This document shows, piece by piece, positions 1-64,000 of a stretch of 64,000 nt of DNA. Where the stretch lies: sequence record OR352945.1; one strand, written 5' to 3'. Source of the DNA: Escherichia phage AV115. The notes under the pieces were generated by a model. That model had not been told where the DNA came from, ran no database searches, and saw only the letters and a program-made list of their open reading frames with translations. Each line of letters starts with the position of its first letter. Positions within the stretch are counted from its first letter, which is position 1. A program made the translations under genes and the position numbers.

Positions 1-70
1 AACGAAAGGCCACCGGGCAAAATTACTTAATGCACATGACGGCCACTTAAAATTGCTTCTTATTTCTAAT

Positions 71-289
71 TCAGACATCTTTAACACTTATAATTTCAAT
101 ATCAGCCCAATGACCGTATCCAGGTATACGGTCTTCGATAGATAAATTTCCGTCATTTTTAGGCATTTTAATTGACGTAACGTATGGTTCTAGACGGTTT
201 TCTGCATAATACGGAAAAACGTCTGTTACACGATAAGTAACTTCGATCATTTCTGTACCCAACAATTTCTGAATTAATTTCTTTAACAT
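71..289 (-). CDS. hypothetical small early protein (72 aa)
   Basis: ORF in minus-strand early block; no recognisable motif. Confidence 0.4.
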   Translation of the reverse strand: MLKKLIQKLLGTEMIEVTYRVTDVFPYYAENRLEPYVTSIKMPKNDGNLSIEDRIPGYGHWADIEIISVKDV

Positions 290-290
290 A

Positions 291-485
291 TTATCCTCGC
301 TTTAAACATTTGATTACAGACAGTTCACCACCCATGCGAACGTCTTCAGTTCCATCGACCCATAGGACGGTGTAGGCTTCTTTAATAGTAGCATTACCTA
401 ATTTAAAAGCAGGTAAAACCTTTGAAATCATACCAGGAATACCTATACCTTTTAACTGGACAGTTTGTGATAAGAATAGTTGCAT
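291..485 (-). CDS. hypothetical protein (64 aa)
   Basis: ORF packed head-to-tail with neighbours. Confidence 0.35.
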   Translation of the reverse strand: MQLFLSQTVQLKGIGIPGMISKVLPAFKLGNATIKEAYTVLWVDGTEDVRMGGELSVIKCLKRG

Positions 486-772
486 TAGAACCTCATCTGA
501 AATCCGTGTGATTTAACATTACCGCCATAAATGTCAGAGGTATTGACTTCACGTGCGGCGCTAGGGTCGATGTTAATATCATGGTTGAGCTTAGTGATTG
601 CTAAGGTGTCACGACCGTTAACAGTACGGAATTCTACCGGGCACACATCATCAGCATAAGCCTTAATGGATTCATGAGTAGGTTGTTTGTCGACAGGAAC
701 GTCTTTACCTGCTTTAGAGAAAACAACTTCACAGAAATTTTTACGGGTATCAAAATAAGTGGTCATAAACAT
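485..772 (-). CDS. hypothetical protein (95 aa)
   Basis: ATG at 770-772 preceded by GAGGAAAA RBS. Confidence 0.5.
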   Translation of the reverse strand: MFMTTYFDTRKNFCEVVFSKAGKDVPVDKQPTHESIKAYADDVCPVEFRTVNGRDTLAITKLNHDINIDPSAAREVNTSDIYGGNVKSHGFQMRF

Positions 773-787
773 AATATTTTCCTCAAA

Positions 788-810
788 GGAGGCCGAAGCC
801 TCCTTTTTTA
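788..810. terminator. intergenic hairpin GGAGGC-CGAA-GCCTCC plus T-tract (possibly bidirectional)
   Basis: Perfect 6-bp stem, tetraloop, TTTTTT on plus side. Confidence 0.4.
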
Positions 811-813
811 AGA

Positions 814-1179
814 TTAGATATCGAATTCGTTAAGAACTACATCAAAGATTGCTTCGAGATGTTCAGGTTTAGCTCGGTTACTCAGGATATGACGAATCCA
901 AGTTTTAACCAGAAGTTTACGATTAACACCGTTCCAGCAAGGATGAGTACCTAAATCACGTTGACGGAAATCATCATCTAATGCAATTTTGAAGTTGGAA
1001 CCTTCCATCATGATTGAAACAGTAATGCCATTTTCAAATCGCATATAAACGTAATTAGGAGTCATATACTGCTCAATTTCACATACTGAACCATTTTTAT
1101 GCTTCCACAAGCAAACCATGTCGATAGAACCAGCGATACCGTTAGAAACATATTTACGTTCGAAGTTGATGTAGTTCAT
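814..1179 (-). CDS. hypothetical protein (121 aa)
   Basis: ORF downstream of early promoter at 1215-1250. Confidence 0.5.
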   Translation of the reverse strand: MNYINFERKYVSNGIAGSIDMVCLWKHKNGSVCEIEQYMTPNYVYMRFENGITVSIMMEGSNFKIALDDDFRQRDLGTHPCWNGVNRKLLVKTWIRHILSNRAKPEHLEAIFDVVLNEFDI

Positions 1180-1214
1180 TTTATTCTCCGGTTGTTTTAT
1201 TGATTAGGTGGTAC

Positions 1215-1250
1215 AAGTCTATAGTAACACATCCTACAGGAGAGTAAACA
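1215..1250 (-). promoter_or_regulatory. T4-type early promoter
   Basis: Minus strand GTTTAC, 17 nt, TGnTACTAT. Confidence 0.5.
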
Positions 1251-1285
1251 TCTTTTTAAACTTTTTCTGCCCTAAACGCACAAAA

Positions 1286-1303
1286 GGGAGACCGAAGTCT
1301 CCC
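1286..1303 (-). terminator. intrinsic terminator hairpin GGGAGAC-UUCG-GUCUCCC
   Basis: 7-bp GC-rich stem with UUCG loop then UUUUG on minus transcript. Confidence 0.6.
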
Positions 1304-1308
1304 TAAAA

Positions 1309-1488
1309 TTATGCAACAACCTTTCCAAAACGAGAAGCATCATCTCGAAGAACTGCACGTGCTCTGCGCATGATCTTCTCAACGGTTTGATTAATACGAG
1401 AGTTCGACCCACGCTTGTATCCAGCGCGTTTAGAGGTACCATCAACTTTCTTTTCAACTGCTTTCTTTGCTTTAGCTTGTTTTGCCAT
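1309..1488 (-). CDS. small lysine-rich basic protein (59 aa, MAKQAKAKKAVEKK...)
   Basis: ATG-initiated frame followed by terminator hairpin at 1286-1303; preferred over overlapping track ORF 1272-1457, which starts at TTG in another frame. Confidence 0.45.
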   Translation of the reverse strand: MAKQAKAKKAVEKKVDGTSKRAGYKRGSNSRINQTVEKIMRRARAVLRDDASRFGKVVA

Positions 1489-1651
1489 TATAAATTCTCT
1501 TTAAATGAAAATGCAGGACTTATTGACATTGCCTGCTCAAGCCCTCAATGGGAACATAGGTTTTGGATATTTAACGACAGGATAACCATAAACCCGTCAT
1601 CATACCTACCATGACTTACACAGCTAACCTTTTGCTGACGCATGATAGCAA

Positions 1652-1900
1652 TTATTTCAAAGTAATAACAAAATGACGTACTGCTTTACGAGCTGCAGAA
1701 GCCAAAGGCTTAGCATATTTCAGTTCATCTTTTGCTTCCAGTTCAGAAGCCAAAGCTGCCTGGACCGGGTTCAGATGTTTGAAATAACGAAGGATTTCAA
1801 GAGCTTCGGCTTCAACATCAATAGATGCGCCATAGTTTTCATGACCATTATTCCATGCGTTTCGTTGCAGTTCAAGAGCGTGTTGTAATTGTTTAATCAT
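1652..1900 (-). CDS. rIII: lysis inhibition accessory protein rIII (82 aa)
   Basis: Length and sequence match recalled T4 rIII; sits next to gene 31. Confidence 0.75.
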   Translation of the reverse strand: MIKQLQHALELQRNAWNNGHENYGASIDVEAEALEILRYFKHLNPVQAALASELEAKDELKYAKPLASAARKAVRHFVITLK

Positions 1901-2024
1901 TTTAAATTCTCAATTCGAGATAATATTTAGTAGCCACGTTCGTCTGAATTTCACCTTCTTTCGACAAGTCTCTCAGTTGTAGGCTACCGCTTAGAAGAGT
2001 GTTCTCTTCATATAGTTATTTATA

Positions 2025-2357
2025 TCACTTATAAAGACACGGAATAGCTTTATAGTGGCATGTTACGAATTTCTGTTTAATTTCTTTAGGTTGTTTAAGT
2101 CCCAAAGCCACAAATGGATGTGGAACATTTCGAATTTGTCCAACTGGTAGTGGAGTCAAATCACCGACTTCAACAAAACCTTCAGGAACATCAGGACCTA
2201 CAGAATGAACTACACATAGTTCAGGAACTTCACCTTGAACACGTTTACCAATCACAAGTCCTGATTCGGTAACTTCTTCATCACCTGCTTGAGCGGGTTC
2301 AGAAACCAGAATGACATATTCACCAACAGCACGAATTGGGAGTTGTACTTCAGACAT
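2025..2357 (-). CDS. 31: co-chaperonin gp31 (GroES analogue for capsid folding)
   Basis: 110 aa, near-identical to recalled T4 gp31 (MSEVQ...[22 protein letters not shown]...). Confidence 0.9.
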
Positions 2358-2414
2358 CTTATTTCCTTGTTGTTTGACGATAGATTAATAATACCATACT
2401 ATTCGTAAAGCATA

Positions 2415-2723
2415 TTACATAAGAAGCAAACGTTCTACCGGAGTACCATCAACCGAAATTACTTTATCAAGGCGGAAAGAACGCCACTGACCTAACTCGG
2501 TATCGAATGCTCGAACTGATTCACGAGGTTCAGAACGAACTTCTGTTGATGGGTTACTATTTTCATATTTGACTTCAAGTTCGTCGCGGGAAGCAAACAT
2601 CGTACGAACATCACCGTTAGCCTTTTCAAATACAACACAATGAACGCCTACAGACAGAATAGTTTTAATACGTTCACGAAGAACCATAGTTTCTTGTTCA
2701 GTTAAAATCATATTATTCACCAC
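2415..2723 (-). CDS. hypothetical protein (102 aa)
   Basis: ORF between cd and gene 31. Confidence 0.45.
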   Translation of the reverse strand: MVNNMILTEQETMVLRERIKTILSVGVHCVVFEKANGDVRTMFASRDELEVKYENSNPSTEVRSEPRESVRAFDTELGQWRSFRLDKVISVDGTPVERLLLM

Positions 2724-3294
2724 AAAAGTTTCGAATTTGTTCCCAATTCAGAGAACGAAGATTATTACGAGAGTACTGAATTACTTCAATACCGGCTTTT
2801 TTTAGAATGTCTGCCCAATTTTCAGGAGATCGGTCATATAATTCTGCATATACAACCTTTTTAATACCTGACTGTGTAATAGCTTTAGTGCAATCAGGAC
2901 ATGGAGAAAGCGTCGTATACAACGTAGCACCTTCAATAGAATTACCTTTACGAGCTGCAAACAAAATTGCATTCAATTCCGCATGGATTTCGTTATTAGC
3001 AGACCATGCACTATGAGCGGCCCGATGTTCTTTAGCCAAAACAAAATTATCCACCCGTCCAAATGCTGTAGTGCCTTCTTTATGCCCAGCAACGATGACC
3101 GGGCTTGGTTTATTCTTCAACCAACCATTTTCGGATGCATGTTCGCAACAGTTTGTACCACCTGAAGGAGAGCCATTATAACCTGTAGAAATAATGCGTC
3201 CATCTTTTTCAATGACGGCGCCAACTTTCCATGAACAACATTTTGATTCTTGAGAAATCAGATAAGCAATCTGAAGATATGTGCTAGCTTTCAT
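2713..3294 (-). CDS. cd: dCMP deaminase
   Basis: 193 aa; cytidine/deoxycytidylate deaminase zinc motifs (CEHA...SPCPDC); T4 cd length. Confidence 0.9.
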   Translation of the reverse strand: MKASTYLQIAYLISQESKCCSWKVGAVIEKDGRIISTGYNGSPSGGTNCCEHASENGWLKNKPSPVIVAGHKEGTTAFGRVDNFVLAKEHRAAHSAWSANNEIHAELNAILFAARKGNSIEGATLYTTLSPCPDCTKAITQSGIKKVVYAELYDRSPENWADILKKAGIEVIQYSRNNLRSLNWEQIRNFCGE

Positions 3295-4286
3295 TATTGA
3301 ACCTTATTAATATAAGTTAACAGCTCTTTAGTTTGTTCCCAACTGATGCACGCATCGGTAATGGAAACGCCATAGGACATATTATCAGAAATTTTTTGAT
3401 TTCCTTCATGTAGGAATGATTCTATCATAATTCCTTTGACCAAATCATTAGCTGCTAAATTTTTACCAATACCAATTTGATTGCTATAATGCCCATCAGC
3501 GTTTGCATGGCTACAGTCAACCATTACATAATGATTCAGACCTACTGCCCTTGCTTTGTTAGAAGCTTCTTGAATATCAGAAGAATGATAGTTCGGGCCG
3601 TTGGTCCCGCCACGCAATACGATATGCGTATTCTGATTACCTTCAGCTTCAACAATGCCTACAGTACCATCGACGTCCATACCCATATACCGATGAGGCC
3701 AGGCGGCACTATACATCGCGTCTGTAGCTACTTTAATAGAACCATTGGTTGCGTTCTTGAAGCCTACGCACATCGGTAGACCTGAAGCAATTTCACGATG
3801 TGTCTGACTTTCAGTCGTACGGGCGCCAATAGCAACCCATGAGAAAATACCAGAAAGATACTTAATCGTGAATGGGTCTAATACTTCAGTTGCTAATGGA
3901 AGTCCCATACGTAGAAGTTTACGACACAATGTTCGTGCAACTATAAGACCGTGGTTCATATCAAAACTTCCGTCAAGATATGGATCATTTACAAGACCTT
4001 TCCAACCTACGGTAGTTCGAGGCTTTTCAAAATAAACGCGCATCACTAACAGAACATTAGGAAGACGAGTTTGAAGTTCAGCCAGACGTTTGCCGTATTC
4101 AACAGCAGCAATAGGGTCATGAATTGAACAAGGACCTACAACAATAAGTTTGCGTGGGTCTTCACCGTTCATAATCGAATTAACTTGTTCGCGATGAGAA
4201 GCCACTTGTGATGCGTAAGCTTCCGACAAAGGAATAATCTCAGCCAGTTCTTTTGGAGAAATAAGTTTTCCGACGACAGGTAACAT
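3294..4286 (-). CDS. 3-deoxy-7-phosphoheptulonate (DAHP) synthase, class I AroF/AroG/AroH-like
   Basis: 330 aa with blocks GPCSIHD, MRVYFEKPRTTVGWKGL, AIGARTTESQTHRE, VGFKN, DCSHAN, ITDACISWE that I recognise from E. coli DAHP synthases; ATG at 4284-4286 with TAAGGA RBS. Confidence 0.85.
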   Translation of the reverse strand: MLPVVGKLISPKELAEIIPLSEAYASQVASHREQVNSIMNGEDPRKLIVVGPCSIHDPIAAVEYGKRLAELQTRLPNVLLVMRVYFEKPRTTVGWKGLVNDPYLDGSFDMNHGLIVARTLCRKLLRMGLPLATEVLDPFTIKYLSGIFSWVAIGARTTESQTHREIASGLPMCVGFKNATNGSIKVATDAMYSAAWPHRYMGMDVDGTVGIVEAEGNQNTHIVLRGGTNGPNYHSSDIQEASNKARAVGLNHYVMVDCSHANADGHYSNQIGIGKNLAANDLVKGIMIESFLHEGNQKISDNMSYGVSITDACISWEQTKELLTYINKVQ

Positions 4287-4406
4287 AACAATCCTTAGGA
4301 GATATAAACAGATTCTGATTCAACAATACCTTTAACCGGATTAGACAGGCTAAGTTGGTAGTGCTCAGATTTATGACCATTCTCGATAGTAATGAGATAG
4401 CTCTCA

Positions 4407-4643
4407 TTATAGTGTTCCATATACTCGAGTTGCTTCAACAAGACCATCACTGCCTAATTTAAGATTAGTAATTTGGTCACCATCTTTAGGATTAACGATT
4501 ATGAGAAAAGAACGTGGAGATTCTTGAATAACTCGTAATGTTGCATCTTGGAAACGTTCAGACACTTTATTGATGAGTGCTTGAGCAAATTCTTTTACTT
4601 TAATCTGAAATTCGTGTACTGTAATTGGGTTTTCACTTAGCAT
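4407..4643 (-). CDS. hypothetical protein (78 aa)
   Basis: ORF only. Confidence 0.4.
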   Translation of the reverse strand: MLSENPITVHEFQIKVKEFAQALINKVSERFQDATLRVIQESPRSFLIIVNPKDGDQITNLKLGSDGLVEATRVYGTL

Positions 4644-4703
4644 TTCTATTTCCTCATTTGTTGGTAGAGTTATAGTATCACAACTCCACCATGTTGTAAA
4701 CCA

Positions 4704-4979
4704 TTAAATTGCTTTGCATTCAATTTTTTGTGTACCGAAATTGATATCACATTGGATAACTAAATCGCCGTCAAGATCAAATACCACTATGACGTGTGCA
4801 GACCCAGGGAGAAGAGTAATAGCAATAGAATCTACTTGGTCTGGGAGCAAAGCATTGAGTACATGAGTTAGTTGAGCATGAACTCTGAGTTCGGCTGCAA
4901 TATCAAGCACTTCAAACATATTATTAGCAATAATCTGACTGAAGACTACCTTTACAATTTCAGAATATTTAGGGAACAT
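4704..4979 (-). CDS. hypothetical protein (91 aa)
   Basis: ORF only. Confidence 0.4.
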   Translation of the reverse strand: MFPKYSEIVKVVFSQIIANNMFEVLDIAAELRVHAQLTHVLNALLPDQVDSIAITLLPGSAHVIVVFDLDGDLVIQCDINFGTQKIECKAI

Positions 4980-4986
4980 AATTACC

Positions 4987-5211
4987 TCAGTGCACAGTAT
5001 TTACTTTAACTCGAACAACAAATCGCTCGGTTGGTTCACCGACGGGAACAAACTCTACATGATATTCACCTTTGTAACGAGTATTCAGATCATTACGAAT
5101 TCCTGCGAGTTTGTTGATTAATGTAGGACTCATATTAAGTCCCACTAGTTTACGAAGCATTTTGTATGCTTCATCTTCGATTTCATGATGTTTATCGTAC
5201 ATAGTTTTCAT
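4987..5211 (-). CDS. hypothetical protein (74 aa)
   Basis: ORF only. Confidence 0.4.
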   Translation of the reverse strand: MKTMYDKHHEIEDEAYKMLRKLVGLNMSPTLINKLAGIRNDLNTRYKGEYHVEFVPVGEPTERFVVRVKVNTVH

Positions 5212-5382
5212 TTAACCATTCAATTGCCTGGTCGACGTTATCAAATATACCGCCGTCCAAACGTTCTTCACGCTCATAGTCCATCACATCAATACCGAAC
5301 TGTCCATTTACTAAAGGCCAGGCTACAAACAAATATTCTTTATGATGTTCGATGGCCTCAATCACTTCATATAATCGTTTCA

Positions 5383-5383
<1 letters not shown>
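5192..5383 (-). CDS. hypothetical protein (63 aa)
   Basis: ORF abutting pseT. Confidence 0.4.
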
Positions 5384-6469
<1,086 letters not shown>

Positions 6470-6470
<1 letters not shown>

Positions 6471-6769
6471 TATTTTATTCCTAAGAAAGTTTCAAGAATA
6501 CGAATGTTATGCTCGCGCCGGTCTTTATTAATTTCAGCAACGTTTTTATTGATTGACGTACTTCTAACGTTTGAAGAAATAAATTTAATCATATGACTTT
6601 TGAGTTGTTGCAAATCCAACCCTTTTTCTTTAGCAGCTTTACGAAGAGCTTTACCTGCTTCATCTAGTGCCTTTGCTGCATCTTTGTCATAATCGACAAG
6701 TGACATTCCACGGCAGATATCAATATACTCATCAGACCGTTTGATGTAATTCTCTAGTAATGTTTTCAT
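6470..6769 (-). CDS. hypothetical protein (99 aa)
   Basis: ORF downstream of early promoter at 6795-6828. Confidence 0.45.
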
Positions 6770-6794
6770 TTAGATTTCCTCAATTATCCATAGG

Positions 6795-6828
6795 AGCATT
6801 ATACTCTGCTCCCGAGAGTTTGTAAACT
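6795..6828 (-). promoter_or_regulatory. T4-type early promoter
   Basis: Minus strand GTTTAC, 18 nt, TATAAT. Confidence 0.55.
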
Positions 6829-7051
6829 ATTTTACTAAAGATTCAATATACTCATGAAGAGCTTTAGTAGCTACTGCCCACTTATTCTGATATTCATTTT
6901 TCAGATTAGCACGAGACTGAACTAACAAGCGGTCATTAGTCGGAGGCAAAGATTCTAATCGTTGAATCTGGCGCCCATAAATCATAGCCGCCATTTCAGA
7001 TTCATAGATAAGCCCTTTAATGTATTCATGCTGTTCTTTAGTCATTGGCAT
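6827..7051 (-). CDS. hypothetical protein (74 aa)
   Basis: ORF only. Confidence 0.4.
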   Translation of the reverse strand: MPMTKEQHEYIKGLIYESEMAAMIYGRQIQRLESLPPTNDRLLVQSRANLKNEYQNKWAVATKALHEYIESLVK

Positions 7052-7332
7052 TTTTCCTCTTTTAAACCACTACGATAATAACATAACATAGTCTTCTGGT
7101 CATGTACATATCTTTTTATGTCGTTTAACCAGATACGAAATTCTTGAGAGTCTTCAAATGGCATTCCAACCCATGGATTACCATCAATAACCTTTACTTG
7201 CCATTTCTGGTTATATTCAGCAATAGATTCAGGCCATGGCGGATGTAAAGTTTCTTTAGGGCTTAAGGGCACATCCTGGGCACATCCAGCCAAAATGCCA
7301 ATAGATAATACAACTGCGGTTAATTTAATCAT
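7042..7332 (-). CDS. putative lipoprotein (96 aa)
   Basis: N-terminal signal with lipobox-like LAGC (MIKLTAVVLSIGILAGCAQ). Confidence 0.5.
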   Translation of the reverse strand: MIKLTAVVLSIGILAGCAQDVPLSPKETLHPPWPESIAEYNQKWQVKVIDGNPWVGMPFEDSQEFRIWLNDIKRYVHDQKTMLCYYRSGLKEEKCQ

Positions 7333-7685
7333 TCTGAGAGCTTCCTGAGGTCTTCTGCAAAGGAATCGAAGGACCTGTTGATTTGTTTTTCGACCAATCC
7401 TGGCTTACTTGCCACCACGTTCTTCTTCTTCGAATCCTGACGGAGCTTTTCATTTTCGGCCTTAAGTTGGTCAACTAAAACACGGTTCTTATAAGTCATT
7501 TCTTCGATTGACTGATATTGAACCTTGAAGTCGTCTAATACTTTAGCATTGTTTTTAGCGGTCTCTTTGACAGAAGCTAATTCAGTATTCAACGAATCAA
7601 CTTTGTTGTTTAAGACCACTATTGTTACCGTAGAAACTAGAGCAAAAGCTGCTACTATAGCATAAATCGGATTTACTTTAAGCAT
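7329..7685 (-). CDS. hypothetical membrane-anchored coiled-coil protein (118 aa)
   Basis: N-terminal hydrophobic segment then charged helical region. Confidence 0.45.
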   Translation of the reverse strand: MLKVNPIYAIVAAFALVSTVTIVVLNNKVDSLNTELASVKETAKNNAKVLDDFKVQYQSIEEMTYKNRVLVDQLKAENEKLRQDSKKKNVVASKPGLVEKQINRSFDSFAEDLRKLSE

Positions 7686-8173
7686 GTTTTAATAATCTCA
7701 ATGATTTCATCTCGGGATAAACCATTAATAAGAACGGTTTTCAAACCATCACACTGGACTTTGTATGATTCAAACAATACACACAACTCTTCTGCTGTAT
7801 GATATGGACTTGAAATTCCAAGGCGGTTGAATTTGTCGGTAAGAGGGTCGCAAATGATGTAGAATTTTATACCTGCGATATGTACGTTTGGTTGACTAAT
7901 ATTAATGAACACATTAGCGTCGTATTTAGTCAAATTGTTTTGAAGAAATTCTACCATGGCATTAACTGCTTCCGGCATCGCTTCGCGTTTCTCTTCAGCG
8001 TATCGGGTGGAATACTCTTTTTGTTTTACTTTCTTTTTAAGATTTTTGGCCAGTGTAACACGTAGGTCAGTAAGATAACCAACTGGACGTCCTTTCTTAA
8101 AGACCCGGATTCCGTCAGTTGTATCTCCAAAAGCGGTTACGACCATATCGTTAGTAATCAATTGCATATTCAT
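7673..8173 (-). CDS. hypothetical protein (166 aa); positional candidate for alc
   Basis: Start moved to ATG 8171-8173 with GAGGAG RBS and early promoter at 8200-8234; identity to alc not verified. Confidence 0.45.
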   Translation of the reverse strand: MNMQLITNDMVVTAFGDTTDGIRVFKKGRPVGYLTDLRVTLAKNLKKKVKQKEYSTRYAEEKREAMPEAVNAMVEFLQNNLTKYDANVFINISQPNVHIAGIKFYIICDPLTDKFNRLGISSPYHTAEELCVLFESYKVQCDGLKTVLINGLSRDEIIEIIKTCLK

Positions 8174-8199
8174 AATTTTCTCCTCTGGTTGTTGATAAA

Positions 8200-8234
8200 A
8201 GCCATAGTAACACCTTCCTTGGTGTTTGTAAACC
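8200..8234 (-). promoter_or_regulatory. T4-type early promoter
   Basis: Minus strand GTTTAC, 17-18 nt, TACTAT. Confidence 0.5.
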
Positions 8235-8235
8235 A

Positions 8236-9369
<1,134 letters not shown>

Positions 9370-9384
9370 TCAGTTAGTTTTTTT

Positions 9385-9417
9385 AAATTGTACCACAATC
9401 CTTGTGGTGTGTAAACT
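9385..9417 (-). promoter_or_regulatory. T4-type early promoter upstream of gene 63
   Basis: Minus strand GTTTAC, 18 nt, TACAAT. Confidence 0.5.
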
Positions 9418-9826
9418 ACTTTTTCTTATGTTGGATATTCCAAGGCGGGTTGAACTTTTTGATAAAAAGTGGTTCTTCAAGGTCCATTGTTGCGATGGTC
9501 ATTGAACCAAGTTCGTTGGTGACTGAAAGGTCAAAACATTGGCGGGCCCAGAATTCAACCTTTTTGCCTTGCATTAAGGCATCCAAAATCATAAGTGATT
9601 TTCTTGAATCTGAAGTCTGGTCTTTTCGATTTATGGCTGTTCGATAATAGTTAATGCGTTTCTTTAAATTCTTGGTTTTACCAATATACACAAGTTCGTC
9701 ATCTATAGCAATAGCATATATAACATTTTTCTTATTAGGGGCATCAATGGTTTTAATTGTTGCATCTTCTAATAGCTCCAATTCTATATATTTAATAAAG
9801 GAATATTCGGCGGCAATATCTTTCAT
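9416..9826 (-). CDS. denA: endonuclease II (GIY-YIG family)
   Basis: 136 aa with GIY-YIG-like VYIGKTKNLKKRINYY; position between gene 63 and nrdB. Confidence 0.85.
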   Translation of the reverse strand: MKDIAAEYSFIKYIELELLEDATIKTIDAPNKKNVIYAIAIDDELVYIGKTKNLKKRINYYRTAINRKDQTSDSRKSLMILDALMQGKKVEFWARQCFDLSVTNELGSMTIATMDLEEPLFIKKFNPPWNIQHKKK

Positions 9827-9834
9827 AATAAAGT

Positions 9835-9848
9835 GGGACCGAAGTCCC
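9835..9848 (-). terminator. intergenic UUCG hairpin between nrdB and denA
   Basis: GGGAC-UUCG-GUCCC on minus transcript; weak U-tract, may be stability element. Confidence 0.35.
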
Positions 9849-9852
9849 GTCC

Positions 9853-10355
9853 TTAGAAATATTTTTTGTATGAATTGATTACATTTTGGTCTACATCATT
9901 ATCAATTTGTGCGACAAGATAAGAACTGATTTCAACTTCCTGAGGAGCTGCTTGAACTAAATCAGAGTTCAGATATTCACGAATCCAAGGATAAGGATGT
10001 TTGGTCGGAGCATCAGTAATTGGACACGGCAAACCACACTGTTTCATACGAGACACAGTCAAGTAATCAACAAAAGCACACATACTCTGTGTATTGATAC
10101 CTGGACATGTACCGTCTTTAAAGAGGTGTGCAGCCCATTCCTTCTCTTGACTATTTACTTCCATAAAAATGTCAACTGCTTCTTGTTCACATTCTTTAGC
10201 AATTTGAACCCACTCATCACCATCAGTACCGGATTGAAGTTGACGGATAATGTACTGAGTACCCTTGAGATGGAGTTGTTCGTCACGAGCAATGAACTTC
10301 ATAATCTTTGCATTGCCTTCCATAATTTCCATATTCTTATGGAAATTAAATGTAC
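9853..10355 (-). CDS. nrdB: ribonucleotide reductase small subunit NrdB, exon 2
   Basis: C-terminal R2 sequence (FNFHKNMEIMEGNAK...); joins exon 1 to give conserved Cys codon TGT. Confidence 0.85.
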
Positions 10356-10947
10356 CGTTATGTTCGATTGAGCTCGCTAATTCTCAACCCGTTCTCTTAT
10401 GAACTGCTGCATATTACTATGCAGACCAGACTATATCACAATCCCGGAGGGATTCTCCCCATTTCGAGTCGCTTGACCCTACGTCCGAAGACTAGTCGTT
10501 GAACCTTGCTTTGCAATTGTCGCCGTGCCATCGTTTATATGTCGATGGTGATAAATCTTTCTTTTCACAATATGGACAATTCAATTGAATTCTATTTGGA
10601 TTTAATTTGCATCTGTCATTATGTTTTAGATAAAACCCAGGACCTTTACCAATGTGACCGCAGAAATCACATGTGATTTCTTTTTGTGCAGGATGGGTTC
10701 CGTTCTTAACCATTTCTAATGTTTTTGCTGATGTTCTTCCATCAGAATCTTTAGGTATAGGCCCGTTAGCATCCATCCAAATTTTTCTATAATTCAATTG
10801 TGCATCCTCTTAAAAGTATAATCATATTTATTTTATAATATACTAATTAAAGGTGCAAGCAAAACCTTGGCTGCTAGTTTTCCTATAAAGGACTTTCCAG
10901 CAATTAAAGGAGTTTTCGATAAACGTTACCGTTTAAAGGCGCATTTT
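10356..10947 (-). mobile_element. group I intron in nrdB (about 592 nt; boundaries approximate)
   Basis: Interrupts conserved R2 sequence; 3-prime end GAACATAACG and core blocks shared with td intron. Confidence 0.8.
10492..10797 (-). CDS. intron-encoded HNH/zinc-finger endonuclease remnant (I-TevIII-like, 101 aa)
   Basis: ORF inside nrdB intron with CxxC...H...C and CxxC...HGDNC motifs; short, so probably truncated. Confidence 0.6.
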   Translation of the reverse strand: MNYRKIWMDANGPIPKDSDGRTSAKTLEMVKNGTHPAQKEITCDFCGHIGKGPGFYLKHNDRCKLNPNRIQLNCPYCEKKDLSPSTYKRWHGDNCKARFND

Positions 10948-11623
10948 ACGCAAAAGATACATAAAAACGAATAGCTTCCAATGCATTGATGACATGCAAA
11001 CAAAGATAAAGAGATTTCATTAGGTCTCGTTTAGCTTCGGTCTCTTGTTTAATAGCTCGGTTTAAACGAAGGTCGGCATCAGGAGATTCTTTAGCTTGTT
11101 CTACAAATTCTTTAGCATTTTCCCAATTACGAGTCTTGACTAGAACATCATCATAATATTTACCTATTGATTCAGCTCGTTTCATGATTGCTTCGTCTAA
11201 TACAATCTCATCAAATACTTTGGATGGATCGGTATAAAGATTTCGCATAATATGAGTATACGAACGAGAGTGAATAGTTTCACTGAATGTCCATGTTGCA
11301 ACCCACGTATCTAATGAAGGGTCGGAAAGCAGTGCCATAAGTACCGCAGATGGGGCCCTGCCTTGGATAGAATCTAATAATGATTGATACTTAAGGTTGT
11401 TTGTAAAGATGTCCTGTTGGAACTGAGGAAGCTTATTGAACTGGGCCGAATCCAGCATCAGGTTTACTTCTTCTGGTCGCCAGAAAAACGACAATTGCTT
11501 TTCAATAAGTTCTTCAAAAACTTTATGTCGCTGAATATCATAACGTGCGAGGCCAAGACCAGAACCAAAGAACATTGGTTCATTCAAAACATCGACTTGT
11601 TGTGTGTTAAAAACTGTACTCAT
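10948..11623 (-). CDS. nrdB: ribonucleotide reductase small subunit NrdB, exon 1
   Basis: N-terminal R2 sequence ending ...RFYVSFA then in-frame stop at exon/intron junction. Confidence 0.85.
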
Positions 11624-11678
11624 TATATTTTCTCACTTAGTTATTAACTCATCCATGAGTAAATTATAATCAAAAGTC

Positions 11679-13943
11679 TTAAAGCTTACAAGCAGAACAA
11701 TCTTCAGCTTTAGGTGTTTCTAATTCATAGTCATCTGTACCTGACCCATCACGAGTGTTATGATAGTAGAGGTTTTTTCCGCCAAAGTACCAGAAGTAAA
11801 GCAGATCGTCAAGCATTACTGACATTGGCACTTTACCTTTCTCAAATACTGCAGGGTCATAGTAAGTATTAGCAGAAGCAGATTGGCACACCCATTTCAA
11901 CATGATAGCAACTTGGGTCAAATAAGGTTTATTACCTTTCTTAGCAAGTTTCCACGCGTAGTCGTAAAGACTCATGTTATGTTCTATATTAGGAACAACC
12001 TGTCGGAAGTTGCCTTCTTTAGATTCTTTAATACTTACAGGTCCACGAGGTGGTTCTATACCATTTGTGCTATTTGAGACTTGACTGCTTGACTCACAAG
12101 GCATGAGTGCAGACAACGTTGAGTTACGAATTCCATGTTCTTTGAGTTCAGCTCGAAGTTCTTCCCAGTCACAGACATAGTTCGGGGCTGCGATTTGGTC
12201 AATCTTTTTATTGTACCAGTCGATAGGTAATTCGCCTCTAGACCATTTAGTGTCTGAATAATACTCACAAGGTCCTTTTTCTTTGGCGAGTTTGATTGAT
12301 GCTTTGATAAGGCCATATTGCAATCTCTCGAACAATTCATGGGTCAAATCGTTAGCGTCTTCATATGAAGCAAAGTTAGAAGCTAACCATGCAGCATAGT
12401 TCGTCACACCAACACCGAGATTTCGACGCTTTTTAGCTTTTAAAGCTTCTGGAACCGGATAATCTTGATAGTCTAACAGGTTATCAAGTGCACGTACTTG
12501 TACTTCAGCAAGTTCATTAATTTTATCTTGGTCTTGCCAATCAAATTTATCTAATACAAAAGCAGATAATGTGCATAAACCAATTTCAGCATCAGGACCA
12601 TTCACATCATTAGTTGGAATAGCGATTTCACAACATAAGTTACTCTGACGAATTGGAGCTTTTTCACGAATAAACGGAGTGTAGTTATTCGTGTTATCAA
12701 CAAACTGTGGATAAATTCGAGCAGTGCCAGAACGTTCAGTCATGAACAATTCAAAGAGTTCTAGTGCTTTGATTCTTTTCTTTCTGATTGTTGGGTCTTT
12801 TTCAGCTTTCTCATAAAGCTCACGGAATTTATCTTGATCTTCAAAGAACGAGTAGTATAGTTCACCTGACATTTCGTGAGGGCTAAATAAAGTAATATAA
12901 TCATTTTTACCAAGGCGTTCCATCATAAGGTCATTAATCTGAATTCCGTAGTCCATATGTCGAATACGGTTTTCATCCACGCCTTTGTTATTTTTCAGAA
13001 CTAATAGGTTCTCTACTTCTAAGTGCCACATCGGATAATACGCTGTAGCAGCACCACCACGAATACCACCTTGAGAACAAGATTTTACTGCAGTTTGGAA
13101 ATGTTTCCAGAATGGAATAACACCTGTATGTCGAACTTCACCCGTACCGATCTTAGAACCTTCTGCACGAAGCATACCAACGTTGATACCGATACCAGCT
13201 CGTTTAGAAATATATTCAATAATTGATGCTGAAGTTTTGTTAATAGATTTTAACGAATCACCTGCTTCAATAACTACACAACTAGAGAACTGGCGAGTTG
13301 GAGTACGAGCACCTGCCATAATTGGGGTTGGCAATGAAACTTGATGAGTAGAAACGGCATCATAAAAACGAATAATATGTTTCAAACGGTCATGAGTTTC
13401 GTCTTGGTGTAAGGCCATGCCAATAGCCATGATAGCAAACTGGGGAGTTTCATAAATCTTCCCAGTTGTTTTATCTTTAACTAGATATTTTTCTTTAAGC
13501 TGCATAGCACCAGCATAAGTCAGGTCAAAGTCTCGTTCATGTTTAATCTGTGAATCGAGATAAATGATTTCTTCTGCTGAATATTGAGACAACAGCTCAG
13601 GGTCATATTTGCCTTCATTAACACAGTAAGAAATATGGTCTATAAAAGCAGGCGGTTCAAACTGCCCATATACATCTTTACGAAGTGCAAACATTAGCCC
13701 TTTGGCGGCGACATACTGATAATCAGGTTCTTCGACAGAAATCAAGTTAGCTGCAACTTTAATACAAATCTTCTGAATATCTTTGGTGCTCATCCCGTCG
13801 ACAAGATGGGTCTTAATTTCTTCATACAATTCGTATGGGTCGATTTGTGTTCCTTCACACTGCCAAGTTAATACTTGAATAATTTTCTGTGCATCAAAAT
13901 TTTGGGATACACCTGAATTTTTCACTACTTTAAAATTATACAT
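11679..13943 (-). CDS. nrdA: ribonucleotide reductase large subunit NrdA
   Basis: 754 aa; class Ia R1 features; T4 length and synteny. Confidence 0.95.
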   Translation of the reverse strand: MYNFKVVKNSGVSQNFDAQKIIQVLTWQCEGTQIDPYELYEEIKTHLVDGMSTKDIQKICIKVAANLISVEEPDYQYVAAKGLMFALRKDVYGQFEPPAFIDHISYCVNEGKYDPELLSQYSAEEIIYLDSQIKHERDFDLTYAGAMQLKEKYLVKDKTTGKIYETPQFAIMAIGMALHQDETHDRLKHIIRFYDAVSTHQVSLPTPIMAGARTPTRQFSSCVVIEAGDSLKSINKTSASIIEYISKRAGIGINVGMLRAEGSKIGTGEVRHTGVIPFWKHFQTAVKSCSQGGIRGGAATAYYPMWHLEVENLLVLKNNKGVDENRIRHMDYGIQINDLMMERLGKNDYITLFSPHEMSGELYYSFFEDQDKFRELYEKAEKDPTIRKKRIKALELFELFMTERSGTARIYPQFVDNTNNYTPFIREKAPIRQSNLCCEIAIPTNDVNGPDAEIGLCTLSAFVLDKFDWQDQDKINELAEVQVRALDNLLDYQDYPVPEALKAKKRRNLGVGVTNYAAWLASNFASYEDANDLTHELFERLQYGLIKASIKLAKEKGPCEYYSDTKWSRGELPIDWYNKKIDQIAAPNYVCDWEELRAELKEHGIRNSTLSALMPCESSSQVSNSTNGIEPPRGPVSIKESKEGNFRQVVPNIEHNMSLYDYAWKLAKKGNKPYLTQVAIMLKWVCQSASANTYYDPAVFEKGKVPMSVMLDDLLYFWYFGGKNLYYHNTRDGSGTDDYELETPKAEDCSACKL

Positions 13944-14583
13944 AATAATTCCATGTTGGATAATTTGATGATTTTAGACGGCGTCTAACCGTTTGGGTGC
14001 TCATAGATAAAATTATTGACGCTTCATTTAATGTATCATATATTACGTCGTTTATAATTACTTTCTTTGCAAATGGATTCTTAGCTCCTATCATAGCGTT
14101 AGAAATAGCTTGCTTAGTTGATTCTTTTAATGGGACTCCTTTAGAAATTTTTGTTTTAATTTTTATATTGTATTGTCCGCGTTTTTTACCTAATAAAGAA
14201 TTTCGTATCTTTTCTTTAGTCTCTTCAGATTTAACATGTCCTAGTTTGGAACGAGATATTTTATCTTTTGTTTTTTGGTCTAATTTTCGCCCTTTAAGCA
14301 AATCAACCATTTTTGCTCTAGCCCATCCAAATTCTTTATTATTTCTAGAACTCATTAAATTAACCGCGGTTGCTAAACCTAAATTGTTCGGATATATTTT
14401 TAATAAAAGAAGATGAGCCAAATAATGTTCTGAATATGTTAATTTAACTAGATTGTATGACTCATTGGTGCCACCTAAACATTTTGGGATTATATGATGC
14501 CATTCACCATCGATATCTTCAAAATTTCTTTCTTTATTTACTAAGTTTTTATATATTTTTAAATAATCCATAGTATAATCCAC
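13936..14583 (-). CDS. free-standing HNH homing endonuclease (215 aa)
   Basis: HHIIPKCLGGTNESYNLVKLTYSEHYLAH motif; 3-prime end overlaps nrdA start by 8 nt. Confidence 0.75.
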   Translation of the reverse strand: MDYTMDYLKIYKNLVNKERNFEDIDGEWHHIIPKCLGGTNESYNLVKLTYSEHYLAHLLLLKIYPNNLGLATAVNLMSSRNNKEFGWARAKMVDLLKGRKLDQKTKDKISRSKLGHVKSEETKEKIRNSLLGKKRGQYNIKIKTKISKGVPLKESTKQAISNAMIGAKNPFAKKVIINDVIYDTLNEASIILSMSTQTVRRRLKSSNYPTWNYYV

Positions 14584-14646
14584 TTTGTAGTATCAACGGG
14601 ATAGTATTTATCCCGTTAATTTATTATACACTTTTAAACTGAAGCG

Positions 14647-14901
14647 TTAATTATCCTCAGCAATAATTTCTTCGTATTCTTTAGGTGTCAAGACCGTGAT
14701 ATTGAAATAAACCAACGGTTCTTTTTCCACACCGTAACCACCACAGAATTCACGATATTCATAAATTCGTTCATGTGAATAACAAATGAATCGTTCACCT
14801 TTAACTATGATTTCACTATTCGGTGAAGGGATATCTAGTTCGGTAGGATTTTTCATTTCAAAAATTGTGGTGCCATATGAATTAATAAAACGTAAAATCA
14901 T
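14647..14901 (-). CDS. hypothetical protein (84 aa)
   Basis: ORF between td exon 2 and the HNH gene. Confidence 0.45.
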   Translation of the reverse strand: MILRFINSYGTTIFEMKNPTELDIPSPNSEIIVKGERFICYSHERIYEYREFCGGYGVEKEPLVYFNITVLTPKEYEEIIAEDN

Positions 14902-14902
14902 T

Positions 14903-15214
14903 TTATACCGCCATTTTAGCTTTGATAGCTGGATGTGATTCGTAATTTTTAAGAACGAAATCAGAATGTGTCATCGTTCCGGTAACCCAGTCCATTTGGA
15001 TTTTTGTAGGCCAATTCTCAAAATTACTAGGCCAATTAATTTCAAGAGAACATAACTCTTTAGGTTCATGACGAAGAACTTCTTTGCATTGTTCTACATG
15101 ATTGCTGTAGATATGCGTGTTGCCGCCTGAGAACACTAAATCACCTGGGATAAGGTTACACATCTTCGCTACAATATGTGTCAAGGCAGCGTACGAGGCG
15201 ATGTTGAACGGTAG
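14903..15214 (-). CDS. td: thymidylate synthase, exon 2
   Basis: Begins LPFNIASYA..., matching recalled T4 td after the intron. Confidence 0.9.
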   Translation of the reverse strand, partial: LPFNIASYAALTHIVAKMCNLIPGDLVFSGGNTHIYSNHVEQCKEVLRHEPKELCSLEINWPSNFENWPTKIQMDWVTGTMTHSDFVLKNYESHPAIKAKMAV

Positions 15215-16230
15215 CATTATGTTCAGATAAGGTCGTTAATCTTATCCCGGAATTATATCCAGCTGCATGTCACCATGCAGAGCAGACTATATCTCCAACT
15301 TGTTAAAGCAAGTTGTCTATCGTTTCGAGTCACTTGACCCTACTCCCTAAAGGGATAGTCGTTAGGCATTTATGTAGAACCAATTCCACTTATCAGATTT
15401 TACACGGTAAGTAACTAATCCTGATGAAATTTCAAAATGTCTAGCCGCATCGGCTGCACATTCAAAAATAATCCCATCGCATGAAATCTTTTTGATGTTA
15501 GCTGGCTTTTTGCCTTTCATCTTTTCAGATAGTTTAGTTTTAGTTTTTTCTGAATGTTTGTGATTAAAGAACGGGTTATTTTCACCTGAACGTTTTCGGC
15601 ACTTTCCACAAGTATCGGCCGAAGATGGTATGCGAACACCGCATTTACAAAACTTGTGGTTTTCTGGATTCCATCGGCCATTTTTACTTCCGTGTTTACC
15701 ATAAAGAGCTTTCCGACCATCAGGACCAAGCTTAAGCATCTTAGCTTTAACAGTTTCAGCTCGTTTCTTAGCAATTTCTTCTTTTAATGGATGATTTGAA
15801 AGCACATCGCCAAAAGACGCATCAGCAATATTATATCCATTAATTTTAGAATTTAGCTCTTTAATCCAAAAATTTTCTCGTTCAATAATCAAATCTTTCT
15901 CATATGGAATTTCTTCCAGTATAGAGCATTCAAAAACATTACCATGTTTATTAAAAGACCTTTGAAATTTTATAGAAGAGTGAACACCGTTTTCAAGGTC
16001 TTTAAAATGTCTCTTCCATCTTTTCTCAAAATCTTTAGCACTTCCAACATACACTTTACCGTTTAAAGTGTTTTTAATCTGATAAATTCCGCTTTTCATA
16101 AACACCTCTTTTTATATAGAAGTATTTATTAAAGGGTAGTCCTACAATTTAGCACGGGATTGTCTACTAGAGAGGTCCCCCGTTTAGATAGATTACAAGT
16201 ATAAGTCACCTTATACCTAGGCCTAAATTA
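15215..16230 (-). mobile_element. group I intron in td (1016 nt)
   Basis: 5-prime end TAATTTAGGCCTAGGTATAAGGTGACTTATAC and 3-prime end GAACATAATG on the minus strand; length equals recalled T4 td intron. Confidence 0.9.
15362..16099 (-). CDS. GIY-YIG homing endonuclease I-TevI
   Basis: 245 aa from ATG 16097-16099; MKSGIYQIKNTLNGKVYVGSAKDFEKRWKRH closely matches recalled I-TevI. Confidence 0.9.
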   Translation of the reverse strand: MKSGIYQIKNTLNGKVYVGSAKDFEKRWKRHFKDLENGVHSSIKFQRSFNKHGNVFECSILEEIPYEKDLIIERENFWIKELNSKINGYNIADASFGDVLSNHPLKEEIAKKRAETVKAKMLKLGPDGRKALYGKHGSKNGRWNPENHKFCKCGVRIPSSADTCGKCRKRSGENNPFFNHKHSEKTKTKLSEKMKGKKPANIKKISCDGIIFECAADAARHFEISSGLVTYRVKSDKWNWFYINA

Positions 16231-16779
16231 ACCTAAGAAAACATCTACACTGCGTTGATACCATTGTAAATCAAGATGACCATTACGCACATTGAACTGA
16301 TAGAACATATGGCAAGGAGGAAGAGCCATTTGATTTATTTCAGCCGGATTCCAGGCAGAAACAATTTGACGACGATCAGTTGGTAATTTTTTAATACGGT
16401 CGATTGTTTCAACTAATTGGTCTACACCACCAAAATCACGCCATTGCTTACCATAAATAGGACCAAGTTCGCCGCTATGATATCCAAGGTCTTTTGCCTG
16501 ATTTTCATAGTTGTCGTCCCAAATAGTTTTACCTTGAATAAGACTACCATGAGTACGAATACGCAAATCATTAACATTGGTAGAACCAGACATGAACCAC
16601 AGTAACTCGGCAATACAAGCTTTCCATGCTAATTTCTTAGTTGTTACTGCAGGAAATCCTTTAGTAAGGTCCCAACGTAATTTAGTTCCGAACAGGGCAA
16701 TAGTGCCGGTACCTGTACGGTCGTCTGTTTCGTAGCCATTTTCTAAGATATCTTTAATCAGGTATTGGTATTGTTTCAT
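16231..16779 (-). CDS. td: thymidylate synthase, exon 1
   Basis: Ends ...SVDVFLG; in-frame TAA is the first three intron nucleotides. Confidence 0.9.
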
Positions 16780-17363
16780 TTATATACGCTCTCAGTAATT
16801 TCGGTGAGTTCATCGATTCTGTAGTAATGAGATTCTACCATAGAACGTTGAAGCATAATATCTTGGACGAAATCTTTATCAAGTTGAACATCGGAATTAA
16901 CACGACATTTCTTAATGATTTTAGTCATCACGATTTCATCGGCATAAGGCAGTGCTTGTTTTAATAGAGCAGGGCCACCAATAATAGATACATCAACATG
17001 TTCAGTAGAAAGTTTAAACGGTACGTCAGTTGCAGGGCTAAACAGGTTAATTTCACCACCCGTTACCAAGGTAATAAATTCTGCTTGGGTGATATAGAAC
17101 CGTGCAAGTTCGTTGGTTTTGGTCCTAGGCAGTTTTCTGGCCATATCAGTGACAACCACATGAGTACGATCCTGGAGTAGACGAGGTAATGATGCAAAAG
17201 TCTTAGCACCCATAACCATTACAGTGTTTTTAGTGCGAGCAACAAAGTTACTCATATCTTGTTTGATATGCTTCCATGGAAGTCCATCACCTAATCCAAA
17301 AGCATATTCCAGTTTATCATCAACTGTTTTAGTCGGAGCGCATGCGAATACTAATTTAAGCAT
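16776..17363 (-). CDS. frd: dihydrofolate reductase
   Basis: 195 aa; matches recalled T4 Frd (GLGDGLPW...VIGGPALL...ALPYADE). Confidence 0.9.
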   Translation of the reverse strand: MLKLVFACAPTKTVDDKLEYAFGLGDGLPWKHIKQDMSNFVARTKNTVMVMGAKTFASLPRLLQDRTHVVVTDMARKLPRTKTNELARFYITQAEFITLVTGGEINLFSPATDVPFKLSTEHVDVSIIGGPALLKQALPYADEIVMTKIIKKCRVNSDVQLDKDFVQDIMLQRSMVESHYYRIDELTEITESVYK

Positions 17364-17366
17364 TTT

Positions 17367-17615
17367 TTATTTCCTCAGATTTTTCTTAACAACTTTCCAA
17401 TCAGCTTTAAACGATTCAACATCAGAGTGGTGAATCCAGAATCCTGCACTTTCACCATCTTCGTAGAGTGGACATCCATCGCATTCTTCGTTCCAACCCA
17501 TTTCACGTAAAGCTTCTTCAGCTTGTTCAAGGAGTTCAGCGTCTTTACCAACGATGTTGAAGTACCATTTACCTCTAACTTCAGAATCTTTGATGCTCTG
17601 GCGTTGCAATCTCAT
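17367..17615 (-). CDS. hypothetical protein (82 aa)
   Basis: Start moved to ATG 17613-17615 with AAGGAG RBS. Confidence 0.5.
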   Translation of the reverse strand: MRLQRQSIKDSEVRGKWYFNIVGKDAELLEQAEEALREMGWNEECDGCPLYEDGESAGFWIHHSDVESFKADWKVVKKNLRK

Positions 17616-17677
17616 TTTATTCTCCTTCACTTTTGATTTGATAGGGCTACTATAACATAACCCTATCTGATTATACA

Positions 17678-18070
17678 CTACTTTTTAAAAGTTTTTTGCA
17701 AAAGTTTGATGATTTCGTCGACGTTGGTTTCATCTACGATACAATGGATTTTTGTTACACCTAAAGTTATACCTTCGTTAGTAGGTTGAGGCTTTACTAA
17801 ATCTACTTCAATAAAGTATTTGAACTCGTCAGGATAAATCTCGAAATAAGTTTCAATTTCACCACCGGCAGAACATACAGTACCGTCTTCCATAGTTACA
17901 CTTACTACGTTTGACGTATCGCTATCATAATCAGGTTCCATTCCGTTTACAACAAAACTAGGCCCATGGAGTTCAATCAATTTTAACATCTTAGCGTTAT
18001 TGTGTGGTGCTTCTTGAACAAAGTCGTCTTTAAATAAAGGGTTAATGATATAAGATTTTCCGATTTCCAT
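17678..18070 (-). CDS. hypothetical protein (130 aa)
   Basis: ATG with GAGGAA RBS; early promoter at 18095-18129. Confidence 0.5.
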   Translation of the reverse strand: MEIGKSYIINPLFKDDFVQEAPHNNAKMLKLIELHGPSFVVNGMEPDYDSDTSNVVSVTMEDGTVCSAGGEIETYFEIYPDEFKYFIEVDLVKPQPTNEGITLGVTKIHCIVDETNVDEIIKLLQKTFKK

Positions 18071-18094
18071 TTTGATTTCCTCATGTTGTTGATA

Positions 18095-18129
18095 GGTCTA
18101 TACTAACACATCCAGGTAAGAAGTAAACA
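18095..18129 (-). promoter_or_regulatory. T4-type early promoter
   Basis: Minus strand GTTTAC, 17 nt, TAGTAT. Confidence 0.5.
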
Positions 18130-18159
18130 ACTTTTTCGGCAATTTACAGATACTCAAAA

Positions 18160-18177
18160 GGGAGACCGAAGTCTCCC
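18160..18177 (-). terminator. intrinsic terminator after gene 32
   Basis: GGGAGAC-UUCG-GUCUCCC then CUUUUG on minus transcript. Confidence 0.6.
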
Positions 18178-18183
18178 AATTTA

Positions 18184-19083
18184 TTATAGACCAGCTAACA
18201 GGTCATCGAGGTCACCATCGTCAGAAGACGAGGAACTCATGAAGTCATCTTCAGTTTTTGCAGAACCAAAGGCTTCCATGTCTTTATCAAAATCGTCAAG
18301 GTCAGAAGCAACTTTATCTGCAACAGAAGCTGCTGCGGCTGCTGCACCACCAAGAGCGGCAGTACCAAGAACTTGATTAAATTTAGTATTCAATTCTTCA
18401 AACGATTTGAACTTATCTTTAGAAGTCATTTCAGAAAGGTCGACCATTTGTTCGAACAATTCTTTCTGGAAAGATTCATCATCAATGTTTGGAATCGCAG
18501 ATTGATTCAGGAATTTAGATTCGTCGTAGTTACTGAAACCAGAAACCTGTTTAACTTTCAGCACAAAGTTAGCACCTTCCCACGGGCAAGTTACATCAAC
18601 AGGAGTTTCACCCATTTCAGTATCGACTGCAATCATTGCATTGATTTTGTCCCAAATCTTTTTACCGAAACGATATTTGAATACTTTACCTTCATTATCT
18701 GGAGCTTGAGGGTCTTTAACAACCAGAATATTAGCCCAATAAGAAGTTTTACGTTTCAGTTGAGAATATTCAGTTTTGTTGGTATTGTACAGGTCATTTT
18801 TACTAATGTACTGACATACAGGACAAGAGTCATAATCGCCGTGTGTAGATGAACAGGTTTCAATATACCATTTACCATTTTTCTTGAACCCGTGGTTAAC
18901 AAGAATTGTAAACGGAAGTGCGTCATCTGTTTTTGCCGGCAGGAAACGAATTACCGCTTGACCATTACCGGATGCATCGAGTTTCAGCTTCCATTCACCT
19001 TTATCTTCTGAAGAGAAACCTTTGTTACCATTCAGTTTAGCCATCTGAGCTGCGAGGTCTGCGGTACTTTTACGTTTAAACAT
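18184..19083 (-). CDS. 32: single-stranded DNA-binding protein gp32
   Basis: 299 aa; near-identical to recalled T4 gp32 including acidic C-terminus. Confidence 0.95.
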
Positions 19084-19150
19084 TTTATTTGCCTTTATTT
19101 AGATTATTAATTAAATTTTACAGTTGGTTGCTACGACACTTATACCTCGT
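19084..19150 (-). promoter_or_regulatory. gene 32 5-prime leader, putative autoregulatory operator
   Basis: Unstructured AU-rich leader before the gene 32 ATG; T4 gp32 autoregulation is established. Confidence 0.4.
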
Positions 19151-19163
19151 AGCTGGTATGATT

Positions 19164-19171
19164 TATTTATA
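19164..19171 (-). promoter_or_regulatory. late promoter (TATAAATA) upstream of gene 32
   Basis: Exact TATAAATA on minus strand about 80 nt upstream of gene 32 start. Confidence 0.55.
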
Positions 19172-19200
19172 AAGTAATTTTAACACACAAGAAATAAAGC

Positions 19201-19854
19201 TTAATACTTACATGATTTGATTGTTTCTATGAACAATTTCTTAGCAGCATTTCTATCGATTTGAAGTATTTTTCGATATGCCTTTAATTTGGTAGAATAA
19301 TTTTGCCAGACTAAGTTATCGGTGAGTTCGTCGTGCTTATCTATAATATTCAAAAACGAGTCCAACAATAAGAAAGTTTCAAATGAAATTATATTGCTTT
19401 GTAGCAATTTAAATATGTAGCTCGACTGAACGTTGTTATTATAATCAAATATCTCTTGAAGCGCACTAACTTCAACTTTCTTACTGAAATAGTAGATGTT
19501 ACGTACGTCTTCAGCAAACGTCTCCTTGGCTTGTTTGAGACGTCCAATATATTCCCTATAGAAAACTAATGCATCAGCGTCTGATATCTCACCAATCCAT
19601 GCGTCTTGGTTAGCAACTAAGTTGCTTATGAATATCAAGGTGAGTTCCTTCAATTTATATTTCTCTGCTAGTTTTTCAAAGAAATATTTATCTCGGCGTT
19701 TTTGATACGCATTATCCGAAACACGCATGCACCAGTTATATTTGATTACGTCATACCGACCACCAAAGTGGTTTTTGCACATCAAGTATAGTTTATATAC
19801 TGATTTTCCATTAATATAACGTTCTCCGTCAGGAGGCATGCGTATTTTAATCAT
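19201..19854 (-). CDS. 59: helicase loader gp59
   Basis: 217 aa; near-identical to recalled T4 gp59. Confidence 0.9.
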   Translation of the reverse strand: MIKIRMPPDGERYINGKSVYKLYLMCKNHFGGRYDVIKYNWCMRVSDNAYQKRRDKYFFEKLAEKYKLKELTLIFISNLVANQDAWIGEISDADALVFYREYIGRLKQAKETFAEDVRNIYYFSKKVEVSALQEIFDYNNNVQSSYIFKLLQSNIISFETFLLLDSFLNIIDKHDELTDNLVWQNYSTKLKAYRKILQIDRNAAKKLFIETIKSCKY

Positions 19855-20530
19855 AGTTCCATCCAGGCCATTTTGAAGATTTAAGTCTATATGTAACTAA
19901 AGACGCAGAAATATTAAAAACATTTGAAACTTCTTTACACGAGGCGTATTTTACACCATCAATAATTATAGGTTTTTGTTTTTTAATAGTTCTTTCTTTA
20001 GAATGCGGCTTTGAATTTGCTATTCTAAGAGCTTCTTTGGTTGAATCAGGCATCGGCTTATTCGTTTTTCGCCCTTTTCGGACTTTACTCAAGGCCAATT
20101 TGTGAGCTTCAGATAGTTTCTTACCCTTATTAGGTGACGGTATTTTTCTTTCTAGTCTTGTTTTAGATACTTTAGCCTTAGTCTCTTCAGATCTAGGTTT
20201 ACCTAATTTAGAAAGTGAAATAGACCTTTTAGCTTCATCACTTTGTTTTTTACCAGGACCACCTTTACCACCGGGAACTAAGTTATAAGTATCATCTCGC
20301 AAAACAAAATCTTCATTAACCAATTCTGCTTCTTTTTTATAGGCGTCCTTGTCATTATCATATTCATAAAGAATTTCGGTATAAAAATTTTTTAGTCCAT
20401 ATTTAGCTTTGGCCGCTAATATAGCGCGGCCTGATCCAATATACCAATCTTTCTCTTTATGTTTTTTGTGTACGCCTATATAAATTTTACCATTTATTTT
20501 ATTGGTAGTTTTATACACAACGTATTTCAT
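19847..20530 (-). CDS. free-standing GIY-YIG homing endonuclease (seg-like, 227 aa)
   Basis: N-terminal VVYKTTNKINGKIYIGVH GIY-YIG motif, basic C-terminal DNA-binding region. Confidence 0.75.
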   Translation of the reverse strand: MKYVVYKTTNKINGKIYIGVHKKHKEKDWYIGSGRAILAAKAKYGLKNFYTEILYEYDNDKDAYKKEAELVNEDFVLRDDTYNLVPGGKGGPGKKQSDEAKRSISLSKLGKPRSEETKAKVSKTRLERKIPSPNKGKKLSEAHKLALSKVRKGRKTNKPMPDSTKEALRIANSKPHSKERTIKKQKPIIIDGVKYASCKEVSNVFNISASLVTYRLKSSKWPGWNYD

Positions 20531-20865
20531 AATAAGAAATCTAGCGTATTAGTTTTTTCACCACGAGCAACTGATGGGCGAAGCATGTTTTCGTCAATTG
20601 CTTCGCTTGTAATTTTTTCAACAATTCCTGTAGGAATAAATTTAGCAAATTGTGTTTCTGGAATAGAATTTTCTTCCAAGAAAGCAGTTGTTGCTTCTAA
20701 ATAAGACATACCAAATTGTTCAACCATGGATTCGATAATGAATCCGTTTTCTTGACGGTCAAGCAATTTAGCGATATCATCTTTATCGTGTTTTACTGCT
20801 AATTCTTGTTCAGATAAACCGGCCTCATCAACCGGTTTAATATCACTTAGTGAAAACTGTGTCAT
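20527..20865 (-). CDS. 33: late transcription co-activator gp33
   Basis: 112 aa; near-identical to recalled T4 gp33. Confidence 0.85.
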   Translation of the reverse strand: MTQFSLSDIKPVDEAGLSEQELAVKHDKDDIAKLLDRQENGFIIESMVEQFGMSYLEATTAFLEENSIPETQFAKFIPTGIVEKITSEAIDENMLRPSVARGEKTNTLDFLL

Positions 20866-21112
20866 AAAGCTCGACTACCTCTTCGTTTTCAGCTTCAAAT
20901 TGGTCACGAGCGTCTTTATGATAAAGAGCTAACAAACGATTAAACATTTTTCCATCGACACCAAGCTCTTCTTTAGCACGAGTACGAATGTCTTTAATCA
21001 GTTCATTATAACCAGAAATTTTAAGTTTGTTATCGGAAGCTTCCTTGACTAGTTTAGCCAGTTCTTCACCATGCACATCTTGATTAAATTCAACTGCTTC
21101 TTTCTTAGCCAT
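20843..21112 (-). CDS. dsbA: dsDNA-binding late transcription protein DsbA
   Basis: 89 aa from internal ATG (MAKKEAVEF...); track ORF has a 6-codon N-terminal extension. Confidence 0.7.
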   Translation of the reverse strand: MAKKEAVEFNQDVHGEELAKLVKEASDNKLKISGYNELIKDIRTRAKEELGVDGKMFNRLLALYHKDARDQFEAENEEVVELYDTVFTK

Positions 21113-21119
21113 GTTTACC

Positions 21120-22037
21120 TCAGAATTCATTAATTACACTTGTCAATTTAGAAAGACCAGATTTTACAAAGTATGAATAAATCTTGCCTTTAGGTTGTGG
21201 TTTATATGAGTTATAATACTCTATAATGGTTGAAGCAATATTATCAGGGATATAATCAAAATCAATGAGAACCAAATTTTCTTGATACCGTTTATATTCT
21301 TCTGCACTTAATAATACTTCAGCTTGAGAGCGGTCATTGGCAATTGCTTCAATAATCGTTGTTTTCATGCTTGGAGTTCGTTCACCATCAACTCTGGTAA
21401 ACCAGAAGTCACCACGAACTCGAACCGATGCAACACCGTCTTTACGGTCACCTTTAAGAATTTTAGTCATGCAATCAATTTCAGCAGAACCGTTCTTAAT
21501 TTTAACCCATTTTTTCTGTGGTGGCGACCACTGTTTAACGTTAGGATATTTGTGTAATTGTGTAAAGTCACCATCTGATGCAACAATACATACTTTATGT
21601 CCAGCTAATGACAAATATTTAGTTAATACACCGATATGGTCATCCGCTTCATACTTGTCAATATCCATTACAACGTATGGCATGTATTTCTTAATCTCAT
21701 CAACAACTTGATGGAGTGCAGTAAAATATCCTTCCCAATCCCACTTTGAAGCTTCACGATCGGTTTTACGATTTTTCTTGTAATAGTAAGCAAAGTCACG
21801 TCGCCAATAACCTGAAGTAGCATTATCCATACACAATACAAATTTTGTATAGCCTTGCTTACGGAACATCACTACGTTTTTACGAATTGAATTCAAGATT
21901 ACATGGCGAACCATCGGAACAGTAATTTTATCGCCGTCTTCAAAGTTGTTTAATGCGGCTGCCAATGCAATGTTACTAAAGTCGGCAAGTGCAATACCTT
22001 CTTTGTAATCTTCATCCAACATCATTTCTAAATCCAT
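21120..22037 (-). CDS. rnh: RNase H (5-prime to 3-prime exonuclease / flap endonuclease)
   Basis: 305 aa; near-identical to recalled T4 RNase H. Confidence 0.9.
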   Translation of the reverse strand: MDLEMMLDEDYKEGIALADFSNIALAAALNNFEDGDKITVPMVRHVILNSIRKNVVMFRKQGYTKFVLCMDNATSGYWRRDFAYYYKKNRKTDREASKWDWEGYFTALHQVVDEIKKYMPYVVMDIDKYEADDHIGVLTKYLSLAGHKVCIVASDGDFTQLHKYPNVKQWSPPQKKWVKIKNGSAEIDCMTKILKGDRKDGVASVRVRGDFWFTRVDGERTPSMKTTIIEAIANDRSQAEVLLSAEEYKRYQENLVLIDFDYIPDNIASTIIEYYNSYKPQPKGKIYSYFVKSGLSKLTSVINEF

Positions 22038-22064
22038 ATGAACCTCTTGTTCAGTTAGTCAACT

Positions 22065-22100
22065 TGTCTATAGTAACACACTCATTTGAAAGCGTAAACT
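22065..22100 (-). promoter_or_regulatory. T4-type early promoter for rnh
   Basis: Minus strand GTTTAC, 18 nt, TACTAT; back-to-back with gene 34 late promoter. Confidence 0.5.
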
Positions 22101-22102
22101 GG

Positions 22103-22110
22103 TATAAATA
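22103..22110 (+). promoter_or_regulatory. late promoter (TATAAATA) for gene 34
   Basis: Exact TATAAATA about 30 nt upstream of gene 34 ATG. Confidence 0.7.
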
Positions 22111-22140
22111 AGTATTATTGAAACAATAAAGGAAAAACGA

Positions 22141-25100
22141 ATGGCCGACATCAAACGTAAGTTCAGAGCCGAAGACGGTCTGGACGCCGGTGGCGACAAG
22201 ATTGTTAACGTAGCATTAGCCGACCGTACAGTAGGTACTGATGGCGTAAACGTTGACTTCCTGGTACAAGAAAACACCGTTCAAGTATATGATTCTACGC
22301 GTGGATATAACAGAGGATTTGTTGTTCTTTATGACAACCGCTTATATCAAGCAATAAATGATATCGTGTCTCCTTCCGGGGCATTTAACCTTTTACAATG
22401 GCGTGCAGTTCGTACTGATGCACAATGGATAACCGTCGCTTCTGGGACTTATCAACTTTCTTCAGGCGAATCGATTTCTGTTAACACTGGTGCCGGCAAT
22501 GATATGGTTTTCACGTTGCCAAATACTCCGGTTGATGGTGATACTGTTGTTTTGGCTGATATTGGTGGAAGAACCGGGACAGTTAAAGTACAGATTAACG
22601 CGTCTGTGCAGAGTATTTTAAACTTTAGAGGTGAACAAGTTCGTACAGTTTTAATGACGCGCCCACGTTCACAACTATTGTTTGTGTTTAGTAATCGTTT
22701 GTGGCAGATGTATATTATCGATTATGGTAAAGAATCAATCACTGTTACACCTGCGACACCATATCAAGCACAAGCAAATGATTTTATCGTTCGTCGTTTT
22801 ACTAGTGCAGCACCAATCAACATTACACTTCCACGTAATGCTAACAATGGTGATATAATCAGCCTAGTCGATTTAGATAGATTAAACCCACTGTATCATA
22901 CAATTGTTAAAACATTTGATGATACAACGTCTATTGGTGAAGTCGGGACTCATATTGCCGAAGGCAGAAATGACTCTGACGCGTTTTTTGTTTTTGATGC
23001 CGCAAATAGTTTATGGCGTATATGGGAAGGCGACCAGAAATCGCGTCTTCGTATTATCCGTGCGGATTCAAATATTCGTCCAAATGAAGAAGTTCTTATT
23101 TTTGGCACAAATAACGCTACAGCCGGAACTATTAATCTTACGCTGCCTTCCGGAATTTTGAGTGGTGACACTGTTAAAATTTCAATGAACTACATGCGTA
23201 AAGGCCAAACAGTAAAAATTAAAGCTGCCGAAGGTGATACAATTGCTTCTTCTGTCGCATTACTTCAGTTCCCTAAACGTTCTGAATATCCACCTGATGC
23301 TCAATGGGTTTCTGTTACTGAACTAGAATTCAATGGCACTACTTCATATGTTCCTGTGTTAGAATTAGCGTATATCGAAGACACTGTTGCTGGTACACGT
23401 TATTGGGTTGTTCAACAAAACGTCCCTACAGTAGAACGTGTTGATGCTGGAACTGATGCTACACGAGCTCGTTTAGGTGTTATTGCTCTTGCTACTCAAG
23501 CGCAAGCAAATGTTGATTTAGAGAATACTCCAGCTAAAGAAGTGGCTATTACTCCGGAAACATTGGCAAATCGTACAGCAACTGAAGCTCGACGTGGTAT
23601 CGCTAAAATTGCTACAACAGCACAAGTTAACCAGAATTCCACAGCATCATTTGTGGACGATACTATTGTTACGCCTAAAAAACTAAATGAGCGTACAGCA
23701 ACTGAAACTCGTCGCGGTCTTGCTGAAATTGCTACTCAGACCGAAACCGATGCTGGTCTTGATGACACAACGATTATTACACCTAAGAAATTGCAGGCAC
23801 GTCAGGGTTCTGAAACACTATCGGGTATAGTTAAATATGTATCAACTACTTCTGCTACTCCTGCTGAAACTCGTGGGGCTGCAGGCACTAACGTTTATAA
23901 TAAAGACACAACTACGTTAACTATTTCGCCTAAAGCTCTCGATCAGTATAAAGCGACTTCTACTCAACAGGGTGCTACTATTCTGGCTCTTGAAAGTGAA
24001 GTAATTGCTGGTCAATCCCAAGCAGGTTATTCTCATGCTGTAGTAACTCCTGAAACACTACATAAGAAAACTTCTACTGATGGACGTATTGGTTTAATTG
24101 AAATTGCTACGCAAGCAGAAACTAATGCTGGGACTGATTATACACGTGCAGTAACGCCTAAGACGTTAAATGATAGGAAAGCTACGGAAGGATTATCCGG
24201 CATAGCCGAACTTGCTACGCAAGTTGAATTTGATACTGGAACTGATGATACTCGTATCTCGACTCCACTGAAAATTAAAACTCATTTTGATTCTTCTGAC
24301 CGTACCAGTGTTAATTCTGATTCCGGACTTATTGAAGAAGGAACCTTGTGGAACCATTATACTCTTGATATTTCTAAAGCAAATGAAACACAACGTGGTA
24401 CACTTCGCGTAGCGACCCAGGCAGAATCTAATGCAGGAACTTTAGATGATGTTCTTATTACTCCTAAAAAGCTTTTAGGGACTAAGTCCACTGAAACGTC
24501 TGAAGGCGTAATTAAGGTTGCTACTCAGGCTGAAACTGTAACAGGAACTTCTGCTAATACTGCTGTATCTCCTAAGAATTTAAAATGGATTGTCCAGAAA
24601 GAACCAACATGGGCTGCTACTACAGCAATTCGCGGATTCGTTAAAACTTCATCCGGTTCTATTACATTCGTTGGTAATGATACAGTCGGTTCTACCCAAG
24701 ATTTAGAACTGTATGAGAAAAATAGCTATGCAGTATCACCATATGAATTAAACCGTGTATTGGCAAATTATTTGCCGTTAAAAGCAAAAGCCGTAGATAG
24801 TAATTTATTGGATGGTCTAGATTCATCTCAGTTCATTCGTAGGGACATCGCCCAGTCAGTTAATGGTTCACTAACCTTAACCCAACAAACGAATCTGAGT
24901 GCCCCTCTTGTATCATCTAGTACTGCTACGTTTGGTGGTTCAGTTTCGGCAAATAGTACATTAACTATTTCTAACTCTGGAACAGCTACTCGTCTGATTT
25001 TTGAAAAAGGACCTCAGTCCGGAACAAATCCTGCTCAAACGATGACTATCAGAGTTTGGGGAAATGAATTTGGTGGTGGTTCAGATACAACACGTTCTAC

Positions 25101-26016
25101 TGTATTTGAAGTTGGTGATGAAACATCTAATCACTTTTATTCTCAACGTAATAAAGCTGGGAATATAACGTTTAGCATTAATGGTACTGTGATGCCAATA
25201 AATGTTAACGCTTCAGGCACGTTAAATGCGAATGGTGTAGCAACATTTGGTCGTTCAGTTACAGCCAATGGTGAATTCATTAGCAAGTCTGCAAATGCTT
25301 TTAGAGCAATAAACGGTGATTATGGATTCTTTATTCGTAATGATGCCTCTAATACCTATTTTTTGCTCACTGCAGCCGGTGATCAGACTGGTGGTTTTAA
25401 TGGATTACGCCCATTATTAATTAATAATCAATCCGGTCAGATTACAATTGGTGAAGGCTTAATCATCGCCAAAGGTGTTACTATAAATTCAGGCGGTTTG
25501 ACTGTTAACTCGAGAATTCGTTCTCAGGGTATTAAAACATCTGATTTATATACTCGTGCGCCAACATCTGATACTGTAGGATTCTGGTCAATCGATATTA
25601 ACGATTCAGCCACTTATAACCAGTTCCCAGGTTATTTTAAAATGGTTGAAAAAACTAATGAAGTGACTGGGCTTCCATACTTAGAACGCGGCGAAGAAGT
25701 TAAATCTCCTGGTACATTGACTCAGTTTGGTAATACACTTGATTCACTTTACCAAGATTGGATTACTTATCCAACAACTCCAGAAGCACGTACCACTCGC
25801 TGGACACGTACATGGCAGAAAACTAAAAATTCTTGGTCAAGTTTTGTTCAGGTATTTGATGGAGGTAACCCTCCTCAACCATCTGATATTGGTGCTTTAC
25901 CATCTGATAATGCTACAATGGGGAATCTTACTATTCGTGATTTCTTAAGGATTGGTAATGTCCGCATTATTCCAGACCCTGTGAATAAATCTGTTAAATT
26001 CGAGTGGATTGAATAA
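22141..26016 (+). CDS. 34: long tail fibre proximal subunit gp34
   Basis: 1291 aa; late promoter upstream; internal repeats ending in ATQAE..AG. Confidence 0.95.
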   Translation: MADIKRKFRAEDGLDAGGDKIVNVALADRTVGTDGVNVDFLVQENTVQVYDSTRGYNRGFVVLYDNRLYQAINDIVSPSGAFNLLQWRAVRTDAQWITVASGTYQLSSGESISVNTGAGNDMVFTLPNTPVDGDTVVLADIGGRTGTVKVQINASVQSILNFRGEQVRTVLMTRPRSQLLFVFSNRLWQMYIIDYGKESITVTPATPYQAQANDFIVRRFTSAAPINITLPRNANNGDIISLVDLDRLNPLYHTIVKTFDDTTSIGEVGTHIAEGRNDSDAFFVFDAANSLWRIWEGDQKSRLRIIRADSNIRPNEEVLIFGTNNATAGTINLTLPSGILSGDTVKISMNYMRKGQTVKIKAAEGDTIASSVALLQFPKRSEYPPDAQWVSVTELEFNGTTSYVPVLELAYIEDTVAGTRYWVVQQNVPTVERVDAGTDATRARLGVIALATQAQANVDLENTPAKEVAITPETLANRTATEARRGIAKIATTAQVNQNSTASFVDDTIVTPKKLNERTATETRRGLAEIATQTETDAGLDDTTIITPKKLQARQGSETLSGIVKYVSTTSATPAETRGAAGTNVYNKDTTTLTISPKALDQYKATSTQQGATILALESEVIAGQSQAGYSHAVVTPETLHKKTSTDGRIGLIEIATQAETNAGTDYTRAVTPKTLNDRKATEGLSGIAELATQVEFDTGTDDTRISTPLKIKTHFDSSDRTSVNSDSGLIEEGTLWNHYTLDISKANETQRGTLRVATQAESNAGTLDDVLITPKKLLGTKSTETSEGVIKVATQAETVTGTSANTAVSPKNLKWIVQKEPTWAATTAIRGFVKTSSGSITFVGNDTVGSTQDLELYEKNSYAVSPYELNRVLANYLPLKAKAVDSNLLDGLDSSQFIRRDIAQSVNGSLTLTQQTNLSAPLVSSSTATFGGSVSANSTLTISNSGTATRLIFEKGPQSGTNPAQTMTIRVWGNEFGGGSDTTRSTVFEVGDETSNHFYSQRNKAGNITFSINGTVMPINVNASGTLNANGVATFGRSVTANGEFISKSANAFRAINGDYGFFIRNDASNTYFLLTAAGDQTGGFNGLRPLLINNQSGQITIGEGLIIAKGVTINSGGLTVNSRIRSQGIKTSDLYTRAPTSDTVGFWSIDINDSATYNQFPGYFKMVEKTNEVTGLPYLERGEEVKSPGTLTQFGNTLDSLYQDWITYPTTPEARTTRWTRTWQKTKNSWSSFVQVFDGGNPPQPSDIGALPSDNATMGNLTIRDFLRIGNVRIIPDPVNKSVKFEWIE
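23460..24600 (+). repeat. tandem degenerate coding repeats within gp34 (about 7 copies of a roughly 40-aa unit)
   Basis: Recurring ...T.E.RRG.A.IAT.A...AG... units in the translated sequence. Confidence 0.5.
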
Positions 26017-26024
26017 GAGGTATT

Positions 26025-27152
26025 ATGGAAAAATTTATGGCTAAGTTTGGACAAGGATACGTCCAAACGCCATTTTTATCGGAAAGCAATTCAGTACGAT
26101 TTAAATTAAGCATAGCGGGCTCTTGCCCGCTATCAACATCTCCTGCTTATATTAAGTTCCAGGATAATCCACTTGGTTCCCAGGTTTTTTCCGTTGGATT
26201 AAACGTTCGTGTAATAAATCCTACAACAGGTGCAGTAGTTGAATCTAAGTCATATAATTTCTCTACTGAAAACGACGCCACGTCAAGTGCATTTGTTACT
26301 TACATGGATACATATGCTTCAAATTTTATATTTGCTCTTGTTACTAACGCTAAAACAAACTTTCCTCCTGAAGTTCTCGCATGGTTTACCAAAGCTGGGA
26401 GTTCTGCTATTCCATTAGCTCAACAAGTTTTAAATATAGTGGACATTTCTTATTCTGCATTTTATATTTCTGGTAAGAACGCTATAGCACTAGAACATAT
26501 TAAGTATAGTAATAAGAAAACTTCAACCGACTATAGTACACCACTTGATGTTGTGTACGACACTATCGATGATATTGGTGCTACCGGCTTCCCTAGTCGT
26601 ACGTACGAATCGACAGACACATTTTTATCTGCTGTTGGAGGTACTAATAACGAAATTAAAAGGATGCCTACAACATCCCTTATTACACCTCTCGCTGGGT
26701 ATAAATTGAAGCCTGGAGATTTCCTTTATATGAAATTCCAACTAATGGCCGATGCTGATTTGTTAGCACAAGGGACGACACGACTCTCTATTCGTTTCTT
26801 TAAATCTCCTTCTACTTCACCTATTTCATTTAAGGATATAAACTTTGATGGGGCTGCAGGTGAATGGAAGATATATGAAGACTACATAGAAATTCCTGCT
26901 GGTGCTGACGGGTTCACGATTTATTGTTATCGTACAGCTCCAGTCGGGCAAGGTGGATTAAGAAACGTTATATTCACTGAAGTATCATGTAATGGAAGCG
27001 TTTCAAAACCTGCTGAGTTTGGTATAAATGGTATTCGTGTAAATTATGTTTCAGAATCTTTAAGTGCCCCAGACATAATGACATTACCTACTCAATCTTC
27101 AACTGATACCGGTAAGGTATTTGGACAAGAATTTAAAGAAGCATCAGAATAA
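26025..27152 (+). CDS. 35: long tail fibre hinge protein gp35
   Basis: 375 aa; matches recalled T4 gp35. Confidence 0.85.
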   Translation: MEKFMAKFGQGYVQTPFLSESNSVRFKLSIAGSCPLSTSPAYIKFQDNPLGSQVFSVGLNVRVINPTTGAVVESKSYNFSTENDATSSAFVTYMDTYASNFIFALVTNAKTNFPPEVLAWFTKAGSSAIPLAQQVLNIVDISYSAFYISGKNAIALEHIKYSNKKTSTDYSTPLDVVYDTIDDIGATGFPSRTYESTDTFLSAVGGTNNEIKRMPTTSLITPLAGYKLKPGDFLYMKFQLMADADLLAQGTTRLSIRFFKSPSTSPISFKDINFDGAAGEWKIYEDYIEIPAGADGFTIYCYRTAPVGQGGLRNVIFTEVSCNGSVSKPAEFGINGIRVNYVSESLSAPDIMTLPTQSSTDTGKVFGQEFKEASE

Positions 27153-27157
27153 ATTTA

Positions 27158-27180
27158 GGGAGACCGAAGTCTCCCATTTT
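27158..27180 (+). terminator. intrinsic terminator after gene 35
   Basis: Same 18-mer palindrome followed by AUUUUU on plus transcript. Confidence 0.55.
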
Positions 27181-27182
27181 TG

Positions 27183-27190
27183 TATAAATA
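27183..27190 (+). promoter_or_regulatory. late promoter (TATAAATA) for gene 36
   Basis: Exact TATAAATA 25 nt upstream of gene 36 ATG, just after gene 35 terminator. Confidence 0.7.
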
Positions 27191-27214
27191 TGGTATACAT
27201 ATAAGGAGACAACT

Positions 27215-27877
27215 ATGGCCGATTTAAAAGCTGGTAGTACAACTGGCGGTGCCGTTATATGGCATCAAGGTAATTTCCCTTTAATGCCAGCAGGTGATGA
27301 CGTCCTGTATAAAACGTTTAAACTCTATTCAGAATATAATAAACCACAAGCTGCTGATAATGATTTCGTTTCTAAAGCTAATGGTGGTACTTACGCTGCA
27401 ACTGTTCGATTTAACGGAGGCGTACATGTTCCTACTGTAGGTAGTAGTCAACAGTGTGGTGTTTATCCAGGTAACGGTGATGCAGCTACTTTTGATATGG
27501 CAAATATTGACATCGTTTCGTGGAATGGTATTGGTTTTAAGTCATCACAAGGTTCAGCAGACCGAACTGTTGTTATTAACGCTCGTAATGGTGATATTAG
27601 TACAAAAGGCGTTGTGACAGCAGTAGGTCAAGTAAGAAGCGATGCGACTTCTCCTATAGCAGCGAATGATCTCACAAGAAAAGATTATGTTGATGGACGA
27701 ATAAATATTGTTACGGATAACGCAAATTCCCGTGTATTGCGTAAAGGCGATACCATGATTGGTACTTTAACAGCACCAAACTTTTTCTCACAGAATCCGG
27801 CGTCTGAGGCTAATCATGTTCCTCGTTTCGACCAGATTGTAATTAAAGATTCTGTTCAAGATTTCGGCTATTATTAA
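27215..27877 (+). CDS. 36: long tail fibre distal connector gp36
   Basis: 220 aa; position and T4 length; TATAAATA late promoter upstream. Confidence 0.85.
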   Translation: MADLKAGSTTGGAVIWHQGNFPLMPAGDDVLYKTFKLYSEYNKPQAADNDFVSKANGGTYAATVRFNGGVHVPTVGSSQQCGVYPGNGDAATFDMANIDIVSWNGIGFKSSQGSADRTVVINARNGDISTKGVVTAVGQVRSDATSPIAANDLTRKDYVDGRINIVTDNANSRVLRKGDTMIGTLTAPNFFSQNPASEANHVPRFDQIVIKDSVQDFGYY

Positions 27878-27885
27878 GAGGACTT

Positions 27886-30800
27886 ATGGCTACATTAAAA
27901 CAGATACAATTTAAAAGAAGCAAAGTAGCAGGAGTTAATCCTACTGCAGCACAATTAGCCGAAGGCGAATTAGCGATAAACTTAAAAGATCGAACTCTTT
28001 TTACTAAAGATGACCTCGGTAATATTATTAGCCTAGGCTTTGCTAAGGGTGGGGATATTAACGGTAATGTAACTCAAACTGGCGATTATTTACAAAACGG
28101 CACGTATAATCTCAATGGAAATCAGTTTGTTTACGCAGGAAAATACATTGAATTTTTACCTAAAACCACTGGAAATGGCGCTTGGGCTAACCAACATTCG
28201 AATAAAGCCCCTATCTTTACAGATTTAAGTTCAACTACTTCTGTTTCAGAATACCATCCACTGATTAAACAACGTTATAAAGATGGAACTTTTTCTGCTG
28301 GTACATTAGTAAACGAAGGTAGTTTTAAATTCCATTATATTGATGAAACCGGGACTTCAAAATACTGGACTTTTAATCGAAACGGTAATTTTCAAGTTGA
28401 TTCCGGAAGTTTATTAGTATCTAATGGATATTTAGTTACTCAAAGTAATATTGAAACTAAAGCTGGTTCTTTAATTGGTCCTAAAGTTATTACCAAAAAT
28501 ATCAATGTGAGTACTAAATCTTGGGACACTAATATTGATACTGCATATGATTTAGTTTCATTACCGACTTGGCACTATACTCCAACCGAAACAGATTTGG
28601 ATACTAATGGTATAAACTACCTTCGTAAATTCCGCGGACATGTTTCTTCTGCTATTTTCCATGAAGTTGCTGATGCTCGTTCAGGTAAACCACAGAATAT
28701 TTCGTATTGGACGGGACGTAATGCTGAAGTTTATCAATGGTCTTATACCACAGACGGGCGTATGTCTGTTGCTAATTCGATAGGTATAGGTCTTGCTGAT
28801 GTTGGTGACCAAGGACGTTATCCATTGGTTTCGTTTGGTAAAGGTATTGCAATTGGTGACAATGATACTGGTATTAAATGGGTTCGTGACGGCGTTATTG
28901 ATTTGATTGCTAACGGTGTTTCGACCGGTACAATAAACAGTACTGGTGTTAATAGTACAAAGAAATTAACAGTTGGGTATAGCCGTGATTCTGGATCTAC
29001 TTGGGATTATCCGAATACCAACCAGGCAATGTTCAGCGCTAGAACAGAAGTTGATGGTAATAATAACGGTGATGGTCAAACTCACATTGGTTATAGTTCT
29101 AATGCTAAGATGTATCATTATTTCCGTGGCGCTGGCCGCATGGCCATCAGCATGGGTGAAGGTCTTATTGTCGAACCAGGAATTCTTGATATTAAAACCG
29201 GTTCAAATTCGTTAAATTTGCGTGCTGATGGTACCATCGCTTCTGTTCAAACGTTAAAACTTAATAATGGATTATATTTTAATGGTGATGGAACTAATGC
29301 TTCTCTAATTTTTAAAGCAGCTTCAGGTATTGATGGTACTAAGCAAATTTTGTGGGAAGGCGGTACTCGTGCAGGTCAGAACAAAAGTTATGTGACCGTG
29401 AAAGCATGGGGTAACTCATTTAATGCTACTGGTGATAAAGCTCGAGAAACCGTATTTGAGGTTTCTGATGGCCAAGGTTATTATTTCTATTCTCAACGCG
29501 TAGCTCCGACCGGTTCTGAAACTACAGGCCCTGTTGTAACTCAGTTCAATGGACAGGTTAATGCTAGAGGAAGCTTAATAACCGACGGAAGTCTTAGAGT
29601 TAACGGATTAAGCACTCTAGTTGGCAACGTTACAATGAATAATGGATTGTTTGTTCAAGGCGGTTCTTCTATTACTGGACAAGTTAAAATTGGTGGAACA
29701 GCTGATGCATTAAGAATTTGGAATGCTGAATACGGTGCTATTTTCCGTCGTTCTGAAGATAAGCTTTATATTATTCCAACTCCGCAGAATGCTGGTGAAT
29801 CAGGTGGTATTTCTAATTTACGTCCGTTCTATATTGCATTAAGTAATGGTAAAGTTTCTATGGATCATGATGTAGATATCGGCGGCGGCAGATTTAAAGT
29901 AGAAGCTGCTGGAACTACGGCTGGTCAACGCATAACAGTAAATATGGCATCAGATGCTATTAGAATAAATGCTCCAACACAAGAGTCTTCTAACTTCATT
30001 CAAGGACGTAAAGCAGATGTTCCGAAATGGTATTTAGGTATTGGCGACGGCGGCAACGTCGTTCGTATGCACAGTTACACATATTCACATGGTATTGCAT
30101 TAAACTCTGATTCTGTCGATATTACTAAACCTCTTAAAGTCGGAAATGCCCAACTAGGAACCGATGGCAATATCACGGGCGGTTCAGGAAACTTTGCTAA
30201 CTTGAATACAACTTTAAACCGTAAAGTGAATTCTGGTTTTATTACTTATGGAGCAACTGCAGGTTGGTACAAGTTTGCAACAGTAACAATGCCTCAAGCT
30301 ACATCAACCGTTTCAATTACAGTCACTGGCGGAAATGGATCTAATTCTGGATCATTTAATCAGTGCGCAATTTCTGAAATTGTTCTTCGTACAGGAAACA
30401 ATACTCCTAAAGGATTAAATGCTGTTCTATATAGAAGAGGACTAAATTCATTTAGAGATATTGCTTGGGTTAATACATCTGGCGATACATATGACATTTA
30501 TGTCAATATGGGAACATATGCTAATCAGTTAATATTCAATTACAGTTCTGTTGATAATGCAACAGTTCAAATAATTGGCGCATTTAGCTCAGCTCAAAGT
30601 CCTGTTGATACATTACCGGAAACAAATGTTAAAGGACAGGTAGCAGATGTATTGACTAACTTAGTTGATTCAGGAAAAACAAAGCGTTTTGTTGCTGAAT
30701 CTGAAATAGCTGTTAATAATCAAACTGGATTACGTATTACGAGTAATGGTGATAAATCTGGTTCAAATTCAGTATTATTTAGAAATGACGGTGGAAGCTT

Positions 30801-31779
30801 CTATATTTTACTGACCGACAAAAACTCTTCAGACGGCGATAATAAAGCAACTGAAGGTGGTTGGAATGGAAAACGACCATTTTCAATTGATATGACTGCT
30901 GGTACTGTTCGTCTTGGCGAAAATACTTCTTTTGGTAAAGATGTTACTATTGATGGAAGCATTAATTCACGAGTTAAAGTTGTCGGACAGTGGAGTGTTA
31001 GCTTTTCTGATATTTCAGATGTGACTCGTGACCGTTCTGCATTTTTAGTGAATACGGGTGGCATTTCCAAGACAAGTCAATCTTATTACCCGCTATTTTC
31101 TGGATACAGTTTTTTAACTGACGCAGGTTATCGCCAATCGTTTGAATTTGGATGGTTAGGTGTTTCTGGTACTTGGCGTCAAGGCATTATTCGCATGCGT
31201 GGTGACAACCCATCGGGGCAACAGGCTCGTTGGACTTTTGATATGGACGGAACATTTTATGCTCCTATACTATCATGCGGATCTGCGAGAGCATTCGGTG
31301 TCAATACAACAAATGGATGGGGTGGTAACTCAATTGCGATAGGTGATAGTGATACTGGTTTTAGACAAGTAGGCGATGGGCTTTTAGAAACATGGGCAAA
31401 CAACGTTAAGGTCGTTCGTTATACTTCAAGTGAAGTTTATTCCGAGAAAAACGTCAACGCTCCTAACGTTTATATTCGTTCTGATATTCGTTTGAAATCT
31501 AATTTCAAGCCTATTGAAAACGCGCTCGAAAAGGTTGAACAACTTGATGGTTTAATCTATGACAAAGCTGAATATATAGGCGGTGAACCTGTCCAAACAG
31601 AAGCGGGTATTGTGGCTCAAACACTGCAAGATGTTTTACCAGAAGCAGTTCGTGAAGTTGAAGATATTAAGGGTAATAAAATACTCACTGTTTCTTCTCA
31701 ATCCCAGATTGCTCTTCTGGTTGAAGCTGTGAAAACACTTTCTTCTCGTGTAAAAGAACTTGAATCTAAACTTATGTAA
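27886..31779 (+). CDS. 37: long tail fibre distal subunit gp37 (T2-type, with C-terminal chaperone-like module)
   Basis: 1297 aa; C-terminal roughly 100 aa resemble intramolecular chaperone domains. Confidence 0.9.
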   Translation: MATLKQIQFKRSKVAGVNPTAAQLAEGELAINLKDRTLFTKDDLGNIISLGFAKGGDINGNVTQTGDYLQNGTYNLNGNQFVYAGKYIEFLPKTTGNGAWANQHSNKAPIFTDLSSTTSVSEYHPLIKQRYKDGTFSAGTLVNEGSFKFHYIDETGTSKYWTFNRNGNFQVDSGSLLVSNGYLVTQSNIETKAGSLIGPKVITKNINVSTKSWDTNIDTAYDLVSLPTWHYTPTETDLDTNGINYLRKFRGHVSSAIFHEVADARSGKPQNISYWTGRNAEVYQWSYTTDGRMSVANSIGIGLADVGDQGRYPLVSFGKGIAIGDNDTGIKWVRDGVIDLIANGVSTGTINSTGVNSTKKLTVGYSRDSGSTWDYPNTNQAMFSARTEVDGNNNGDGQTHIGYSSNAKMYHYFRGAGRMAISMGEGLIVEPGILDIKTGSNSLNLRADGTIASVQTLKLNNGLYFNGDGTNASLIFKAASGIDGTKQILWEGGTRAGQNKSYVTVKAWGNSFNATGDKARETVFEVSDGQGYYFYSQRVAPTGSETTGPVVTQFNGQVNARGSLITDGSLRVNGLSTLVGNVTMNNGLFVQGGSSITGQVKIGGTADALRIWNAEYGAIFRRSEDKLYIIPTPQNAGESGGISNLRPFYIALSNGKVSMDHDVDIGGGRFKVEAAGTTAGQRITVNMASDAIRINAPTQESSNFIQGRKADVPKWYLGIGDGGNVVRMHSYTYSHGIALNSDSVDITKPLKVGNAQLGTDGNITGGSGNFANLNTTLNRKVNSGFITYGATAGWYKFATVTMPQATSTVSITVTGGNGSNSGSFNQCAISEIVLRTGNNTPKGLNAVLYRRGLNSFRDIAWVNTSGDTYDIYVNMGTYANQLIFNYSSVDNATVQIIGAFSSAQSPVDTLPETNVKGQVADVLTNLVDSGKTKRFVAESEIAVNNQTGLRITSNGDKSGSNSVLFRNDGGSFYILLTDKNSSDGDNKATEGGWNGKRPFSIDMTAGTVRLGENTSFGKDVTIDGSINSRVKVVGQWSVSFSDISDVTRDRSAFLVNTGGISKTSQSYYPLFSGYSFLTDAGYRQSFEFGWLGVSGTWRQGIIRMRGDNPSGQQARWTFDMDGTFYAPILSCGSARAFGVNTTNGWGGNSIAIGDSDTGFRQVGDGLLETWANNVKVVRYTSSEVYSEKNVNAPNVYIRSDIRLKSNFKPIENALEKVEQLDGLIYDKAEYIGGEPVQTEAGIVAQTLQDVLPEAVREVEDIKGNKILTVSSQSQIALLVEAVKTLSSRVKELESKLM

Positions 31780-31780
31780 A

Positions 31781-31798
31781 AGAGGGCTTCGGCCCTCT
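31781..31798 (+). terminator. intergenic UUCG hairpin between genes 37 and 38
   Basis: AGAGGGC-UUCG-GCCCUCU on plus transcript directly before gene 38 RBS. Confidence 0.4.
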
Positions 31799-31809
31799 AA
31801 GGATTTTTA

Positions 31810-32601
31810 ATGGCAATTGTAGGTGTTCCTGGCTGGATTGGTGAATCTGCCGTGAATGAAACTGGACAACGTTGGATGGATGCTGCAATGAAAGCAGTTC
31901 GTGTTTCAGTTCCTGGTTGGATGAGTTCAATGGCTGGGCAATCTAAAGAGATTCATTATAGCATTGGTGCTAGCAATTCTTACAATAAAGACACACTAAT
32001 AAACTGGATAAAAGCCCAAGGAAGCACTCCTGTTGTTATTACTATTACAGGAAATATTGTTTCTCAATCTACCGGTGTTCCATGCTTAGATTTTCCTAGC
32101 TCATTAACTAATGCATATGTTACCTTAAATATTAATAGTGGTGTTCATGTATTAGGTCGGGGAGGAAATGGCGGAAGTAACTCTGCTGGCGGAGCAGGAG
32201 GAACTGCAATAAATAACGGAATTGGAACTCGTTTAAGAATAAACAATAATGGTATTATTGGTGGCGGCGGAGGTGGCGGCGCTGGTGCTAGATACCATCC
32301 TTTCCCTCAAATGGATATGATATTTGGTGGCGGCGGAGGTCGTCCATTTGGCGCAGCTGGCGCAGCAGGAGGTGGCGCAGCGGCAGCATCCGCTGGTACA
32401 ATTTCTGCTCCTGGTAAAGGTACTGTTTCTGGGGTTCACTATGGAGGAAATGGTGGAGATTTGGGAGCTGCTGGCAAATCTTCATATATTCAAGGTGGTA
32501 CTGGAGGAACTGTTCACTCGGGTGGTGCAGCAGGTAAAGCTGTTACTGGTAATGCTCCAACTTGGACTAAAGTTGGTACAATATACGGTTCAAGAGTATA
32601 A
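31810..32601 (+). CDS. 38: tail fibre adhesin gp38 (T2-type, glycine-rich)
   Basis: 263 aa; MAIVGVPGWIGESAVNETGQRWM N-terminus and poly-Gly islands typical of T2-like gp38. Confidence 0.85.
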   Translation: MAIVGVPGWIGESAVNETGQRWMDAAMKAVRVSVPGWMSSMAGQSKEIHYSIGASNSYNKDTLINWIKAQGSTPVVITITGNIVSQSTGVPCLDFPSSLTNAYVTLNINSGVHVLGRGGNGGSNSAGGAGGTAINNGIGTRLRINNNGIIGGGGGGGAGARYHPFPQMDMIFGGGGGRPFGAAGAAGGGAAAASAGTISAPGKGTVSGVHYGGNGGDLGAAGKSSYIQGGTGGTVHSGGAAGKAVTGNAPTWTKVGTIYGSRV

Positions 32602-32606
32602 TTTTG

Positions 32607-32614
32607 AATAAATA
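32607..32614 (+). promoter_or_regulatory. possible late promoter variant (AATAAATA) for holin t
   Basis: One-mismatch late box 18 nt upstream of t start. Confidence 0.3.
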
Positions 32615-32632
32615 TCCTTAAAAGGAGGTATT

Positions 32633-33292
32633 ATGGCAACACCAAAAGTGGCATTTTCACCTAGTGATATTCTATTTGGGTTGCTAGATCGTATTTTCAA
32701 AGATAACGCTACTGGAAAGGTTTTAATGTCCCGAGTAGCGGTAATTATTCTTTTGTTCCTAATGGCACTAATATGGTACAAAGGAAGTATTTTGCTGGAT
32801 TATTATGTAAGAGCTAAGTATGATACTTATACTGAAATAATCCAAAAAGAACGAGCTTTACGTTTTGAATCTGCGGCTCTAGAACAACTGCAAATAGTTC
32901 ATATCTCATCTGGTGCAGATTTTAGTGCTGTGTATTCTTTCAGACCTAAAAACTTAAATTATTTTGTCGACCTTATAGCTTATGAAGGCAAACTACCTAG
33001 CACAATTTCTGAAAAGTCCCTTGGCGGATTCCCGGTGGATAAAACGGCCAATGAATATATAATTCATTTAAGTGGCCGTCATTTCTTATCTAAATCAGAA
33101 TTTGCATTTTTGCCTACAAAATCTAAGACTGCCGAACTTTCTTATATGTATAGTTGTCCATACTTTAATTTGGATAACATCTATGCTGGAACTGTGACGA
33201 TGTATTGGTATAAGGGGAGTAATATACTTGAGGAAGATCGCTTAGCGGCTATATGCAACCAAGCGATCCGAATACTAGGAAGGGCTAAATAA
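32633..33292 (+). CDS. t: holin T
   Basis: 219 aa; near-identical to recalled T4 holin; one N-terminal TM segment. Confidence 0.9.
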   Translation: MATPKVAFSPSDILFGLLDRIFKDNATGKVLMSRVAVIILLFLMALIWYKGSILLDYYVRAKYDTYTEIIQKERALRFESAALEQLQIVHISSGADFSAVYSFRPKNLNYFVDLIAYEGKLPSTISEKSLGGFPVDKTANEYIIHLSGRHFLSKSEFAFLPTKSKTAELSYMYSCPYFNLDNIYAGTVTMYWYKGSNILEEDRLAAICNQAIRILGRAK

Positions 33293-33565
33293 TTAGTTGT
33301 TAGAATACATCGCTAAATGACGATAAATATTTTCAAAACCTTCATTGAATTCACTAATCAGTGTTTTCTTTTCTTCGGCAGTTAAATTTGTAATTAGTTT
33401 TCTGAACGAATTCTGATTTAACTGCCGACCATCTTTTTTAATTCCAATCTCATTCAAGAATCCGATGAAACTTGCTCGGTCTTCAACAATATCTTCCCTA
33501 GAGAATTTAATCAAAATAGAAGCAATAGTAATAATTTCACGTACGATTTCAATGTCTTTATTCAT
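33293..33565 (-). CDS. asiA: anti-sigma70 factor AsiA
   Basis: 90 aa; near-identical to recalled T4 AsiA. Confidence 0.9.
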   Translation of the reverse strand: MNKDIEIVREIITIASILIKFSREDIVEDRASFIGFLNEIGIKKDGRQLNQNSFRKLITNLTAEEKKTLISEFNEGFENIYRHLAMYSNN

Positions 33566-33611
33566 AACGTTTTATTCATTCCACTTAGTTGATATGGATA
33601 TAGTACCATTA

Positions 33612-33773
33612 TCAGTGTTGATTGTAAACGGCTTTTTCTACGCTTTTAACGTAATTGGTGTAGTCTTCCTGTTCGTACGAGTGTAAGGCCAAGAACGGAA
33701 CTAATAGTTCATTATAGACTAAAGCCTCACGCTCACGTTCGGCCTCTACTACGTTCTGAAGATTATGACTCAT
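33612..33773 (-). CDS. hypothetical protein (53 aa)
   Basis: Start moved to ATG 33771-33773 with AAGGA RBS. Confidence 0.4.
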   Translation of the reverse strand: MSHNLQNVVEAEREREALVYNELLVPFLALHSYEQEDYTNYVKSVEKAVYNQH

Positions 33774-34062
33774 ATTGTTCCTTATAACTATCAATATAGT
33801 CCTGTATGTCGAAGAACGATATTTCATATTCTAGGGCATTAAGAGCCTGTTCTTCGGTGTAGTCAGAACCAAATACAATAGTGATTTCACCTGGTTTAGA
33901 ATGACTGAAATCAACACTAAACTCAATTCTAGAGCAGACTTCATCTTCCATATCTATGATAACACTACGATACACTTCTCGGTTAACCTGATAAAGCTCT
34001 GCAAGTTCTTCACAACGAATAACAAGTTCAGTGGCAGGATTTTCTTTGATTTTAGTAAGCAT
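33763..34062 (-). CDS. hypothetical protein (99 aa)
   Basis: Internal ATG at 34060-34062 chosen; upstream part of track ORF overlaps neighbour. Confidence 0.4.
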   Translation of the reverse strand: MLTKIKENPATELVIRCEELAELYQVNREVYRSVIIDMEDEVCSRIEFSVDFSHSKPGEITIVFGSDYTEEQALNALEYEISFFDIQDYIDSYKEQYES

Positions 34063-34145
34063 AGTCTTTACCCTTATGTTTTTGTTTACGTTTAGATTGA
34101 AGTTCTGATTTCTTTTTGTCCTTATGGACGGAAGCCTTATTGAAA

Positions 34146-34364
34146 TCATGTTTTGCTACAAGATTGTTCATAATGCTTTATAACCTCGTTTAAACATTTA
34201 TCGGTAAAAGAAAACTTTTTAGCCACAGAACATTCGATAATGTGCTCTTTCAAATCTTTAGAGTCGGTATATCCCATCTCAGTAATAAAGTGGCGAATTA
34301 AAGCTTTATTCTTATCATTAACAGAATTAAAATAATCTGCTTTAGAATCAATTATTCTCATCAT
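34146..34364 (-). CDS. hypothetical protein (72 aa)
   Basis: ORF in asiA-motA interval. Confidence 0.4.
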   Translation of the reverse strand: MMRIIDSKADYFNSVNDKNKALIRHFITEMGYTDSKDLKEHIIECSVAKKFSFTDKCLNEVIKHYEQSCSKT

Positions 34365-34629
34365 CTAATTTCCTTAATTGATATTGCAACGAGCTAATAA
34401 TTTCTTCGTTCATTTTAATATACATGTCACGCAAGAAAGGTTTTAACCCATCACGAATAATTGCTAACGTATCACCTTTACATAAATTAACCAAATAAGG
34501 ATGGTCTAAAGCGTCCCAACCAGGCTGATTAGCATACATACCATAGTTTTCTTCCATCATATGATTAAGACGTTTGATATCTTGGATACGTGATTCAATA
34601 GCATCTTTCTGGAGTTGTTTAATATTCAT
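34348..34629 (-). CDS. hypothetical protein (93 aa)
   Basis: ORF in asiA-motA interval. Confidence 0.45.
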   Translation of the reverse strand: MNIKQLQKDAIESRIQDIKRLNHMMEENYGMYANQPGWDALDHPYLVNLCKGDTLAIIRDGLKPFLRDMYIKMNEEIISSLQYQLRKLDDENN

Positions 34630-35090
34630 TAATAAAGGTCCTCTGAATAAAGTTCTTTCTCACTTCCACCACGTTCAATACGTACCTGTCCAGCATACGT
34701 TGCAATAATCATTGCTTCTTCACGCGTCCAGTAATTAGAGTATTGGTCAATAAAGCCTTGGTCGTCACCACAAACTTGTTGCGAGACTAATTGAGGACCA
34801 ACTATATCAAGTACTTCAGCCATATCTTTAGAGTAATGACGAACTCCAGGAATAACTAGAGTTCCACCACTCTTCAATTTAAACCTATTAGCCGCACATA
34901 CTATAACACGTTGAACTTTTTGGTCATTATTCCAATAGCACGTTTGCCAACAGATTTCAGGAACTTCATTCATTATATCATCAGCAGAATAATTATAACC
35001 GTAGGACTGGAATTTTTCTGCTAGACTTTCAGGAGTCTCACGAGACAAGGCCAAATCTAATAGCTCTAAACGTTCTTTAAATGATTTCAT
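34629..35090 (-). CDS. hypothetical protein (153 aa)
   Basis: ORF in asiA-motA interval. Confidence 0.45.
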
Positions 35091-35416
35091 TTAAACCATT
35101 CCTTAATACGTTGCCAAATAGATTTTTGTGCTTGTTTATTTACACCAATCGAACGAATAATCGGTTGTGACTGCTGATATTCTTTATAATCTTCTTTATA
35201 GATTTCGTAAGCTGCATCAACAAATGAACTGATCGCTGCCATGTAGTTTTTACGAAGGCCAAATGAAGCGTCATTATTTTCACGAATAACCGTATATTGG
35301 CCTGCTTTAATCTTTACAATTGTCCCTAAATAAGCCCCGTGGTACCAAATATCCCATCCTTCCTGAGTAGGTTCTGCACATTTACGAAGTTCGTTAATAA
35401 TATTCAGCTTATTCAT
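35087..35416 (-). CDS. hypothetical protein (109 aa)
   Basis: ORF immediately downstream of motA. Confidence 0.45.
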
Positions 35417-35426
35417 TATATATTCC

Positions 35427-36059
35427 TCACAGTACGTTAGTTACAAGGGTAATGATTTCTTTGGACACATTAGGGAAGTCAATGTAAGTATATTTACCAC
35501 CGATCTTAATCTTAACATCATTTTCAAGAGAAGTAAACAGCTTTGATTCAGTTTCTGACATGTTGTATGCAAAGATTCTAAGAGCGCCATCTCGTCGAAT
35601 TTCAATTTGGCGAATGCCTAGAACTCGTTTAGCGAATCGAACTTCCAAGTTACTACGGTTTTCACCAATTTCTTTAACTTCAACTTTATCTTTAATATTT
35701 TCAAAAACAAAGTTTGCTAATTCATGCATTTCAGGAGTAACTCCACGTGCTTTTCTAGTGTTACGTTTCTGAAGAAGTTCTGGAGCATTTTCTTGGGCAA
35801 AGAGGTCTGCAGCTTTTTGGATAATATCCATTGCTTCGCCTGTTGCTATAAGTCCATCACCAGATTTTTCGACTAAACCTTTCTTAATCAATACACCAAT
35901 GTTAGAGTTAACAACCGATGCATTGTATTCCGCTTCCAGGGCTTCACGGACATTGGCAGCAGTGGTGAAGTTGTTCTTAATGATATAAACCATTATTGCA
36001 GCAGTTTTTTCATTCAGAGCGTTTTCAGAAGCTTTGATGATGTAAGTAACTTTAGACAT
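35427..36059 (-). CDS. motA: middle transcription activator MotA
   Basis: 210 aa; N-terminal half near-identical to recalled T4 MotA. Confidence 0.85.
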   Translation of the reverse strand: MSKVTYIIKASENALNEKTAAIMVYIIKNNFTTAANVREALEAEYNASVVNSNIGVLIKKGLVEKSGDGLIATGEAMDIIQKAADLFAQENAPELLQKRNTRKARGVTPEMHELANFVFENIKDKVEVKEIGENRSNLEVRFAKRVLGIRQIEIRRDGALRIFAYNMSETESKLFTSLENDVKIKIGGKYTYIDFPNVSKEIITLVTNVL

Positions 36060-36094
36060 TTTATTTCTCCAATTTGGTTGTTTTGTTTTGATAG

Positions 36095-36128
36095 GTCTAT
36101 AATATCATGTTTGAAGCATATGTAAACT
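36095..36128 (-). promoter_or_regulatory. T4-type early promoter for motA
   Basis: Minus strand GTTTAC, 17 nt, TATTAT. Confidence 0.55.
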
Positions 36129-36152
36129 GTTTTGTGAGAAAAATGCACAAAA

Positions 36153-36168
36153 GGGAGCCGAAGCTCCC
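36153..36168 (-). terminator. UUCG hairpin downstream of gene 52
   Basis: GGGAGC-UUCG-GCUCCC on minus transcript. Confidence 0.45.
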
Positions 36169-36244
36169 TAATCATGTTTGTCCAACCAATACAGCCAAAT
36201 CACTAGTGCAGCTATTGCGCCGAGAAATCCTAAGGCTATGGCAC

Positions 36245-37570
36245 TCAAAGTGCCTCCAAGTCTTTAGTGTACTCTGTCACAACATCAGTAGACTTCCAAT
36301 ACTCATTTTCTTCTTTCTTAGCTTTAGCTTCTTCTGCTAGTTTACGTGCTTCATCGGAAGTGATATGGAAGATGTTAAGACCTACCAGTTTATCGACATG
36401 TTCTTTATACATTTCGATTTGTGCGAGCTCTTCAGTCAAAGCTTTACGAGTCTTGCCCTGAATCACAATTTCGCCGTTGATAACTTTTTTGATGAAGTGT
36501 GCCTTAGCAAAAGCCAGTTTAAATGCTTTTTCAGATTCAAGGATTTTGTTGTCAATACGTTTCTGAACGTAAGTCTTACGGACTTCAACAAAATCTTTGA
36601 TTAAGTCCACTACGTTATCGTAGACAGCTAATTTACCCTTTTCATTAATCACTGTGATGTTTTGTGAACGACGTTCGATGAGACTAAAATCTTTCATGAT
36701 TTTTTCATGACGTAGCTCTTCATCATCAGGAAGCGAGTACTCTTTACGGAACTTCACCTTAAACCCAAAGCCGTGTTCACCGCAATCATCTTCCCATGAG
36801 ATTAGACCTTTGTCTTCCAACGGGTCAAGAACCTTACTCACATACGTTTCACGGTCGAATTTATATGGGATTTCAGTTATCTGCATTTGAGTGCGAGATG
36901 TGAACTTATATGTTCCGCGAATCTCATAACGCCCATCAACTTCATGTACTTCACCACGGAATTCCGGGAATTCAACTTTTGGCTTAGTGACATTTTTACC
37001 TTGAAGAGCTTGTAATACAGCCTTTTTGACTGATTTAAAACTATGAGGCAGAATATTTGTTGCGTAACCGGTTGCAATACCAGAGACGCCATTCAAAAGA
37101 ACTGTCGGAATAATAGGAAGATAGAATTTTGGCGGAATGTGTTCTTTATCTTCATGAGCTGGAGCATATTCAGTATCTTTATATACGTTATAGAAATTTT
37201 TACTTACACGAGCAAAAATATAACGAGATGCTGCAGCTTTTTGGACTGTTCTAGAACCAAAGTTGCCTTGGCCATCTAACAGTGGATAGTTGTTGTTCCA
37301 TGTGTTAGCCATTAATGCACCTGCATCTTGTGCGGAAGATTCACCATGGTGATAACCTAAATCTGCAACACCGCCTGCAATTGACGCAAGTTTATGAAAT
37401 TTTTCTTTATTACCACGAGCCAAATCTAACGCACGATGAACCACAAAACGTTGAACCGGCTTAAATCCATCAATCATGTTTGGGATTGCACGGTTTTCAA
37501 CGGTGTACATCGCATATGCTAAGGCTTCGTTATCAATAATACTTTTTAGATTACGAGAATTCAATTGCAT
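36245..37570 (-). CDS. 52: DNA topoisomerase II medium subunit gp52
   Basis: 441 aa; GyrA-like N-terminal region with catalytic-Tyr context. Confidence 0.9.
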   Translation of the reverse strand: MQLNSRNLKSIIDNEALAYAMYTVENRAIPNMIDGFKPVQRFVVHRALDLARGNKEKFHKLASIAGGVADLGYHHGESSAQDAGALMANTWNNNYPLLDGQGNFGSRTVQKAAASRYIFARVSKNFYNVYKDTEYAPAHEDKEHIPPKFYLPIIPTVLLNGVSGIATGYATNILPHSFKSVKKAVLQALQGKNVTKPKVEFPEFRGEVHEVDGRYEIRGTYKFTSRTQMQITEIPYKFDRETYVSKVLDPLEDKGLISWEDDCGEHGFGFKVKFRKEYSLPDDEELRHEKIMKDFSLIERRSQNITVINEKGKLAVYDNVVDLIKDFVEVRKTYVQKRIDNKILESEKAFKLAFAKAHFIKKVINGEIVIQGKTRKALTEELAQIEMYKEHVDKLVGLNIFHITSDEARKLAEEAKAKKEENEYWKSTDVVTEYTKDLEAL

Positions 37571-37574
37571 ATTT

Positions 37575-37715
37575 TCACCATATTAATGAACGAATATCCA
37601 TTATAACATCTGAAATGAAAAGCACTACTTGGATTAGTCCAAACATCACACCATAGTACAGAACCGTAAGCAACAACAAGAGCCCGAAGGCTCCTGCTAA
37701 GATTTTCTTAATCAT
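37575..37715 (-). CDS. small hydrophobic peptide (46 aa)
   Basis: ATG 37713-37715 overlaps upstream stop (TAATG); predicted single TM helix. Confidence 0.3.
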   Translation of the reverse strand: MIKKILAGAFGLLLLLTVLYYGVMFGLIQVVLFISDVIMDIRSLIW

Positions 37716-37861
37716 TACTCGCCTTTTAACACGTTAAGAAGAGCTAAGACCGCTAAGGTACCTTGTGATACGGCCTGTTGAAATACTGTTGTTTCGCCTG
37801 TAACTAAAGTGCTAACGAATAAAAATGTCCAACACAGCAATGCAACAATCCATGCTATCAT
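37715..37861 (-). CDS. small hydrophobic peptide (48 aa)
   Basis: ATG 37859-37861 with GAGGT RBS; predicted TM helix. Confidence 0.35.
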   Translation of the reverse strand: MIAWIVALLCWTFLFVSTLVTGETTVFQQAVSQGTLAVLALLNVLKGE

Positions 37862-37913
37862 TTTAATTACCTCAAAAATAAATTAAAGGCCTATTAAGCT
37901 AGGCCTATATAAA

Positions 37914-38360
37914 TTAGTAACTCTGCAGAATGAATTTGAAATTATCTGCCAGAAGACGGTTCATTTCAGTGAGTGTTTGATATTCTGATGTATGGTTGCG
38001 AGTGAATGCCAGAGCCAATTGTCCTTTACCGTAACCAGTAGTCAGGGGTTTCATGTTCTTAGCTGCAACAAAGATTACATCATATTCAATATTGTTAGTG
38101 CCCATAGTACGGCCTAGTTGCGAACGGCCTTGACGAATATGAGAAAGAATTGCATCCAACCCTTGTTTAGAACGTTGACGTCCTACAAAGAATCGTGCTG
38201 CTACTTGTCGCCAATCAGATGAACCTTTAACAAAGAAGTAAAAACCTTCACGAGAACGAAACTCTTTAGAAACTTCGGAACCATATTCACCATTACGAAC
38301 TACTGCAACAACTTCACCACCAACTGCCAGAAGGTCTTTACGAGTTAAATATTTGGACAT
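37914..38360 (-). CDS. ndd: nucleoid disruption protein Ndd
   Basis: 148 aa; C-terminal half near-identical to recalled T4 Ndd. Confidence 0.85.
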
Positions 38361-38436
38361 ACTAATTTCCTCAATTGATTAATGTTTTTGTAATCCATGA
38401 GAGCATTATACTCTGCTCTCAAGAGTTTGTACAATT

Positions 38437-38637
38437 TTATTCGGTTATATCAGAACGTTCAAAAAGCTCTTCAACAGTTAAACATTCAGTGTCATCTTCA
38501 ATAAAGAATCGAGTCCAACACGTTGGGGCGATGCAGTTGTGAGTTTGTCCGGCTATAGAAGCTACACGAATAAGTTGCTGACCATTATTCAGGACAAATT
38601 TTTCACCAATTTCAACATCTTTAAAAAGCTTAGCCAT
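38437..38637 (-). CDS. hypothetical protein (66 aa)
   Basis: ORF downstream of early promoter at 38660-38696. Confidence 0.4.
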   Translation of the reverse strand: MAKLFKDVEIGEKFVLNNGQQLIRVASIAGQTHNCIAPTCWTRFFIEDDTECLTVEELFERSDITE

Positions 38638-38659
38638 TTTGTGTTCCTCATGTTTCAGT

Positions 38660-38696
38660 AGGACTACTATACCATAATCCTACCGTGATGTAAACA
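38660..38696 (-). promoter_or_regulatory. T4-type early promoter
   Basis: Minus strand GTTTAC, 18 nt, TATAGT. Confidence 0.5.
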
Positions 38697-38887
38697 ATTA
38701 AATTACATTAAAATATGTTAAAGCCAACCATGTTCCAGTGAACGAACATGCAATGTAAAAACCAGTATCACAAATTGTTCTTAGTACAATAAGAAGTGCA
38801 TTTTTCATAAGTACCTCAATGCAATTGAAAATATTATACAAATCATAGGGATACTAAGCAACCATATTCCGATCCACATTTTAGAGC

Positions 38888-39151
38888 TCATATCTCAACT
38901 TCCGCGAGTTCCATATATCCTTTGTTGATAACCTCTTTAAGGTCTTTAGAAAGAATAACACCAAAATGGTCGTTCATATGTCCATTAACTAAACGAGTTA
39001 TTTCGGCTTCAGATGACATATAAGGCACGTCTGAGTCCCAATGAGATAGTCCCAAATGGGTATAAATCATCCCTTCGTCATCTGCAGTGTTGTACATTGA
39101 AACAAATTCGCCTGTTACTTTATGTTTTGCGTAGAAAAATTTAAATTTCAT
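38888..39151 (-). CDS. hypothetical protein (87 aa)
   Basis: ORF downstream of early promoter at 39172-39208. Confidence 0.4.
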   Translation of the reverse strand: MKFKFFYAKHKVTGEFVSMYNTADDEGMIYTHLGLSHWDSDVPYMSSEAEITRLVNGHMNDHFGVILSKDLKEVINKGYMELAEVEI

Positions 39152-39171
39152 GATGTTATCCTCTTTTAGAT

Positions 39172-39208
39172 AGGACTACTATATCATAGTCCTACTTAGT
39201 TGTAAACA
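39172..39208 (-). promoter_or_regulatory. T4-type early promoter
   Basis: Minus strand GTTTAC, 18 nt, TATAGT. Confidence 0.5.
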
Positions 39209-39219
39209 CTTTTATGAAA

Positions 39220-39840
39220 TTAAAGATGAAGATACCACCCGTTGTAGTTGCTCTTGCGGACGATTTTCTTTAGGTCTTCATGGTCTCCCACGAACTTTAT
39301 AGAATAAGAGAAGACGTCAGGTGAGGTTTCTTTGACATCTAATATAATAATGCAATCTGCGACTCGATGATTCAAGAAGGGCCCTATATTGATTCCATTA
39401 CCACCCGGATAATCACCACTGTATCCTGTGGTAACCGAAATCCATTTAGAATCTATCTGGTGCGTCTTGACTTCGACACGCAACCCGCAGTATTTAGGAT
39501 GAGCTAAAACGTCCCATGCATACGTGTACGGGTCTTCTACGTCTTCATTACCTTTATTAACATATCCGTCTAGCCAATTTGCTACTACATACTCTGCAAA
39601 GACTGCAACCTTACAACGTCGAACAACGTCTTCTTTTATTTGACCTGGATCTTGTTTCAACGAGTACCGAGCAGTATCAGCGATCTTAACCTTCATTTCG
39701 CTAGTCAAAAACTCATTCGACAGGATAAATGTCGGAAGACTCTTCAGCCTCAACAGCCCCAAGTTCGTCTTTACCATAGATACCTCTGATGTGTAGTTCG
39801 CCAAAATAAATGCGGTCACCTTCTTCAAGATATTCTGCAT
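39220..39840 (-). CDS. hypothetical protein (start uncertain, 158-206 aa); positional candidate for denB
   Basis: Long ORF between ndd cluster and rIIB; N-terminal part overlaps next ORF. Confidence 0.4.
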   Translation of the reverse strand: MQNILKKVTAFILANYTSEVSMVKTNLGLLRLKSLPTFILSNEFLTSEMKVKIADTARYSLKQDPGQIKEDVVRRCKVAVFAEYVVANWLDGYVNKGNEDVEDPYTYAWDVLAHPKYCGLRVEVKTHQIDSKWISVTTGYSGDYPGGNGINIGPFLNHRVADCIIILDVKETSPDVFSYSIKFVGDHEDLKKIVRKSNYNGWYLHL

Positions 39841-40000
39841 CTACCGGCGGAATTTCATTAACAACTTCGTCGCATTCTAACCAGCCGTAGTGTGCATCGC
39901 CCGGGTGTTTTACCAATTTAGCACAATAAACTGATTTACACTTATGATGACCACGAAGATTAGCAATTTTGGATTCTGATACGTCAAATGGATGAATCAT
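39713..40000 (-). CDS. hypothetical protein (95 aa)
   Basis: ORF just downstream of rIIB. Confidence 0.35.
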   Translation of the reverse strand: MIHPFDVSESKIANLRGHHKCKSVYCAKLVKHPGDAHYGWLECDEVVNEIPPVDAEYLEEGDRIYFGELHIRGIYGKDELGAVEAEESSDIYPVE

Positions 40001-40021
40001 AATTACCCCTAAAGAAAAAAA

Positions 40022-40035
40022 GGGACCGAAGTCCC
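40022..40035 (-). terminator. terminator hairpin after rIIB
   Basis: GGGAC-UUCG-GUCCC then U-rich tract on minus transcript. Confidence 0.5.
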
Positions 40036-40041
40036 CAATTA

Positions 40042-40968
40042 TTATTCTGCAAATAATTCAGTAACGTCTGAAATTACTTCATAACGACAAGTACGCATCT
40101 TAGCATCACCATAGTCAACTGGGATGGATACAACATCACGTGGATGAACTTTAACTTTCACAACTTTATCTGAGCTTGAACCAAAGTGGCGAATATAAGA
40201 TTTAGCACAAACGTGGAGACCGCGAGAACAGGTTTGAGTATCATCGTCGTTAACTCGAGTACGAGGCATTGAAACAACTTTACCTGGGGAGTTATCAAAT
40301 GTACCACTATAGCAGTCTAAATAGTCCTTACGAACTACTTTCCACGCATAGAAATGACCATCTTCAGTGATTTCAATATCGTTTGCAACCAAGAAGTCGA
40401 ATAAACGTTGTACAGCTTTTTCACTCGGGTTTTCTAACAGGTTTTCAAGGAATGGCAGATAGAATTTAAAGTCTTCACCTTTTTCCATGGAATCAATAAT
40501 ACGGTTAACCAGCCCTGAACGAATCTCTATACCTTGATAAAATAAACTACCACCTTCAATAGTAACATTACCATCAACAAACTTAGTAATAGCTTTCTTG
40601 ATGTTAATAAGTTCGACAGCTTTACTAAGGTTTCCTGCGACCAAATTAGCTTTAATTTCTTCAAAATTTGCATGACTTGATGGGGTCGCATTGTATGCTA
40701 CGCGTCCTTCAATGATTGAAATAAATTTAGATGACGCATTCCATACGATTTCTGGACGATGACCTGTAATAATAGGTTCATCATTTTTCGGAACTTCTTC
40801 AACTTTAGAAGTCTCATCTTCGTCTTTAAAATTCTTAACAATCTTACGAAGAGTGTCAGTGGAAATATTGAAGTAATCAGCAATTTCCCGACGGGTCCAT
40901 TGACCTGATTCAACCAGTCTGTAAGCTTCTAACTGTTCTTCTTTAGACAAGCATTTAATATTGTACAT
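40042..40968 (-). CDS. rIIB: rapid-lysis / RexAB-exclusion protector rIIB
   Basis: 308 aa; C-terminal two thirds near-identical to recalled T4 rIIB. Confidence 0.9.
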   Translation of the reverse strand: MYNIKCLSKEEQLEAYRLVESGQWTRREIADYFNISTDTLRKIVKNFKDEDETSKVEEVPKNDEPIITGHRPEIVWNASSKFISIIEGRVAYNATPSSHANFEEIKANLVAGNLSKAVELINIKKAITKFVDGNVTIEGGSLFYQGIEIRSGLVNRIIDSMEKGEDFKFYLPFLENLLENPSEKAVQRLFDFLVANDIEITEDGHFYAWKVVRKDYLDCYSGTFDNSPGKVVSMPRTRVNDDDTQTCSRGLHVCAKSYIRHFGSSSDKVVKVKVHPRDVVSIPVDYGDAKMRTCRYEVISDVTELFAE

Positions 40969-40977
40969 AATGTTTCC

Positions 40978-43191
40978 TTATTTGGCTGCTTCCACAGCCT
41001 TCATGAATTTAACGATTTGAGCGACCTGTTCTTTTGAAAGAGTACCACGTCGTCCCATGTATTCTGACACAATATGATAATTGGTTTCGAATTCAATAAC
41101 CATTTTATCATCATTATCGTAAGCATTATCTTTAAGCTTATCGAAAATTTTAGCACACAATTCTAACTTCTTATTCAGGTCTGTATTAGTAGCACCTGCG
41201 AATCGATTCCATCCCCAACGATTATTTACTGTTGAGAGTTTTGCAAAATCTTTACTGATTTCTTTGTTCTTAGAGCTAAAATACTTACTAAGGAAGTTAA
41301 GCTCTTCATTACGAGTAATATGATTCAAATAAGGCTGTGCTCTACGACTTGGTGATACATACTCATCATAATCCACTTTATCAATTAGCATAATATAGTC
41401 ATTAATTGATTTTTCGAACAAGCATTCTACTTCACCAAGTTTACGAACTTTCTTAGCAATCTGTGGACGGACTACAGTGAACTCTTTAATACCTGACAAA
41501 TCGGCAATACGAGTCAAGAAATTAGAATCATAGTTCAACCAACCTTTATCTGCGTCAAGACATTCAGCGTTAGAACGATTACGAATTACAACATAACCTT
41601 GAATCTCGTCAGCTTTACCGGCCGGAATAAAGAGATCTTCTGATACCCAAACATCGTTTTCATTCTTAAAGAATCGATGAGCACTTGGCGATTTAGGACG
41701 AGGCTCATTAGTCCGTTTCTTGACTTCAATCCATGGCTTAACGATTTGTAAAAGCTCTGAAGTCTTGTACATGTTAATGTTGTCGCCATCAAAGATAACT
41801 TTAAGGCGTTCCAAAAGTTTCATTGCATCTTCGTCTGTAGGGTCAACGAATAGTATGCTTTTACCAAAACCGCGCGGAACTTTACCAGTTAATTTAACAT
41901 CGTCTTTAGACATTTCAATTGAATTAAGAGCTCGCATTAATGGAACGCGTCCCTTAACGTCGTCAATAACAATTTCAACATTTTTAATGTTAATGCCAAT
42001 CAGACTGTTAATTGAAATAGTCGCCGATGAGCTACCACTTTCACGAATACGACGAAGACGAGGGGATTCAGCTATATCGTATACTACGCCAAGATTACAC
42101 CACTCAGGCCCCATTTTAAAACGTTTGTACAACTCAGAATAAGTTAGTTGTTCTTTAGAGTATTTCAGTGATTCAATATTAGACCCGGCCTTTTCCATGT
42201 ATTTACGAGCGGTATAGCCAAGAGAATCAATTTCACGGAACACATGACGTGGGTATTTACAATCAATCCATTTCTTAGAATCTTCAGCGAACAATTTAGC
42301 ATCAATTTCTGCAACGCGTTTATGGATATTTGCTACTGTACGTTTATCAAATGACAATGCTTCACGAGACGGGGCTACATCTAGTTCACCCATAGGGAAT
42401 TTAATATAAGCTGTAGTGCATCGCGTCATCATCCATGTTTGTTCTTTAATAACACTTCCGATTGGATATACAATACCACCATAAACAGCCATGATATTAC
42501 CACGTTCACCCCATGGAGCTTCCTTGGCTAAATAAACATCATCGAATTCCGGGAAGTATTTGATATCTTTAACACCACGAACTTCTGCAATATCGCCGAG
42601 AGGACGCATAACATAAGCAATTTCGGATGCGAACTTTTCAAAATCTTCTGGGTTAACAGGCACAACTACTTCAACGCCGGTCCGGTCATCAGGACCCATC
42701 TTATCTACGAAGGTCGGCTTAATCTGGGGACCCGTGTCATCTTGGTAGATTACGTAACCACGAACTTCACCGTTGTGATAAGACGTAAGGTTAAACGTAT
42801 CGGTATATGCTAATGGAGCTTTAGAGCCGAGTCCGAATCCACCAATGAAATCGTTACTCGATGTTTTAGTTGAAGCAAAATATGAGTTATAAATTCCTGG
42901 CTCTTTGTCATTACCTCGAATGGTGAAATCACTCATACCCGGTCCAAAATCACGAACTACAAAACGTGGGTCTAAACGACCTGGAGCCTGAACAATAAAC
43001 TTATCAGTGCAACCATTAAGAATTTGCCCATCAATACAGTTTGTGATTAATTCACGTACACAAGCCAATTCTTTGTTTGTATAAAGGTCATTAGACAAAA
43101 TCTTATAAACTTTGCTATTGCCTTGAATAGTAAATGCTGTGCTCTTACCGCCTGAACCAATAATCGTTTCTTTAGCCGTTTCGATAATCAT
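40978..43191 (-). CDS. rIIA: rIIA protein
   Basis: 737 aa; T4 rIIA length and synteny with rIIB. Confidence 0.9.
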   Translation of the reverse strand: MIIETAKETIIGSGGKSTAFTIQGNSKVYKILSNDLYTNKELACVRELITNCIDGQILNGCTDKFIVQAPGRLDPRFVVRDFGPGMSDFTIRGNDKEPGIYNSYFASTKTSSNDFIGGFGLGSKAPLAYTDTFNLTSYHNGEVRGYVIYQDDTGPQIKPTFVDKMGPDDRTGVEVVVPVNPEDFEKFASEIAYVMRPLGDIAEVRGVKDIKYFPEFDDVYLAKEAPWGERGNIMAVYGGIVYPIGSVIKEQTWMMTRCTTAYIKFPMGELDVAPSREALSFDKRTVANIHKRVAEIDAKLFAEDSKKWIDCKYPRHVFREIDSLGYTARKYMEKAGSNIESLKYSKEQLTYSELYKRFKMGPEWCNLGVVYDIAESPRLRRIRESGSSSATISINSLIGINIKNVEIVIDDVKGRVPLMRALNSIEMSKDDVKLTGKVPRGFGKSILFVDPTDEDAMKLLERLKVIFDGDNINMYKTSELLQIVKPWIEVKKRTNEPRPKSPSAHRFFKNENDVWVSEDLFIPAGKADEIQGYVVIRNRSNAECLDADKGWLNYDSNFLTRIADLSGIKEFTVVRPQIAKKVRKLGEVECLFEKSINDYIMLIDKVDYDEYVSPSRRAQPYLNHITRNEELNFLSKYFSSKNKEISKDFAKLSTVNNRWGWNRFAGATNTDLNKKLELCAKIFDKLKDNAYDNDDKMVIEFETNYHIVSEYMGRRGTLSKEQVAQIVKFMKAVEAAK

Positions 43192-43203
43192 GTTTTTCTC
43201 TCA

Positions 43204-43434
43204 TCACAAGTTACGTTTAAAAATTTCTGCCACTTCGAGAAGTTCTTCTTTAGTAGCTGTGTCGGTTTGTATTTTATATCGAATTTCCTTAAAGCGTTCT
43301 TTAAAGGCTTCAGCTGATTCGATATCAAAAAATCTTTGGATAAGCCGGAATTCCCGGAGCACTGCTTTATCAAAAAGTTCCAAGTCCACGTTATATGTTC
43401 TCATAATATTCTCTTCAGTAGATTCCTGAGGCAC
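43204..43434 (-). CDS. rIIA.1-like small protein
   Basis: 76-aa ORF immediately upstream of rIIA. Confidence 0.5.
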   Translation of the reverse strand: MPQESTEENIMRTYNVDLELFDKAVLREFRLIQRFFDIESAEAFKERFKEIRYKIQTDTATKEELLEVAEIFKRNL

Positions 43435-43496
43435 TATTACTAAAGACCATATAATCTATCATCTTATGTGTAATAGTGCCTCAGGCGATTCAGGAT

Positions 43497-44597
43497 TTAC
43501 GCTGTGAAGATTTTATCCCACATCGCAACAACTGCATCTCGATTATACTTCTTCCATACTGCTTCAGCACGTTTAACTCGAGCTTCGTATGTGTCAGTGA
43601 ATTCTAATACAGCTTTTGTGTAAAGCGCAACTACTTCTTTCTTAGGAGTAGAGGAATCAATTTCTACACGCACAGTATCTGGGTCGTATTCAAATGTCGC
43701 ATGAGGATAATCCTTAAAAACTAACTGGATTACAGGGACACCTTTAGAGATGGCTTCAATAGAACTATTCTCTACCGTACCTGTGTCAGGACACGTATTA
43801 ATAAGTGCTTTAGCTGTTTTAAGACGTTCCATGATTTCACTATGTGGAGCATCAATAATAACAGGATACTTAGCCGGTGGTGCCCATTTACTAGGACAGT
43901 ATCCTGCACCATTTTCGCCTAGTGCTTTAATCGCTTCAAGAGCAACATCAGTGCGACGCATTTTAGTGTCATAACGTTGGGCACTAATAATCAAATCAGT
44001 TGCTGGGAGAACTTCTGGCTTTTCGGTCAAACAAATAACCGGGTAGTCATCATGTTCAAATAATGGATTTTCACGCCAGTAATCATAATCAATGCTATCA
44101 GTAAGAGCTGAAGTCATATGGCAATATTTACGTTCAAATTCACGGAATGCTTTAGTAGGAGCATAGCTCTTACCACCGTATTTGTGGGTAAGAATAGTTT
44201 GTTTCCAAATTTCTACAATACCGCGAGATACAGGCTCAAATGGAGTTGCCATAAAATTTCTATGAACACTGGATAAACCGGCATCTTTAATTGCGTTAAC
44301 AGTTAGTTTAGTCGGTTCCATAGTAACAACAAAATCGTATTCATGGATGCCGGCTAGTTCAACAATCTTACGAGCCATAGTATAACTCATACCTAGACTG
44401 AATTTAGTCAGATGACCAACAGGATGATGATTAACTTTCCAGTCACCAAACGTGTCATTATCAAAGCCGATATAATCAATATCAGCACCGATGGACACAA
44501 GATATTTCAACACATTTAAATGTACTGCTTCAAGGCCACCTTGTACACGGTCAGGATTAAATGGGACTGCACGAGATGGGATAAACATAACTTTCAT
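43497..44597 (-). CDS. putative GT-B fold glycosyltransferase (366 aa)
   Basis: N-terminal MKVMFIPSRAVPFNPDRVQGGLEAV and C-terminal GTVENSSIEAISKGVPVIQ resemble GT4-type motifs; no T4 counterpart recalled at this locus. Confidence 0.6.
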   Translation of the reverse strand: MKVMFIPSRAVPFNPDRVQGGLEAVHLNVLKYLVSIGADIDYIGFDNDTFGDWKVNHHPVGHLTKFSLGMSYTMARKIVELAGIHEYDFVVTMEPTKLTVNAIKDAGLSSVHRNFMATPFEPVSRGIVEIWKQTILTHKYGGKSYAPTKAFREFERKYCHMTSALTDSIDYDYWRENPLFEHDDYPVICLTEKPEVLPATDLIISAQRYDTKMRRTDVALEAIKALGENGAGYCPSKWAPPAKYPVIIDAPHSEIMERLKTAKALINTCPDTGTVENSSIEAISKGVPVIQLVFKDYPHATFEYDPDTVRVEIDSSTPKKEVVALYTKAVLEFTDTYEARVKRAEAVWKKYNRDAVVAMWDKIFTA

Positions 44598-44624
44598 AAT
44601 TAAGCCTTATTAAAATTAAAATGA

Positions 44625-44640
44625 AGCTCCCGAAGGAGCT
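44625..44640 (-). terminator. UUCG hairpin between HNH gene and glycosyltransferase gene
   Basis: AGCUCC-UUCG-GGAGCU on minus transcript. Confidence 0.35.
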
Positions 44641-45437
44641 TAGGACATCCAACACATTTTATAACCTTTGCAGGTTCTGTTAGGATTATTTAATGCTTTC
44701 AATATATTAGAAGACCCTATATCTAAATACTCCCTTAATTCATAAAGATAGTTAAAATCAATAGTTTCACCTGTTTTTACACTTGTGATTCTTATAGGCC
44801 TTCTTTCATATTTAGATTTATACAACTCTCTAGTCTTAGCTTTAGTTTCTTCTGACCTAGGAGTGTATGGTTTAAATCCTTTTGTTTTAAATGTTTCCAT
44901 TCTTGATTTAGTTATTTTATCCTGGTGTTCTTTTGTTTTTACAGGTGCTTTTCGCCCATTCTCCCAAGATAACTTGTTGGCCTGTATTATTTTATCTATT
45001 GCTTCTTGCGTATGAGTTTTACCATAAAATGGATTTAATTCGCCTATACGTTGTGAAGCAATATGTGACATTAATTCTCTTGTTGCTTTAGTATGTTTTT
45101 TACCTTTAAATGGATTGCCATTTTTAGCAATCCATTCTTTCATAAATCTAGAGTGCTCTTTAGAGAATTCTTGTTTAAGCCAATCATAATCTCTAGAATT
45201 TCTAGCTCCCATGTAAAAAGCTCTAATAGCCATAAGCATAGAACGGTTCTTATGAATTTTATAAAGCAATAAATGGGCGATAAAATGCTCTCTAGGGGTC
45301 ATTTTAACTAGATTTGATTTAGCATTACTCCCACCCATAGATTTAGGCAAAATATGGTGAGTTTCAGTATAATTAGGAATAGTGCTGCGGTTTTTAGCCG
45401 CAGCGATAAGTTTATCATAAATTTTACGATAATTCAT
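44640..45437 (-). CDS. HNH homing endonuclease (mobA-like position, 265 aa)
   Basis: THHILPKSMGGSNAKSNLVKMTPREHFIAH motif and NPFYG/NPFKG repeats; ATG overlaps gene 39 stop as TAATG. Confidence 0.75.
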   Translation of the reverse strand: MNYRKIYDKLIAAAKNRSTIPNYTETHHILPKSMGGSNAKSNLVKMTPREHFIAHLLLYKIHKNRSMLMAIRAFYMGARNSRDYDWLKQEFSKEHSRFMKEWIAKNGNPFKGKKHTKATRELMSHIASQRIGELNPFYGKTHTQEAIDKIIQANKLSWENGRKAPVKTKEHQDKITKSRMETFKTKGFKPYTPRSEETKAKTRELYKSKYERRPIRITSVKTGETIDFNYLYELREYLDIGSSNILKALNNPNRTCKGYKMCWMS

Positions 45438-47260
45438 TATCCTAGCATCCAATCTTTACGGAGTTCAGGGTCGTTACCCATGAGCATTTCAAATAGTTCT
45501 TTCCAATTTTCAGGAAGTTTAACTACGTCGTACACAGGGTTTTGAATCATTTCTTTATATTCATCCCGCTGAAGTGAGCCCAATCCCTTGATGTATCGAA
45601 TACTATGCTTAGGCAGTGTATCTTTAACTTCTTCATACTCAGCTACAGTATAAAACCATTTTTGAGTTTTGCCAATTTGTGCAATAATTACAGGCGTTTT
45701 AACAAAGCGAATACGTCCTTGTTCAAACAATTCAGGCCAATTACTAAAGAAAGCAAGCAAAGCCGGATAAATACTTCCAAGGCCGTCATGATCGGCATCG
45801 GTCATAATTGCAATATTACGGTAGTTCGTATTCTCTGCCTTTTCACCAAGAATAAGACCGGTGATAGCACAGATATCAAAGAGCTCTTTGTTCTTCATCA
45901 TATCAGCATATGACATACCCCAGCTATTCATCACCTTACCACGTAATGGGAATCCGCCGTGTAGTTCACGGTCACGAACATCAATGAGATAACCAATTGC
46001 AGAATCACCTTCTGTTAAGAACAATGTCGTATCTGCATCTTTACCGCATTGGTTAGCTTTAATATGCTTATGAACCTTAGCTTTAGTTGCCTTTTTAGCT
46101 GCTTTAGTTTCTGCAGCCTTTTCTGCTGCCAATTTACGAGCTAATGCGGCTTCAATTATAGGCATTAAAACTGCTTCAGAATTCAAAATATTTTTTGCCA
46201 ATTTTTTTGTATCTAATTTAATATGCGTCCGAATTTCGCCATAAGGACTTGTTAAACGCTCTTTGGTTTGGGAATCAAAACGAAGGTTCTTCATTCCACG
46301 AACGAACATTAAGAGAGTGAGACATTCCTTGATGCGCGCTTTAGTCACGTCGATTTTATATTTGCGTTTAATAGCCGGAATTAATTCTTCGCAAATGTCG
46401 TCCATCACACATTCAATGTGATGACCACCGTTTTTGGTATGGATGTTATTCACATAAGTTAAATGACGGAAGCCATCTGGTGACCGTCCAATGGCAATAG
46501 AGCATCCGTCTTGTTCTTGAATGATGGTCTCTTCATCAAATTGTTTAGCAAACTTCTTAAAGTTACCTTGAATCTTTTTGCCATTAAATTTAAATTCAAT
46601 ACCAGGATAAACGACCGCCAATGTTTGGAGCCGGTCTATAGTAATATCTTGGTATATTTTTTCAAATTGATTCATTTCAAAATGTGAGAAATCAGGAATA
46701 AACTCGACCTTAGTACCGTTGTTTTTAGACGGCTTAGATTTCCAAGAAATATTATCAGCGTTATTAGAACAATTAACGGTCAATTCATTTTTACCATCTG
46801 AAGTAGTGCCAACAAAAGAGACAGAAAAAATATTTGTTAATGAAGAACCGACACCGTTTTGTCCACCCGTAACACGTTCTTTGTCGTCACCAAAGTTGCC
46901 ACCGGCTTTTGTACGTGTCCACGCCGCAACTGGTCCTGGAATTTCTTCTCCTTCAGGAGTAATAACTGTTTCTTGAGGAATACCTCGACCATTATCTTCA
47001 ACAGTCACTTTATTAGAATTTAAATCAATACTAACGGAAATTTTATTAGCATATTTGAAATTGGTTCGAATAGCTTCGTCTACTGAGTTGTCAATAATTT
47101 CATCAATTAATTTGAGAACACCTGCAACATATTTAACCTTTTTAAATTCACCGAATAGGAAACGTTCTTGTTCTTCATTGGCAACACTTCCAATATACAT
47201 GCCAGGACGCTTCAAACAATGCTCTTTATCAGATAGCATTTCAATTTTATTATCAATCAT
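45437..47260 (-). CDS. 39: DNA topoisomerase II large subunit gp39, unsplit 39+60 form
   Basis: 607 aa from ATG 47258-47260; GyrB-like ATPase and Toprim regions in one ORF. Confidence 0.9.
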   Translation of the reverse strand: MIDNKIEMLSDKEHCLKRPGMYIGSVANEEQERFLFGEFKKVKYVAGVLKLIDEIIDNSVDEAIRTNFKYANKISVSIDLNSNKVTVEDNGRGIPQETVITPEGEEIPGPVAAWTRTKAGGNFGDDKERVTGGQNGVGSSLTNIFSVSFVGTTSDGKNELTVNCSNNADNISWKSKPSKNNGTKVEFIPDFSHFEMNQFEKIYQDITIDRLQTLAVVYPGIEFKFNGKKIQGNFKKFAKQFDEETIIQEQDGCSIAIGRSPDGFRHLTYVNNIHTKNGGHHIECVMDDICEELIPAIKRKYKIDVTKARIKECLTLLMFVRGMKNLRFDSQTKERLTSPYGEIRTHIKLDTKKLAKNILNSEAVLMPIIEAALARKLAAEKAAETKAAKKATKAKVHKHIKANQCGKDADTTLFLTEGDSAIGYLIDVRDRELHGGFPLRGKVMNSWGMSYADMMKNKELFDICAITGLILGEKAENTNYRNIAIMTDADHDGLGSIYPALLAFFSNWPELFEQGRIRFVKTPVIIAQIGKTQKWFYTVAEYEEVKDTLPKHSIRYIKGLGSLQRDEYKEMIQNPVYDVVKLPENWKELFEMLMGNDPELRKDWMLG

Positions 47261-47936
47261 TAGATTTTCTCTCAAATTGCATGACTATATTTTTGTATGA
47301 ACCTTCCGGAAATCCACGTTTAATGCTTTCTTTAGCAAATTTCCCAACCTTTGGTTTATCCAATTCTAACCATAATTTATATAAAGCAGATTCATATTCC
47401 CATACAGGACTTTTACGATTTTTAAGCCCACACTTTATAAGCGCTTCCTTTGTATGTTTCTTATTATAAAATGGATTGTTTTTGCCACTCATTGCTTTAG
47501 AATGTTCCGGGCGCTTAATTCCATACATCGGATTAAGATCGCCTTTCTTGATAACGGATTGTAGTTCAATAGTTTCTTCAGAGTGATTGTGTCCATAAAA
47601 TGGATTTAACTCTTTTGAAACATCCATACCAAAGCACCCATCGACTGTGGCATAAGACATGTTGAAAAATTTTTCAGATTTAACCACATTATGCAATTTC
47701 TGGTAATACAACTCACAAAACGTCGCTTCTTCCCGTGTATCAAATTCGCCAATAATACATGAATCAAATAAATGAGGATTATCTTTTATCTCTTTATCAT
47801 AAATTTGTTTATATTTTTTCGACTTTACCGTACCATGATAGTGATTGTTTGTATGTTTATCAAGATAAGTAGACCCTATATAAAACGGTGGCAACTTATC
47901 GCCTGTGTATATTGTTAAGTATGTTATGTATTTCAT
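47253..47936 (-). CDS. GIY-YIG-like homing endonuclease (seg-like, 227 aa)
   Basis: N-terminal YITYLTIYTGDKLPPFYIGST and repeated NPFYG/NPMYG/NPFYN motifs; overlaps gene 39 start. Confidence 0.65.
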   Translation of the reverse strand: MKYITYLTIYTGDKLPPFYIGSTYLDKHTNNHYHGTVKSKKYKQIYDKEIKDNPHLFDSCIIGEFDTREEATFCELYYQKLHNVVKSEKFFNMSYATVDGCFGMDVSKELNPFYGHNHSEETIELQSVIKKGDLNPMYGIKRPEHSKAMSGKNNPFYNKKHTKEALIKCGLKNRKSPVWEYESALYKLWLELDKPKVGKFAKESIKRGFPEGSYKNIVMQFERKSND

Positions 47937-47970
47937 AAAGGTATTCTATCATCCGAAATCTAAAGCAAAA

Positions 47971-47984
47971 AGGGCCGAAGCCCT
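47971..47984 (-). terminator. UUCG hairpin
   Basis: AGGGC-UUCG-GCCCU then U-rich tract on minus transcript. Confidence 0.45.
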
Positions 47985-48406
47985 TATTTAAATTTAATTT
48001 TCTGAAGTGCATCAATTGCAGCCAAACGCCCTTGTTCACTTTTAACTGTAACGACCACATCGCCTGATACGATCACCGAACCATCAACAAATTCTATAGA
48101 GCCTTTTTTGAAATCGACAGCTGTATCTGGTTCCGGAACTTCTTCAAAGAATTTAAATTCTGCACCATAAAGCAGAATATCACCTTGCATACTAATGATT
48201 GTACGTCCAGGTCCATCGGTTTCAGCGGCAATAATCGAAACGCCGTAACCAATCATCTCTTCCACAATAAAATCTTTGGACAATAAAGTAGTATGCAGAT
48301 TAGTATTAAGACGTTTACCAGTCGTATTAAGAATTCTCAAGAAATTATCTTCTTGTCCTTTGATAATACGATATTTCTTACCAACTTCAAAACCTTTAAA
48401 AGCCAT
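47984..48406 (-). CDS. hypothetical protein (140 aa)
   Basis: ORF followed by hairpin at 47971-47984. Confidence 0.45.
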   Translation of the reverse strand: MAFKGFEVGKKYRIIKGQEDNFLRILNTTGKRLNTNLHTTLLSKDFIVEEMIGYGVSIIAAETDGPGRTIISMQGDILLYGAEFKFFEEVPEPDTAVDFKKGSIEFVDGSVIVSGDVVVTVKSEQGRLAAIDALQKIKFK

Positions 48407-48408
48407 AA

Positions 48409-48588
48409 TTAACCCTTCTTAAGTAAGTCGTAAAAACCACCGTTCACATGTTTAGGAGCAGAAACCCGACGAGTAGACAGACGATGACATTCAGGGCAAA
48501 CATCGTTTTCTCGTTCAGAAATTCTTTTAATTTTTTCATATTCATGACCACAATCTTCAGATTGACATTTATAGTCGTATAACGGCAT
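48409..48588 (-). CDS. FmdB-like zinc-ribbon protein (59 aa)
   Basis: Hand-translated: [18 protein letters not shown]...CPECH; ATG overlaps upstream stop (TAATG); below track size cut-off. Confidence 0.5.
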   Translation of the reverse strand: MPLYDYKCQSEDCGHEYEKIKRISERENDVCPECHRLSTRRVSAPKHVNGGFYDLLKKG

Positions 48589-49019
48589 TATTGTTCCTTA
48601 AAGTGAGCTTTCAACATTTGATACAAAGACCATGCCTGGTCGTTATTTTCGATAGTAATCGTCATCACCGGAAATTCAGACAATTCATCAAGTTCACCAG
48701 AATCTTGCTCTTCGGACGCTTGATATGGATTTCCAACTTCGTCAAAGAATTCTGCTTCATTCGTGGAGAGCCAGATAAAGTTTTCATCAAGGATATCACC
48801 GCCTGTTGCGTATCCAACCGTGCCGGTAGATGTCACAATTTTAGTAGGACGACCAAGATGGTCAACATCTAATACTTTAAATGGTTCCATGCCAAGACGT
48901 CGTGCATAAATCCCATTATCAGTGTGGTCTTTAATAAACTCTTCTTGGACACGTTTATCTTTAAATTGATACCACGAGTTAACGCAGAATTTATTAGCCA
49001 TTAGTAAGTTTCCTTCCAA
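48588..49019 (-). CDS. hypothetical protein (143 aa)
   Basis: ORF only. Confidence 0.45.
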
Positions 49020-49273
49020 TAAGTTGTACCATTTTCAGTGATTTCACGGAAGATACCATAGATAGGCATTTCATCGCCTAGTTTTTCGTAAACGTAAACC
49101 ACTTCAGTGTAGCATAAAAATTCAGTCCAGTTTTTCTGTACAACAACTAAATCAGGATTAAACAGAACATCTTCAAACTCATCGATGTTTGAATCAGTAG
49201 TTACGTTTTTAATGATTTGACGTTTCATAATATTCTCCTCTTGTTTTGATAGGTCTATAGTATCATAGACCAT
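49001..49273 (-). CDS. hypothetical protein (90 aa)
   Basis: ORF only. Confidence 0.4.
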
Positions 49274-49285
49274 AGTTGTTGTACA

Positions 49286-49810
49286 TCATTTTAGCAAAAT
49301 AAAATCAACTTGTTCTGCCAATGAACGTCTAAACATTAATTGACAACTTCCGAGGATGAAATCAGGTGCTTCATAGACCGCGATGTAGTATCCTTTAGCT
49401 TTCAAGAGTTCAACATCCACCTGGTCATCAAACCATGCATAAACCGCGTCAACACTTTCAAATCCAAAATAGAACCCTTGAGCCCAATCTTCACTCAATT
49501 CAAATGTGTTCTCAATTCTATAATATCTTAAGATATTTTGTTCAAGGAGTTTGTCTTCATTTATTGTAGGACGATTAGGGACATTATAGTTGTCGCCGTG
49601 ATGGTAGAAGTTACCCGAGATTATTCCATGCTTATCAAGGAACTCCCATGTTTCTTCAGAGTTGTCGGTGCCCGACCAACCGTATGGCGAACGAGGTTCT
49701 TTATTCCAAGAGGTTTCCCAAATTCTGACGGCTTTACCGTCTTCGATAGCAATTCCTGGTAATGATTCACGTTGAGTACAAAAACTACGTTCTACGCGGT
49801 AAACTAACAT
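49286..49810 (-). CDS. hypothetical protein (174 aa)
   Basis: ORF downstream of early promoter at 49832-49866. Confidence 0.45.
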   Translation of the reverse strand: MLVYRVERSFCTQRESLPGIAIEDGKAVRIWETSWNKEPRSPYGWSGTDNSEETWEFLDKHGIISGNFYHHGDNYNVPNRPTINEDKLLEQNILRYYRIENTFELSEDWAQGFYFGFESVDAVYAWFDDQVDVELLKAKGYYIAVYEAPDFILGSCQLMFRRSLAEQVDFILLK

Positions 49811-49831
49811 ATTATTCTCCTCTGGTTGATA

Positions 49832-49866
49832 TGGTTATAATATCAAAACCAGAGGAGAAGTAAACA
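49832..49866 (-). promoter_or_regulatory. T4-type early promoter
   Basis: Minus strand GTTTAC, 17 nt, TATTAT. Confidence 0.5.
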
Positions 49867-49869
49867 ACT

Positions 49870-50289
49870 TTATGCAAAAGATGCTGGACAATATTTTTTG
49901 ATTTGGAACTCAGGAACTACCATGAACTGTCCAGCAAAAACAATGTTATAAAGCTTGACGCCATCTTCAACCCATTGGTCCGAAATAAAACCAGCAACTT
50001 GATTCGTTGTCCATGGAGACCCATCAGTTGCGGCAGCAATAGTAAATTCATGGTCTTTTACAACTAAAACTGACCTGCACAGTTTCCATTTGAACGCTTT
50101 TTCTTCTGGTTCAATGAACTGGCTTGAGACGTAACCAATGTTACCATTAACATCTCGAACTTTAACTTCGTTACGTCCAAAAACCGGATCACTCACAGAA
50201 AGAACTTCAACCAACTTCCCGGCAACTTTAGAGCGAGAAGCAACAGATACATATACGTAATCACCTGTAGAGAGATTCACAATATTCAT
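49870..50289 (-). CDS. hypothetical protein, tandem paralogue A (139 aa)
   Basis: Shares SxASRSKxAG, EVKVR, FKWxLC and GFISDQWVEDGxKLYNIVF blocks with the next ORF. Confidence 0.5.
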   Translation of the reverse strand: MNIVNLSTGDYVYVSVASRSKVAGKLVEVLSVSDPVFGRNEVKVRDVNGNIGYVSSQFIEPEEKAFKWKLCRSVLVVKDHEFTIAAATDGSPWTTNQVAGFISDQWVEDGVKLYNIVFAGQFMVVPEFQIKKYCPASFA

Positions 50290-50298
50290 AATAATTCC

Positions 50299-50754
50299 TT
50301 AAGCTTTACGAGGAGACACATAGCGAGTGATTTCAGATTCTTTAACAACTCGGAAGTCACCTAAGAATACAATATTGTATAACTTTTCACCATCTTCAAC
50401 CCATTGGTCGCTAATGAAGCCACACATAGTATCAGTTTTGCTTGGATAACCGTATTCATCGATGAAGTCAAATTCTTTATCAGTCTGGAATTCAACACCT
50501 TTACACAAGGCCCATTTGAACTGTACATTAGGTTCAGTAGAAGCAGATGGAGCGCTCACACGAGTTTCCAGGAATTTAGGACTTACGTAAGCGTACTGAG
50601 TATCCTGACGTCCAAAACTAGGAATGATTCGAACTTTAACTTCTTTAATACGTCCCATGCCATTTGTGCGAAGTCCGACAACTTCAACCAGACGACCTGC
50701 AGCTTTAGAACGAGAAGCTGTCGATACACGTTTAATTTCACCAATATTAATCAT
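50299..50754 (-). CDS. hypothetical protein, tandem paralogue B (151 aa)
   Basis: Start moved to ATG 50752-50754 (GAGAGA RBS) because early promoter at 50780-50815 covers the track start. Confidence 0.5.
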   Translation of the reverse strand: MINIGEIKRVSTASRSKAAGRLVEVVGLRTNGMGRIKEVKVRIIPSFGRQDTQYAYVSPKFLETRVSAPSASTEPNVQFKWALCKGVEFQTDKEFDFIDEYGYPSKTDTMCGFISDQWVEDGEKLYNIVFLGDFRVVKESEITRYVSPRKA

Positions 50755-50779
50755 ATTTTTTCTCTCTTTGTTTAAGTTG

Positions 50780-50815
50780 AATTCATTATACTCCAACCAT
50801 CCTTGGTTGTAAACT
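50780..50815 (-). promoter_or_regulatory. T4-type early promoter
   Basis: Minus strand GTTTAC, 18 nt, TATAAT. Confidence 0.55.
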
Positions 50816-50819
50816 GGTT

Positions 50820-51497
50820 TTATCGCTGTTTTACACTTAACGGGTCAGGATTCTCAGGGACATCTTCAAGGCCAAGCGCATAACGCTGAGCATATTTTAA
50901 CATCAAAATATCTTTAGCACAATCATGAATACTATCATGGGCAACGAATCCTTTTAGCGTACCCATCGGTAATGGACACATACTTAATCCTCGTGTCAAC
51001 GAGTAAGCTTCGATTGCTGTACGAATATCGCGTTGTGCCCAGAATTTAACCGGTTCTAATTTATCGGTATCAATCTCTGGTTCAAGAACACCTTCATCAC
51101 GATAGAGGTCACGAATCAAATCGACCAATATCGGGAAGTCAAAGCTCATACCACGGCACCACATCTGTGATTTCCATTGGTCAACTTTATTAGCTCGGCA
51201 ATAGTCTAAAAAGATTTTAATGCCTTCAAGCGTAGTGACATCGTCTTCAGACGGGGCCAAGTTTTTACGTGCTTCAGCTGATTGTTCTTTCCACCATTTC
51301 ATAGTGGATTTAGCGAAAACTCGCTTCCCTTTCTGAGAAGCTAAATTAAATTTAATTCGCTTACCTCGTTGAACAAGTTCTTCAAATGATTCAACAACTT
51401 CAGGGTCGGAATTATATGCAATAACCGCAAGGTCAATAACAGCCGCTTTTGATGTATTGCCGAATGTTTCAAAATCTATAATAACATCAGTGCTCAT
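50820..51497 (-). CDS. dexA: exonuclease A (DnaQ-like)
   Basis: 225 aa; N-terminal DFETFG exonuclease motif; T4 length and position before dda. Confidence 0.85.
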   Translation of the reverse strand: MSTDVIIDFETFGNTSKAAVIDLAVIAYNSDPEVVESFEELVQRGKRIKFNLASQKGKRVFAKSTMKWWKEQSAEARKNLAPSEDDVTTLEGIKIFLDYCRANKVDQWKSQMWCRGMSFDFPILVDLIRDLYRDEGVLEPEIDTDKLEPVKFWAQRDIRTAIEAYSLTRGLSMCPLPMGTLKGFVAHDSIHDCAKDILMLKYAQRYALGLEDVPENPDPLSVKQR

Positions 51498-51506
51498 AAT
51501 TTTCTC

Positions 51507-52820
51507 TCAAATAAAATGGACGTCAAACCGACCACGAGTCGTGCCGACATACAATAACTGTTTAGCTAATTCTGAATCAGCATAATGGATACACGGTGTA
51601 TAAACAAAGGCCGTGTCAACAGACATACCCTGGGCCTTATGGAAGGTTGATACTGGTAGTGCCTTCACCTTAGTGAACATACGTTTAGCATCCCAGAATT
51701 CGCTCCATGGAGCTTTACCGCCTTTATTCCAGAATTTGTATGTTTCTGCGGTCTTAGCCAAAAACAAATTGAATTTATAAAGCTCTTCTTCAGAAGAAAT
51801 AACCTTTATATCTTCGCGGATGTATTCTTCATCATCCCCATATGTTTCTACTGTAAGATTCCAGTATCGTATCATATATTCGCCCGAAACACCACGTGCT
51901 TTAACGAATGTAGACGTTTCTACAGCATCTCGAATACGAACGAATTGCCCGTTATTGAAAAGCATTTCAGTCATATTTTTGCCATCTAGCTTGTATGTCT
52001 TAGTAAATGGCTCTTGTAGAACAATGACTTCATCTTTAATAAATGGCTTTTCTGTTTCAAGAAGTTTTCGGCGAATAATTGAATTTAACTTGTCCACCGA
52101 CTTATTTGTGAATGCCATCATTCGATTTTCGAAAAGGTCTTCAGGAGTTTTAACGACGTTAAAATAGTTCATCATATACGATTTAAGGTCTGTATATCCA
52201 TGAACACCGTGCCCATCAACTACTTTATCGTAAATCCATTTGCCATTACGAATATCAGTCGCAACATCAATAATTGGTGCATTGCTACGTTTAACTTCTG
52301 TAAGGTTGCATTGCACGAAGTCTTTGTGAGTGAAGAAAGGACTTAGATACGCAGTTGATTCGCCTGGGTCTACCGGTCGAATCTGGCATCGGTCACCAAT
52401 TCCAATTACTGTACACCATTTAGGGATACTAGCTAACATTATTTTAAACAGAGAACGGTCGCACATTGACGCTTCATCAAATAACAGTACACGACACAAG
52501 GCTAAGTCGGGAACCTTTTTCTGTTCAAACAATACGTTTTCTTCGTATGTAGTTGGGTTGATTTTAAGAATGCTATGAATAGTCGATGCTTCTTGACCAG
52601 CAAGTTTGCTTAGAACCTTTTTAGCGGCATGTGTTGGTGCTGCTAAAATAATACCTGATTCTCCAGAAGAAATAAGAGCTTCAACGATAAATCTAGTAAG
52701 GGTTGTTTTACCTGTACCGGCAGGCCCATTAATAGTTACGTGATGTTTCTTTTCTTTAATAGCTTTCATAACAACGTTGAAGGCGTTTTTCTGGCCTTCA
52801 GTCAAATCATCAAATGTCAT
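51507..52820 (-). CDS. dda: Dda DNA helicase (SF1B)
   Basis: 437 aa; near-identical to recalled T4 Dda including GPAGTGKTT Walker A. Confidence 0.9.
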   Translation of the reverse strand: MTFDDLTEGQKNAFNVVMKAIKEKKHHVTINGPAGTGKTTLTRFIVEALISSGESGIILAAPTHAAKKVLSKLAGQEASTIHSILKINPTTYEENVLFEQKKVPDLALCRVLLFDEASMCDRSLFKIMLASIPKWCTVIGIGDRCQIRPVDPGESTAYLSPFFTHKDFVQCNLTEVKRSNAPIIDVATDIRNGKWIYDKVVDGHGVHGYTDLKSYMMNYFNVVKTPEDLFENRMMAFTNKSVDKLNSIIRRKLLETEKPFIKDEVIVLQEPFTKTYKLDGKNMTEMLFNNGQFVRIRDAVETSTFVKARGVSGEYMIRYWNLTVETYGDDEEYIREDIKVISSEEELYKFNLFLAKTAETYKFWNKGGKAPWSEFWDAKRMFTKVKALPVSTFHKAQGMSVDTAFVYTPCIHYADSELAKQLLYVGTTRGRFDVHFI

Positions 52821-53128
52821 CGTAAAGTCCCTGCAATTGGAATACTAACAATACGGCCTGTGTCCAGGATTCGTTGATACAATCTTTGTGTCTCCGCATC
52901 TAGTTTAACGTGTTTCATTTCAAGCTTATTAAACCAGAACTTACGCGGAGTTTCGACCATTCTTAGAACTCCCATTTTTAAATCTGTTTTATACTGTGTT
53001 TTCAAAGTATCGAAAACTTTATCTGCAATATCCTTTCTAAAAAATACTGCAGGACGATGCTCATCAAGTGGAACCGGGACAGTAAATCCTTCCATATCTC
53101 GATAAACTATTGCATATACATAAACCAT
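52817..53128 (-). CDS. hypothetical protein (103 aa)
   Basis: ORF overlapping dda start by 4 nt. Confidence 0.45.
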   Translation of the reverse strand: MVYVYAIVYRDMEGFTVPVPLDEHRPAVFFRKDIADKVFDTLKTQYKTDLKMGVLRMVETPRKFWFNKLEMKHVKLDAETQRLYQRILDTGRIVSIPIAGTLR

Positions 53129-53130
53129 AA

Positions 53131-53436
53131 TTAACCTTTAATCAGTTGGAATAATGATGCGCTAAGTGGTAAGCCACGTTTCAATTTTAATTTACCAATG
53201 AAACCAATCTTTTCAAAACGTTGCAGACCTTGGATAACTTTATCATATGTATCGAAAAGCGATTCAGCGTCAGTTAATTTAGTTTTAGTTTTCCAGTCAG
53301 AGCCTTTAAGAAGAACGTTGAGTTTAGTAAGTTCATGGCCTTCTGCTTGATGTGAGCCATTAATGCGTGCTTTCAAAGCAACAATTCTAAGTTTAGACTC
53401 ATTAGATAAAGGTTGATTTTTCATCATGTTCGCCAT
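53131..53436 (-). CDS. hypothetical protein (101 aa)
   Basis: ORF only. Confidence 0.4.
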   Translation of the reverse strand: MANMMKNQPLSNESKLRIVALKARINGSHQAEGHELTKLNVLLKGSDWKTKTKLTDAESLFDTYDKVIQGLQRFEKIGFIGKLKLKRGLPLSASLFQLIKG

Positions 53437-53606
53437 ATGCTTAACACGGTTTTCACGTTTTGCTCGGATTTTTAAAATAGTACCATAAACCTTTTTAATT
53501 TGGGCCCATTTCTTCTCGTCGAGATTAAGTTTCTCTACTTTACGAGCAGAAGGATTAGCGATACGTCTTGCAATAGCATCACGTTTCTCAATAAGTTCTT
53601 CTAATG

Positions 53607-53876
53607 TTAAATCAGAACGAGCCGTGTTATATTTTTCTTAACTGGGATAACATTACCTTTAATGTAGCCTATATCATTATTAAAACGTTCTAAGGATAAT
53701 TTCTCACCTTCAACAGAGTTATTAAAAGATTCACCTGAGTAAGCGCAGACCTTTTGATCAAGAATGTTTTTAAGGTAATTAAAGTCTAAGTTAAAATCCT
53801 TAGAGCGTCTCTTCGCAGAAGCTCTGGTGTGGTCAAGACGACGATTGATTTTGTTAATTTTATTATTTGATAACAT
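53607..53876 (-). CDS. hypothetical protein (89 aa), possible HNH-like fold
   Basis: Motif SLERFNNDIGYIKGNVIPV resembles a degenerate HNH element. Confidence 0.35.
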   Translation of the reverse strand: MLSNNKINKINRRLDHTRASAKRRSKDFNLDFNYLKNILDQKVCAYSGESFNNSVEGEKLSLERFNNDIGYIKGNVIPVKKNITRLVLI

Positions 53877-54029
53877 AATATTTTCCTCTGTCTTACGGAC
53901 GTTAAGGTCATTTAGCTGATAAGCTTATAATATCATGCCCTCAGGTAGTGTACACTCTTTTTTCGTAAAATGCTTTAATTTTTTATGTGTTATAATGGTT
54001 CTGAGTTCCATCCGGTTATTCCAATTCAG

Positions 54030-54638
54030 TCAGTAACTGACAATAGACAGATTCCAGATTGTATAACGTCCATCTTGAATAATAGAATCTACACGCAGTG
54101 TAGTCCCTATAGGGAGCATAAATTCACATTCGTCAGATATAAGTCTAGCATTAGACCGTCTTGTCGCTTCAGGGAAAGCTCCATTGAACTCACAAGATGG
54201 CGCAGCCAGAATCATGTTAAGCATATGTTCACGGAAGTTGAAAGCAAATGGTGCATCTTTGATGCAGAACATATTAAATGTTCCGTAAAAATTATACGAA
54301 GCAAAGTTACGTGCTACACCGAACACTGGGCTGAAGCTCATTACTCTGTCAAATTTAATAATACTACCAATGCCTTTATCATCGAGTGTGGCCATAGTTT
54401 TCTTAGAGATTCCACGATACATTGTCTCAGGAACAGAAGACGTCCAATTTCTACGAACGATTGAACTTAACTCCTGTTGAATACAGTCTGGCTTGTTTTC
54501 CATACACTGCCAAAGGATGCTTTGTTCATTATCGTTGAATTGACTATCAATTTCGTACTGCAATACATCTTGATATTCGGGGTTTTGAGCACGACGAACC
54601 ATTTCTTCAATTTCACACTCGTTATACGGCATAAACAT
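54030..54638 (-). CDS. ADP-ribosyltransferase (ModA/ModB family)
   Basis: R-S-EXE triad context: YRG, SFS, ECEF; 202 aa. Confidence 0.75.
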   Translation of the reverse strand: MFMPYNECEIEEMVRRAQNPEYQDVLQYEIDSQFNDNEQSILWQCMENKPDCIQQELSSIVRRNWTSSVPETMYRGISKKTMATLDDKGIGSIIKFDRVMSFSPVFGVARNFASYNFYGTFNMFCIKDAPFAFNFREHMLNMILAAPSCEFNGAFPEATRRSNARLISDECEFMLPIGTTLRVDSIIQDGRYTIWNLSIVSY

Positions 54639-54695
54639 TTAGGTTTCTCCTGTGGTTGATAAAGGTATAATATCATCATCGGAAGAGTTTGTACA

Positions 54696-55277
54696 CTAAA
54701 AATTCAACATTTTCAAATGAATGATTTTGTATAATCGAGATAAAGGGTCATATTCTAACTCTTCAATTTTCACAATCTCAAATCTAGAGATACCTGAAAC
54801 CATGTACTCTTGTTCAGATTCAATCATATCTAGGACATCAACACGCGTTTCTTCCATAACATGCTTAGGGTTCTTTCCGGCGAGTACAATGTTAACCATG
54901 TTTTGGTAGTAATCAAAAATGAATGGAGCATTCCTGAGACTAAGAATAGTGTACGTCTGATACTCCCAACTCCCAGAGAATTGACGAGCTGTACTGAAAT
55001 CAGTTGTGAACGATGTTACTCGTCCAGGAGACCAATGGCATCCAACAGAAAGAAGTGAAAGACGTTCTACTTCTTCTGGAGTTACACCACGGTAGAGTTC
55101 TACCGGTACTGTAGAAGTCATATGCTTACGAACAAGATGGTCTAATTCATAGTGGAAATCCGGGTCTTCCTTAGAATCAGTGCAAGCCCAGAGAATGTTT
55201 TGTTCTTGGCGGGTGAATTTGCTATCAATCAGATTTGTTAGGTATTCGCGTTCTTGAAGTTCAGATTGACATGTCAT
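54696..55277 (-). CDS. ADP-ribosyltransferase (ModA/ModB family), tandem paralogue
   Basis: R-S-EXE triad context: YRG, TSFT, SEQEY; 193 aa. Confidence 0.75.
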   Translation of the reverse strand: MTCQSELQEREYLTNLIDSKFTRQEQNILWACTDSKEDPDFHYELDHLVRKHMTSTVPVELYRGVTPEEVERLSLLSVGCHWSPGRVTSFTTDFSTARQFSGSWEYQTYTILSLRNAPFIFDYYQNMVNIVLAGKNPKHVMEETRVDVLDMIESEQEYMVSGISRFEIVKIEELEYDPLSRLYKIIHLKMLNF

Positions 55278-55302
55278 GATAGACCTCCGTTTAAAGATAA
55301 GC

Positions 55303-55334
55303 CTATCATAACACGAGAGGAGGGAATGTAAACT
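55303..55334 (-). promoter_or_regulatory. T4-type early promoter upstream of modB-like gene
   Basis: Minus strand GTTTAC, 17 nt, TATGAT. Confidence 0.5.
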
Positions 55335-55493
55335 ACTTTTTAAGCTTTCCTACTAAAGGACCATCAGGACCAGGTTGTTCTAACATGAATAAGGATGCTT
55401 TAAAAAGCAATGTCAACCCTTTCACCATTCGATACCATGTCTCAAAGTCTTTTTCCTTGATTTCTAGTAAGAATTTCTCTTTCAATTTATCTT

Positions 55494-55682
55494 TCATTTC
55501 CAAGGACTCCATGGTGGAGGGTCGTCATAATAAGAGGCAAGGTCTTTCAGGGCTTCAACAGGTAAACTAAAGCCATGTCGTTGTATAATACTATCTAGTT
55601 CATCAACAAGTTCACTACGATGCACTTTAGGAGCCTCAACTTCAGGCTCGTCAAACATACTCATAAGGTCCATATTATTCAC
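55494..55682 (-). CDS. hypothetical acidic protein (62 aa)
   Basis: ORF only. Confidence 0.35.
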   Translation of the reverse strand: MNNMDLMSMFDEPEVEAPKVHRSELVDELDSIIQRHGFSLPVEALKDLASYYDDPPPWSPWK

Positions 55683-56139
55683 CTAAATAAAAACTAGGCT
55701 GCTCGGAGAATGTTTCTAGCGCTACACCTTTTGTCTTAAAAAATTTCCAAATAGCTCGTTGCAAATGGATTAAATCTGCTAATGATGTAATAAAGTATTT
55801 TTTGGCAAAATACTTATGGTCTCGCTTTTCAAACAAGTCTAAACGCTTTTCAGGATTCACATAAACTGCATTTTCCGTAGATTCATAACCTAAGTCCTTT
55901 ATGCCTTCTTCAAGACTAAACGGAGAATTTTTAGAACGAGTAATAGCTCCAACTCGCTCTACACGAATTTTGTAACCTTTAGGAATCTGCAATTTGCAGA
56001 ATTCTTCTACGATATATTGCGGATTATTTAGACTTTTGTTAATGAGAATAGCTATTTCTAGTGGAGTCTTATCTTCTACTGGTATATGTTTAAACGACTT
56101 GGCTTCAAGCAAATACATTTTAAATAACATAGCATCCAT
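55675..56139 (-). CDS. hypothetical protein (154 aa)
   Basis: ORF in modB-soc interval. Confidence 0.45.
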   Translation of the reverse strand: MDAMLFKMYLLEAKSFKHIPVEDKTPLEIAILINKSLNNPQYIVEEFCKLQIPKGYKIRVERVGAITRSKNSPFSLEEGIKDLGYESTENAVYVNPEKRLDLFEKRDHKYFAKKYFITSLADLIHLQRAIWKFFKTKGVALETFSEQPSFYLGE

Positions 56140-56345
56140 TATAATTTCCTCGGTGGTTCACCCATATAAAGTTTTACGATACGTTCGCCTTCATCTTCGA
56201 CGAGCTTCTCTTCGTGTTTCTGGAATTCTTTAGCCATATTCTCTTCAAGAACATCCAGCCAATCTTCCGGACCGACACCATCGTCCCAGCTTTTAAACCA
56301 TCTTACCACTCTGTTCATTCGCAGCTCCCTGAGCTTGAACCACAA
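56139..56345 (-). CDS. hypothetical protein (68 aa)
   Basis: ORF only. Confidence 0.35.
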   Translation of the reverse strand: MWFKLRELRMNRVVRWFKSWDDGVGPEDWLDVLEENMAKEFQKHEEKLVEDEGERIVKLYMGEPPRKL

Positions 56346-56638
56346 TCAGAATAACTTGACCCAGAATCACCAGACCAAGACGGTACGTATGAATGATTAT
56401 AACTTGAAGAGCTTGAAGCATTAACCTGTTTTGTTTTTGGACGAACAACTTCTTCCATCATCCCGTCACAGATATATTCCCAACTTTTTTCGTGTGTATC
56501 AGGAATAGGCATCATACCTTCGCCTGGTTTAACAGCAAATAACTTCTTCAGCGTCGTAAGCATTAATTGTTCCTCGAACAAAACGAACACCACCATCGCC
56601 CAAACGGATTTCGGCATTAAATTTGACGTCTTCACCAT
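56315..56638 (-). CDS. hypothetical protein with Ser/Gly/Cys-rich C-terminal tail (start uncertain)
   Basis: C-terminus NASSSSSYNHSYVPSWSGDSGSSYSDCGSSSGSCE; upstream part overlaps neighbour. Confidence 0.35.
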   Translation of the reverse strand: MVKTSNLMPKSVWAMVVFVLFEEQLMLTTLKKLFAVKPGEGMMPIPDTHEKSWEYICDGMMEEVVRPKTKQVNASSSSSYNHSYVPSWSGDSGSSYSDCGSSSGSCE

Positions 56639-56756
56639 CCATCATGAATGAGTGTACGACTACATCATCGTAATATCCAAGACCGTATTTCAACGAAACT
56701 TCTTGAGCAATCAAAGCACCTAATGTGTTATTAGGTTTAATCCAACGATTTAACAT
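56529..56756 (-). CDS. hypothetical protein (75 aa)
   Basis: Start moved to ATG 56754-56756 with GAGGAG RBS, downstream of early promoter at 56780-56815. Confidence 0.4.
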   Translation of the reverse strand: MLNRWIKPNNTLGALIAQEVSLKYGLGYYDDVVVHSFMMDGEDVKFNAEIRLGDGGVRFVRGTINAYDAEEVICC

Positions 56757-56779
56757 ATTGTTCTCCTCTTGAGTAAGTA

Positions 56780-56815
56780 AGAATATCTTAACACAGTTTT
56801 TAGTGGTTGTAAACT
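56780..56815 (-). promoter_or_regulatory. T4-type early promoter
   Basis: Minus strand GTTTAC, 18 nt, TAAGAT. Confidence 0.4.
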
Positions 56816-56830
56816 GTAGAAACAAAAAAA

Positions 56831-56850
56831 AGGAATCCCGAAGGATTCCT
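56831..56850 (-). terminator. terminator hairpin after soc
   Basis: AGGAAUCC-UUCG-GGAUUCCU then U-tract on minus transcript. Confidence 0.55.
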
Positions 56851-56858
56851 TAAATTAT

Positions 56859-57095
56859 TTAACCACTTACTGATGTAGGGGTAAACATTGCAGCGTTCTT
56901 AGTTTTCCAAGTTGCTGCATCAGAAACGACATCAGAATAAGCTGCCTTTTCTGACGGAAAGATTTGGTAATGAGAATCTGCAATCCGATGTTCGTTTGAA
57001 TAAATCTCAAACGGTACAGAAACTTCCATACCTTTGACTTCTTTGCCTTCACCAGCCGGACGTGTAAAGGTTTTGATATTAACGTAACCACCCAT
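56859..57095 (-). CDS. soc: small outer capsid protein Soc
   Basis: 78 aa; GYVNIKTF...HYQ.FPSEKAAYS matches recalled T4 Soc; AAGGAG RBS; late promoter upstream. Confidence 0.8.
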   Translation of the reverse strand: MGGYVNIKTFTRPAGEGKEVKGMEVSVPFEIYSNEHRIADSHYQIFPSEKAAYSDVVSDAATWKTKNAAMFTPTSVSG

Positions 57096-57126
57096 AATTA
57101 ACTCCTTTGTTGTTTAATTACAGGTG

Positions 57127-57134
57127 TATTTATA
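57127..57134 (-). promoter_or_regulatory. late promoter (TATAAATA) for soc
   Basis: Exact TATAAATA on minus strand about 30 nt upstream of soc ATG. Confidence 0.65.
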
Positions 57135-57140
57135 ACTTAA

Positions 57141-57662
57141 TCAGTAACCATTATCCTGACGTTCAAAGTTGTGTTGGTTTTTCAAGTAGTAAAGTTTAAA
57201 GATTTCTTCAGCGGAAAGACCCAAACCTTGGAACATATTCAGAACAAAGTGGAGAATATCAATCATCTCGAATTTAATTTCAAGCTGGTCTTCAGGAGAC
57301 AGTTCATCGATACGACGATTACGATATTCAGCATGTTGTGCTTTCCATGGCTTCCACACAGAGCTGGCAGCTTTTTCACCGTTGGACATACCACCGAGTG
57401 AAGTCAGCAGTTCACGGAATTCATCATCAATATAATCTTTCTGATTACGCAGCCAATCAACAACATCACCGGCAGTAGCCAATTCATCAGGATGTTTGTT
57501 ATGTTCAGGCTTGTCATTTGCCAGACGAACCTGTAAAGATTTCTGCATATCAAGCATTACCTGCAGTGGGTCTTTATCTTCGTGAATCAGAGCATTAAAA
57601 TAAGCTTCTTCTGCTTTATCAACACCAGAAATAAGTTGTGAACATTCGTTAAAGTGTGCCAT
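57141..57662 (-). CDS. 56: dCTP pyrophosphatase gp56 (MazG-like)
   Basis: 173 aa from ATG 57660-57662 (MAHFNEC...), AAAGGA RBS; matches recalled T4 gp56 N-terminus. Confidence 0.85.
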   Translation of the reverse strand: MAHFNECSQLISGVDKAEEAYFNALIHEDKDPLQVMLDMQKSLQVRLANDKPEHNKHPDELATAGDVVDWLRNQKDYIDDEFRELLTSLGGMSNGEKAASSVWKPWKAQHAEYRNRRIDELSPEDQLEIKFEMIDILHFVLNMFQGLGLSAEEIFKLYYLKNQHNFERQDNGY

Positions 57663-57751
57663 TATTTTTCCTTTCAATTCAGTATAAGAGAGTTAATTCT
57701 AACATTAATTTTATAAAGCGTAATAAATAATAAGGTAACTAAGGAGATATT

Positions 57752-57949
57752 ATGTTTAAACTTCCATCGTTAATCAACGCTATTAAAGGCAATAAAAAGA
57801 AAACTGCTATCGCTGCAATAGTTGTAGGTGGCATTATTTCATGGAACTTCGGGATTGCACCATTGTTAGTTGCCAATGGTATTATAGTTCCTTCTGTTCC
57901 ATTGGATACTGTAGTTGATTTGGCCTTTGCTATTATAGGGCTTGTTTAA
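57752..57949 (+). CDS. small hydrophobic protein (65 aa) on plus strand
   Basis: AAGGAGAT RBS 6 nt before ATG; two predicted TM segments; sits between minus-strand genes 56 and 61. Confidence 0.4.
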   Translation: MFKLPSLINAIKGNKKKTAIAAIVVGGIISWNFGIAPLLVANGIIVPSVPLDTVVDLAFAIIGLV

Positions 57950-58968
57950 ATCTTCGAATAACGAGATAATCTCATTTTAGCATGCAACCCACTTGAAATA
58001 TTCTGTTTCATATATTCTAAAATTTCTTGTGGTGTTGCATTTTCTTTCATTACCATATCATTCACATCCTTTGAACTCCATGGAGCTCGGTCCCAGAACA
58101 TGACACGTTCGCCTGCATCAACTAATCGCTTCATACGAGCTATAGTATCCGGATGCCTAGGTTCATTATCCATTACCCATACCCGGCGTTCTTTAAATGG
58201 TACCACATCTAAATCTATTGAGCCGCCTGTAATAGCGATTGCATTGGGTATGAATAAACTATCAATAGGACCTTCCATTACCCAGACGTCCCCTTCCTTA
58301 ACACGTTCAACACCATAAATTTTTGTTGCAGACTCAAACGCTTTAATAGTGATATATTTCTGAGGAGCATCTTTACGAAGTGCACGTCCTTGGAATGACT
58401 CGGCCTTCCCATCTTTATTAAAAATAGGAATCACTAAACGCGGTTCAGGAATCTCTTTCTTATACGTACCTGGTTGAATCTTGTTGACCAATTTAGGCCA
58501 TTCTAATGTGAACCATAATCTGTTCCATGATTCTTTAGGAATGCATCGAGACTTAACATATTTCACAATAGGATGCTCTTCAGGCAACTTGTCCAGACGA
58601 GAACAAGACGGCAAAGAATTTATAGTCTTTTTCTCTGGCTCCGGCTTAGCTTCAGGAACCTTTTCAATCTTTGGTTCCATTCTAGCTTTTTCTTTACGAA
58701 CTTCCATTAGATATTCGCGATAAAGCTCTTCATCATACTCTTTTAAGTATCCGGAAATTGTATTGTGGTATTGACAGTTATAGCAATGTACATTACCAGG
58801 AGTACCACCGTAATACCATCCACGAGCTTTCATTGCATCTGTCTGAGAATCGCCACAAACTGGACAACGAAACGTTAATTTAAATGTGCTTGAATTATTG
58901 ATTTGTCTAAAACGAGGGAGGTGAGAAAACGCACGATAAGCAAATTCATTATCTATCCATTCAGCCAT
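57946..58968 (-). CDS. 61: DNA primase gp61
   Basis: 340 aa; zinc-ribbon CPVCGDS...CYNC and Toprim region; near-identical to recalled T4 gp61. Confidence 0.9.
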   Translation of the reverse strand: MAEWIDNEFAYRAFSHLPRFRQINNSSTFKLTFRCPVCGDSQTDAMKARGWYYGGTPGNVHCYNCQYHNTISGYLKEYDEELYREYLMEVRKEKARMEPKIEKVPEAKPEPEKKTINSLPSCSRLDKLPEEHPIVKYVKSRCIPKESWNRLWFTLEWPKLVNKIQPGTYKKEIPEPRLVIPIFNKDGKAESFQGRALRKDAPQKYITIKAFESATKIYGVERVKEGDVWVMEGPIDSLFIPNAIAITGGSIDLDVVPFKERRVWVMDNEPRHPDTIARMKRLVDAGERVMFWDRAPWSSKDVNDMVMKENATPQEILEYMKQNISSGLHAKMRLSRYSKI

Positions 58969-59007
58969 AGTATTCTCCAGAGGCCTTAAATTAATAAGGC
59001 CATCTTA

Positions 59008-59502
59008 TCACAACTTATTAATATTTACTTTAATTCGCTTTCTTTTCTTGGAAGGAATTTGGTCTGGACCTTTATTTACGACTGCACCTGTAGTTGTTCC
59101 TGATGCAATAGCTTGAGGGCTGCCACCTGAATCGCCAGCAACCATATCCTCAAATAAAGGGAGCTCTTTAAATATTTCTTTCTGTTGTTCTTCCGTAATG
59201 TTATAGCGTGAAGCTACAGCACTCCAGGCAGACATCATTGAGGCCATTCCATTAAGACCCGGAACAGTGCTCATCATTCGCTTCATTGAACGAACTGAAG
59301 CATGAAAAGGTGTATACGCCGCTTTCTCTTCAGGAGTGGAAGGGCGTTTAAGAACACTTCCACGTTCATCGATGATTTTGGCTTCATATGCTTTCCATTC
59401 GGTAAAAGGTTTTTGCATTAGTCGAATAAACTTATATGCGTAAACAGAATCTATTGCAGTGTTAATAATACCCATAGGTACCTCCTGAGTATATTTAATC
59501 AA
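59008..59502 (-). CDS. hypothetical protein (164 aa)
   Basis: ORF in gene 61-41 interval. Confidence 0.45.
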   Translation of the reverse strand: MIKYTQEVPMGIINTAIDSVYAYKFIRLMQKPFTEWKAYEAKIIDERGSVLKRPSTPEEKAAYTPFHASVRSMKRMMSTVPGLNGMASMMSAWSAVASRYNITEEQQKEIFKELPLFEDMVAGDSGGSPQAIASGTTTGAVVNKGPDQIPSKKRKRIKVNINKL

Positions 59503-59692
59503 TTACAAAGATTGCTTTGTCACCATTTATATCTGTGACTTCATATGTAGTGCCTTCATACTGTGGAATATTCCAAATTACACCGTCATTAGCTTTTACG
59601 CTAATATGGCATTGGTGTTTTGAAACAACTTCATAATCTTCAAAACTTGTAAAAACACTAATTTTAGAACCAGTGCAAATTGCAGTAGTCAT
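59495..59692 (-). CDS. hypothetical protein (65 aa)
   Basis: ORF only. Confidence 0.4.
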   Translation of the reverse strand: MTTAICTGSKISVFTSFEDYEVVSKHQCHISVKANDGVIWNIPQYEGTTYEVTDINGDKAIFVID

Positions 59693-59693
59693 T

Positions 59694-60353
59694 TTAACCT
59701 CGATTCATAAATGCATTAAATATTTGGTCATCAACAGAAATTTCTAATTCGACTTCAATTGTTTCAGCCTTTTCTTCAGGTGGTAATTCGTATCCACACA
59801 CTACAATTTTTTCATCGATATCAAAATATACAGAAGCAATACGATTAATGTTATTTTCAGTTAAGTCTAAATCAACATCAACATCTTTTTGACCTACACT
59901 TAAAGGATAACTAATGCGGGTTATTTTATTATCTTTAACAAAGAGTCCGCCAACGTACTCTGTACTACGTTTGAAGTTTACACGTTTCCGAATTGAAAGA
60001 TATGATACATCTTTACCGTGAGCTCGGCTCATAGGACATAATGAATAGCTAGAATAAGAGATGTCAAATCCTACACCTTCAATATGAGCCAACGTGTCAT
60101 GATTAAACCAATTATAATCATATGCCAAATCCATTATATTGTAATATGTGAAAGGCACAGGATTAACATCATATGTTGTACCTTTAAAATCTGCCCAGGC
60201 AACGATTTCGTTATCTTTAACAATTACAAAAATTACACCAATATGGTATCCGTTATTATTTTCATTCGGCGTTATATTATAACATTGTGCATTAGGAAAT
60301 TTACCATATTTAAATGGCGCATTTTTGTGCATATAATAAATCATATTATTCAC
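59694..60353 (-). CDS. hypothetical protein (219 aa)
   Basis: ORF only. Confidence 0.45.
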   Translation of the reverse strand: MNNMIYYMHKNAPFKYGKFPNAQCYNITPNENNNGYHIGVIFVIVKDNEIVAWADFKGTTYDVNPVPFTYYNIMDLAYDYNWFNHDTLAHIEGVGFDISYSSYSLCPMSRAHGKDVSYLSIRKRVNFKRSTEYVGGLFVKDNKITRISYPLSVGQKDVDVDLDLTENNINRIASVYFDIDEKIVVCGYELPPEEKAETIEVELEISVDDQIFNAFMNRG

Positions 60354-60639
60354 CTGTGATTTCGGTTACGATATCTTTGTTATCGAAATTAGGGTCACAA
60401 TACAAAACATAGTTGTACTGCATGATACCGCCAGACTTAAGTTGTTCAACAACTTTATTAACCATATTAGGACGGTCTCGTTTAGTGATGTTCATGATAT
60501 CAGAGAAGATTTGTTGTTCAACATCTTCTTGATTTGCAGTCATTGACCACTCACAGAGGTCTTTATCATAACCTGCCGTAACTGGAGCCGGTGCACATGA
60601 TACTGCAAGTAAGATTGCTGCCAATGATAACTTTTTCAT
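60346..60639 (-). CDS. sp: periplasmic spackle protein Sp (superinfection exclusion, lysozyme inhibitor)
   Basis: 97 aa with signal peptide; AGYDKDLCEWSMTA...GGIMQYNYVLYCD matches recalled T4 Sp. Confidence 0.8.
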   Translation of the reverse strand: MKKLSLAAILLAVSCAPAPVTAGYDKDLCEWSMTANQEDVEQQIFSDIMNITKRDRPNMVNKVVEQLKSGGIMQYNYVLYCDPNFDNKDIVTEITGE

Positions 60640-60664
60640 TTTAACTCCTTAGTTGATTTGATAG

Positions 60665-60699
60665 GACTACTATACTATAGTCCATCTATAATGTAAACA
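60665..60699 (-). promoter_or_regulatory. T4-type early promoter upstream of sp
   Basis: Minus strand GTTTAC, 15-18 nt, TAGTAT or TATAGT. Confidence 0.45.
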
Positions 60700-60702
60700 A
60701 GT

Positions 60703-60951
60703 TTATTCTTTTTCGCGAATAATAATTACTTGTTGAGGCTGCTGAGCAGATTTCTTTTCGGCAACGATAGACCAAATTAAAGTTCCAATCCAACCAATCA
60801 TCGTCCAGTTAAAGAGTAAAGATACAAAGAAGATTGCTGTTGTGCTTTTTGTGCCACGAATAAGTGCTATTACCCAAGGCAACATGTAAATGATGATTGA
60901 ACCAATACCTGCGATTAAAACTGCTACTGAACTAGCTACGAATAATTCCAT
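60703..60951 (-). CDS. small inner-membrane protein (82 aa, two TM helices)
   Basis: Hydrophobic segments; early promoter at 60975-61010. Confidence 0.45.
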   Translation of the reverse strand: MELFVASSVAVLIAGIGSIIIYMLPWVIALIRGTKSTTAIFFVSLLFNWTMIGWIGTLIWSIVAEKKSAQQPQQVIIIREKE

Positions 60952-60974
60952 GTTAATTTCCTCTTGATTTGTTA

Positions 60975-61010
60975 TGTTTATAGTATCTTGTTTTAACTTT
61001 GGTGTAAACC
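60975..61010 (-). promoter_or_regulatory. T4-type early promoter
   Basis: Minus strand GTTTAC, 18 nt, TACTAT. Confidence 0.5.
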
Positions 61011-61012
61011 AA

Positions 61013-61381
61013 TTAATTAAATTTGTTTAAACGTTCAATACACTGGACGTAGTTATTCGCGATTTGTTTCTGGGTAGGCTCTTTACCAGTTGTTTCAACA
61101 TAGCGAATGAATGCGATTTCAGTAGCCTGTAAGCAATGTTCTTTAACGCGCTGTTCTTTTGACATAGCTACAGTATCAGAATCACGATAACGTTGAGCAT
61201 GGGCATCAGCTTGAATCATTCGATTACCTACAGTAACCGGGTCTTCCACTTCAACTTTAGGTTGGTCGTACTGTTTAACATTCGGATTGTAAATCAATTG
61301 GCCGACGTTATTAGGGATAAAGCCATGGGCACCACATCCGGTTAATCCAAATACCATTGCTAAAGCGATTAATTTTTTCAT
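61013..61381 (-). CDS. putative lipoprotein (122 aa)
   Basis: Signal peptide with LTGC lipobox (MKKLIALAMVFGLTGCGAHG). Confidence 0.45.
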   Translation of the reverse strand: MKKLIALAMVFGLTGCGAHGFIPNNVGQLIYNPNVKQYDQPKVEVEDPVTVGNRMIQADAHAQRYRDSDTVAMSKEQRVKEHCLQATEIAFIRYVETTGKEPTQKQIANNYVQCIERLNKFN

Positions 61382-61404
61382 TTCAATTTCCTCTGTAGTT
61401 GATA

Positions 61405-61440
61405 GAAAGATAGTAACACAGTATGTGGTGCTTGTAAACA
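61405..61440 (-). promoter_or_regulatory. T4-type early promoter
   Basis: Minus strand GTTTAC, 18 nt, TACTAT. Confidence 0.5.
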
Positions 61441-61452
61441 GTTATTTTAAAA

Positions 61453-61641
61453 TTATCGAAAATCTGCTTCGAAAACTTTCTCGTCATTAACAAATGCTTT
61501 AACTAATGCTTTGTTCACTTCAGCAAGTTGTACCGTAACCCACTCGATTTCTTCGCGATCACCTGATAACATGATATCTTTAGTGAACATCTCACCGCTT
61601 TTAAACCAACCGATAAAAGTAACTTTAGTTAATTTGCTCAT
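61453..61641 (-). CDS. dmd: Dmd antitoxin (discriminator of mRNA degradation)
   Basis: 62 aa from ATG 61639-61641 (GAGGAAAT RBS); VTFIGWFKSGEMFTK...AEVNKALVKAF matches recalled T4 Dmd. Confidence 0.8.
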   Translation of the reverse strand: MSKLTKVTFIGWFKSGEMFTKDIMLSGDREEIEWVTVQLAEVNKALVKAFVNDEKVFEADFR

Positions 61642-61955
61642 ATTTCCTCGCAAAATGCCCATTCAGCGTGATAAACTGTAGCGCCTTTAGTATCATTCAT
61701 TTGAACTACATCTACCGGAGAAATTACTCGATAGAGACGTGGTTCACCTCCATAAGAGCGTGCTGCTCGTCCTGCATAAATCTTTGCTAAACCGATATCT
61801 TCAGTAAAGAATACACGATCCAAGTTTTTCTTACGTCCAGTTTCAGACAGAACTCCTGTTTCTTCAGGAGGACAAAGCATGTTTTCGATGTTAGCTGAAC
61901 TACTTGAACCGTGATAAAAAATCTTAAATTCTGCTTTACAATCGATGGTTTTCAT
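61638..61955 (-). CDS. hypothetical protein (105 aa)
   Basis: Stop overlaps dmd start; early promoter at 61978-62011. Confidence 0.4.
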   Translation of the reverse strand: MKTIDCKAEFKIFYHGSSSSANIENMLCPPEETGVLSETGRKKNLDRVFFTEDIGLAKIYAGRAARSYGGEPRLYRVISPVDVVQMNDTKGATVYHAEWAFCEEI

Positions 61956-61977
61956 TTTGTTCTCCAGTAGTTGATAG

Positions 61978-62011
61978 GTCTATAATAACACAACTACTGG
62001 AGAAGTAAACT
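61978..62011 (-). promoter_or_regulatory. T4-type early promoter
   Basis: Minus strand GTTTAC, 17 nt, TATTAT. Confidence 0.5.
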
Positions 62012-62385
62012 TAAAAACGTAATTTAGATATATCTGCGTTGATTTCGTTTTGGTTTGCGTCGTATGCAATTAAACGAACCGCTTTAGATGGGTCATTCAA
62101 TGCATAGAAATGATGGAACATTGCTCGAACGATATCACCATTTACGAGTTCTACCTGGATAGGAGAACCTTTTTCGAGTTGGAAATGTTCATAAGCTTTG
62201 ATGGTTCGTAGATAATCAAGTTTTTGATTTCCGGCTCCAACTATTTGTACGATACGTTTGCCCATGTTTTCCATACGAGATACAATAGTTTTAGGAGCAA
62301 GAATAACGTAGGTTGCCAGCGGAGAAACTACTTCAACAGTTGTGTTTTCGGTGATTGCAGTAAAAATTGCTTGAGACATATTCAT
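62011..62385 (-). CDS. hypothetical protein (124 aa)
   Basis: ORF downstream of early promoter at 62410-62445. Confidence 0.45.
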   Translation of the reverse strand: MNMSQAIFTAITENTTVEVVSPLATYVILAPKTIVSRMENMGKRIVQIVGAGNQKLDYLRTIKAYEHFQLEKGSPIQVELVNGDIVRAMFHHFYALNDPSKAVRLIAYDANQNEINADISKLRF

Positions 62386-62409
62386 AATGTTTTCCTCTTG
62401 GTTGGTGTA

Positions 62410-62445
62410 AGTACATCATATCATGCCTAGAGGAAGATGTAAACC
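62410..62445 (-). promoter_or_regulatory. T4-type early promoter
   Basis: Minus strand GTTTAC, 18 nt, TATGAT. Confidence 0.5.
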
Positions 62446-62450
62446 CCGAA

Positions 62451-62468
62451 AGGAGACCGAAGTCTCCT
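62451..62468. terminator. palindromic hairpin after gene 41 (A/T tracts on both sides)
   Basis: AGGAGAC-CGAA-GTCTCCT flanked by AAA and TTTTT. Confidence 0.45.
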
Positions 62469-62473
62469 TTTTA

Positions 62474-63916
62474 TTAAAATTTTAACTCGTTGGCTAAGCT
62501 ATCTAGGTCAGCACGTGTTGCTTTGGCTTTACCTACGCGTTCCGTACGATTCACCTCTGCCTGACGCATCTGAGCACCTGCGTTTTCATTTACTGTGTTA
62601 GGTGTGTTCATGCCTTCTTGCTCAATCTCAACCCATTTCTGATTGCCTTTACGTACACCCATCAGGAATTTATTCCACTTATTCTTATCACCATATCGTG
62701 ATTTGATTTGTTTGATAAGTTGTTGTTCAGCTTGTGCAAGTTCTTCGGTTTCAATTACGGCCAACATGAAATCTGCCGTTGCTGGTAAACCTGCTGATTC
62801 TGCAATATCACTCATGTTCATGTCTGAAGCATCCCATGCTGCACGTCCTACTTGAGCTGCAGTCCATAGAACTGTTTCAGATTCTACTGCTAATGCACGA
62901 AGTTCTTCTGCGATAGCTTTAACTAATGTGTAGCTATTTTCAGTGTAAACTCTGATACGACAAGACCCACAAATACCTAAGTAATCAACCATGATTACAG
63001 ATGGCACAAAGTTCTTCTTGAGTTTCAATTCATTAAGCAATGCACGGAATGTATTAGCATTAGCTCCGCCAGTAGGATACTGTTTAACTACTAAACGTCC
63101 TAATGTGGATTTTGAACGCCATTTTTCCATCTTGGCTTTATATTCAGCATAAGATACGTTACCATCATCAATATCATCGAGCGATACGTCAAGCATGTTT
63201 GCATCTATACGCTTAGCACAAACTTCTTCAGCCATTTCCATAGAAATATAAAGAACATTATGACCTGTTTGAAGATAATCTGCAGCAAGTGAACAAAGGC
63301 CTAAAGATTTACCAACGTTAACACCGGCCATTAAAACATTCAGTGTACCGGTTTCAGCACCACCTTTAGTGATTTTATTCAAAATGTTTAATTTGAACGG
63401 GACCTTACGTGCTTTGTTCAGATAAGAAAGCCAGCGTGCTTCATAGTCTTCCATCCAGTCATGTCCAACATAACTATCGAACGAAATTGAAAGTGCTTGA
63501 CGCATAATATCAGGAATAGCTCCTACGTCAGGCATTTTCTTGTTACGTTGTTCTGGAGGTAGTTCAGCATTAGACTGAATCTCAATGATTTTGGATGTAG
63601 CATTATACATCGCTTTTTGCTGGACATATTTCTCAGTTTCTTTAACCAACCATTCATGGTCTTCAGGAGTATCAGCCAATTTTTCAATTAGGTCCGAAGT
63701 TCCTTTATATTCGGCTTCAGTTAAAGAACTGTTATCTAAAGCCACCTTTAATGCATTGATAGATGGCATTGCATTATATTCGTTAACGTGGCTCTTTATA
63801 ATTTTAAAGACATTTTTTGCCGGTCCACGCTCAAAATACTCAGAATCCATATAAGGCCAGACCTTAGAAAAATAAGCCTGGTCATATACTAGATGAGACA
63901 AAATAATTTCTACCAC
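62474..63916 (-). CDS. 41: replicative DNA helicase gp41 (DnaB-like)
   Basis: 480 aa; GTG start with AAGGAG RBS; Walker A GVNVGKS; near-identical to recalled T4 gp41. Confidence 0.95.
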   Translation of the reverse strand: MVEIILSHLVYDQAYFSKVWPYMDSEYFERGPAKNVFKIIKSHVNEYNAMPSINALKVALDNSSLTEAEYKGTSDLIEKLADTPEDHEWLVKETEKYVQQKAMYNATSKIIEIQSNAELPPEQRNKKMPDVGAIPDIMRQALSISFDSYVGHDWMEDYEARWLSYLNKARKVPFKLNILNKITKGGAETGTLNVLMAGVNVGKSLGLCSLAADYLQTGHNVLYISMEMAEEVCAKRIDANMLDVSLDDIDDGNVSYAEYKAKMEKWRSKSTLGRLVVKQYPTGGANANTFRALLNELKLKKNFVPSVIMVDYLGICGSCRIRVYTENSYTLVKAIAEELRALAVESETVLWTAAQVGRAAWDASDMNMSDIAESAGLPATADFMLAVIETEELAQAEQQLIKQIKSRYGDKNKWNKFLMGVRKGNQKWVEIEQEGMNTPNTVNENAGAQMRQAEVNRTERVGKAKATRADLDSLANELKF

Positions 63917-63925
63917 GATAACTCC

Positions 63926-64000
63926 TTAAAAGAATTTAAATTTTTTCTTGGTTCGTTCATTAAAAGCTTGTTGTACTTGCATTGTAACACATTTTTCAAC
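63926..64000 (-). CDS. 3-prime end of upstream gene (partial, runs off window); possibly gene 40
   Basis: Open frame ending ...NERTKKKFKFF stop, just before gene 41 RBS. Confidence 0.3.
   Translation of the reverse strand, partial: VEKCVTMQVQQAFNERTKKKFKFF

Follow-up and report, generated by a model that had tools for sequence, protein, structure and literature searches.

In this study, we found that the distal tail-fibre locus of Escherichia phage AV115, contained in a window of 64,000 nucleotides of sequence record OR352945.1, very probably encodes the distal half of an adhesin-capped T-even long tail fibre, set on a Mosigvirus backbone and assembled as proposed below, with Tsx as the predicted receptor. 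We found no evidence contradicting this explanation. The architecture is textbook and already known from T2, T6 and S16, and it supports overall the original prediction of a chaperone-tipped gp37 followed by a T2-type adhesin gp38, whose open reading frames and protein lengths proved exact to the base (Table 1).

Table 1. Features of the AV115 distal tail-fibre locus (positions in the window)
Feature	Position	Strand	Basis
T4-type late promoter consensus TATAAATA	27183..27190	+	exact match; 25 nt upstream of g36 start codon
Gene 37, long tail fibre distal subunit precursor, 1297 aa	27886..31779	+	ORF; full-length PHROG 1699 match; Pfam
Gene 37 segment A, aa 1-761	27886..30168	+	100% nucleotide-identical to Mosigvirus AV114
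Left crossover interval, 17 nt, aa 762-767	30169..30185	+	identical in both parental types; last FJ1 mismatch 30168, first AV114 mismatch 30186
Gene 37 segment B, aa about 768-1242 (distal shaft, gp38-docking tip, chaperone start)	30186..31611	+	mostly 98-100% identical to Tequatrovirus vB_EcoM_FJ1
Predicted beta-rich gp37 tip, aa about 1153-1198, ending NVYIR	31342..31479	+	strands in the AF2 model (residues 52-86 of the model); 6f45 matched by Foldseek and HMM
Intramolecular chaperone / Peptidase_S74, Ser1199-Met1297, 99 aa	31480..31776	+	Pfam; dyad; AF2/Foldseek
Intercistronic C(UUCG)G tetraloop hairpin, 7-bp stem	31781..31798	+	between g37 stop codon and g38 ribosome-binding site
Gene 38, monomeric tail-fibre tip adhesin, 263 aa	31810..32601	+	ORF; Pfam; PDB; AF2 model

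Along gp37, Pfam places Gp34_trimer at residues 514-650, gp37_trimer at 691-765 and Peptidase_S74 at 1199-1256, and the S74, gp37_trimer, GP38 and Gp38_N matches on the two proteins all lie well over their cut-offs. According to the ORFs and Pfam, gene 38 is located directly 3' of the S74-bearing gene 37 and 5' of the holin gene t. The same g37(S74)-g38-t layout is present in T2 and T6, whose gp37 proteins carry S74 in our control comparison, whereas T4 gp37 lacks this domain and has Collar and Phage_fiber instead. The late promoter consensus upstream of g36 occurs on the + strand of the locus at only one other position, 22103, before g34; by what is known of T4 late promoters, it is the likely start of a g36-g37-g38 late transcript. 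The hairpin between genes 37 and 38 folds with -13.4 kcal/mol (z -1.9) and is kept in T2, AV114, FJ1, Bas43 and T4, with a variant form in T6.

The C-terminal gp37 segment of roughly 100 aa, originally described as a chaperone/protease module, is real. Peptidase_S74 (PF13884) matches it over all 58 profile positions (1-58) with an E-value of 5.7e-14 and a score of 52.6 bits, the cut-off being 22, and the domain, beginning at the conserved Ser1199, runs to the stop codon and hence to the extreme C-terminus of gp37. The S74 family is characterized by a fold in which beta-hairpins are combined with a long C-terminal helix, the latter building a trimeric coiled coil. In an AF2 model of gp37 residues 1101-1297, computed as a monomer only, the chaperone part (1201-1297) has pLDDT values of 84-96 and a terminal helix at model residues 171-196, and the N-terminal 50 residues are of low confidence (pLDDT below 50). 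With this model, Foldseek retrieved the chaperones of endoNF (3gw6) and GA-1 (3gud), the tip of S16 gp37 (6f45) and, at E 6e-6, the ICA domain of MyRF (7dc3), and a profile search with the tip plus chaperone matched 6f45_A at E 5e-19, so that both the expected fold and the motif described below are present. Two domains further upstream, gp37_trimer and Gp34_trimer, support a trimeric state of the fibre, as does the likeness to the beta-helical tip of S16.

At the start of the S74 domain, the SDxRLK motif is intact, with Ser1199, Asp1200, Leu1203 and Lys1204 each invariant in all 26 homologues of the alignment used for dyad conservation. The same Ser-x4-Lys spacing is seen in endoNF (S911/K916) and MyRF (S587/K592) (PMC8326128), and Ser1199 and Lys1204 are the predicted catalytic dyad, with self-cleavage expected between Arg1198 and Ser1199 in the putative motif NVYIR^SDIRLKS. 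The gp37 of S16 is cleaved at DLNVS^SDRRIKK, whereby the chaperone is lost and the gp38 dock is exposed (PMC7917993), and in T2 and T6 proteolytic cleavage of gp37 is followed by capping with gp38 (PMC3157838). By analogy with these phages, AV115 gp37 would release its chaperone autoproteolytically after trimerisation, and the tip, for which an alignment of S16 and fPS has been described (PMC7917993), is predicted from the model to form the gp38 docking face after cleavage.

The identification of gp38 as an adhesin is based on family membership as well as on structure. Pfam assigns it to GP38 (PF05268, E 1.8e-69, 234.4 bits) and Gp38_N (PF21721, E 7e-18, 64.7 bits), with a cut-off of 25 for each; it is a full-length match to PHROG 2056 (E 1.8e-101); and it matches S16 gp38 in the PDB (6f45_D) at E 3.7e-48. 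The strength of the GP38 and S16 matches argues that the gp37/gp38 pattern does not arise by chance. The AF2 model of gp38, likewise of the monomer (pLDDT 93, pTM 0.87), retrieved 6f45_D (E 1.5e-23, TM 0.77/0.82) and PP01 gp38 (9v85, E 3e-19) in Foldseek. It combines an attachment domain (aa 1-46), with helices at 10-18, 23-29 and 38-41, with a beta-helix and with a polyglycine sandwich (about aa 116-237) that bears hypervariable loops. The tryptophan prongs, whose role in attachment has been described (PMC6851490), are present as W9, W22 and W37 and are kept in 84, 83 and 54, respectively, of the 90 homologues aligned for conservation and entropy; Trp37 is thus less conserved than the other two, being replaced by Tyr in 16/90. 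The original claims of a conserved N-terminus and of poly-glycine islands flanking variable segments were both borne out, since residues 1-46 are 96% identical to those of T2, and Gly, which makes up 23% of the protein and 34% of residues 116-263, is concentrated in runs at 151-157 and 173-177. In the same alignment, the glycine motifs have column entropies of 0.18-0.9 bits and the segments between them 1.8-2.6 bits, and indels cluster in or beside the variable segments (after positions 122, 128, 186, 207 and 226).

The phage backbone is that of a Mosigvirus, 98-99% identical to AV118 and AV114, and gene 37 is a sharp recombinant in which an FJ1-like middle is flanked by AV114-type ends. AV114 and AV109 share with AV115 the gene order g34-35-36-37-38-t, a flanking genome 98-99% identical, a gp38 protein 100% identical (with 3 synonymous nucleotide differences), and a gene 37 that is nucleotide-identical (100%) over the first 2283 nt as well as from position 31703 on. 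Between these parts, the gene is FJ1-like to about 31611, with FJ1 identity down to 85-92% in two sub-stretches, and then returns to matching AV114. Residues about 768-1240 are replaced relative to AV114, whose gp37 has 1257 aa versus 1297 in AV115; within the replaced part the two proteins are 8-32% identical across aa 1001-1150 in one comparison and only 23-36% identical across aa 1001-1120 in another. Conversely, gp37 of vB_EcoM_FJ1 is 95% identical to that of AV115 over its C-terminal 508 aa, including an identical tip sequence before the cleavage site, but merely 14-80% identical over its N-terminal 760 aa, and FJ1 gp38 (268 aa) differs from AV115 gp38 in its hypervariable segments, being about 65% identical over the whole protein and 32% identical in the specificity region. 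The distal 480 residues of gp37 (shaft, docking tip and first 40 chaperone residues) appear to have been replaced very recently, and with clean boundaries, from an FJ1-like Tequatrovirus donor, AV115 keeping its own Tsx-type gp38. The exact gp37 allele is not on record, although each of its parts is known, and this swap is the sole element of the locus that is not textbook. Because the gp37 tip comes from a donor whose own gp38 differs in its hypervariable segments, the compatibility of the two AV115 proteins has to be inferred, and the common attachment domain, 93-96% identical over aa 1-46, suggests it.

We predict Tsx as the receptor of AV115 since its gp38 is identical to that of AV114, which depends on Tsx by experiment (PMC10844046), and shares 97% identity with the gp38 of KIT06, a phage that fails to infect a tsx deletion mutant (PMC11274021). 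The identity with AV114 narrows to Tsx the five receptors originally considered (OmpA, OmpC, OmpF, FadL and Tsx). Judged by identity only, gp38 would bind an outer-membrane protein and set the host range. It is unlikely, though not to be neglected, that the architecture holds while the primary receptor of AV115 is not, or not only, Tsx, but OmpA, OmpF/FadL or an LPS component, recognition being altered by the swapped gp37 shaft and tip or by other fibre parts. Such a receptor would be consistent with the observation of Trojet et al. that changes at a few hypervariable-segment residues switch or broaden Tsx/OmpA specificity (PMC3157838), with the use of OmpA by AV108 despite a related gp38 (PMC10844046), with the LPS-core and weak BtuB effects seen in KIT06 (PMC11274021), and with a distal third of gp37 unlike that of AV114. 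Nevertheless, AV115 gp38 equals the gp38 of Tsx-dependent AV114 at every residue, and in such fibres the receptor-contacting loops are on gp38, not gp37 (PMC6851490; PMC12032242). It is similarly improbable that the gp37 swap changes the host range or the mechanics of the fibre while leaving the adhesin as it is (e.g. through fibre length, O-antigen penetration or secondary LPS contact); if it did, the distal shaft of gp37 would be a specificity module independent of gp38.

We consider it very improbable that the S74-like domain is a degenerate protease kept uncleaved as a structural cap. Some S74-like domains elsewhere could be inactive, and cleavage in AV115 is deduced by homology; yet the Ser-Lys dyad and its motif, intact in AV115, do not vary among the homologues, the domain shares 86-93% identity with its counterpart in T2 gp37 (86-91% over aa 1201-1297, with the motif common to both), a protein reported to be proteolytically cleaved (PMC3157838), and a retained chaperone would fill the gp38 docking site (PMC7917993). 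Hardly credible is a role of gp38 as a T4-style assembly chaperone outside the virion, with the gp37 C-terminus binding the receptor. Several near-identical genes are annotated as 'tail assembly protein' or 'distal long tail fiber assembly catalyst', labels carried over from T4, but Pfam places AV115 gp38 among the adhesins, its predicted fold is that of S16 and PP01 gp38, and AV115 gp37 has S74 in place of the Collar and Phage_fiber needle domains. Moreover, BLASTP found no similarity between AV115 gp38 and T4 gp38 (E=13), and the two fall into separate PHROGs (2056 and 105), so that membership in the T4-type chaperone family was rejected and gp38 stands, as originally proposed, as a T2-type adhesin.

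For the adhesin-capped fibre that we favour, the following assembly is proposed, with cleavage, 3:1 docking and Tsx binding in AV115 taken from homologous systems. The sequence analysis itself shows how the genes are laid out, to which domain families they belong, the catalytic residues, the predicted folds, the identities with characterised phages and the recombinant nature of gene 37. gp37 would be made as a 1297-aa precursor, the C-terminal 99 residues of which would bring three chains into register and nucleate the trimeric beta-helical fibre. Once the trimer has formed, the Ser1199/Lys1204 dyad would cut the Arg1198-Ser1199 bond, and departure of the chaperone would expose a flat trimeric tip ending in NVYIR. 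A single copy of gp38 may then dock on this tip via its N-terminal three-helix attachment domain (Trp9, Trp22 and Trp37). In gp38, a rigid sandwich of polyglycine-II helices would be built from the glycine-rich motifs, and the hypervariable segments between them would form the distal loops that bind a host outer-membrane protein, predicted to be the Tsx nucleoside channel.

Among the classical phages, T2 has the same architecture as AV115, with an S74 domain carrying the identical NVYIR^SDIRLKSNFKPIENAL motif, a 99-aa fragment, the attachment domain of gp38 noted above, and the same intercistronic UUCG hairpin. Overall identity is 54% for gp37 and 63% for gp38, but only 27% in the gp38 specificity region, and T2 uses FadL/OmpF as receptors (PMC8594841, PMC3157838), whereas Tsx is predicted for AV115. 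The specificity region is closest among classical types to that of T6 gp38, a Tsx adhesin (51%), with which it shares the motifs PFPQM...FGGGGGRPFGA and GTIS.PG.G.V.G, and the Tsx receptor would be common to both phages. On the other hand, the attachment domain of T6 gp38 is only 65% identical, and T6 gp37, at 994 aa, is much shorter than that of AV115 and shares 32% identity with it. The term 'T2-type' therefore fits the architecture and the attachment domain of AV115, but neither the specificity region, which is nearer to T6, nor the backbone, which is not that of a T2-like Tequatrovirus. The solved structural prototypes are the S16 gp37 tip-gp38 complex (PDB 6F45) and PP01 gp38 (PDB 9V85), OmpC binders with about 40% sequence identity to AV115, the same cleavage motif and conserved tryptophan prongs; the S16 chaperone has 113 aa (PMC7917993) versus 99 in AV115. 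Finally, the chaperones of the K1F endosialidase endoNF, the T5 L-shaped fibre, the GA-1 neck appendage and the MyRF ICA belong to the same Pfam family and share with AV115 the Ser-Lys spacing, the predicted fold and the C-terminal place after a trimeric beta-helix. In those proteins, an enzyme or receptor-binding head lies upstream of S74, whereas in AV115 this place is taken by a fibre shaft, which is fitted with a separate adhesin.

The genes for the long-tail-fibre distal subunit precursor (gp37) and for the tip adhesin that caps it (gp38) are ORFs with exactly the boundaries and lengths of the original prediction, and the locus keeps the canonical T-even long-tail-fibre order g34, g35, g36, g37, g38, t. 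The predicted C-terminal chaperone-like segment of roughly 100 aa in gp37 was found as a full-profile match to Pfam Peptidase_S74 ('chaperone of endosialidase') at residues 1199-1256 (52.6 bits against a cut-off of 22), and the C-terminal fragment that begins at the conserved serine Ser1199 (...NVNAPNVYIR-SDIRLKSNFKPIENAL...) is 99 aa long. S1199, D1200, L1203 and K1204 are each present in all 26 aligned homologues, and Ser1199 and Lys1204 have the same Ser-x4-Lys spacing as the catalytic dyads of endoNF endosialidase (S911/K916) and MyRF (S587/K592) (PMC8326128). In an AlphaFold2 model of residues 1101-1297 the chaperone has a pLDDT of 84-96; the first 50 residues are weak and unreliable because the homologue search with this fragment gave only 29 mostly short proteins, albeit sufficient for the chaperone domain. 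Among PDB structures, Foldseek matched this model to three chaperone domains, those of MyRF (ICA domain, 7dc3, E 6e-6), endoNF (intramolecular chaperone, 3gw6) and GA-1 (3gud), and to the tip of S16 gp37 (6f45), and the homologue-alignment profile matched S16 gp37 (5e-19), MyRF (4e-10) and GA-1 (7e-4). As a control, S74 is present in T2 and T6 gp37, whereas T4 gp37 has Collar and Phage_fiber instead. Thus gp37 has all the testable hallmarks of the S74 intramolecular chaperone family, including the chaperone/protease fold in its model. S16 gp37 cleaves itself at DLNVS^SDRRIKK, loses a 113-aa chaperone and exposes the gp38 docking face (PMC7917993), and T2 and T6 gp37 are cleaved and then capped by gp38 (PMC3157838). 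Considering these precedents and the 86-91% identity of the AV115 chaperone to that of T2, there is a strong case that gp37 would be cleaved between Arg1198 and Ser1199.

Features of the long-tail-fibre locus of AV115
Feature	Position	Strand	Remarks
Late-promoter consensus TATAAATA	22103-22110	+	T4 type; 31 nt upstream of g34 start codon
g34	22141..26016	+	T-even long-tail-fibre cluster
g35	26025..27152	+	T-even long-tail-fibre cluster; hinge protein gp35
Late-promoter consensus TATAAATA	27183-27190	+	T4 type; 25 nt upstream of g36 start codon
g36	27215..27877	+	Pfam Phage_T4_gp36
g37	27886..31779	+	ORF, 1297 aa
g37, stretch 1	27886-30168	+	100% identity to AV114
g37, crossover interval	30169-30185 (aa 762-767)	+	17 nt common to both parental types
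g37, FJ1-like stretch	30186-31611	+	mostly 98-100% to Tequatrovirus vB_EcoM_FJ1
g37, short patch	31612-31702	+	unlike AV114 and unlike FJ1
AV114-like end	31703-32601	+	chaperone end and whole g38; three synonymous differences
C(UUCG)G tetraloop hairpin	31781-31798	+	7-bp stem; -13.4 kcal/mol, z -1.9
g38	31810..32601	+	ORF, 263 aa
Holin t	32633..33292		Pfam Phage_holin_T; 3' of g38

Our results also indicate that gp38 is an adhesin. It matches Pfam GP38 (E 1.8e-69) and Gp38_N (E 7e-18), PHROG 2056 covers its full length, and a PDB sequence search returned gp38 of S16 (6f45_D, E 3.7e-48) and PP01 (9v85, E 8.5e-32). Its AlphaFold2 model (90 homologues, pLDDT 93) superimposes on 6f45_D with TM scores of 0.77/0.82, and W9, W22 and W37 match the three tryptophans that form the prongs of S16 gp38 into gp37 (PMC6851490). 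Glycine makes up 23% of the protein and 34% of residues 116-263. The conserved glycine islands proposed to flank variable segments are evident from column entropy, which lies at 0.18-0.9 bits across the glycine-rich motifs, including G151-A158 and GGGGGRPFG (173-181), versus 1.8-2.6 bits in the intervening segments; indels cluster in or beside the latter. Membership in the T4 gp38 chaperone family was rejected, as predicted: T4 gp38 belongs to PHROG 105 and has no similarity to AV115 gp38 (BLASTP E=13), which displays each testable defining feature of the adhesin family. Neither of the two refuting conditions set for the original prediction, a T4-type gp38 or a gp37 C-terminus lacking the chaperone/protease fold, therefore held. 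Public records on near-identical adhesin genes (AV114, RB18, teqsoen and SA20RB) read 'tail assembly protein' or 'distal long tail fiber assembly catalyst', labels which are T4-derived mis-annotations of an adhesin-type gp38. Short ORFs (65-95 aa) also run across g38 in alternative frames, at 32233-32439 (-), 32288-32485 (-) and 32324-32611 (+). Since they lie within g38, whose own frame carries the Pfam GP38 match, they are probably by-products of GGN-rich, Gly/Ala-rich coding and not genes.

The description of this fibre as T2-type holds only in part. Its architecture and attachment domain (aa 1-46 of gp38, 96% identity to T2 and 65% to T6) are those of T2, but the specificity region (aa 159-237) is closer to T6 (51%) than to T2 (27%), and the predicted receptor is likewise T6-like. 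The gp38 protein is 100% identical in AV114 and AV109, and many Tequatrovirus phages (Phaginator, T-01, TadeuszReichstein, RB18, Kha5h, Shfl2 and KIT06) have gp38 with 96-99% identity. The receptor of AV114 is Tsx, as established with deletion mutants (PMC10844046), and KIT06, with a gp38 97% identical to that of AV115, fails to infect a tsx deletion mutant (PMC11274021). Tsx is thus the predicted receptor of AV115. Bas43 (TadeuszReichstein) was left out of this comparison, the receptor assignment in the BASEL paper being in a figure and not in the text, and RB18 is absent from Trojet et al. (PMC3157838).

AV115 shares 98-99% identity with AV118, AV116, AV114 and AV109, all of them Mosigvirus phages, across the 22 kb before the fibre tip and the 23 kb after it, by which its backbone is assigned to Mosigvirus and not to the T2-like Tequatrovirus; the GC content is ~37-40% around the fibre locus. 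Despite this backbone, it is in Tequatrovirus that the distal gp37 segment has its closest relatives and gp38 most of its own, so that the host-recognition module has in effect been exchanged between genera. When gene 37 was mapped at the DNA level by sliding windows and mismatches, the AV114-type sequence gave way to FJ1-like sequence directly after the Pfam gp37_trimer region. Identity to FJ1 drops to 85-92% near 30531-30636 and 30886-31125, and identity to AV114 is only 23-36% across gp37 aa 1001-1120. Judged from these alignments, gene 37 is a recombinant of at least three sources, arranged as AV114-like, FJ1-like, a patch of other origin and again AV114-like, and the 100% identity of the flanks to AV114 suggests that the recombination was recent. 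The hypervariable segments of FJ1 gp38 are unlike those of AV115, which argues that the gp37 shaft/tip and the gp38 adhesin were exchanged independently; such separate exchange is compatible with the near identity of the gp38 attachment domains throughout these phages.

The + strand of the fibre locus carries TATAAATA before g34 and g36 only, which is the expected layout for late fibre operons. The motif as a whole is not enriched across the window (5 observed versus 7.5 expected by chance). Because no late-promoter site lies ahead of g37 or g38, g36, g37 and g38 are probably co-transcribed as a single transcript. The UUCG hairpin sits in the gap that separates the stop codon of g37 (31777-31779) from the ribosome-binding site of g38, AAGGA (31799-31803), is the same in T2, AV114 and FJ1, and has close variants in T4, Bas43 and T6. 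Elements of this kind have long been known from T4 intercistronic regions, and the one here probably serves in mRNA stabilisation or translational coupling. At the gathering threshold, Rfam gave no match anywhere in the window, and NCBIfam has no family for gp37, gp38 or gp35. Residues 58-129 of gp35 match Pfam PF15711 ILEI (interleukin-like EMT inducer / FAM3 fold; 30.6 bits against a curated cut-off of 27). That this is peculiar to AV115 was rejected; it is a general gp35 property, since gp35 of T4 (35.9 bits) and T2 (36.7 bits) match likewise.

In summary, the locus can be confidently annotated as encoding a gp37 precursor, with a predicted self-cleaving chaperone, and a gp38 that is an adhesin rather than an 'assembly catalyst', which is of practical use for annotation and for phage-therapy bookkeeping, with Tsx predictable as the receptor. 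The fibre-tip system is textbook, with an adhesin that has an identical, characterised counterpart. The sole new item is the particular recombinant gp37 allele: exact-sequence look-up found no record of it in the assembly collection, unlike its segments, each of which is already on record. It is unlikely that the swap of gp37 shaft and tip has a phenotype of its own. Gene 37 is a natural case of Tequatrovirus to Mosigvirus exchange inside a fibre gene, with a 17-nt crossover, and it illustrates, rather than extends, the known model of T-even fibre evolution by modular shuffling, already described for such loci (PMC3157838, PMC12032242).

Follow-up and report, generated by a model that had tools for sequence, protein, structure and literature searches.

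Gene content of the region between ndd and gene 52

The DNA under study is a stretch of 64,000 nucleotides (the window) from Escherichia phage AV115, a member of the genus Mosigvirus and an RB69-like relative of T4. Positions 37400..38000 are 97.7-98.7% identical to the closest among the matches listed, SSE1 and APCEc01 being two of them; in all, 151 Mosigvirus-type records reach at least 95% identity. Between ndd and gene 52, two small open reading frames of 48 and 46 aa were located (Table 1). In the direction of transcription the 48-aa ORF lies ahead of the 46-aa ORF, a spacer of 52 nt separates it from ndd, and gene 52 begins four bases past the 46-aa ORF. The initial annotation had described two such ORFs arranged head-to-tail with a TAATG overlap, a GAGGT ribosome binding site for the second of them and a GAGCC-UUCG-GGCUC hairpin within one. 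All of these elements were recovered on the minus strand, where the "second" ORF in plus-strand order is the 48-aa ORF and the hairpin lies inside the 46-aa ORF.

Spurious ORFs of 25-79 aa occur by the dozen in the same 4.5 kb of AT-rich DNA. Since chance ORFs of this size are common, the case for two real genes rests on the comparison with other phages. In T4 the gene order is ndd, stp, ac, 52.1, 52. The comparison makes it highly probable that the region carries the Mosigvirus versions of ac (48 aa) and 52.1 (46 aa), which encode strongly hydrophobic, helical peptides from coupled genes, and that 52.1 in addition houses an RNA hairpin and the middle promoter P52. Neither gene is new, since close relatives have both of them annotated, and P52 has been described in T4. 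In RB69 (NC_004928) the two ORFs are annotated as ac and gp52.1, and in APCEc01 (NC_029091, RefSeq) as "acridine resistance protein" and "hypothetical protein", respectively. Some records omit one of the two genes; NBG1, for example, lacks 52.1. Absence of the reading frames from related phages had been named beforehand as the observation that would speak against the assignment; they were found to be conserved across genera. No Rfam family was matched at E ≤ 1 across positions 36000..38600.

Table 1. Genes and sequence elements in and around the ac-52.1 region of the window.
Feature	Position	Strand	Evidence or remark
ndd	38360..37914	minus	PF06591 at 2.7e-88; upstream context gene
Terminator-like hairpin AGGCCUA-GCUUAA-UAGGCCU with U-rich tail	37887..37906	minus	terminator scan; fills the spacer where T4 has stp
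Shine-Dalgarno sequence GAGGT	37873..37869	minus	7 nt before the ac ATG
ac orthologue, 48 aa	37861..37715	minus	ORF, phrog_2501, annotation in APCEc01 and RB69
TAATG stop/start overlap of ac and 52.1	37713..37717	minus	TAA 37717..37715, ATG 37715..37713, one base shared
52.1 orthologue, 46 aa, DUF7396	37715..37575	minus	PF24129 at 4.5e-23, phrog_3595
C(UUCG)G hairpin, 11-bp stem with G-U pairs	37699..37674	minus	52.1 codons 6-14; -16.5 kcal/mol, z = -5.3
Perfect hairpin core GAGCC-UUCG-GGCUC	37693..37680	minus	52.1 codons 8-12
P52 MotA box TGCTTTT (predicted)	37618..37624	minus	-31..-25; 52.1 codons 31-33; geometry as in T4 P52
P52 -10 element TATAAT (predicted)	37600..37605	minus	12 nt past the MotA box
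Gene 52, topoisomerase II medium subunit	37570..36245	minus	PF00521, phrog_551; downstream gene served by P52
motA	35427..36059		within the window

The initial annotation had further placed the ORFs between gene 52 and ndd, where T4 keeps small membrane-protein genes, and had suggested a relation to T4 ac and stp. The location was borne out, as the ORFs are the small membrane-protein genes of T4-type phages in this interval, and the relation to ac held for the 48-aa ORF, whereas the 46-aa ORF corresponds to 52.1 and not to stp. Nor is stp a small membrane-protein gene: T4 Stp, the activator of the PrrC anticodon nuclease, which is encoded in the ndd-to-52 interval of T4, is a soluble, polar peptide of 26 aa. 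Neither ORF resembles it. The ORF-less 52-nt spacer does not encode an Stp-like peptide of 26 aa, and the best tblastn match to Stp in the 64-kb window had an E-value of 0.1, indicating that stp is absent here. In T4 stp is the gene 5' of ac; here a hairpin takes this place (-11.4 kcal/mol, z = -1.7), which is annotated as "terminator" in NBG1. For the hairpin within 52.1 (Table 1) the z score was calculated against 200 dinucleotide-preserving shuffles.

The upstream gene, ac

The 48-aa protein matched phrog_2501 over residues 1-48 (E = 4.7e-21). T4 Ac (51 aa, NP_049877) belongs to the same family (2.2e-25), which was also matched by RB33 Ac and by the Klebsiella-phage Ac of Roth20. Over the conserved core the protein is 34% identical to T4 Ac (BLASTP 1e-7), and the RB33/TH57 allele type is a nearer match (about 56%). 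The two genes share the position directly upstream of and overlapping 52.1 and downstream of ndd or stp, and their products are similar in size. Both proteins have an N-terminal transmembrane helix, a two-helix prediction and the core C-W...T...S/T-V-F-x-Q-A-x-x-Q-G. They differ at their ends, as the protein of the window has 48 aa, terminates in KGE and its gene overlaps 52.1 by 1 nt, whereas T4 Ac has 51 aa, terminates in ND and its gene overlaps by 8 nt. Family membership, core residues and gene order identify the 48-aa ORF as the T4 ac orthologue.

The predicted layout is an N-terminal transmembrane helix followed by a polar core that is conserved (TGETTVFQQAVSQG) and, at the C-terminus, by a short hydrophobic helix. 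A single transmembrane helix had been proposed at the outset for each of the two proteins. In the 48-aa protein the hydrophobicity profile revealed one segment of transmembrane length (residues ~1-21), in line with this proposal, plus a short C-terminal segment (residues 35-45). The AlphaFold2 model contains helices 2-21 and 24-46 (pLDDT 76.5, from an alignment of three sequences), and agrees with the two-helix ESMfold picture of T4 Ac (bioRxiv 10.1101/2025.06.30.662393). In the Ac alignment (A6) residues W11, T18, V26, Q29, A30, Q33 and G34 are invariant. G34 corresponds to G38 of T4 Ac, at which the exchange G38R leads to acriflavine resistance (bioRxiv 10.1101/2025.06.30.662393). By tblastn the ac frame was found in 272 phage records. 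With pN/pS ratios of 0.4-0.9 the gene is less constrained than 52.1, and phmmer searches of PDB sequences with Ac returned chance matches only (E > 1).

The downstream gene, 52.1

The 46-aa protein aligned over residues 1-46 with model positions 1-46 of DUF7396 (PF24129), scoring 81.6 bits at a cut-off of 27. It is 72% identical to T4 gp52.1 (NP_049876, PHROG 3595), which has the same length and whose gene likewise lies directly before gene 52 with the P52 elements embedded in it. The two differ at residues 7-19, which read AGAFGLLLLLTVL in the window and GYSLALAALLVAL in T4. One unbroken hydrophobic stretch (residues 5-35) agrees with the single transmembrane helix first proposed, and the AlphaFold2 model consists of a single helix (residues 2-45, pLDDT 96.7). 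Invariant in gp52.1 are YYG and VLFISD, the motif G22xxxG26 and a C-terminal S-L-x-W. The segment YYG-x-x-x-G is a GxxxG-type helix-packing motif and weakly matched the glycophorin A transmembrane model (E = 0.18). Together with T4 genetics and the literature, this suggests that gp52.1 is a membrane protein of one helix that bears a GxxxG motif for helix packing.

By tblastn the 52.1 frame was found in 724 phage records. A gp52.1 profile run against 1.84 billion representative proteins retrieved no more than 9 clusters, each of this short type, from which the family appears narrow and restricted to T4-type phages. Two N-terminally extended homologues (P0136 and P0140) were considered as natural fusions to a partner and were dismissed; their extensions are non-hydrophobic and look like over-called starts. 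A phmmer search of PDB sequences with gp52.1 gave no match. Between genera, pS reached 0.67-0.77, which is near saturation, while pN was 0.19-0.32; pN/pS ratios were 0.04-0.3. These ratios indicate that 52.1 is under strong purifying selection.

Overlap and probable coupling of ac and 52.1

The Shine-Dalgarno sequence GAGGT in front of ac is replaced by GAGGA at the same position in T4, RB33, TH57 and SP18. Inspection by eye identified no obvious Shine-Dalgarno sequence before the 52.1 ATG in T4, RB33 and Roth20, and a partial one (AAGG..GAG) in the window. In most loci examined 52.1 overlaps the upstream gene by 1, 4 or 8 nt, with some exceptions. The overlap in T4, RB33, TH57 and Roth20 reads AATGATTAA, so that Asn-Asp are necessarily the last two residues of the upstream protein; Mosigvirus has a shifted stop codon, and the junction is TAATG. 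This arrangement suggests that 52.1 is translated by termination-reinitiation.

The transcripts of T4 ac and 52.1 belong to the early class (PMC9697503 supplement). By analogy with T4 genetics and the literature, early transcripts would enter from the ndd side and carry ac and 52.1; ac would be translated from its own GAGGT, and ribosomes that have completed ac would restart on 52.1. As 52.1 seems to depend on the ribosomes of the upstream gene in most lineages, deletions of ac may be polar on 52.1, and experiments in which Ac is expressed alone may miss its neighbour 52.1.

A middle promoter within 52.1

In T4 the MotA-dependent middle promoter P52 has been mapped (Hinton 2010, Table 1). Its start is printed there as 65227, but the slot in the table, between 153011 and 166702, implies that 165227 was meant. 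Relative to this start, T4 carries TGCTTTT at -31..-25 and TATTAT at -12..-7, a canonical arrangement for a MotA box, and both lie within 52.1 codons 31-39. The window contains the same MotA box and 12-nt spacer, equally far from the gene 52 ATG, and differs in the -10 element, which is TATAAT instead of TATTAT. TGCTTTT, the 12-nt spacer and TATAAT agree with the description of MotA promoters (TGCTTtA-like box centred at -30, spacer of 11-13 nt, sigma-70 -10 element), and put the predicted transcription start at about 37593, with the gene 52 ATG following 23 nt later. This comparison places the MotA-dependent middle promoter P52 in the 3' half of 52.1. At the nucleotide level the P52 elements hardly vary among 15 loci representing five lineages, and this extends to the third codon positions with one exception. 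As they overlie the codons for VLFISDVI, the extreme conservation of this stretch reflects a double constraint on protein and promoter.

Two further suggestions were discarded. A second MotA-like site noticed by eye in 52.1 codons 13-22 (TGCTTAC or TGCTTTA with TATGGT or TATATT) has a spacer of 10 nt, outside the range of 11-13, and no promoter has been mapped there. A link to the replication origin oriA was dropped because a review places oriA near soc and not near gene 52.

The embedded promoter raises the question of whether the 52.1 frame is translated at all, or is conserved solely as the home of P52 and the hairpin. The best-conserved stretch of the frame, VLFISDVI, coincides exactly with MotA box, spacer and -10 element, its third positions are nearly frozen, and in several lineages no obvious Shine-Dalgarno sequence was seen by eye. 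Beyond the promoter, however, synonymous change is saturated and replacements are few. The frame is open for 45-46 codons with identical start and stop register in all lineages, YYG and the C-terminal S-L-x-W are invariant although they lie outside the promoter elements, and the stop/start overlap is kept in most loci even where the upstream gene has been replaced. A purely non-coding role of 52.1 is hardly credible in view of these data.

An RNA hairpin within 52.1

The 11-bp stem of the C(UUCG)G hairpin in 52.1 begins ~16 nt past the ac stop codon and its core 21 nt past it, and the P52 MotA box follows ~50 nt downstream. Hairpins of the C(UUCG)G type are a classical motif of T4 mRNAs (Tuerk et al. 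1988, as recounted in PMC4371310). They share with the present hairpin the loop and closing pair, the location on the transcribed strand and a position shortly after a stop codon. The transcribed minus strand of the window carries 12 perfect C(UUCG)G hairpins and the plus strand a single one, and UUCG-loop hairpins with stems of at least 4 bp numbered 15, where shuffling predicts ~2. Of the 12 minus-strand hairpins, seven sit 3-7 nt past a stop codon. These are intergenic, whereas the 52.1 hairpin, with its larger distance, lies within conserved coding sequence. Its core is about as near to the ac stop codon as is possible while the 52.1 initiation region stays free.

Five lineages retain a hairpin at this place in the 5' third of 52.1, while the sequences and the encoded amino acids differ, and pair-preserving changes were found. 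T4 has two smaller hairpins in place of the single C(UUCG)G stem-loop; the counterpart in T4-type phages is GGGCUA-UUCAU-UAGCCC followed by a second stem. Klebsiella phages carry GGAGCGGCU-UUAGU-AGCCGCUUU or GUGGCAGC-UAUU-GCUGCCGC, and other lineages UAGCCAUC-CUUGU-GAUGGCUA or GCGGCC-UUAGU-GGCCGC. In the searchable literature no description of this positional conservation of a coding-region hairpin was found.

The hairpin could be a functionless by-product of Ala, Gly and Leu codons in the transmembrane segment, since GCN, GGN and CUN codons easily yield GC-rich palindromes, and the stems are indeed out of register between lineages. Synonymous recoding in which protein and local codon usage were fixed bears directly on this explanation (45-nt windows, 9 loci from 5 lineages). 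Excess stability was detected only in windows covering nt 1-63, which bear the hairpin (z = -1.3 to -4.8, 9 of 9 loci); elsewhere z was ~0. The excess was weak in Roth20 (p = 0.03-0.08) and in the loci L024 (p = 0.08-0.13) and L025, as would be expected of a by-product. In the T4 group, on the other hand, all 182 of 182 stem positions scored in 17 sequences (both stems) form standard pairs. Seven extra pair types occur among them, a result reached by 1 of 500 shuffles, and one C-G to U-A double change preserved the pair at the cost of two amino-acid replacements. The strand bias of the UUCG loop type in this genome (12 versus 1) also argues against a by-product, which we regard as unlikely. 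The comparative data indicate that RNA structure at the 5' third of 52.1 is selected.

As to its role, the selected hairpin would most likely act as a 3'-end or attenuator element that closes the early ndd-ac message. It may mark or stabilise the 3' end of this message, or attenuate read-through just before P52. If it stops or attenuates early read-through, gene 52 would rely mainly on MotA-activated transcription. A U-rich tail (UUGUUGCUU) follows on the 3' side of the hairpin. This tail (UUGUUGUUGCUU) is interrupted by G and is not a canonical U-tract, and the hairpin was not called by a consensus terminator scan, although it is labelled "terminator" in NBG1 and several other genome annotations. 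Termination inside 52.1 would moreover give rise to 52.1 messages without a stop codon, which counts against a terminator role.

Variation of the gene upstream of 52.1

52.1 was present in all IMG/VR and GenBank loci examined, and the small hydrophobic gene coupled to it upstream varies. The partner is Ac (phrog_2501) in Mosigvirus, T4, RB33, TH57 and Roth20, a phrog_9347 protein of 46-55 aa with a G-x-W-x-P turn in many other phages, a 57-aa phrog_5941 protein in some Klebsiella phages and a 44-aa orphan in two loci. No remote relationship of Ac to the phrog_9347 proteins was detected with hhalign (probability 2%). The sequences of T4 and RB33 nearly coincide on either side of ac and diverge within ac, and on the downstream side the divergence ends exactly where 52.1 starts. 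Within the T4 group, near-identical 52.1 genes are found behind unrelated upstream partners. This argues against a partner-specific complex, and the coupling may reflect economy of expression and not a specific complex of Ac and gp52.1. No description of the pattern of a constant 52.1 with a variable partner was found in the searchable literature.

Possible functions of Ac and gp52.1

In the classical view, acridine sensitivity reflects increased dye uptake by infected cells, with increased permeability as the mechanism. A 2025 preprint reports that E. coli expressing T4 Ac becomes more sensitive to acriflavine and ampicillin and that T4 without ac plates on acriflavine, and its authors propose that Ac hinders AcrAB-TolC (bioRxiv 10.1101/2025.06.30.662393). 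In a 2026 PNAS paper the AcrAB-TolC idea is restated as an assumption. On the basis of T4 genetics and this literature, Ac would enter the inner membrane, and the infected cell would accumulate acridines, either by permeability or by hindered efflux through AcrAB-TolC. Loss of Ac, or mutation of the Gly in its Q-G motif (G34 here, G38 in T4), would by analogy with T4 confer acridine resistance.

A gene whose sole effect was to sensitise its phage to a drug would be expected to disappear, but the ac-52.1 pair persists across genera. Acridine sensitivity might hence be a side effect of an early remodelling of the host envelope, such as the stimulation of phosphatidylglycerol synthesis, the exclusion of other phages or the countering of host defence. 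This explanation, which overlaps with the main one, is possible, if short of probable. The T4 deletion sa-delta-9, which removes 52.1, ac, stp and ndd..denB, abolishes the phage-induced stimulation of phosphatidylglycerol synthesis (PMC6071114), but it spans more than 10 genes and the lipid effect is not tied to ac or 52.1. Ahead of 52.1, unrelated small membrane proteins (phrog_2501, phrog_9347 and phrog_5941) replace one another, a pattern typical of host-interaction genes. Between ac of the window and ac of APCEc01, 4 of 5 substitutions are non-synonymous, although with so few changes positive selection cannot be tested for.

The efflux hypothesis prompted a comparison of gp52.1 and Ac with E. 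coli AcrZ (49 aa, PF10766), a small single-helix inner-membrane peptide whose sequence was checked against PDB 4c48_C. Nothing was found for Ac in the comparison with AcrZ. gp52.1 might be an AcrZ-like peptide that docks on host AcrB and, together with Ac, blocks AcrAB-TolC efflux, as would suit the proposed action of Ac on this pump. The two peptides are alike in size (46 and 49 aa) and both are single helices. With hhalign, G22-V37 of gp52.1 aligned without gaps to G24-V39 of the AcrZ profile, a weak similarity over G-x-x-x-G-L...S-x-V (score 18.1, P = 0.0018). This score exceeded those of 100 column-shuffled profiles (10.9 ± 2.3, maximum 17.6) and of four control pairs of small transmembrane proteins (6.4-13.6). 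The probability assigned by hhalign was, however, only 14.7%, and the resemblance had been spotted by eye ahead of testing. BLASTP of gp52.1 against AcrZ returned nothing, and the Pfam AcrZ model, which recognises AcrZ itself at 6.5e-30, matched no 52.1 or Ac sequence at E ≤ 10. Smith-Waterman shuffles gave p-values of 0.33 for the window, 0.015 for T4 and 0.026 for Roth20. Further, the N-terminal half of AcrZ with its invariant Pro16 kink is unmatched in gp52.1, which also lacks the polar C-terminal tail. The match is carried by GxxxG, which is common in transmembrane helices and lies in the same segment that weakly resembles glycophorin A. Homology to AcrZ is not claimed, the similarity probably being a reflection of the GxxxG motif, and we consider docking of gp52.1 on AcrB very unlikely.

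A wider version of this idea combines it with the variable partner. Here two genes for small membrane proteins would form a cassette with gp52.1 as its invariant half. gp52.1 would dock on AcrB in the way of AcrZ, and the swapped, translationally coupled upstream partner (Ac, phrog_9347, phrog_5941 or others) would set the fate of the pump. We put this forward as a long shot; if true, it would explain both the 60-year-old acridine phenotype and the poor working of Ac alone in trans.

Significance of the ac-52.1 locus

As a gene call the finding is minor: catalogues of T4 and RB69 genes have included ac and 52.1 for decades, and the window holds another copy. The conserved position of the hairpin and the constant 52.1 with its variable partner are modest refinements and do not amount to a new kind of system. 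Within its 141 nt, 52.1 appears to pack a membrane peptide, the promoter of an essential topoisomerase subunit and a selected RNA hairpin, and this dense overlap of signals would account for 52.1 being much better conserved than its neighbours. The constancy of 52.1 next to a varying coupled partner, and its apparent dependence in most lineages on ribosomes from the upstream gene, could help with the question of what Ac does.

C(UUCG)G hairpins and the end of gene 52

C(UUCG)G hairpins were strongly over-represented and strand-biased in the window, with 12 on the transcribed (minus) strand compared to a single one on the other strand. When all UUCG-loop hairpins with stems of at least 4 bp were counted, 15 were observed, whereas shuffling predicts approximately 2. 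Of the 12 minus-strand C(UUCG)G hairpins, seven are located 3-7 nt past a stop codon. One of the 12 (36169..36152) starts at the stop codon of a 26-aa hydrophobic ORF, which occupies the position of T4 motA.1 and for which no Pfam match was obtained.

Coordinates of the small ORF and hairpins in the window
Feature	Position	Strand	Location
26-aa hydrophobic ORF, TTG start	36168-36248	minus	overlaps gene 52 end by 4 nt
Terminator-like hairpin in place of stp	37906..37887	minus	ndd-ac spacer
C(UUCG)G hairpins (5' stem ends)	62470, 56851, 47985, 44641, 40035, 37693, 36169, 27175, 18177, 9848, 1304, 806	minus	

The ndd-ac spacer

On the minus strand of the ndd-ac spacer (37862-37913), stp is absent and a terminator-like hairpin with a 6 nt loop (GCTTAA, 37899..37894) is found in its place. 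The stems are identical in APCEc01 and NBG1, whereas the loop in the window is the inverted form of theirs, TTAAGT. This difference looks like a small inversion of the hairpin loop.

52.1 homologues and the P52 start site

Two metagenome proteins (P0136 and P0140) are 52.1 homologues with 40-49 additional, non-hydrophobic N-terminal residues. These extensions seem to come from gene calls carried too far upstream in the 52.1 frame and not from fusions with the upstream partner. For the T4 middle promoter P52, Table 1 of PMC2988021 prints the start site as 65227; both the row in which it stands and the promoter geometry make clear that the intended coordinate is 165227.

Variation and apparent exchange upstream of 52.1

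The slot 5' of 52.1 harbors unrelated small hydrophobic proteins that differ between T4-type phages, as was seen in loci L011, L016-L021, L023, L026-L033 and the Shigella phage SP18 locus (L007). Occupants are Ac (phrog_2501), phrog_9347, phrog_5941 and a 44-aa orphan, and in most of these loci the slot gene overlaps 52.1 by 1, 4 or 8 nt. In the SP18 record (GQ981382, 718-904), the phrog_9347-type gene is not annotated and appears as two overlapping frames, whereas L018 and L019 carry an intact 54-aa ORF; the split is probably a frameshift or a sequencing error.

Compared to APCEc01, ac of the window carries five substitutions in 146 nt, four of them non-synonymous and all four in the N-terminal TM helix (I2V, V6I, T12S, S17N; 37812-37858). 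This rate exceeds those of 52.1 (1.4 per 100 nt) and gene 52 (0.9), with counts too small for a test. Between T4 and RB33, ndd, stp, 52.1 and gene 52 are near-identical, while the ac region shares only ~30-40% identity; its borders are sharp, one where ac starts and the other precisely on the 52.1 ATG. Since the divergence is limited to ac and its junctions are sharp, ac looks like a cassette exchanged inside one genus.

Follow-up and report, generated by a model that had tools for sequence, protein, structure and literature searches.

Two predicted homing endonuclease genes, each linked to substituted gene 39 sequence, adjoin an unsplit topoisomerase II large-subunit gene in Escherichia phage AV115

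Does an intact topoisomerase II large-subunit gene that lies between two endonuclease genes belong to the invasion that fragmented genes 39 and 60 of phage T4, or was it reached by other elements at other sites? For T4, an element that combines MobA with the gene 60 bypass cassette was reportedly described by Bonocora in 2011. The T4 split arose from MobA together with a bypass cassette, inserted in Toprim at about amino acids 466–491, and the MobA element is always found in Toprim, where it brings the bypass cassette as well as a C-terminal and an N-terminal tail (bioRxiv 10.1101/2022.08.31.505936). We analysed a window of 64,000 nucleotides from Escherichia phage AV115 (OR352945.1), a Mosigvirus (RB69-like coliphage) that is 99.8% identical to AV109, AV114, AV116 and AV118.

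Three minus-strand genes stand in series in the window (Table 1). The end of the upstream ORF and the start of gene 39 overlap by 8 nt (47260–47253), and the gene 39 stop codon has one base in common with the ATG of the downstream ORF (TAATG); both junctions had been pointed out in a sequence-only reading of the window and hold at these coordinates. The same three-gene arrangement is annotated in four deposited genomes 99.7–99.8% identical to the window, and both flanking ORFs gave strong PHROG homing-endonuclease matches (E 2e-44 and, for the downstream ORF against phrog_655, 'homing endonuclease', 1e-55), which indicates that the arrangement is no chance pattern of ORFs. Plus-strand ORFs of up to 102 aa within gene 39 were taken as chance reading frames. 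No Rfam family matched in 44000–48600, which indicates that there is no intron in this interval.

Table 1. Coordinates of the features of the gene 39 unit in the window
Feature	Position	Strand	Remarks
Terminator-like hairpin AAGGGCTTCGGCCCTT, then T-run	47970..47985	-	just past the stop of the upstream 140-aa gene
T4 middle-promoter-like site	47943..47969	-	MotA box TTTGCTTTA 47969-47961, 12-nt spacer, -10 TAGAAT 47948-47943
Upstream ORF, predicted Seg-like GIY-YIG gene	47253..47936	-	ATG 47936, TGA 47255-47253; 227 aa
Gene 39, topoisomerase II large subunit	45437..47260	-	ATG 47260, TAA 45439-45437; 607 aa
Gene 39 codons 1-370 (ATPase and transducer modules), putatively imported	46150..47260	-	linked to the GIY-YIG gene
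Variant gene 39 3' end, encoding MLMGNDPELRKDWMLG and stop	45440..45485	-	linked to the HNH cassette
Downstream ORF, predicted Mob-like HNH gene	44640..45437	-	ATG 45437-45435, TAA 44642-44640; 265 aa
TGGATGTCCTAA, original Mosigvirus gene 39 last codons (W-M-S-stop), now the HNH ORF end	44640..44651	-	
Terminator-like hairpin AAGCTCCTTCGGGAGCTT, then T-rich tail	44624..44641	-	native gene 39 terminator, now past the HNH gene

We compared the product of gene 39 with the T4 subunits by BLASTP. Residues 1–473 of T4 gp39 aligned with residues 1–475 (76.6% identity), and residues 27–158 of T4 gp60 aligned with residues 474–605 (82.6% identity). These colinear matches indicate that the single ORF spans both T4 genes, as had been claimed from the sequence alone. 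The insert-derived tails of T4, namely the final 43 aa of gp39 and the initial 26 aa of gp60, are absent from the protein. Gene 39 is unsplit, and one frame runs across the T4 39/60 junction with neither a bypass gap nor a 50-nt coding gap; the further claim that the T4 split and translational bypass are missing here is thus correct. The GHKL ATPase, the transducer, Toprim and the C-terminal region all lie in one chain, in which the Toprim motifs are whole (EGDSA at 417 and DADHDG at 488). HATPase_c and DNA_gyraseB scored above the Pfam thresholds and Toprim and TOPRIM_C below them, GyrB/ParE models spanned residues 4–604, and phrog_543 matched residues 1–605 (E 6e-284). A TTG-started version of 612 aa was rejected and the ATG at 47260 preferred, because homologues begin MIDNKIEML.

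The upstream ORF is identified as a putative free-standing Seg-like GIY-YIG homing endonuclease, for which cleavage is predicted. Its protein comprises an N-terminal GIY-YIG domain (residues ~1–110), three NUMOD3 motifs and a C-terminal helical domain, and I4-T5-Y6 and Y19-I20-G21 form the GIY and YIG motifs near the N-terminus. Y19, I20 and G21 were invariant and Y6 was at least 90% conserved among 41 aligned homologues. The counterparts of I-TevI E75 and N90 are E75 (invariant) and N92 (at least 90% conserved), which profile alignment sets against the E..E and YNM residues of SegE; Y33 and G35 are likewise invariant or nearly so in the family. No arginine equivalent to I-TevI R27 was identified after YIG at that position in the family. 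A Seg-type Y33-x-G35-S/T motif stands in its place (GYMGSG in T4 SegA–E), and R68 is nearly invariant.

Under the Pfam default thresholds, NUMOD3 alone was reported for both endonucleases, and the GIY-YIG and HNH matches came from a relaxed search. The scores for the upstream ORF fell below the curated thresholds (PF01541, 13.5 bits versus 22.6; PF19835, 14.8 versus 25), and a precomputed GIY-YIG match was found for none of its 51 homologues. A PDB search with the single sequence gave no match, and the I-TevI DNA-binding domain, reached via the NUMOD3 region, was the only match in a PDB profile search. These PDB sequence searches were insufficient to place the catalytic domain, and a fold comparison was required. 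The AlphaFold model (pLDDT >93 for residues 1–100) has the GIY-YIG alpha/beta fold, TIGR01453 matched the ORF (E 3e-5), and the profile of the N-terminal domain ranked T4 SegE, G, B, C, A and D above every Mob protein, with the motifs aligned. The RefSeq label 'HNH endonuclease' for this GIY-YIG-type ORF is wrong. The GIY-YIG/NUMOD3 type had been assigned correctly in the sequence-only reading, and the same applies to the HNH type of the downstream ORF.

As for the downstream ORF, we classify it as a probable free-standing Mob-like HNH homing endonuclease with predicted activity. An HNH domain at the N-terminus of the protein is followed by two NUMOD3 motifs and a predicted C-terminal DNA-binding region. 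Aligned with T4 MobB, MobC, MobD, MobE and the mobA remnant, the protein shares the invariant residues H27, H28, N42 and H51. The matches to the T4 proteins were MobB (E 5e-26), MobE (E 9e-25; 52.6% over 76 aa), MobD (E 6e-23) and MobC (E 3e-13), and a weak match to the McrA HNH domain (6ghc) was also obtained. The Pfam scores were again below the curated thresholds (PF01844, 17.4 bits versus 21.4; PF14279, 17.6 versus 27.5; PF13395, 15.5–16.7 versus 22).

Close relatives have one of these genes, the other, or neither, which indicates that both elements are optional cassettes. HX01 has the GIY-YIG gene and lacks the HNH gene, phi25-307 has the HNH gene and lacks the GIY-YIG gene, and OLB35 and RB69 are without either; the flanks of the cassettes are otherwise 97–100% identical among the relatives compared. 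This distribution supports the earlier proposal that both flanking genes behave as mobile endonuclease genes. A cooperating pair or composite 'gene 39 transposon' was rejected, because the genes are found independently in relatives and occur together in only 4 of about 290 matching records. Five genera have homologous endonuclease genes whose sequence overlaps the start of gene 39. The next closest protein to the upstream endonuclease was 77% identical, with nothing between 98% and 77% among 5.8 billion proteins searched.

Gene 39 itself is a three-part mosaic, in which codons 1–370 appear to be imported, codons 371–535 are native and the last ~15 codons go with the HNH cassette. The DNA identity of 47260–46150 was 65–77% to Mosigviruses without the GIY-YIG gene, and identities of at least 98% were found only in records with that gene. 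In protein sequence, codons 1–370 were 71% identical to their own genus, 86% to Dhakavirus Bp7 and 82% to TG1, and residues 371–470 were 100% identical to their own genus. The right-hand breakpoint of the tract is sharp (~46156–46148); on the left, the junction of the block coincides precisely with the ATG of the endonuclease gene, and a conversion tract is absent on that side. The divergent 5' allele never occurred without the endonuclease gene in the phage collection searched. This pattern argues that codons 1–370 came in together with the GIY-YIG gene. No donor of the block was found by megablast and blastn in 50,697 phage records; after the GIY-YIG carriers, the best match to 47260–46150 was Bp7 (78.8%), with nothing between 98% and 79%.

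These data also bear on another origin of the allele, namely an old balanced polymorphism of Mosigvirus, maintained for example by altered topoisomerase properties or by escape from host defence, with the GIY-YIG gene hitch-hiking. The tract comprises a whole functional module (ATPase and transducer) and ends at a linker, and the closest known donor, at only 79%, would also be compatible with such a history. We nevertheless regard it as very unlikely, because the allele is nearer to genera with a homologous endonuclease at the same spot (Bp7 and TG1) than to its own genus, is inseparable from the endonuclease gene in the collection searched and has its left breakpoint exactly at the endonuclease ATG.

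At the other end of gene 39, the HNH gene lies in an 800-bp insert between direct repeats of TTGGATG (45452–45446 and 44652–44646). The variant 3' end of gene 39 has ~10 substitutions relative to the native RB69/HX01 end, with new final codons L-G-stop, and is identical in the HNH carriers phi25-307 and fPS-90. Gene 39 of RB69 and HX01 ends with GAATGGATGTCCTAA, followed by the same hairpin as that after the HNH gene here. Full-length HNH copies (n = 27, all at least 95% identical) are distributed over Mosigvirus and Tequatrovirus; a deletion scar of the cassette was found in 7 records, and the native RB69-type gene end in at least 129. The Tequatrovirus fPS-90 carries a ~1.3-kb Mosigvirus block including the HNH gene, joined through the microhomology AATNCTGACC to a relic of its own gene 39 end, which shows transfer of the cassette across genera.

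Our preferred reading, to which we give a probability of roughly 0.85, is that two unrelated free-standing homing cassettes independently colonised the gene 39 unit by intronless homing and left gene 39 whole. A promoter-less Seg-like gene would have entered between the middle promoter of gene 39 and its start codon, with its stop overlapping that start codon, as a 1.79-kb block (47936 to ~46150) that replaced codons 1–370 with a Dhakavirus/Tegunavirus-like donor allele. The Mob-like HNH gene would have entered gene 39 within its last codons, supplying a replacement gp39 end (DWMLG-stop) and starting on the new stop codon, and the displaced WMS-stop codons and the native terminator would have become its own end. 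In a mixed infection, each enzyme would cut or nick the gene 39 allele lacking the respective cassette, recombinational repair from the endonuclease-carrying genome would copy the endonuclease gene and adjoining gene 39 sequence into the recipient, and the substituted sequence beside each cassette would make the carrier resistant to its own enzyme. The locus matches promoter-less seg and mob cassettes with co-conversion tracts (PMC2988022). The asymmetry of the 1.79-kb block, with its junction at the ATG, is greater than expected from simple double-strand-break repair and counts against this reading, as do the sub-threshold Pfam scores of both catalytic domains, the lack of an identified R27 counterpart in the GIY-YIG domain and the absence of the immediate donor of the block from the sampled phages. 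Moreover, the double-cassette state could have arisen from ordinary recombination between HX01-like and phi25-like phages, without homing in this lineage.

The three genes are bracketed by terminator-like hairpins. The hairpin at 47970–47985, which is identical in relatives without endonuclease genes, delimits the transcription unit of gene 39 on its 5' side. The middle-promoter-like site is native Mosigvirus sequence that ends 6 nt before the upstream endonuclease ATG; its motif, which corresponds to the T4/RB14 site (TTAGCTTTA, 12 nt, TATAAT), suggests middle-promoter function. The T4 late promoter TATAAATA was not found in 44400–48200, and sigma-70-like sites were no more frequent than in shuffled sequence. 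A Shine-Dalgarno sequence is absent before the GIY-YIG ATG, and AGGA stands only 2 nt before the HNH ATG. An RNA hairpin over the HNH Shine-Dalgarno and AUG was not significant, since 13 of 200 shuffles folded as well (z = -1.67), and the other two start regions resembled random sequence with respect to start-codon-hiding structure. We infer that the genes are expressed as one operon, which extends between the middle promoter and the terminator, and that both endonucleases are weakly translated.

The weak translation signals also speak for another reading, in which both ORFs would be inactive or domesticated relics (DNA-binding, regulatory or decaying) and the mosaic would come from ordinary homologous recombination between co-infecting phages. 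Many T4 endonuclease genes are defective, such as mobA and I-TevIII, both catalytic domains here score below the Pfam thresholds, and the deletion scars indicate that the HNH gene can be lost. Such relics are very unlikely, given that both ORFs are full length and keep the catalytic residues conserved in their families, and that the breakpoints of recombination match the cassettes exactly. Furthermore, the near-identity of the HNH copies across two genera, with donor flanks, indicates recent spread rather than decay.

The sequence-only reading had also regarded the locus as a pre-split state, or an alternative outcome, of the invasion that fragmented T4 39/60. T4 mobA and the HNH gene here are members of one family, the Mob HNH genes (over 21 aa at the HNH motif, the mobA remnant shows 71% identity), both elements are associated with gene 39, and Proteus phage PM2 has the same upstream Seg-like gene plus the MobA split. 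A pre-split ancestor or direct alternative product of the T4 event is nevertheless most improbable and largely refuted, because the MobA element always sits in Toprim, whereas Toprim is uninterrupted here and the HNH gene lies at the terminal codons. Similarity to the intact MobA of PM2 is confined to residues 1–104 (~105; 48.6%), with none in the C-terminal part, and is about the same as that to MobB or MobE; the HNH gene here is a paralogue of T4 MobA and not an orthologue. Unsplit gene 39 occurs in RB69, RB14, Bp7, TG1 and Nispero and is the majority state in several genera. Because the intact gene is ordinary and the T4 split is due to another element, inserted elsewhere in the gene, the pre-split claim is not supported. 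'Alternative outcome' is fair as a description of endonucleases colonising the same gene, although a lineage tie to the T4 event does not follow from it.

The element here is like the T4 MobA/gene 60 element in that the target of both would be the topoisomerase II large-subunit gene, and in bringing substitute coding sequence for the host gene, which keeps the host function intact and probably prevents re-cleavage. It differs in the lack of a split, tails and a 50-nt coding gap, in insertion at the gene end rather than at amino acids 466–491 of Toprim, and in its DNA-binding domain, since the C-terminal half (NUMOD3 and an I-TevI-like DNA-binding region) is unrelated to that of MobA. The resemblance to T4 Mob proteins extends to the N-terminus MNY..IY and the motif HHI.P...GG....NLV....EH, with 45–53% identity over the HNH domain, and to spread with flanking DNA. 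Like T4 mobE, which abuts nrdA with boundary base 140416 in common, the HNH gene is promoter-less, free-standing and joined to the preceding stop. Unlike the T4 mob genes, it lies inside the last codons of gene 39, brings replacement terminal codons and borrows the old terminal codons and terminator of gene 39.

T4 SegF and SegG show intronless homing and localized marker exclusion (Belle 2002, Liu 2003, reviewed in PMC2988022). The upstream gene resembles theirs as a promoter-less GIY-YIG gene that adjoins and overlaps a conserved DNA-metabolism gene (T4 segF and gene 56 overlap by 11 nt), is present in some close relatives and absent in others, and travels with a conversion tract of the adjoining gene; its protein has the Seg-type pattern YIG...GY.GS...E...N plus NUMOD3 repeats. 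T4 segF is downstream of gene 56, whereas the gene here precedes its presumed target and separates the promoter from the start codon. The linked tract is also unlike theirs, being long (1.1 kb), ~29% divergent in DNA and a replacement of a whole enzyme module. Pairwise similarity of the N-terminal domain to T4 Seg proteins is weak and limited to SegE (E 0.002), and the family relation is seen via profile and fold.

The locus is a clear but ordinary case of known phage mobile DNA, namely intronless homing, and leaves the understanding of the T4 39/60 split and of translational bypassing unchanged. Beyond this, we lean towards viewing gene 39 of T4-like phages as a three-site homing hot spot (5' boundary, Toprim and 3' terminal codons), with a GIY-YIG element that moves modules and HNH 'end-replacement'. 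The upstream element may carry the ATPase-transducer module of an essential enzyme, in full, from one genus to another and so give functional chimeric topoisomerases. The HNH gene may have used an end-replacement trick, in which new terminal codons are brought and the old codons and terminator of gene 39 are reused; if true, this would be a third harmless entry into coding sequence, beside introns/inteins and MobA-type split tails. The fPS-90 junction would then be a natural transfer from RB69-type to T-even-type phages, with one side resolved by 10-nt microhomology. The locus contributes one Seg-like GIY-YIG and one Mob-like HNH endonuclease, both uncharacterised, whose natural targets can be narrowed down to either end of an essential gene that is well studied, and a recurrent RefSeq mislabel is corrected. 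Naive, scarred, singly and doubly invaded alleles, along with one transferred across genera, make up an unusually clean set, and this set illustrates the cycle of homing-gene gain, immunity and loss and the way in which such genes drive domain-level mosaicism in phage core genes.

Throughout this part of the window the genes lie on the minus strand, and the three ORFs of the locus were read from the sequence (see table). The coordinates and overlaps given in the sequence-only reading, in which an intact gene 39 lies between two homing endonuclease genes, were exact: the upstream ORF overlaps gene 39 by 8 nt, and one base of TAATG is common to the gene 39 stop codon and the downstream start codon. 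BLASTP alignment of the gene 39 product (gp39) gave 76.6% identity between residues 1–475 and residues 1–473 of T4 gp39, and 82.6% identity between residues 474–605 and residues 27–158 of T4 gp60. A single 607-aa ORF therefore covers both T4 genes (39 and 60), including the gp60-equivalent C-terminal part. The T4 split is absent, as had been proposed; the window gene has neither the tails that the insert contributed to the T4 proteins nor the 50-nt gap. PHROG 543 matched residues 1–605 (E 6e-284), and HATPase_c and DNA_gyraseB passed the Pfam threshold, which the Toprim and TOPRIM_C matches did not reach. The EGDSA (417) and DADHDG (488) motifs of Toprim are preserved intact.

Positions of the features at the gene 39 locus and in related phages
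Feature	Sequence	Position	Strand	Size
Upstream ORF (Seg-like, predicted GIY-YIG)	window	ATG 47936 to TGA 47255-47253	-	227 aa
Gene 39	window	ATG 47260 to TAA 45439-45437	-	607 aa
Downstream ORF (Mob-like, predicted HNH)	window	ATG 45437 to TAA 44642-44640	-	265 aa
Terminator-like hairpin	window	47985-47970
Terminator-like hairpin	window	44641-44624
TTGGATG copies bounding the HNH insert	window	45452-45446 and 44652-44646		800 bp
RB69ORF003c homologue	window	43497-44597	-	366 aa
Gene with weak C-terminal goF PHROG match	window	47984-48406	-	140 aa
Divergent patch within the 140-aa gene	window	48195-48242
Two adjacent paralogous ORFs	window	49870-50796	-	139 and 165 aa
Seg-like gene	HX01, fetched segment	4454-5137
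Seg-like gene	Bp7, fetched segment	4308-4988
Seg-like gene	TG1, fetched segment	2546-3229
Seg-like gene	PM2, fetched segment	2578-3258
Seg-like gene	Lutter, fetched segment	2264-2887
Seg-like gene with MobA-type split	PM2, fetched segment	1-3258
Mosigvirus-derived block	fPS-90, fetched segment	~2430-3800		~1.3 kb

[quoted passage not shown] The neighbours are arranged as in T4 (rIIA, rIIA.1, the RB69ORF003c homologue, then gene 39), and 39.2-like, goF-like, cef, and motB-like genes lie upstream of gene 39. The RB69ORF003c homologue, flanked by rIIA.1 and the HNH gene, gave a match to phrog_8302, a group of unknown function, and none to Pfam or NCBIfam models; its RefSeq label in HX01 is "DNA alpha-glucosyltransferase". 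A patch of this gene at ~44100–44300 is ~80% identical to HX01, phi25-307, and OLB35, and the remainder is 94–100% identical. The short, strongly divergent patch in the 140-aa gene includes a 3-nt indel and separates the window and the AV109 clade from HX01, phi25-307, and OLB35 alike, which indicates a separate small mosaic segment unlinked to either endonuclease gene. The 139- and 165-aa ORFs both carry GFISDQWVEDG.KLYNIVF as a C-terminal motif. Annotations of their homologues in related genomes name MotB-like transcriptional regulators, and the adjacent paralogues are read as a tandem duplication.

In the upstream ORF, Pfam at default settings detected only three NUMOD3 motifs, and a relaxed search gave weak, sub-threshold matches to the GIY-YIG and SegE_GIY-YIG models. 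In an alignment of 41 homologues (34–76% identity to the window protein), Y19-I20-G21, Y33, G35, S39, E49, A71, and E75 are invariant, and conservation reaches at least 90% at Y6, R68, and N92. The AlphaFold model has a pLDDT above 93 over residues 1–100, with the order strand-strand-helix-helix-strand-helix. A profile of the N-terminal domain ranked T4 SegE, SegG, SegB, SegC, SegA, and SegD ahead of any Mob protein, and its alignment to the T4 Seg proteins pairs the YIG, the Seg-type GY.GS motif, the Glu, and the Asn. NCBIfam TIGR01453, an I-TevI-type model, matched residues 17–176 (E 3e-5); an equivalent of I-TevI Arg27 was not found in this ORF. The evidence from sequence and predicted fold points to a GIY-YIG enzyme, not an HNH enzyme, in agreement with the GIY-YIG/NUMOD3 type first assigned. 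RefSeq labels the homologues in HX01, Bp7, TG1, PM2, and Lutter "HNH endonuclease"; the GenBank submitters of TG1, Nispero, and others name the family GIY-YIG, with which the fold and profile evidence agrees. The Seg-like gene is also present, at 98.5% identity, in KM389396.1, an unannotated 4153-bp GenBank fragment of Escherichia phage CEV1, which shows that the locus was sequenced separately in another Mosigvirus. In Lutter (Tequatrovirus), a 50% identical paralogue whose C-terminal domain differs shares 23 nt with the start of gene 47, so the upstream, start-overlapping layout recurs at another recombination gene.

In regard to the downstream ORF, the N-terminus MNYRKIYDKL resembles those of T4 MobB, MobC, MobD, and MobE, and matches were obtained to MobB (E 5e-26), MobE (52.6% identity over 76 aa), MobD, and MobC. 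The invariant H27, H28, N42, and H51 are retained, as expected for the HNH endonuclease originally called here, and the product is predicted to be an HNH enzyme of the Mob family. Its resemblance to the intact MobA of Proteus phage PM2 is limited to residues 1–104 (48.6%). The C-terminal half contains two NUMOD3 motifs and an I-TevI-like DNA-binding region, and bears no relation to the corresponding part of MobA. The protein is thus a MobA paralogue with a different DNA-binding module, and for this reason its target presumably differs from that of MobA.

The native Mosigvirus gene 39 end in RB69 and HX01 encodes ..RKEWMS-stop, TGGATGTCCTAA, followed by the hairpin GCTCCTTCGGGAGC. In the window, an insert of 800 bp is bounded by two TTGGATG copies, and gp39 terminates in ..RKDWMLG-stop from cassette-borne codons; the HNH ORF starts on this new stop codon and has the displaced W-M-S-stop, together with the native hairpin, as its own end. 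OLB35-type genomes have the cassette-type end (DWMLG-stop) and a 16-nt remnant, TAATTGATAGATGTCCTAA. We read this arrangement as the scar of an HNH-gene deletion, which presumably leaves a resistant gene 39 allele.

Both endonuclease genes are present in the window and AV109, only the upstream gene in HX01, only the downstream gene in phi25-307, and neither in OLB35 and RB69. Outside the cassettes, the compared Mosigvirus genomes are 97–100% identical to the window. By this comparison, both genes are optional cassettes. Among 50,697 phage records, the native RB69-type gene 39 end was found in 129, the HNH gene in 27, the HNH-less scar in 7, and the GIY-YIG gene (at least 95% identity) in ~9; four records contained both endonuclease genes.

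Gene 39 itself is a mosaic of three parts, with breakpoints that match the positions of the cassettes. The first part, from 47260 to ~46150 (codons 1–370), encodes the ATPase and transducer modules, and its DNA is 65–77% identical to Mosigviruses without the GIY-YIG gene versus 98–100% to HX01. The right-hand breakpoint is sharp (46156–46148), where an Ala/Lys-rich linker begins, and the left-hand breakpoint of the block is exactly the endonuclease ATG. In the whole phage collection, this allele was found at 98% identity or higher solely in carriers of the endonuclease gene; the next best matches were Dhakaviruses (77–79%). As protein, this part has 71% identity within its genus, compared with 86% for Bp7 (Dhakavirus) and 82% for TG1 (Tegunavirus); in each of the latter two phages, a homologous endonuclease gene overlaps the start of gene 39. 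The same family is found at the gene 39 start in Jiaodavirus (Nispero) and Bragavirus (PM2). We conclude that a 1.79-kb block comprising the endonuclease gene and 370 gene 39 codons was probably imported from an unsampled Dhaka/Teguna-like donor. The second part (codons 371–535) is 98% identical in DNA and 100% in protein to all Mosigviruses compared. The third, the last ~45 nt, has ~10 differences from the native RB69/HX01 end and is identical in the HNH carriers phi25-307 and fPS-90. In the RB69 reference (NC_004928), gp39 codons ~13–27 read ..SDVEPLLRNRMVCILVLSAKE, versus ..SDVEHIKKRSGMYIGSSAKE in OLB35 and other phages, which looks like compensating frameshift errors of an old sequence and not biology.

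Yersinia phage fPS-90 (Tequatrovirus) is RB14-like (95–100%) down to the equivalent of window position ~45880. Past this point it matches the window at 98–100% identity over a block that comprises the final ~400 bp of gene 39, the HNH gene, the hairpin of Mosigvirus, and ~50 nt from the start of RB69ORF003c. At the microhomology AATNCTGACC, this block meets a duplicated remnant of the 3′ end of the gene 39 native to fPS-90, CTGACCTTCGTAAAGAATGGATGAGCCAGTAG. Such a footprint would be expected if a T-even gene 39 had been broken close to its end and then mended with a Mosigvirus donor as template, through homology at one side and microhomology at the other. This footprint places the HNH target, likely, within the last ~50 bp of a gene 39 without the endonuclease gene. 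Petrov et al. (PMC2993671) listed RB69 without homing endonuclease genes and saw no convincing evidence for such elements moving between phage clusters. The present locus is clearly an example to the contrary, although enterobacteria are the hosts of both phage types.

The three genes are enclosed by terminator-like hairpins. Upstream lies a T4 middle-promoter-like site (MotA box TTTGCTTTA, 12 nt, TAGAAT), equivalent to TTAGCTTTA, 12 nt, TATAAT in T4 and RB14. The GIY-YIG ATG is 6 nt past the -10 element and lacks a Shine-Dalgarno sequence; a transcript from this site would begin at or beside the ATG. Phages without the endonuclease gene have, at the position of this ATG, a strong GAGGAG site for gene 39; gene 39 of the window has a weaker GAGAG, within the end of the endonuclease gene. 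An AGGA sequence is just 2 nt before the HNH ATG, which together with the overlap with the gene 39 stop codon suggests coupled, low-level translation of the HNH gene. No late promoter, Rfam family, or significant RNA structure was found in the region. We infer that these signals fit the seg and mob cassettes, which are typically promoter-less and weakly translated (PMC2988022).

The locus probably works like T4 SegF and SegG, whose intronless homing is accompanied by co-conversion and marker exclusion, and like T4 MobE and MobA. Both genes are members of the known Seg and Mob families and are themselves uncharacterised. The locus differs from the T4 MobA-bypass element, which is inserted in Toprim (aa 466–491) with extra tails and a coding gap (bioRxiv 10.1101/2022.08.31.505936), and is ruled out as such an element. 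The observation of an intact gene 39 between two endonuclease genes stands and its interpretation is supported in part, but the "pre-split" component, which made the locus a precursor of the T4 split, is rejected. In PM2, a Seg-like gene overlapping the gene 39 start accompanies a MobA-type split (a 514-aa N-terminal part, a 271-aa MobA, and a gene 60-like remainder), which indicates that the upstream gene and the split can coexist. PM2 thereby has two different endonuclease genes at gene 39 in another combination than the window, and the two cases suggest that gene 39 is targeted at three distinct sites. The window locus has no bearing on the bypass mechanism; it is noteworthy for its exchange of an entire enzyme module, for an insertion that replaces the gene end, for scar alleles, and for the apparent footprint of transfer between genera.

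Follow-up and report, generated by a model that had tools for sequence, protein, structure and literature searches.

The T4-type protein gp39.2 (NwgI) modulates the host chaperonin GroEL (Ang & Georgopoulos, Genetics 2012), according to the summaries of that work in PMC5153855 and PMC4396842. As summarised there, gp39.2 shifts GroEL towards an open state that binds GroES or gp31, and the evidence for the shifts in conformational equilibrium and in GroES binding is both genetic and biochemical (PMC5153855, PMC4396842). The account of the gene in PMC5153855 further states that a T4 39.2 deletion is wholly blocked on specific groEL mutant hosts.

Ruc (Rv0991c) of M. tuberculosis is a second small zinc protein with a link to chaperones. 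It binds one zinc ion through the arrangement C8xxC11-N17-C29xxC32, requires its disordered C-terminus, and is turned into a holdase by oxidation (PMC7448276). Ruc has DnaK as an interaction partner and is a member, with GroES/GroEL, of the HrcA regulon; in other phyla its gene adjoins dnaK, grpE, clpB, hrcA, and groESL (PMC7448276). The Ruc paper does not mention the Pfam family name, FmdB, phage, or 39.2 (PMC7448276), and our literature search found no paper naming both Rv0991c and bacteriophage T4.

Both proteins fall into a family that takes its name from FmdB, a putative formamidase regulator. The regulatory role of FmdB is only a proposal, and we know of no demonstration that it binds DNA. 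To our knowledge, gp39.2 and Ruc are the only members of this widespread family to have been studied experimentally. The gene that Ang and Georgopoulos first selected was reportedly the one from RB69, and the homologues from T4, RB43, and RB49 are said to have behaved alike. Here, we describe a locus of this type in the window, the whole stretch of 64,000 nucleotides of Escherichia phage AV115 (OR352945.1) that was analyzed.

Position and identity of the 59-codon frame

The window derives from an RB69-like T-even phage of the genus Mosigvirus. Its closest relative among the sequences compared is Escherichia phage AV118, with 99.0% identity over 20 kb. A preliminary description of this DNA had proposed a 59-residue frame on the minus strand that fills an otherwise unexplained gap and whose ATG overlaps the preceding stop as TAATG. 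On translation, the coordinates and length proved exact (Table 1), the goF stop and the new start have one base in common, and the gap is occupied by a named gene, 39.2. Length alone is meaningless here, because 47 open reading frames (ORFs) of at least 30 residues overlap the same 4-kb stretch.

The 39.2 protein is 100% identical to RB69p006 of RB69 (NP_861696.1, 'similar to T4 AAD42464') and to gp188 of HX01, and it is 82.5% identical to T4 gp39.2 over 57 residues (tblastn, E=1e-26). If the RB69 gene was indeed the one first selected, the product of the window gene is the very protein on which that work was done. With RB69 ORF006c and T4 39.2 (NwgI), the frame shares the slot between goF and gene 39, its length, strand, and Shine-Dalgarno sequence, and also the zinc-ribbon ligands and the GGFYD tail. 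A single synonymous difference separates it from the RB69 gene. We consider it very likely (probability roughly 0.8) that the 59-codon frame is the orthologue of the T4-type gene 39.2 (NwgI), encoding a GroEL modulator that consists of a zinc ribbon and a flexible tail. Gene 39.2 is thus already known: its name and function are in the literature, as are a deletion phenotype and a biochemical activity.

Table 1. Coordinates of the gene 39.2 locus and of other features discussed, by position in the window
Feature	Position	Strand	Basis or remark
Gene 31, GroES-like co-chaperonin (Cpn10 family)	2028..2357	minus	Protein 100% identical to RB69 gp31
Class I DAHP synthase, 330-aa ORF	3294..4286	minus	PF00793, E=4e-75
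Homing-endonuclease-like ORF, 227 aa	47253..47936	minus	Three NUMOD3 repeats; PHROG 'HNH/homing endonuclease'
MotA-box-like middle-promoter match (TGCTTTAGATTTCGGATGATAGAAT)	47967..47943	minus	Just past the hairpin and T-run
Intrinsic-terminator-like hairpin, AAGGGCTTCGGCCCTT then TTTGCTTT	47970..47985	minus	Probable transcription-unit end
140-aa ORF, RB69ORF005c-like (RB69p005), last gene of the unit	47984..48406	minus	phrog_622, E=3e-20
Probable gene 39.2 (NwgI) orthologue, CDS	48409..48588	minus	59 codons and TAA stop (48411..48409); translation, Pfam and TIGR matches, identity to RB69p006
C-terminal tail motif A44-D54 (APKHVNGGFYD), predicted flexible	48427..48459	minus	Alignment and pLDDT
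35-aa ORF with GTG start, in another frame (…NVIVCLLVGFLLLNM)	48444..48551	minus	Overlaps gene 39.2
Second zinc knuckle, C31..C34 (CPEC)	48487..48498	minus	Translation; predicted ligands
First zinc knuckle, C8..C13 (CQSEDC, C-x4-C)	48550..48567	minus	Translation; predicted ligands
goF stop, TAA	48588..48590	minus	Shares its final A with the 39.2 ATG (TAATG)
goF orthologue, 137 aa from the ATG at 49001	48588..49001	minus	phrog_622 and goF PHROGs; annotated goF in RB69 and T4
Shine-Dalgarno AAGGAA	48594..48599	minus	5 nt 5' of the 39.2 ATG, within the end of goF; read from the sequence
MotB-family paralogue	49870..50289	minus	PF17613, E=4e-22
MotB-family paralogue	50299..50796	minus	PF17613, E=4e-38
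Strong early-promoter-like site, TTTACA-17-TATAAT	50813..50785	minus	Just upstream of the MotB paralogues

The gene had been described as unannotated, which is not the case among its closest relatives: it is annotated in RB69 (as RB69p006), in HX01 (as gp188), and in AV118, where the same 180-nt CDS, with the same 1-nt overlap with goF, is entered as a hypothetical protein. It is named 39.2 in RB32, and the ECD7 record notes 'gp39.2'. Labels across records include 'FmdB-like transcriptional regulator', 'zinc ribbon domain protein', and 'hypothetical', and one T2 record calls the homologue a 'kilA anti-repressor'.

The two T4 records differ from each other. In the T4 GT7 record, 39.2 (58 residues, 2501..2677) carries no annotation. 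In the T4 reference NC_000866 (3703..3840 of the locus), the product carries the substitutions E25G and D28G and stops prematurely after 45 residues, and it is frameshifted relative to the 58-residue T4 GT7 protein. Old errors in the sequence are apparently the cause of this truncated form, which is also the one in UniProt Q01434.

A 35-residue ORF with a GTG start overlaps gene 39.2 in another frame (Table 1). Two database entries, P0007 and P0008, have odd C-termini that match this ORF. They are therefore probably 39.2 sequences with a frameshift, and the overlapping frame probably does not hold a second gene.

Family membership and selection

Membership in the FmdB-type zinc-ribbon family, as claimed from the sequence alone, was borne out by both family models. 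The protein scores 49.3 bits against Pfam PF09723 (Zn_ribbon_8; E=5e-13, gathering score 34.4), which was the zinc-ribbon search suggested earlier, and 48.0 bits against NCBIfam TIGR02605 (CxxC_CxxC_SSSS; FmdB family zinc ribbon protein; E=9e-13, cut-off 31.3). It also matches phrog_1076 (E=2e-12). A word-indexed homologue search returned 8 close matches only, and an exhaustive profile-free search of cluster representatives returned 252 at E<=1e-3. By tblastn, a match to the 39.2 protein was found in 955 phage records, with at least 80% query coverage in 912 of them.

Conservation in other T-even genomes, a further check suggested earlier, was found in the same slot. Compared with T4 GT7, the gene carries 22.8 synonymous and 13.2 non-synonymous differences, corresponding to a dN/dS of 0.071 (Nei-Gojobori); the value against RB32 is 0.066. 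Synonymous sites are near saturation in the T4-type comparison. The AAGGAA Shine-Dalgarno sequence before the gene is conserved in RB69, HX01, RB32, and T4. Gene 39.2 encodes a protein and is subject to strong purifying selection; the earlier claim of a real coding gene is upheld by scores above the Pfam and TIGR cut-offs, by occurrence in 955 records, and by a dN/dS of about 0.07.

Zinc ribbon, tail, and fold

The N-terminus of the protein, MPLYDYKC, fits the family start MPxYxYxC. The ligand layout is C8-x4-C13, followed by 17 residues and C31-x2-C34, and these four cysteines are predicted to bind zinc. The preliminary description had read the motif as CxxC-17-CxxC. The 17-residue spacer and the second CxxC stand, but the first knuckle is C-x4-C (CQSEDC), a spacing that is unusual.

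Conservation was assessed in an alignment of 25 gp39.2-type sequences. M1, C8, C34, P45, and G51 are invariant, and at least 90% of the sequences share P2, Y4, Y6, R26, A44, G50, and D54. C31 is present or displaced by one position in all 25, and all 25 have two ligand pairs lying 15-18 residues apart. The first knuckle is Cx4C in the T4 and RB69 types, CxC in the Moon type, and CxxC in the Miller type, and it is CxxH, with histidine as the second ligand, in Krischvirus ECD7 and Muldoon. The second knuckle occurs as CxC, CxxC, Cx4C, and Cx5C. Loss of the four cysteines in relatives had been named as evidence that would count against the motif; four ligands are always there, although His can take the place of one Cys and the spacings are not fixed.

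All 25 aligned sequences have the tail A44-D54 (AP..V/I.GGF/YYD), but most database representatives among them had been picked for having the motif. Five phage-locus sequences derived by tblastn, which were not picked for it, also carry the tail. The Ackermannviridae match IME250, which is more distant and has no tail motif, was left out of the alignment. Across 142 family representatives, a G(x)G-aromatic-aromatic motif located 46-53 residues from the start occurs in 66, against about 1 in shuffled tails, and is therefore a family-wide feature rather than a phage-only one. We infer that contact with the chaperone is made through the conserved tail. Genomic context was looked up for one of the family representatives, P0064, whose contig is virus-like and includes a gene for DNA polymerase B.

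An AlphaFold2 model built from a 42-sequence alignment has four beta strands. Its pLDDT is about 85 for residues 1-40 and 54-57 for residues 41-59. The 'SSSS' in the name of TIGR02605 refers to a C-terminal extension that is disordered or of low complexity; the tail here has low model confidence, but it is short at 19 residues, is not rich in Ser, and contains a conserved motif. Among viral models, T4 Q01434, listed as 'protein in Gp39-comCA intergenic region', ranks first in structural similarity (E=5e-6, TM 0.86). A sequence search of the PDB with the 39.2 protein returned bL31 only, at an E-value of 0.3 that is not meaningful. Foldseek against the PDB returned nothing below E=0.5 (MCM zinc sub-domain, RbpA, aRF1), and we draw no functional inference from these matches because they lie at E>=0.5 and are generic zinc ribbons. 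Neither search thus turned up a relative with an experimental structure.

Gene order, junctions, and expression

The gene order dexA - motB paralogues - motB.2 - cef - goF - 39.2 - ORF005c - gene 39 is the same as in RB69. The junctions between cef, goF, 39.2, and the 140-residue ORF measure -1, -1, and +2 nt. In Tequatrovirus, Mosigvirus, Moonvirus, Krischvirus, and Pseudotevenvirus, gene 39, for the topoisomerase large subunit, is preceded at a distance of a few genes by a 39.2 homologue on the same strand, which in T-even and RB69-like phages directly follows goF. In Muldoon(virus) the homologue is found in the same dda/dexA-motB-cef neighbourhood. In other genera, the junction is likewise tight, with different upstream genes, and ranges from a 1-nt gap to overlaps of 1, 14, and 20 nt.

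The junction reads GAA TAA nn ATG in RB69, HX01, T4, and RB32, and GAA CAA TAA TG in the window. A single T->C change has turned the old goF stop TAA into CAA (Gln), lengthened GoF by one residue, and formed TAATG. The goF stop of the window is thereby moved one codon, leaving a 1-nt overlap where RB69 has a 2-nt gap. The TAATG overlap is lineage-specific and not ancestral.

These observations bear on the translational coupling proposed in the preliminary description. The tight packing on goF is in its favour, but a need for it is not apparent: gene 39.2 has its own unstructured Shine-Dalgarno sequence, and the overlap is not conserved. The RNA around the 39.2 start has no significant structure (fold z-score 0.35). 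Given the unstructured start region and the lack of conservation of the overlap, coupling between goF and 39.2 is plausible but would be neither enforced nor required.

Sites resembling sigma-70 promoters number 26 in the region, including ones overlapping 39.2, against 26.9 expected from shuffles; since this frequency is that of chance, they were not used as evidence. Downstream of the 140-residue ORF, the hairpin with its T-run and the MotA-box-like site just past it (Table 1) would separate the 39.2 unit from the unit of the endonuclease and gene 39. An Rfam scan of the whole window returned no family.

The two ORFs flanking 39.2 both match phrog_622, a PHROG whose function is not assigned, GoF with E=5e-38 and the RB69ORF005c-like ORF with E=3e-20, and both also match goF PHROGs. 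The shared phrog_622 matches suggest an old duplication around 39.2. A direct BLASTP comparison of the two proteins is not significant (E=0.04), and the two would be distantly related at most.

Other features of the window

Upstream of the 39.2 unit, two MotB-family paralogues lie in tandem, with a strong early-promoter-like site just upstream of them (Table 1). Between the terminator of the 39.2 operon and gene 39, the window has a homing-endonuclease-like ORF whose 3' end overlaps the start of gene 39. This ORF is an extra gene relative to RB69, where it is absent, and is present in HX01; in AV118, a shorter hypothetical CDS of 408 nt (77500..77907) is the only one annotated at the site. Gene 39 is 82% identical to that of RB69, with flanks at 93-94%, as would be expected from sequence exchange associated with the endonuclease.

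A class I DAHP synthase ORF is located between cd and cd.2. The stretch of about 1.1 kb that holds it has no RB69 counterpart there, appearing as an alignment gap from 3297 to 4392 of the window. It may represent an auxiliary gene of aromatic-amino-acid biosynthesis in a T-even phage.

Gene 31, which encodes a functional partner of the GroEL machine, lies about 46 kb from 39.2 in the window. Our literature search found no paper linking 39.2 with goF, cef, or motB, or with gp31.

Proposed mode of action and alternatives

In the mechanism that we favour, gene 39.2 would be co-transcribed with cef, goF, and the 140-residue ORF in the pre-replicative region from dda to 39, and it would be translated from its own Shine-Dalgarno sequence, possibly aided by ribosomes ending on goF. 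The 59-residue product is predicted to form a four-stranded zinc ribbon (residues 1-40; predicted ligands C8, C13, C31, and C34) followed by a flexible tail of 19 residues. Judging from the published work on gp39.2, it would act directly on host GroEL and push it into an open conformation able to bind a co-chaperonin, either host GroES or phage gp31. GroEL-dependent folding would thereby be maintained in hosts with sub-optimal GroEL. The key GroEL client in T4 is the major capsid protein.

Among the alternatives, the one that fares best is that gp39.2 works as a Ruc-like holdase. The ribbon would then serve as a redox or stress switch, and on zinc loss unfolded proteins would be bound by way of the tail and passed on to host chaperones; the GroEL phenotypes would be indirect, through less misfolded load or better client delivery, with no allosteric shift of GroEL. 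The idea draws on Ruc itself, which binds zinc, needs its disordered C-terminus, is activated by oxidation, has DnaK as a partner, and is co-regulated with GroES/GroEL (PMC7448276). We compared the two proteins with a Ruc query covering residues 1-18, 23-40, and 42-49, rebuilt from published primers (PMC7448276). Like the window protein, the rebuilt Ruc passes both family models (PF09723, 49.4 bits; TIGR02605, 58.4 bits), and the window protein, too, has a tail, one of low confidence in the structural model. Direct similarity is nevertheless weak (BLASTP of the single pair, E=3e-4, 23% identity). The tail of gp39.2 has just 19 residues with a sharply conserved motif and no variable hydrophilic region, and some homologues that look functional have His as their second ligand. 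We rate this reading as unlikely on account of the published summaries, in which the GroEL-GroES equilibrium is affected directly: where they treat gp39.2, they speak of a shift in GroEL equilibrium and GroES binding, and not of holdase activity (PMC5153855, PMC4396842).

A role as an FmdB-like transcriptional regulator, which would bind DNA or RNA polymerase and alter early or middle transcription in the manner of motB and goF, is more improbable still. Pfam and TIGR searches detected the 40-residue zinc ribbon alone and no DNA-binding domain. The PDB fold matches that could point to such a role, including the sigma-binding RbpA and a YdjO-SigA model, are weak and not significant (E>=0.5). 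The neighbours motB, goF, and cef are transcription or RNA modifiers, which would suit a regulator, as would the RefSeq phage product name 'FmdB-like transcriptional regulator' and the placement of phrog_1076 under 'transcription regulation'; but the label is inherited from the family name, and both experimentally studied members act on chaperone systems. Since both characterized members act in proteostasis, the 'regulator' label is weakened, and the database label is probably wrong.

That the intergenic gap holds no more than an ORF arisen by chance or a pseudogene in decay, as the abundance of short ORFs in AT-rich DNA (the 47 noted above in 4 kb) and the treatment of 39.2 in T4 (unannotated in GT7, cut to 45 residues in the reference) might suggest, has practically no chance of being correct and is ruled out by the conservation pattern, given HMM E-values of 5e-13 and 9e-13, 955 records with the gene, a conserved Shine-Dalgarno sequence, a dN/dS of 0.07 with synonymous sites near saturation, and a deletion phenotype mentioned in the published summaries (PMC5153855, PMC4396842).

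Identification of gene 39.2, and with it the reading of its product as a GroEL modulator, closes a question, and its practical value lies in annotation: the experimentally supported label for 39.2 is GroEL modulator. The involvement of both studied family members in proteostasis argues against the inherited 'regulator' name, and the conserved tail motif is a place to look for chaperone contact. What goes beyond the known is only the family-level link between gp39.2 and Ruc and the conserved motif after the ribbon, to which we attach a modest probability. On this reading, which we regard as doubtful, GroEL modulation and redox holdase activity with DnaK could be facets of one ancestral accessory job for Hsp60/Hsp70, with the G-x-G-aromatic-aromatic motif (GGFYD) docking on the chaperone. 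If true, the many bacterial and phage proteins annotated as 'FmdB-like transcriptional regulator' would be misnamed, and the phage gene would descend from a proteostasis factor taken from a host and shortened.

Comparison with known systems

By HMM, the window protein belongs to the same Pfam and TIGR family as FmdB, but its gene stands without a formamidase or nitrogen-metabolism context.

GroES and T4 gp31 are likewise small GroEL-acting proteins, encoded by host or phage. Unlike them, 39.2 does not have the Cpn10 fold and is not a lid, and in the account given in PMC5153855, gp39.2 promotes co-chaperonin binding and does not replace it. The G-G-F-Y of the tail loosely recalls the glycine-plus-hydrophobic segment of the mobile loop (SGLVIG in RB69 gp31), a resemblance too short for statistics. 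Mimicry of the GroES mobile loop by the GGFYD tail may be put forward as a hypothesis only.

Ruc and 39.2 are alike in their MPxYxYxC start, in ligand pairs 17 residues apart, and in having a tail after the zinc ribbon, disordered in Ruc and predicted to be flexible in 39.2, with G-x-G-aromatic-aromatic just past the ribbon (VVFKG... in Ruc). Both have an experimental link to chaperone machines. The 39.2 neighbours are cef, goF, the motB paralogues, the homing endonuclease, and gene 39, with no chaperone neighbourhood of the Ruc type. Ruc differs from 39.2 in its canonical CxxC first knuckle and its long, hydrophilic, disordered C-terminus (PMC7448276), whereas the 39.2 tail has 19 residues and a fixed motif. 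Finally, Ruc is a bacterial, oxidation-activated holdase that works with DnaK, whereas gp39.2, as far as the summaries describe it, acts on the equilibrium between open and closed GroEL.
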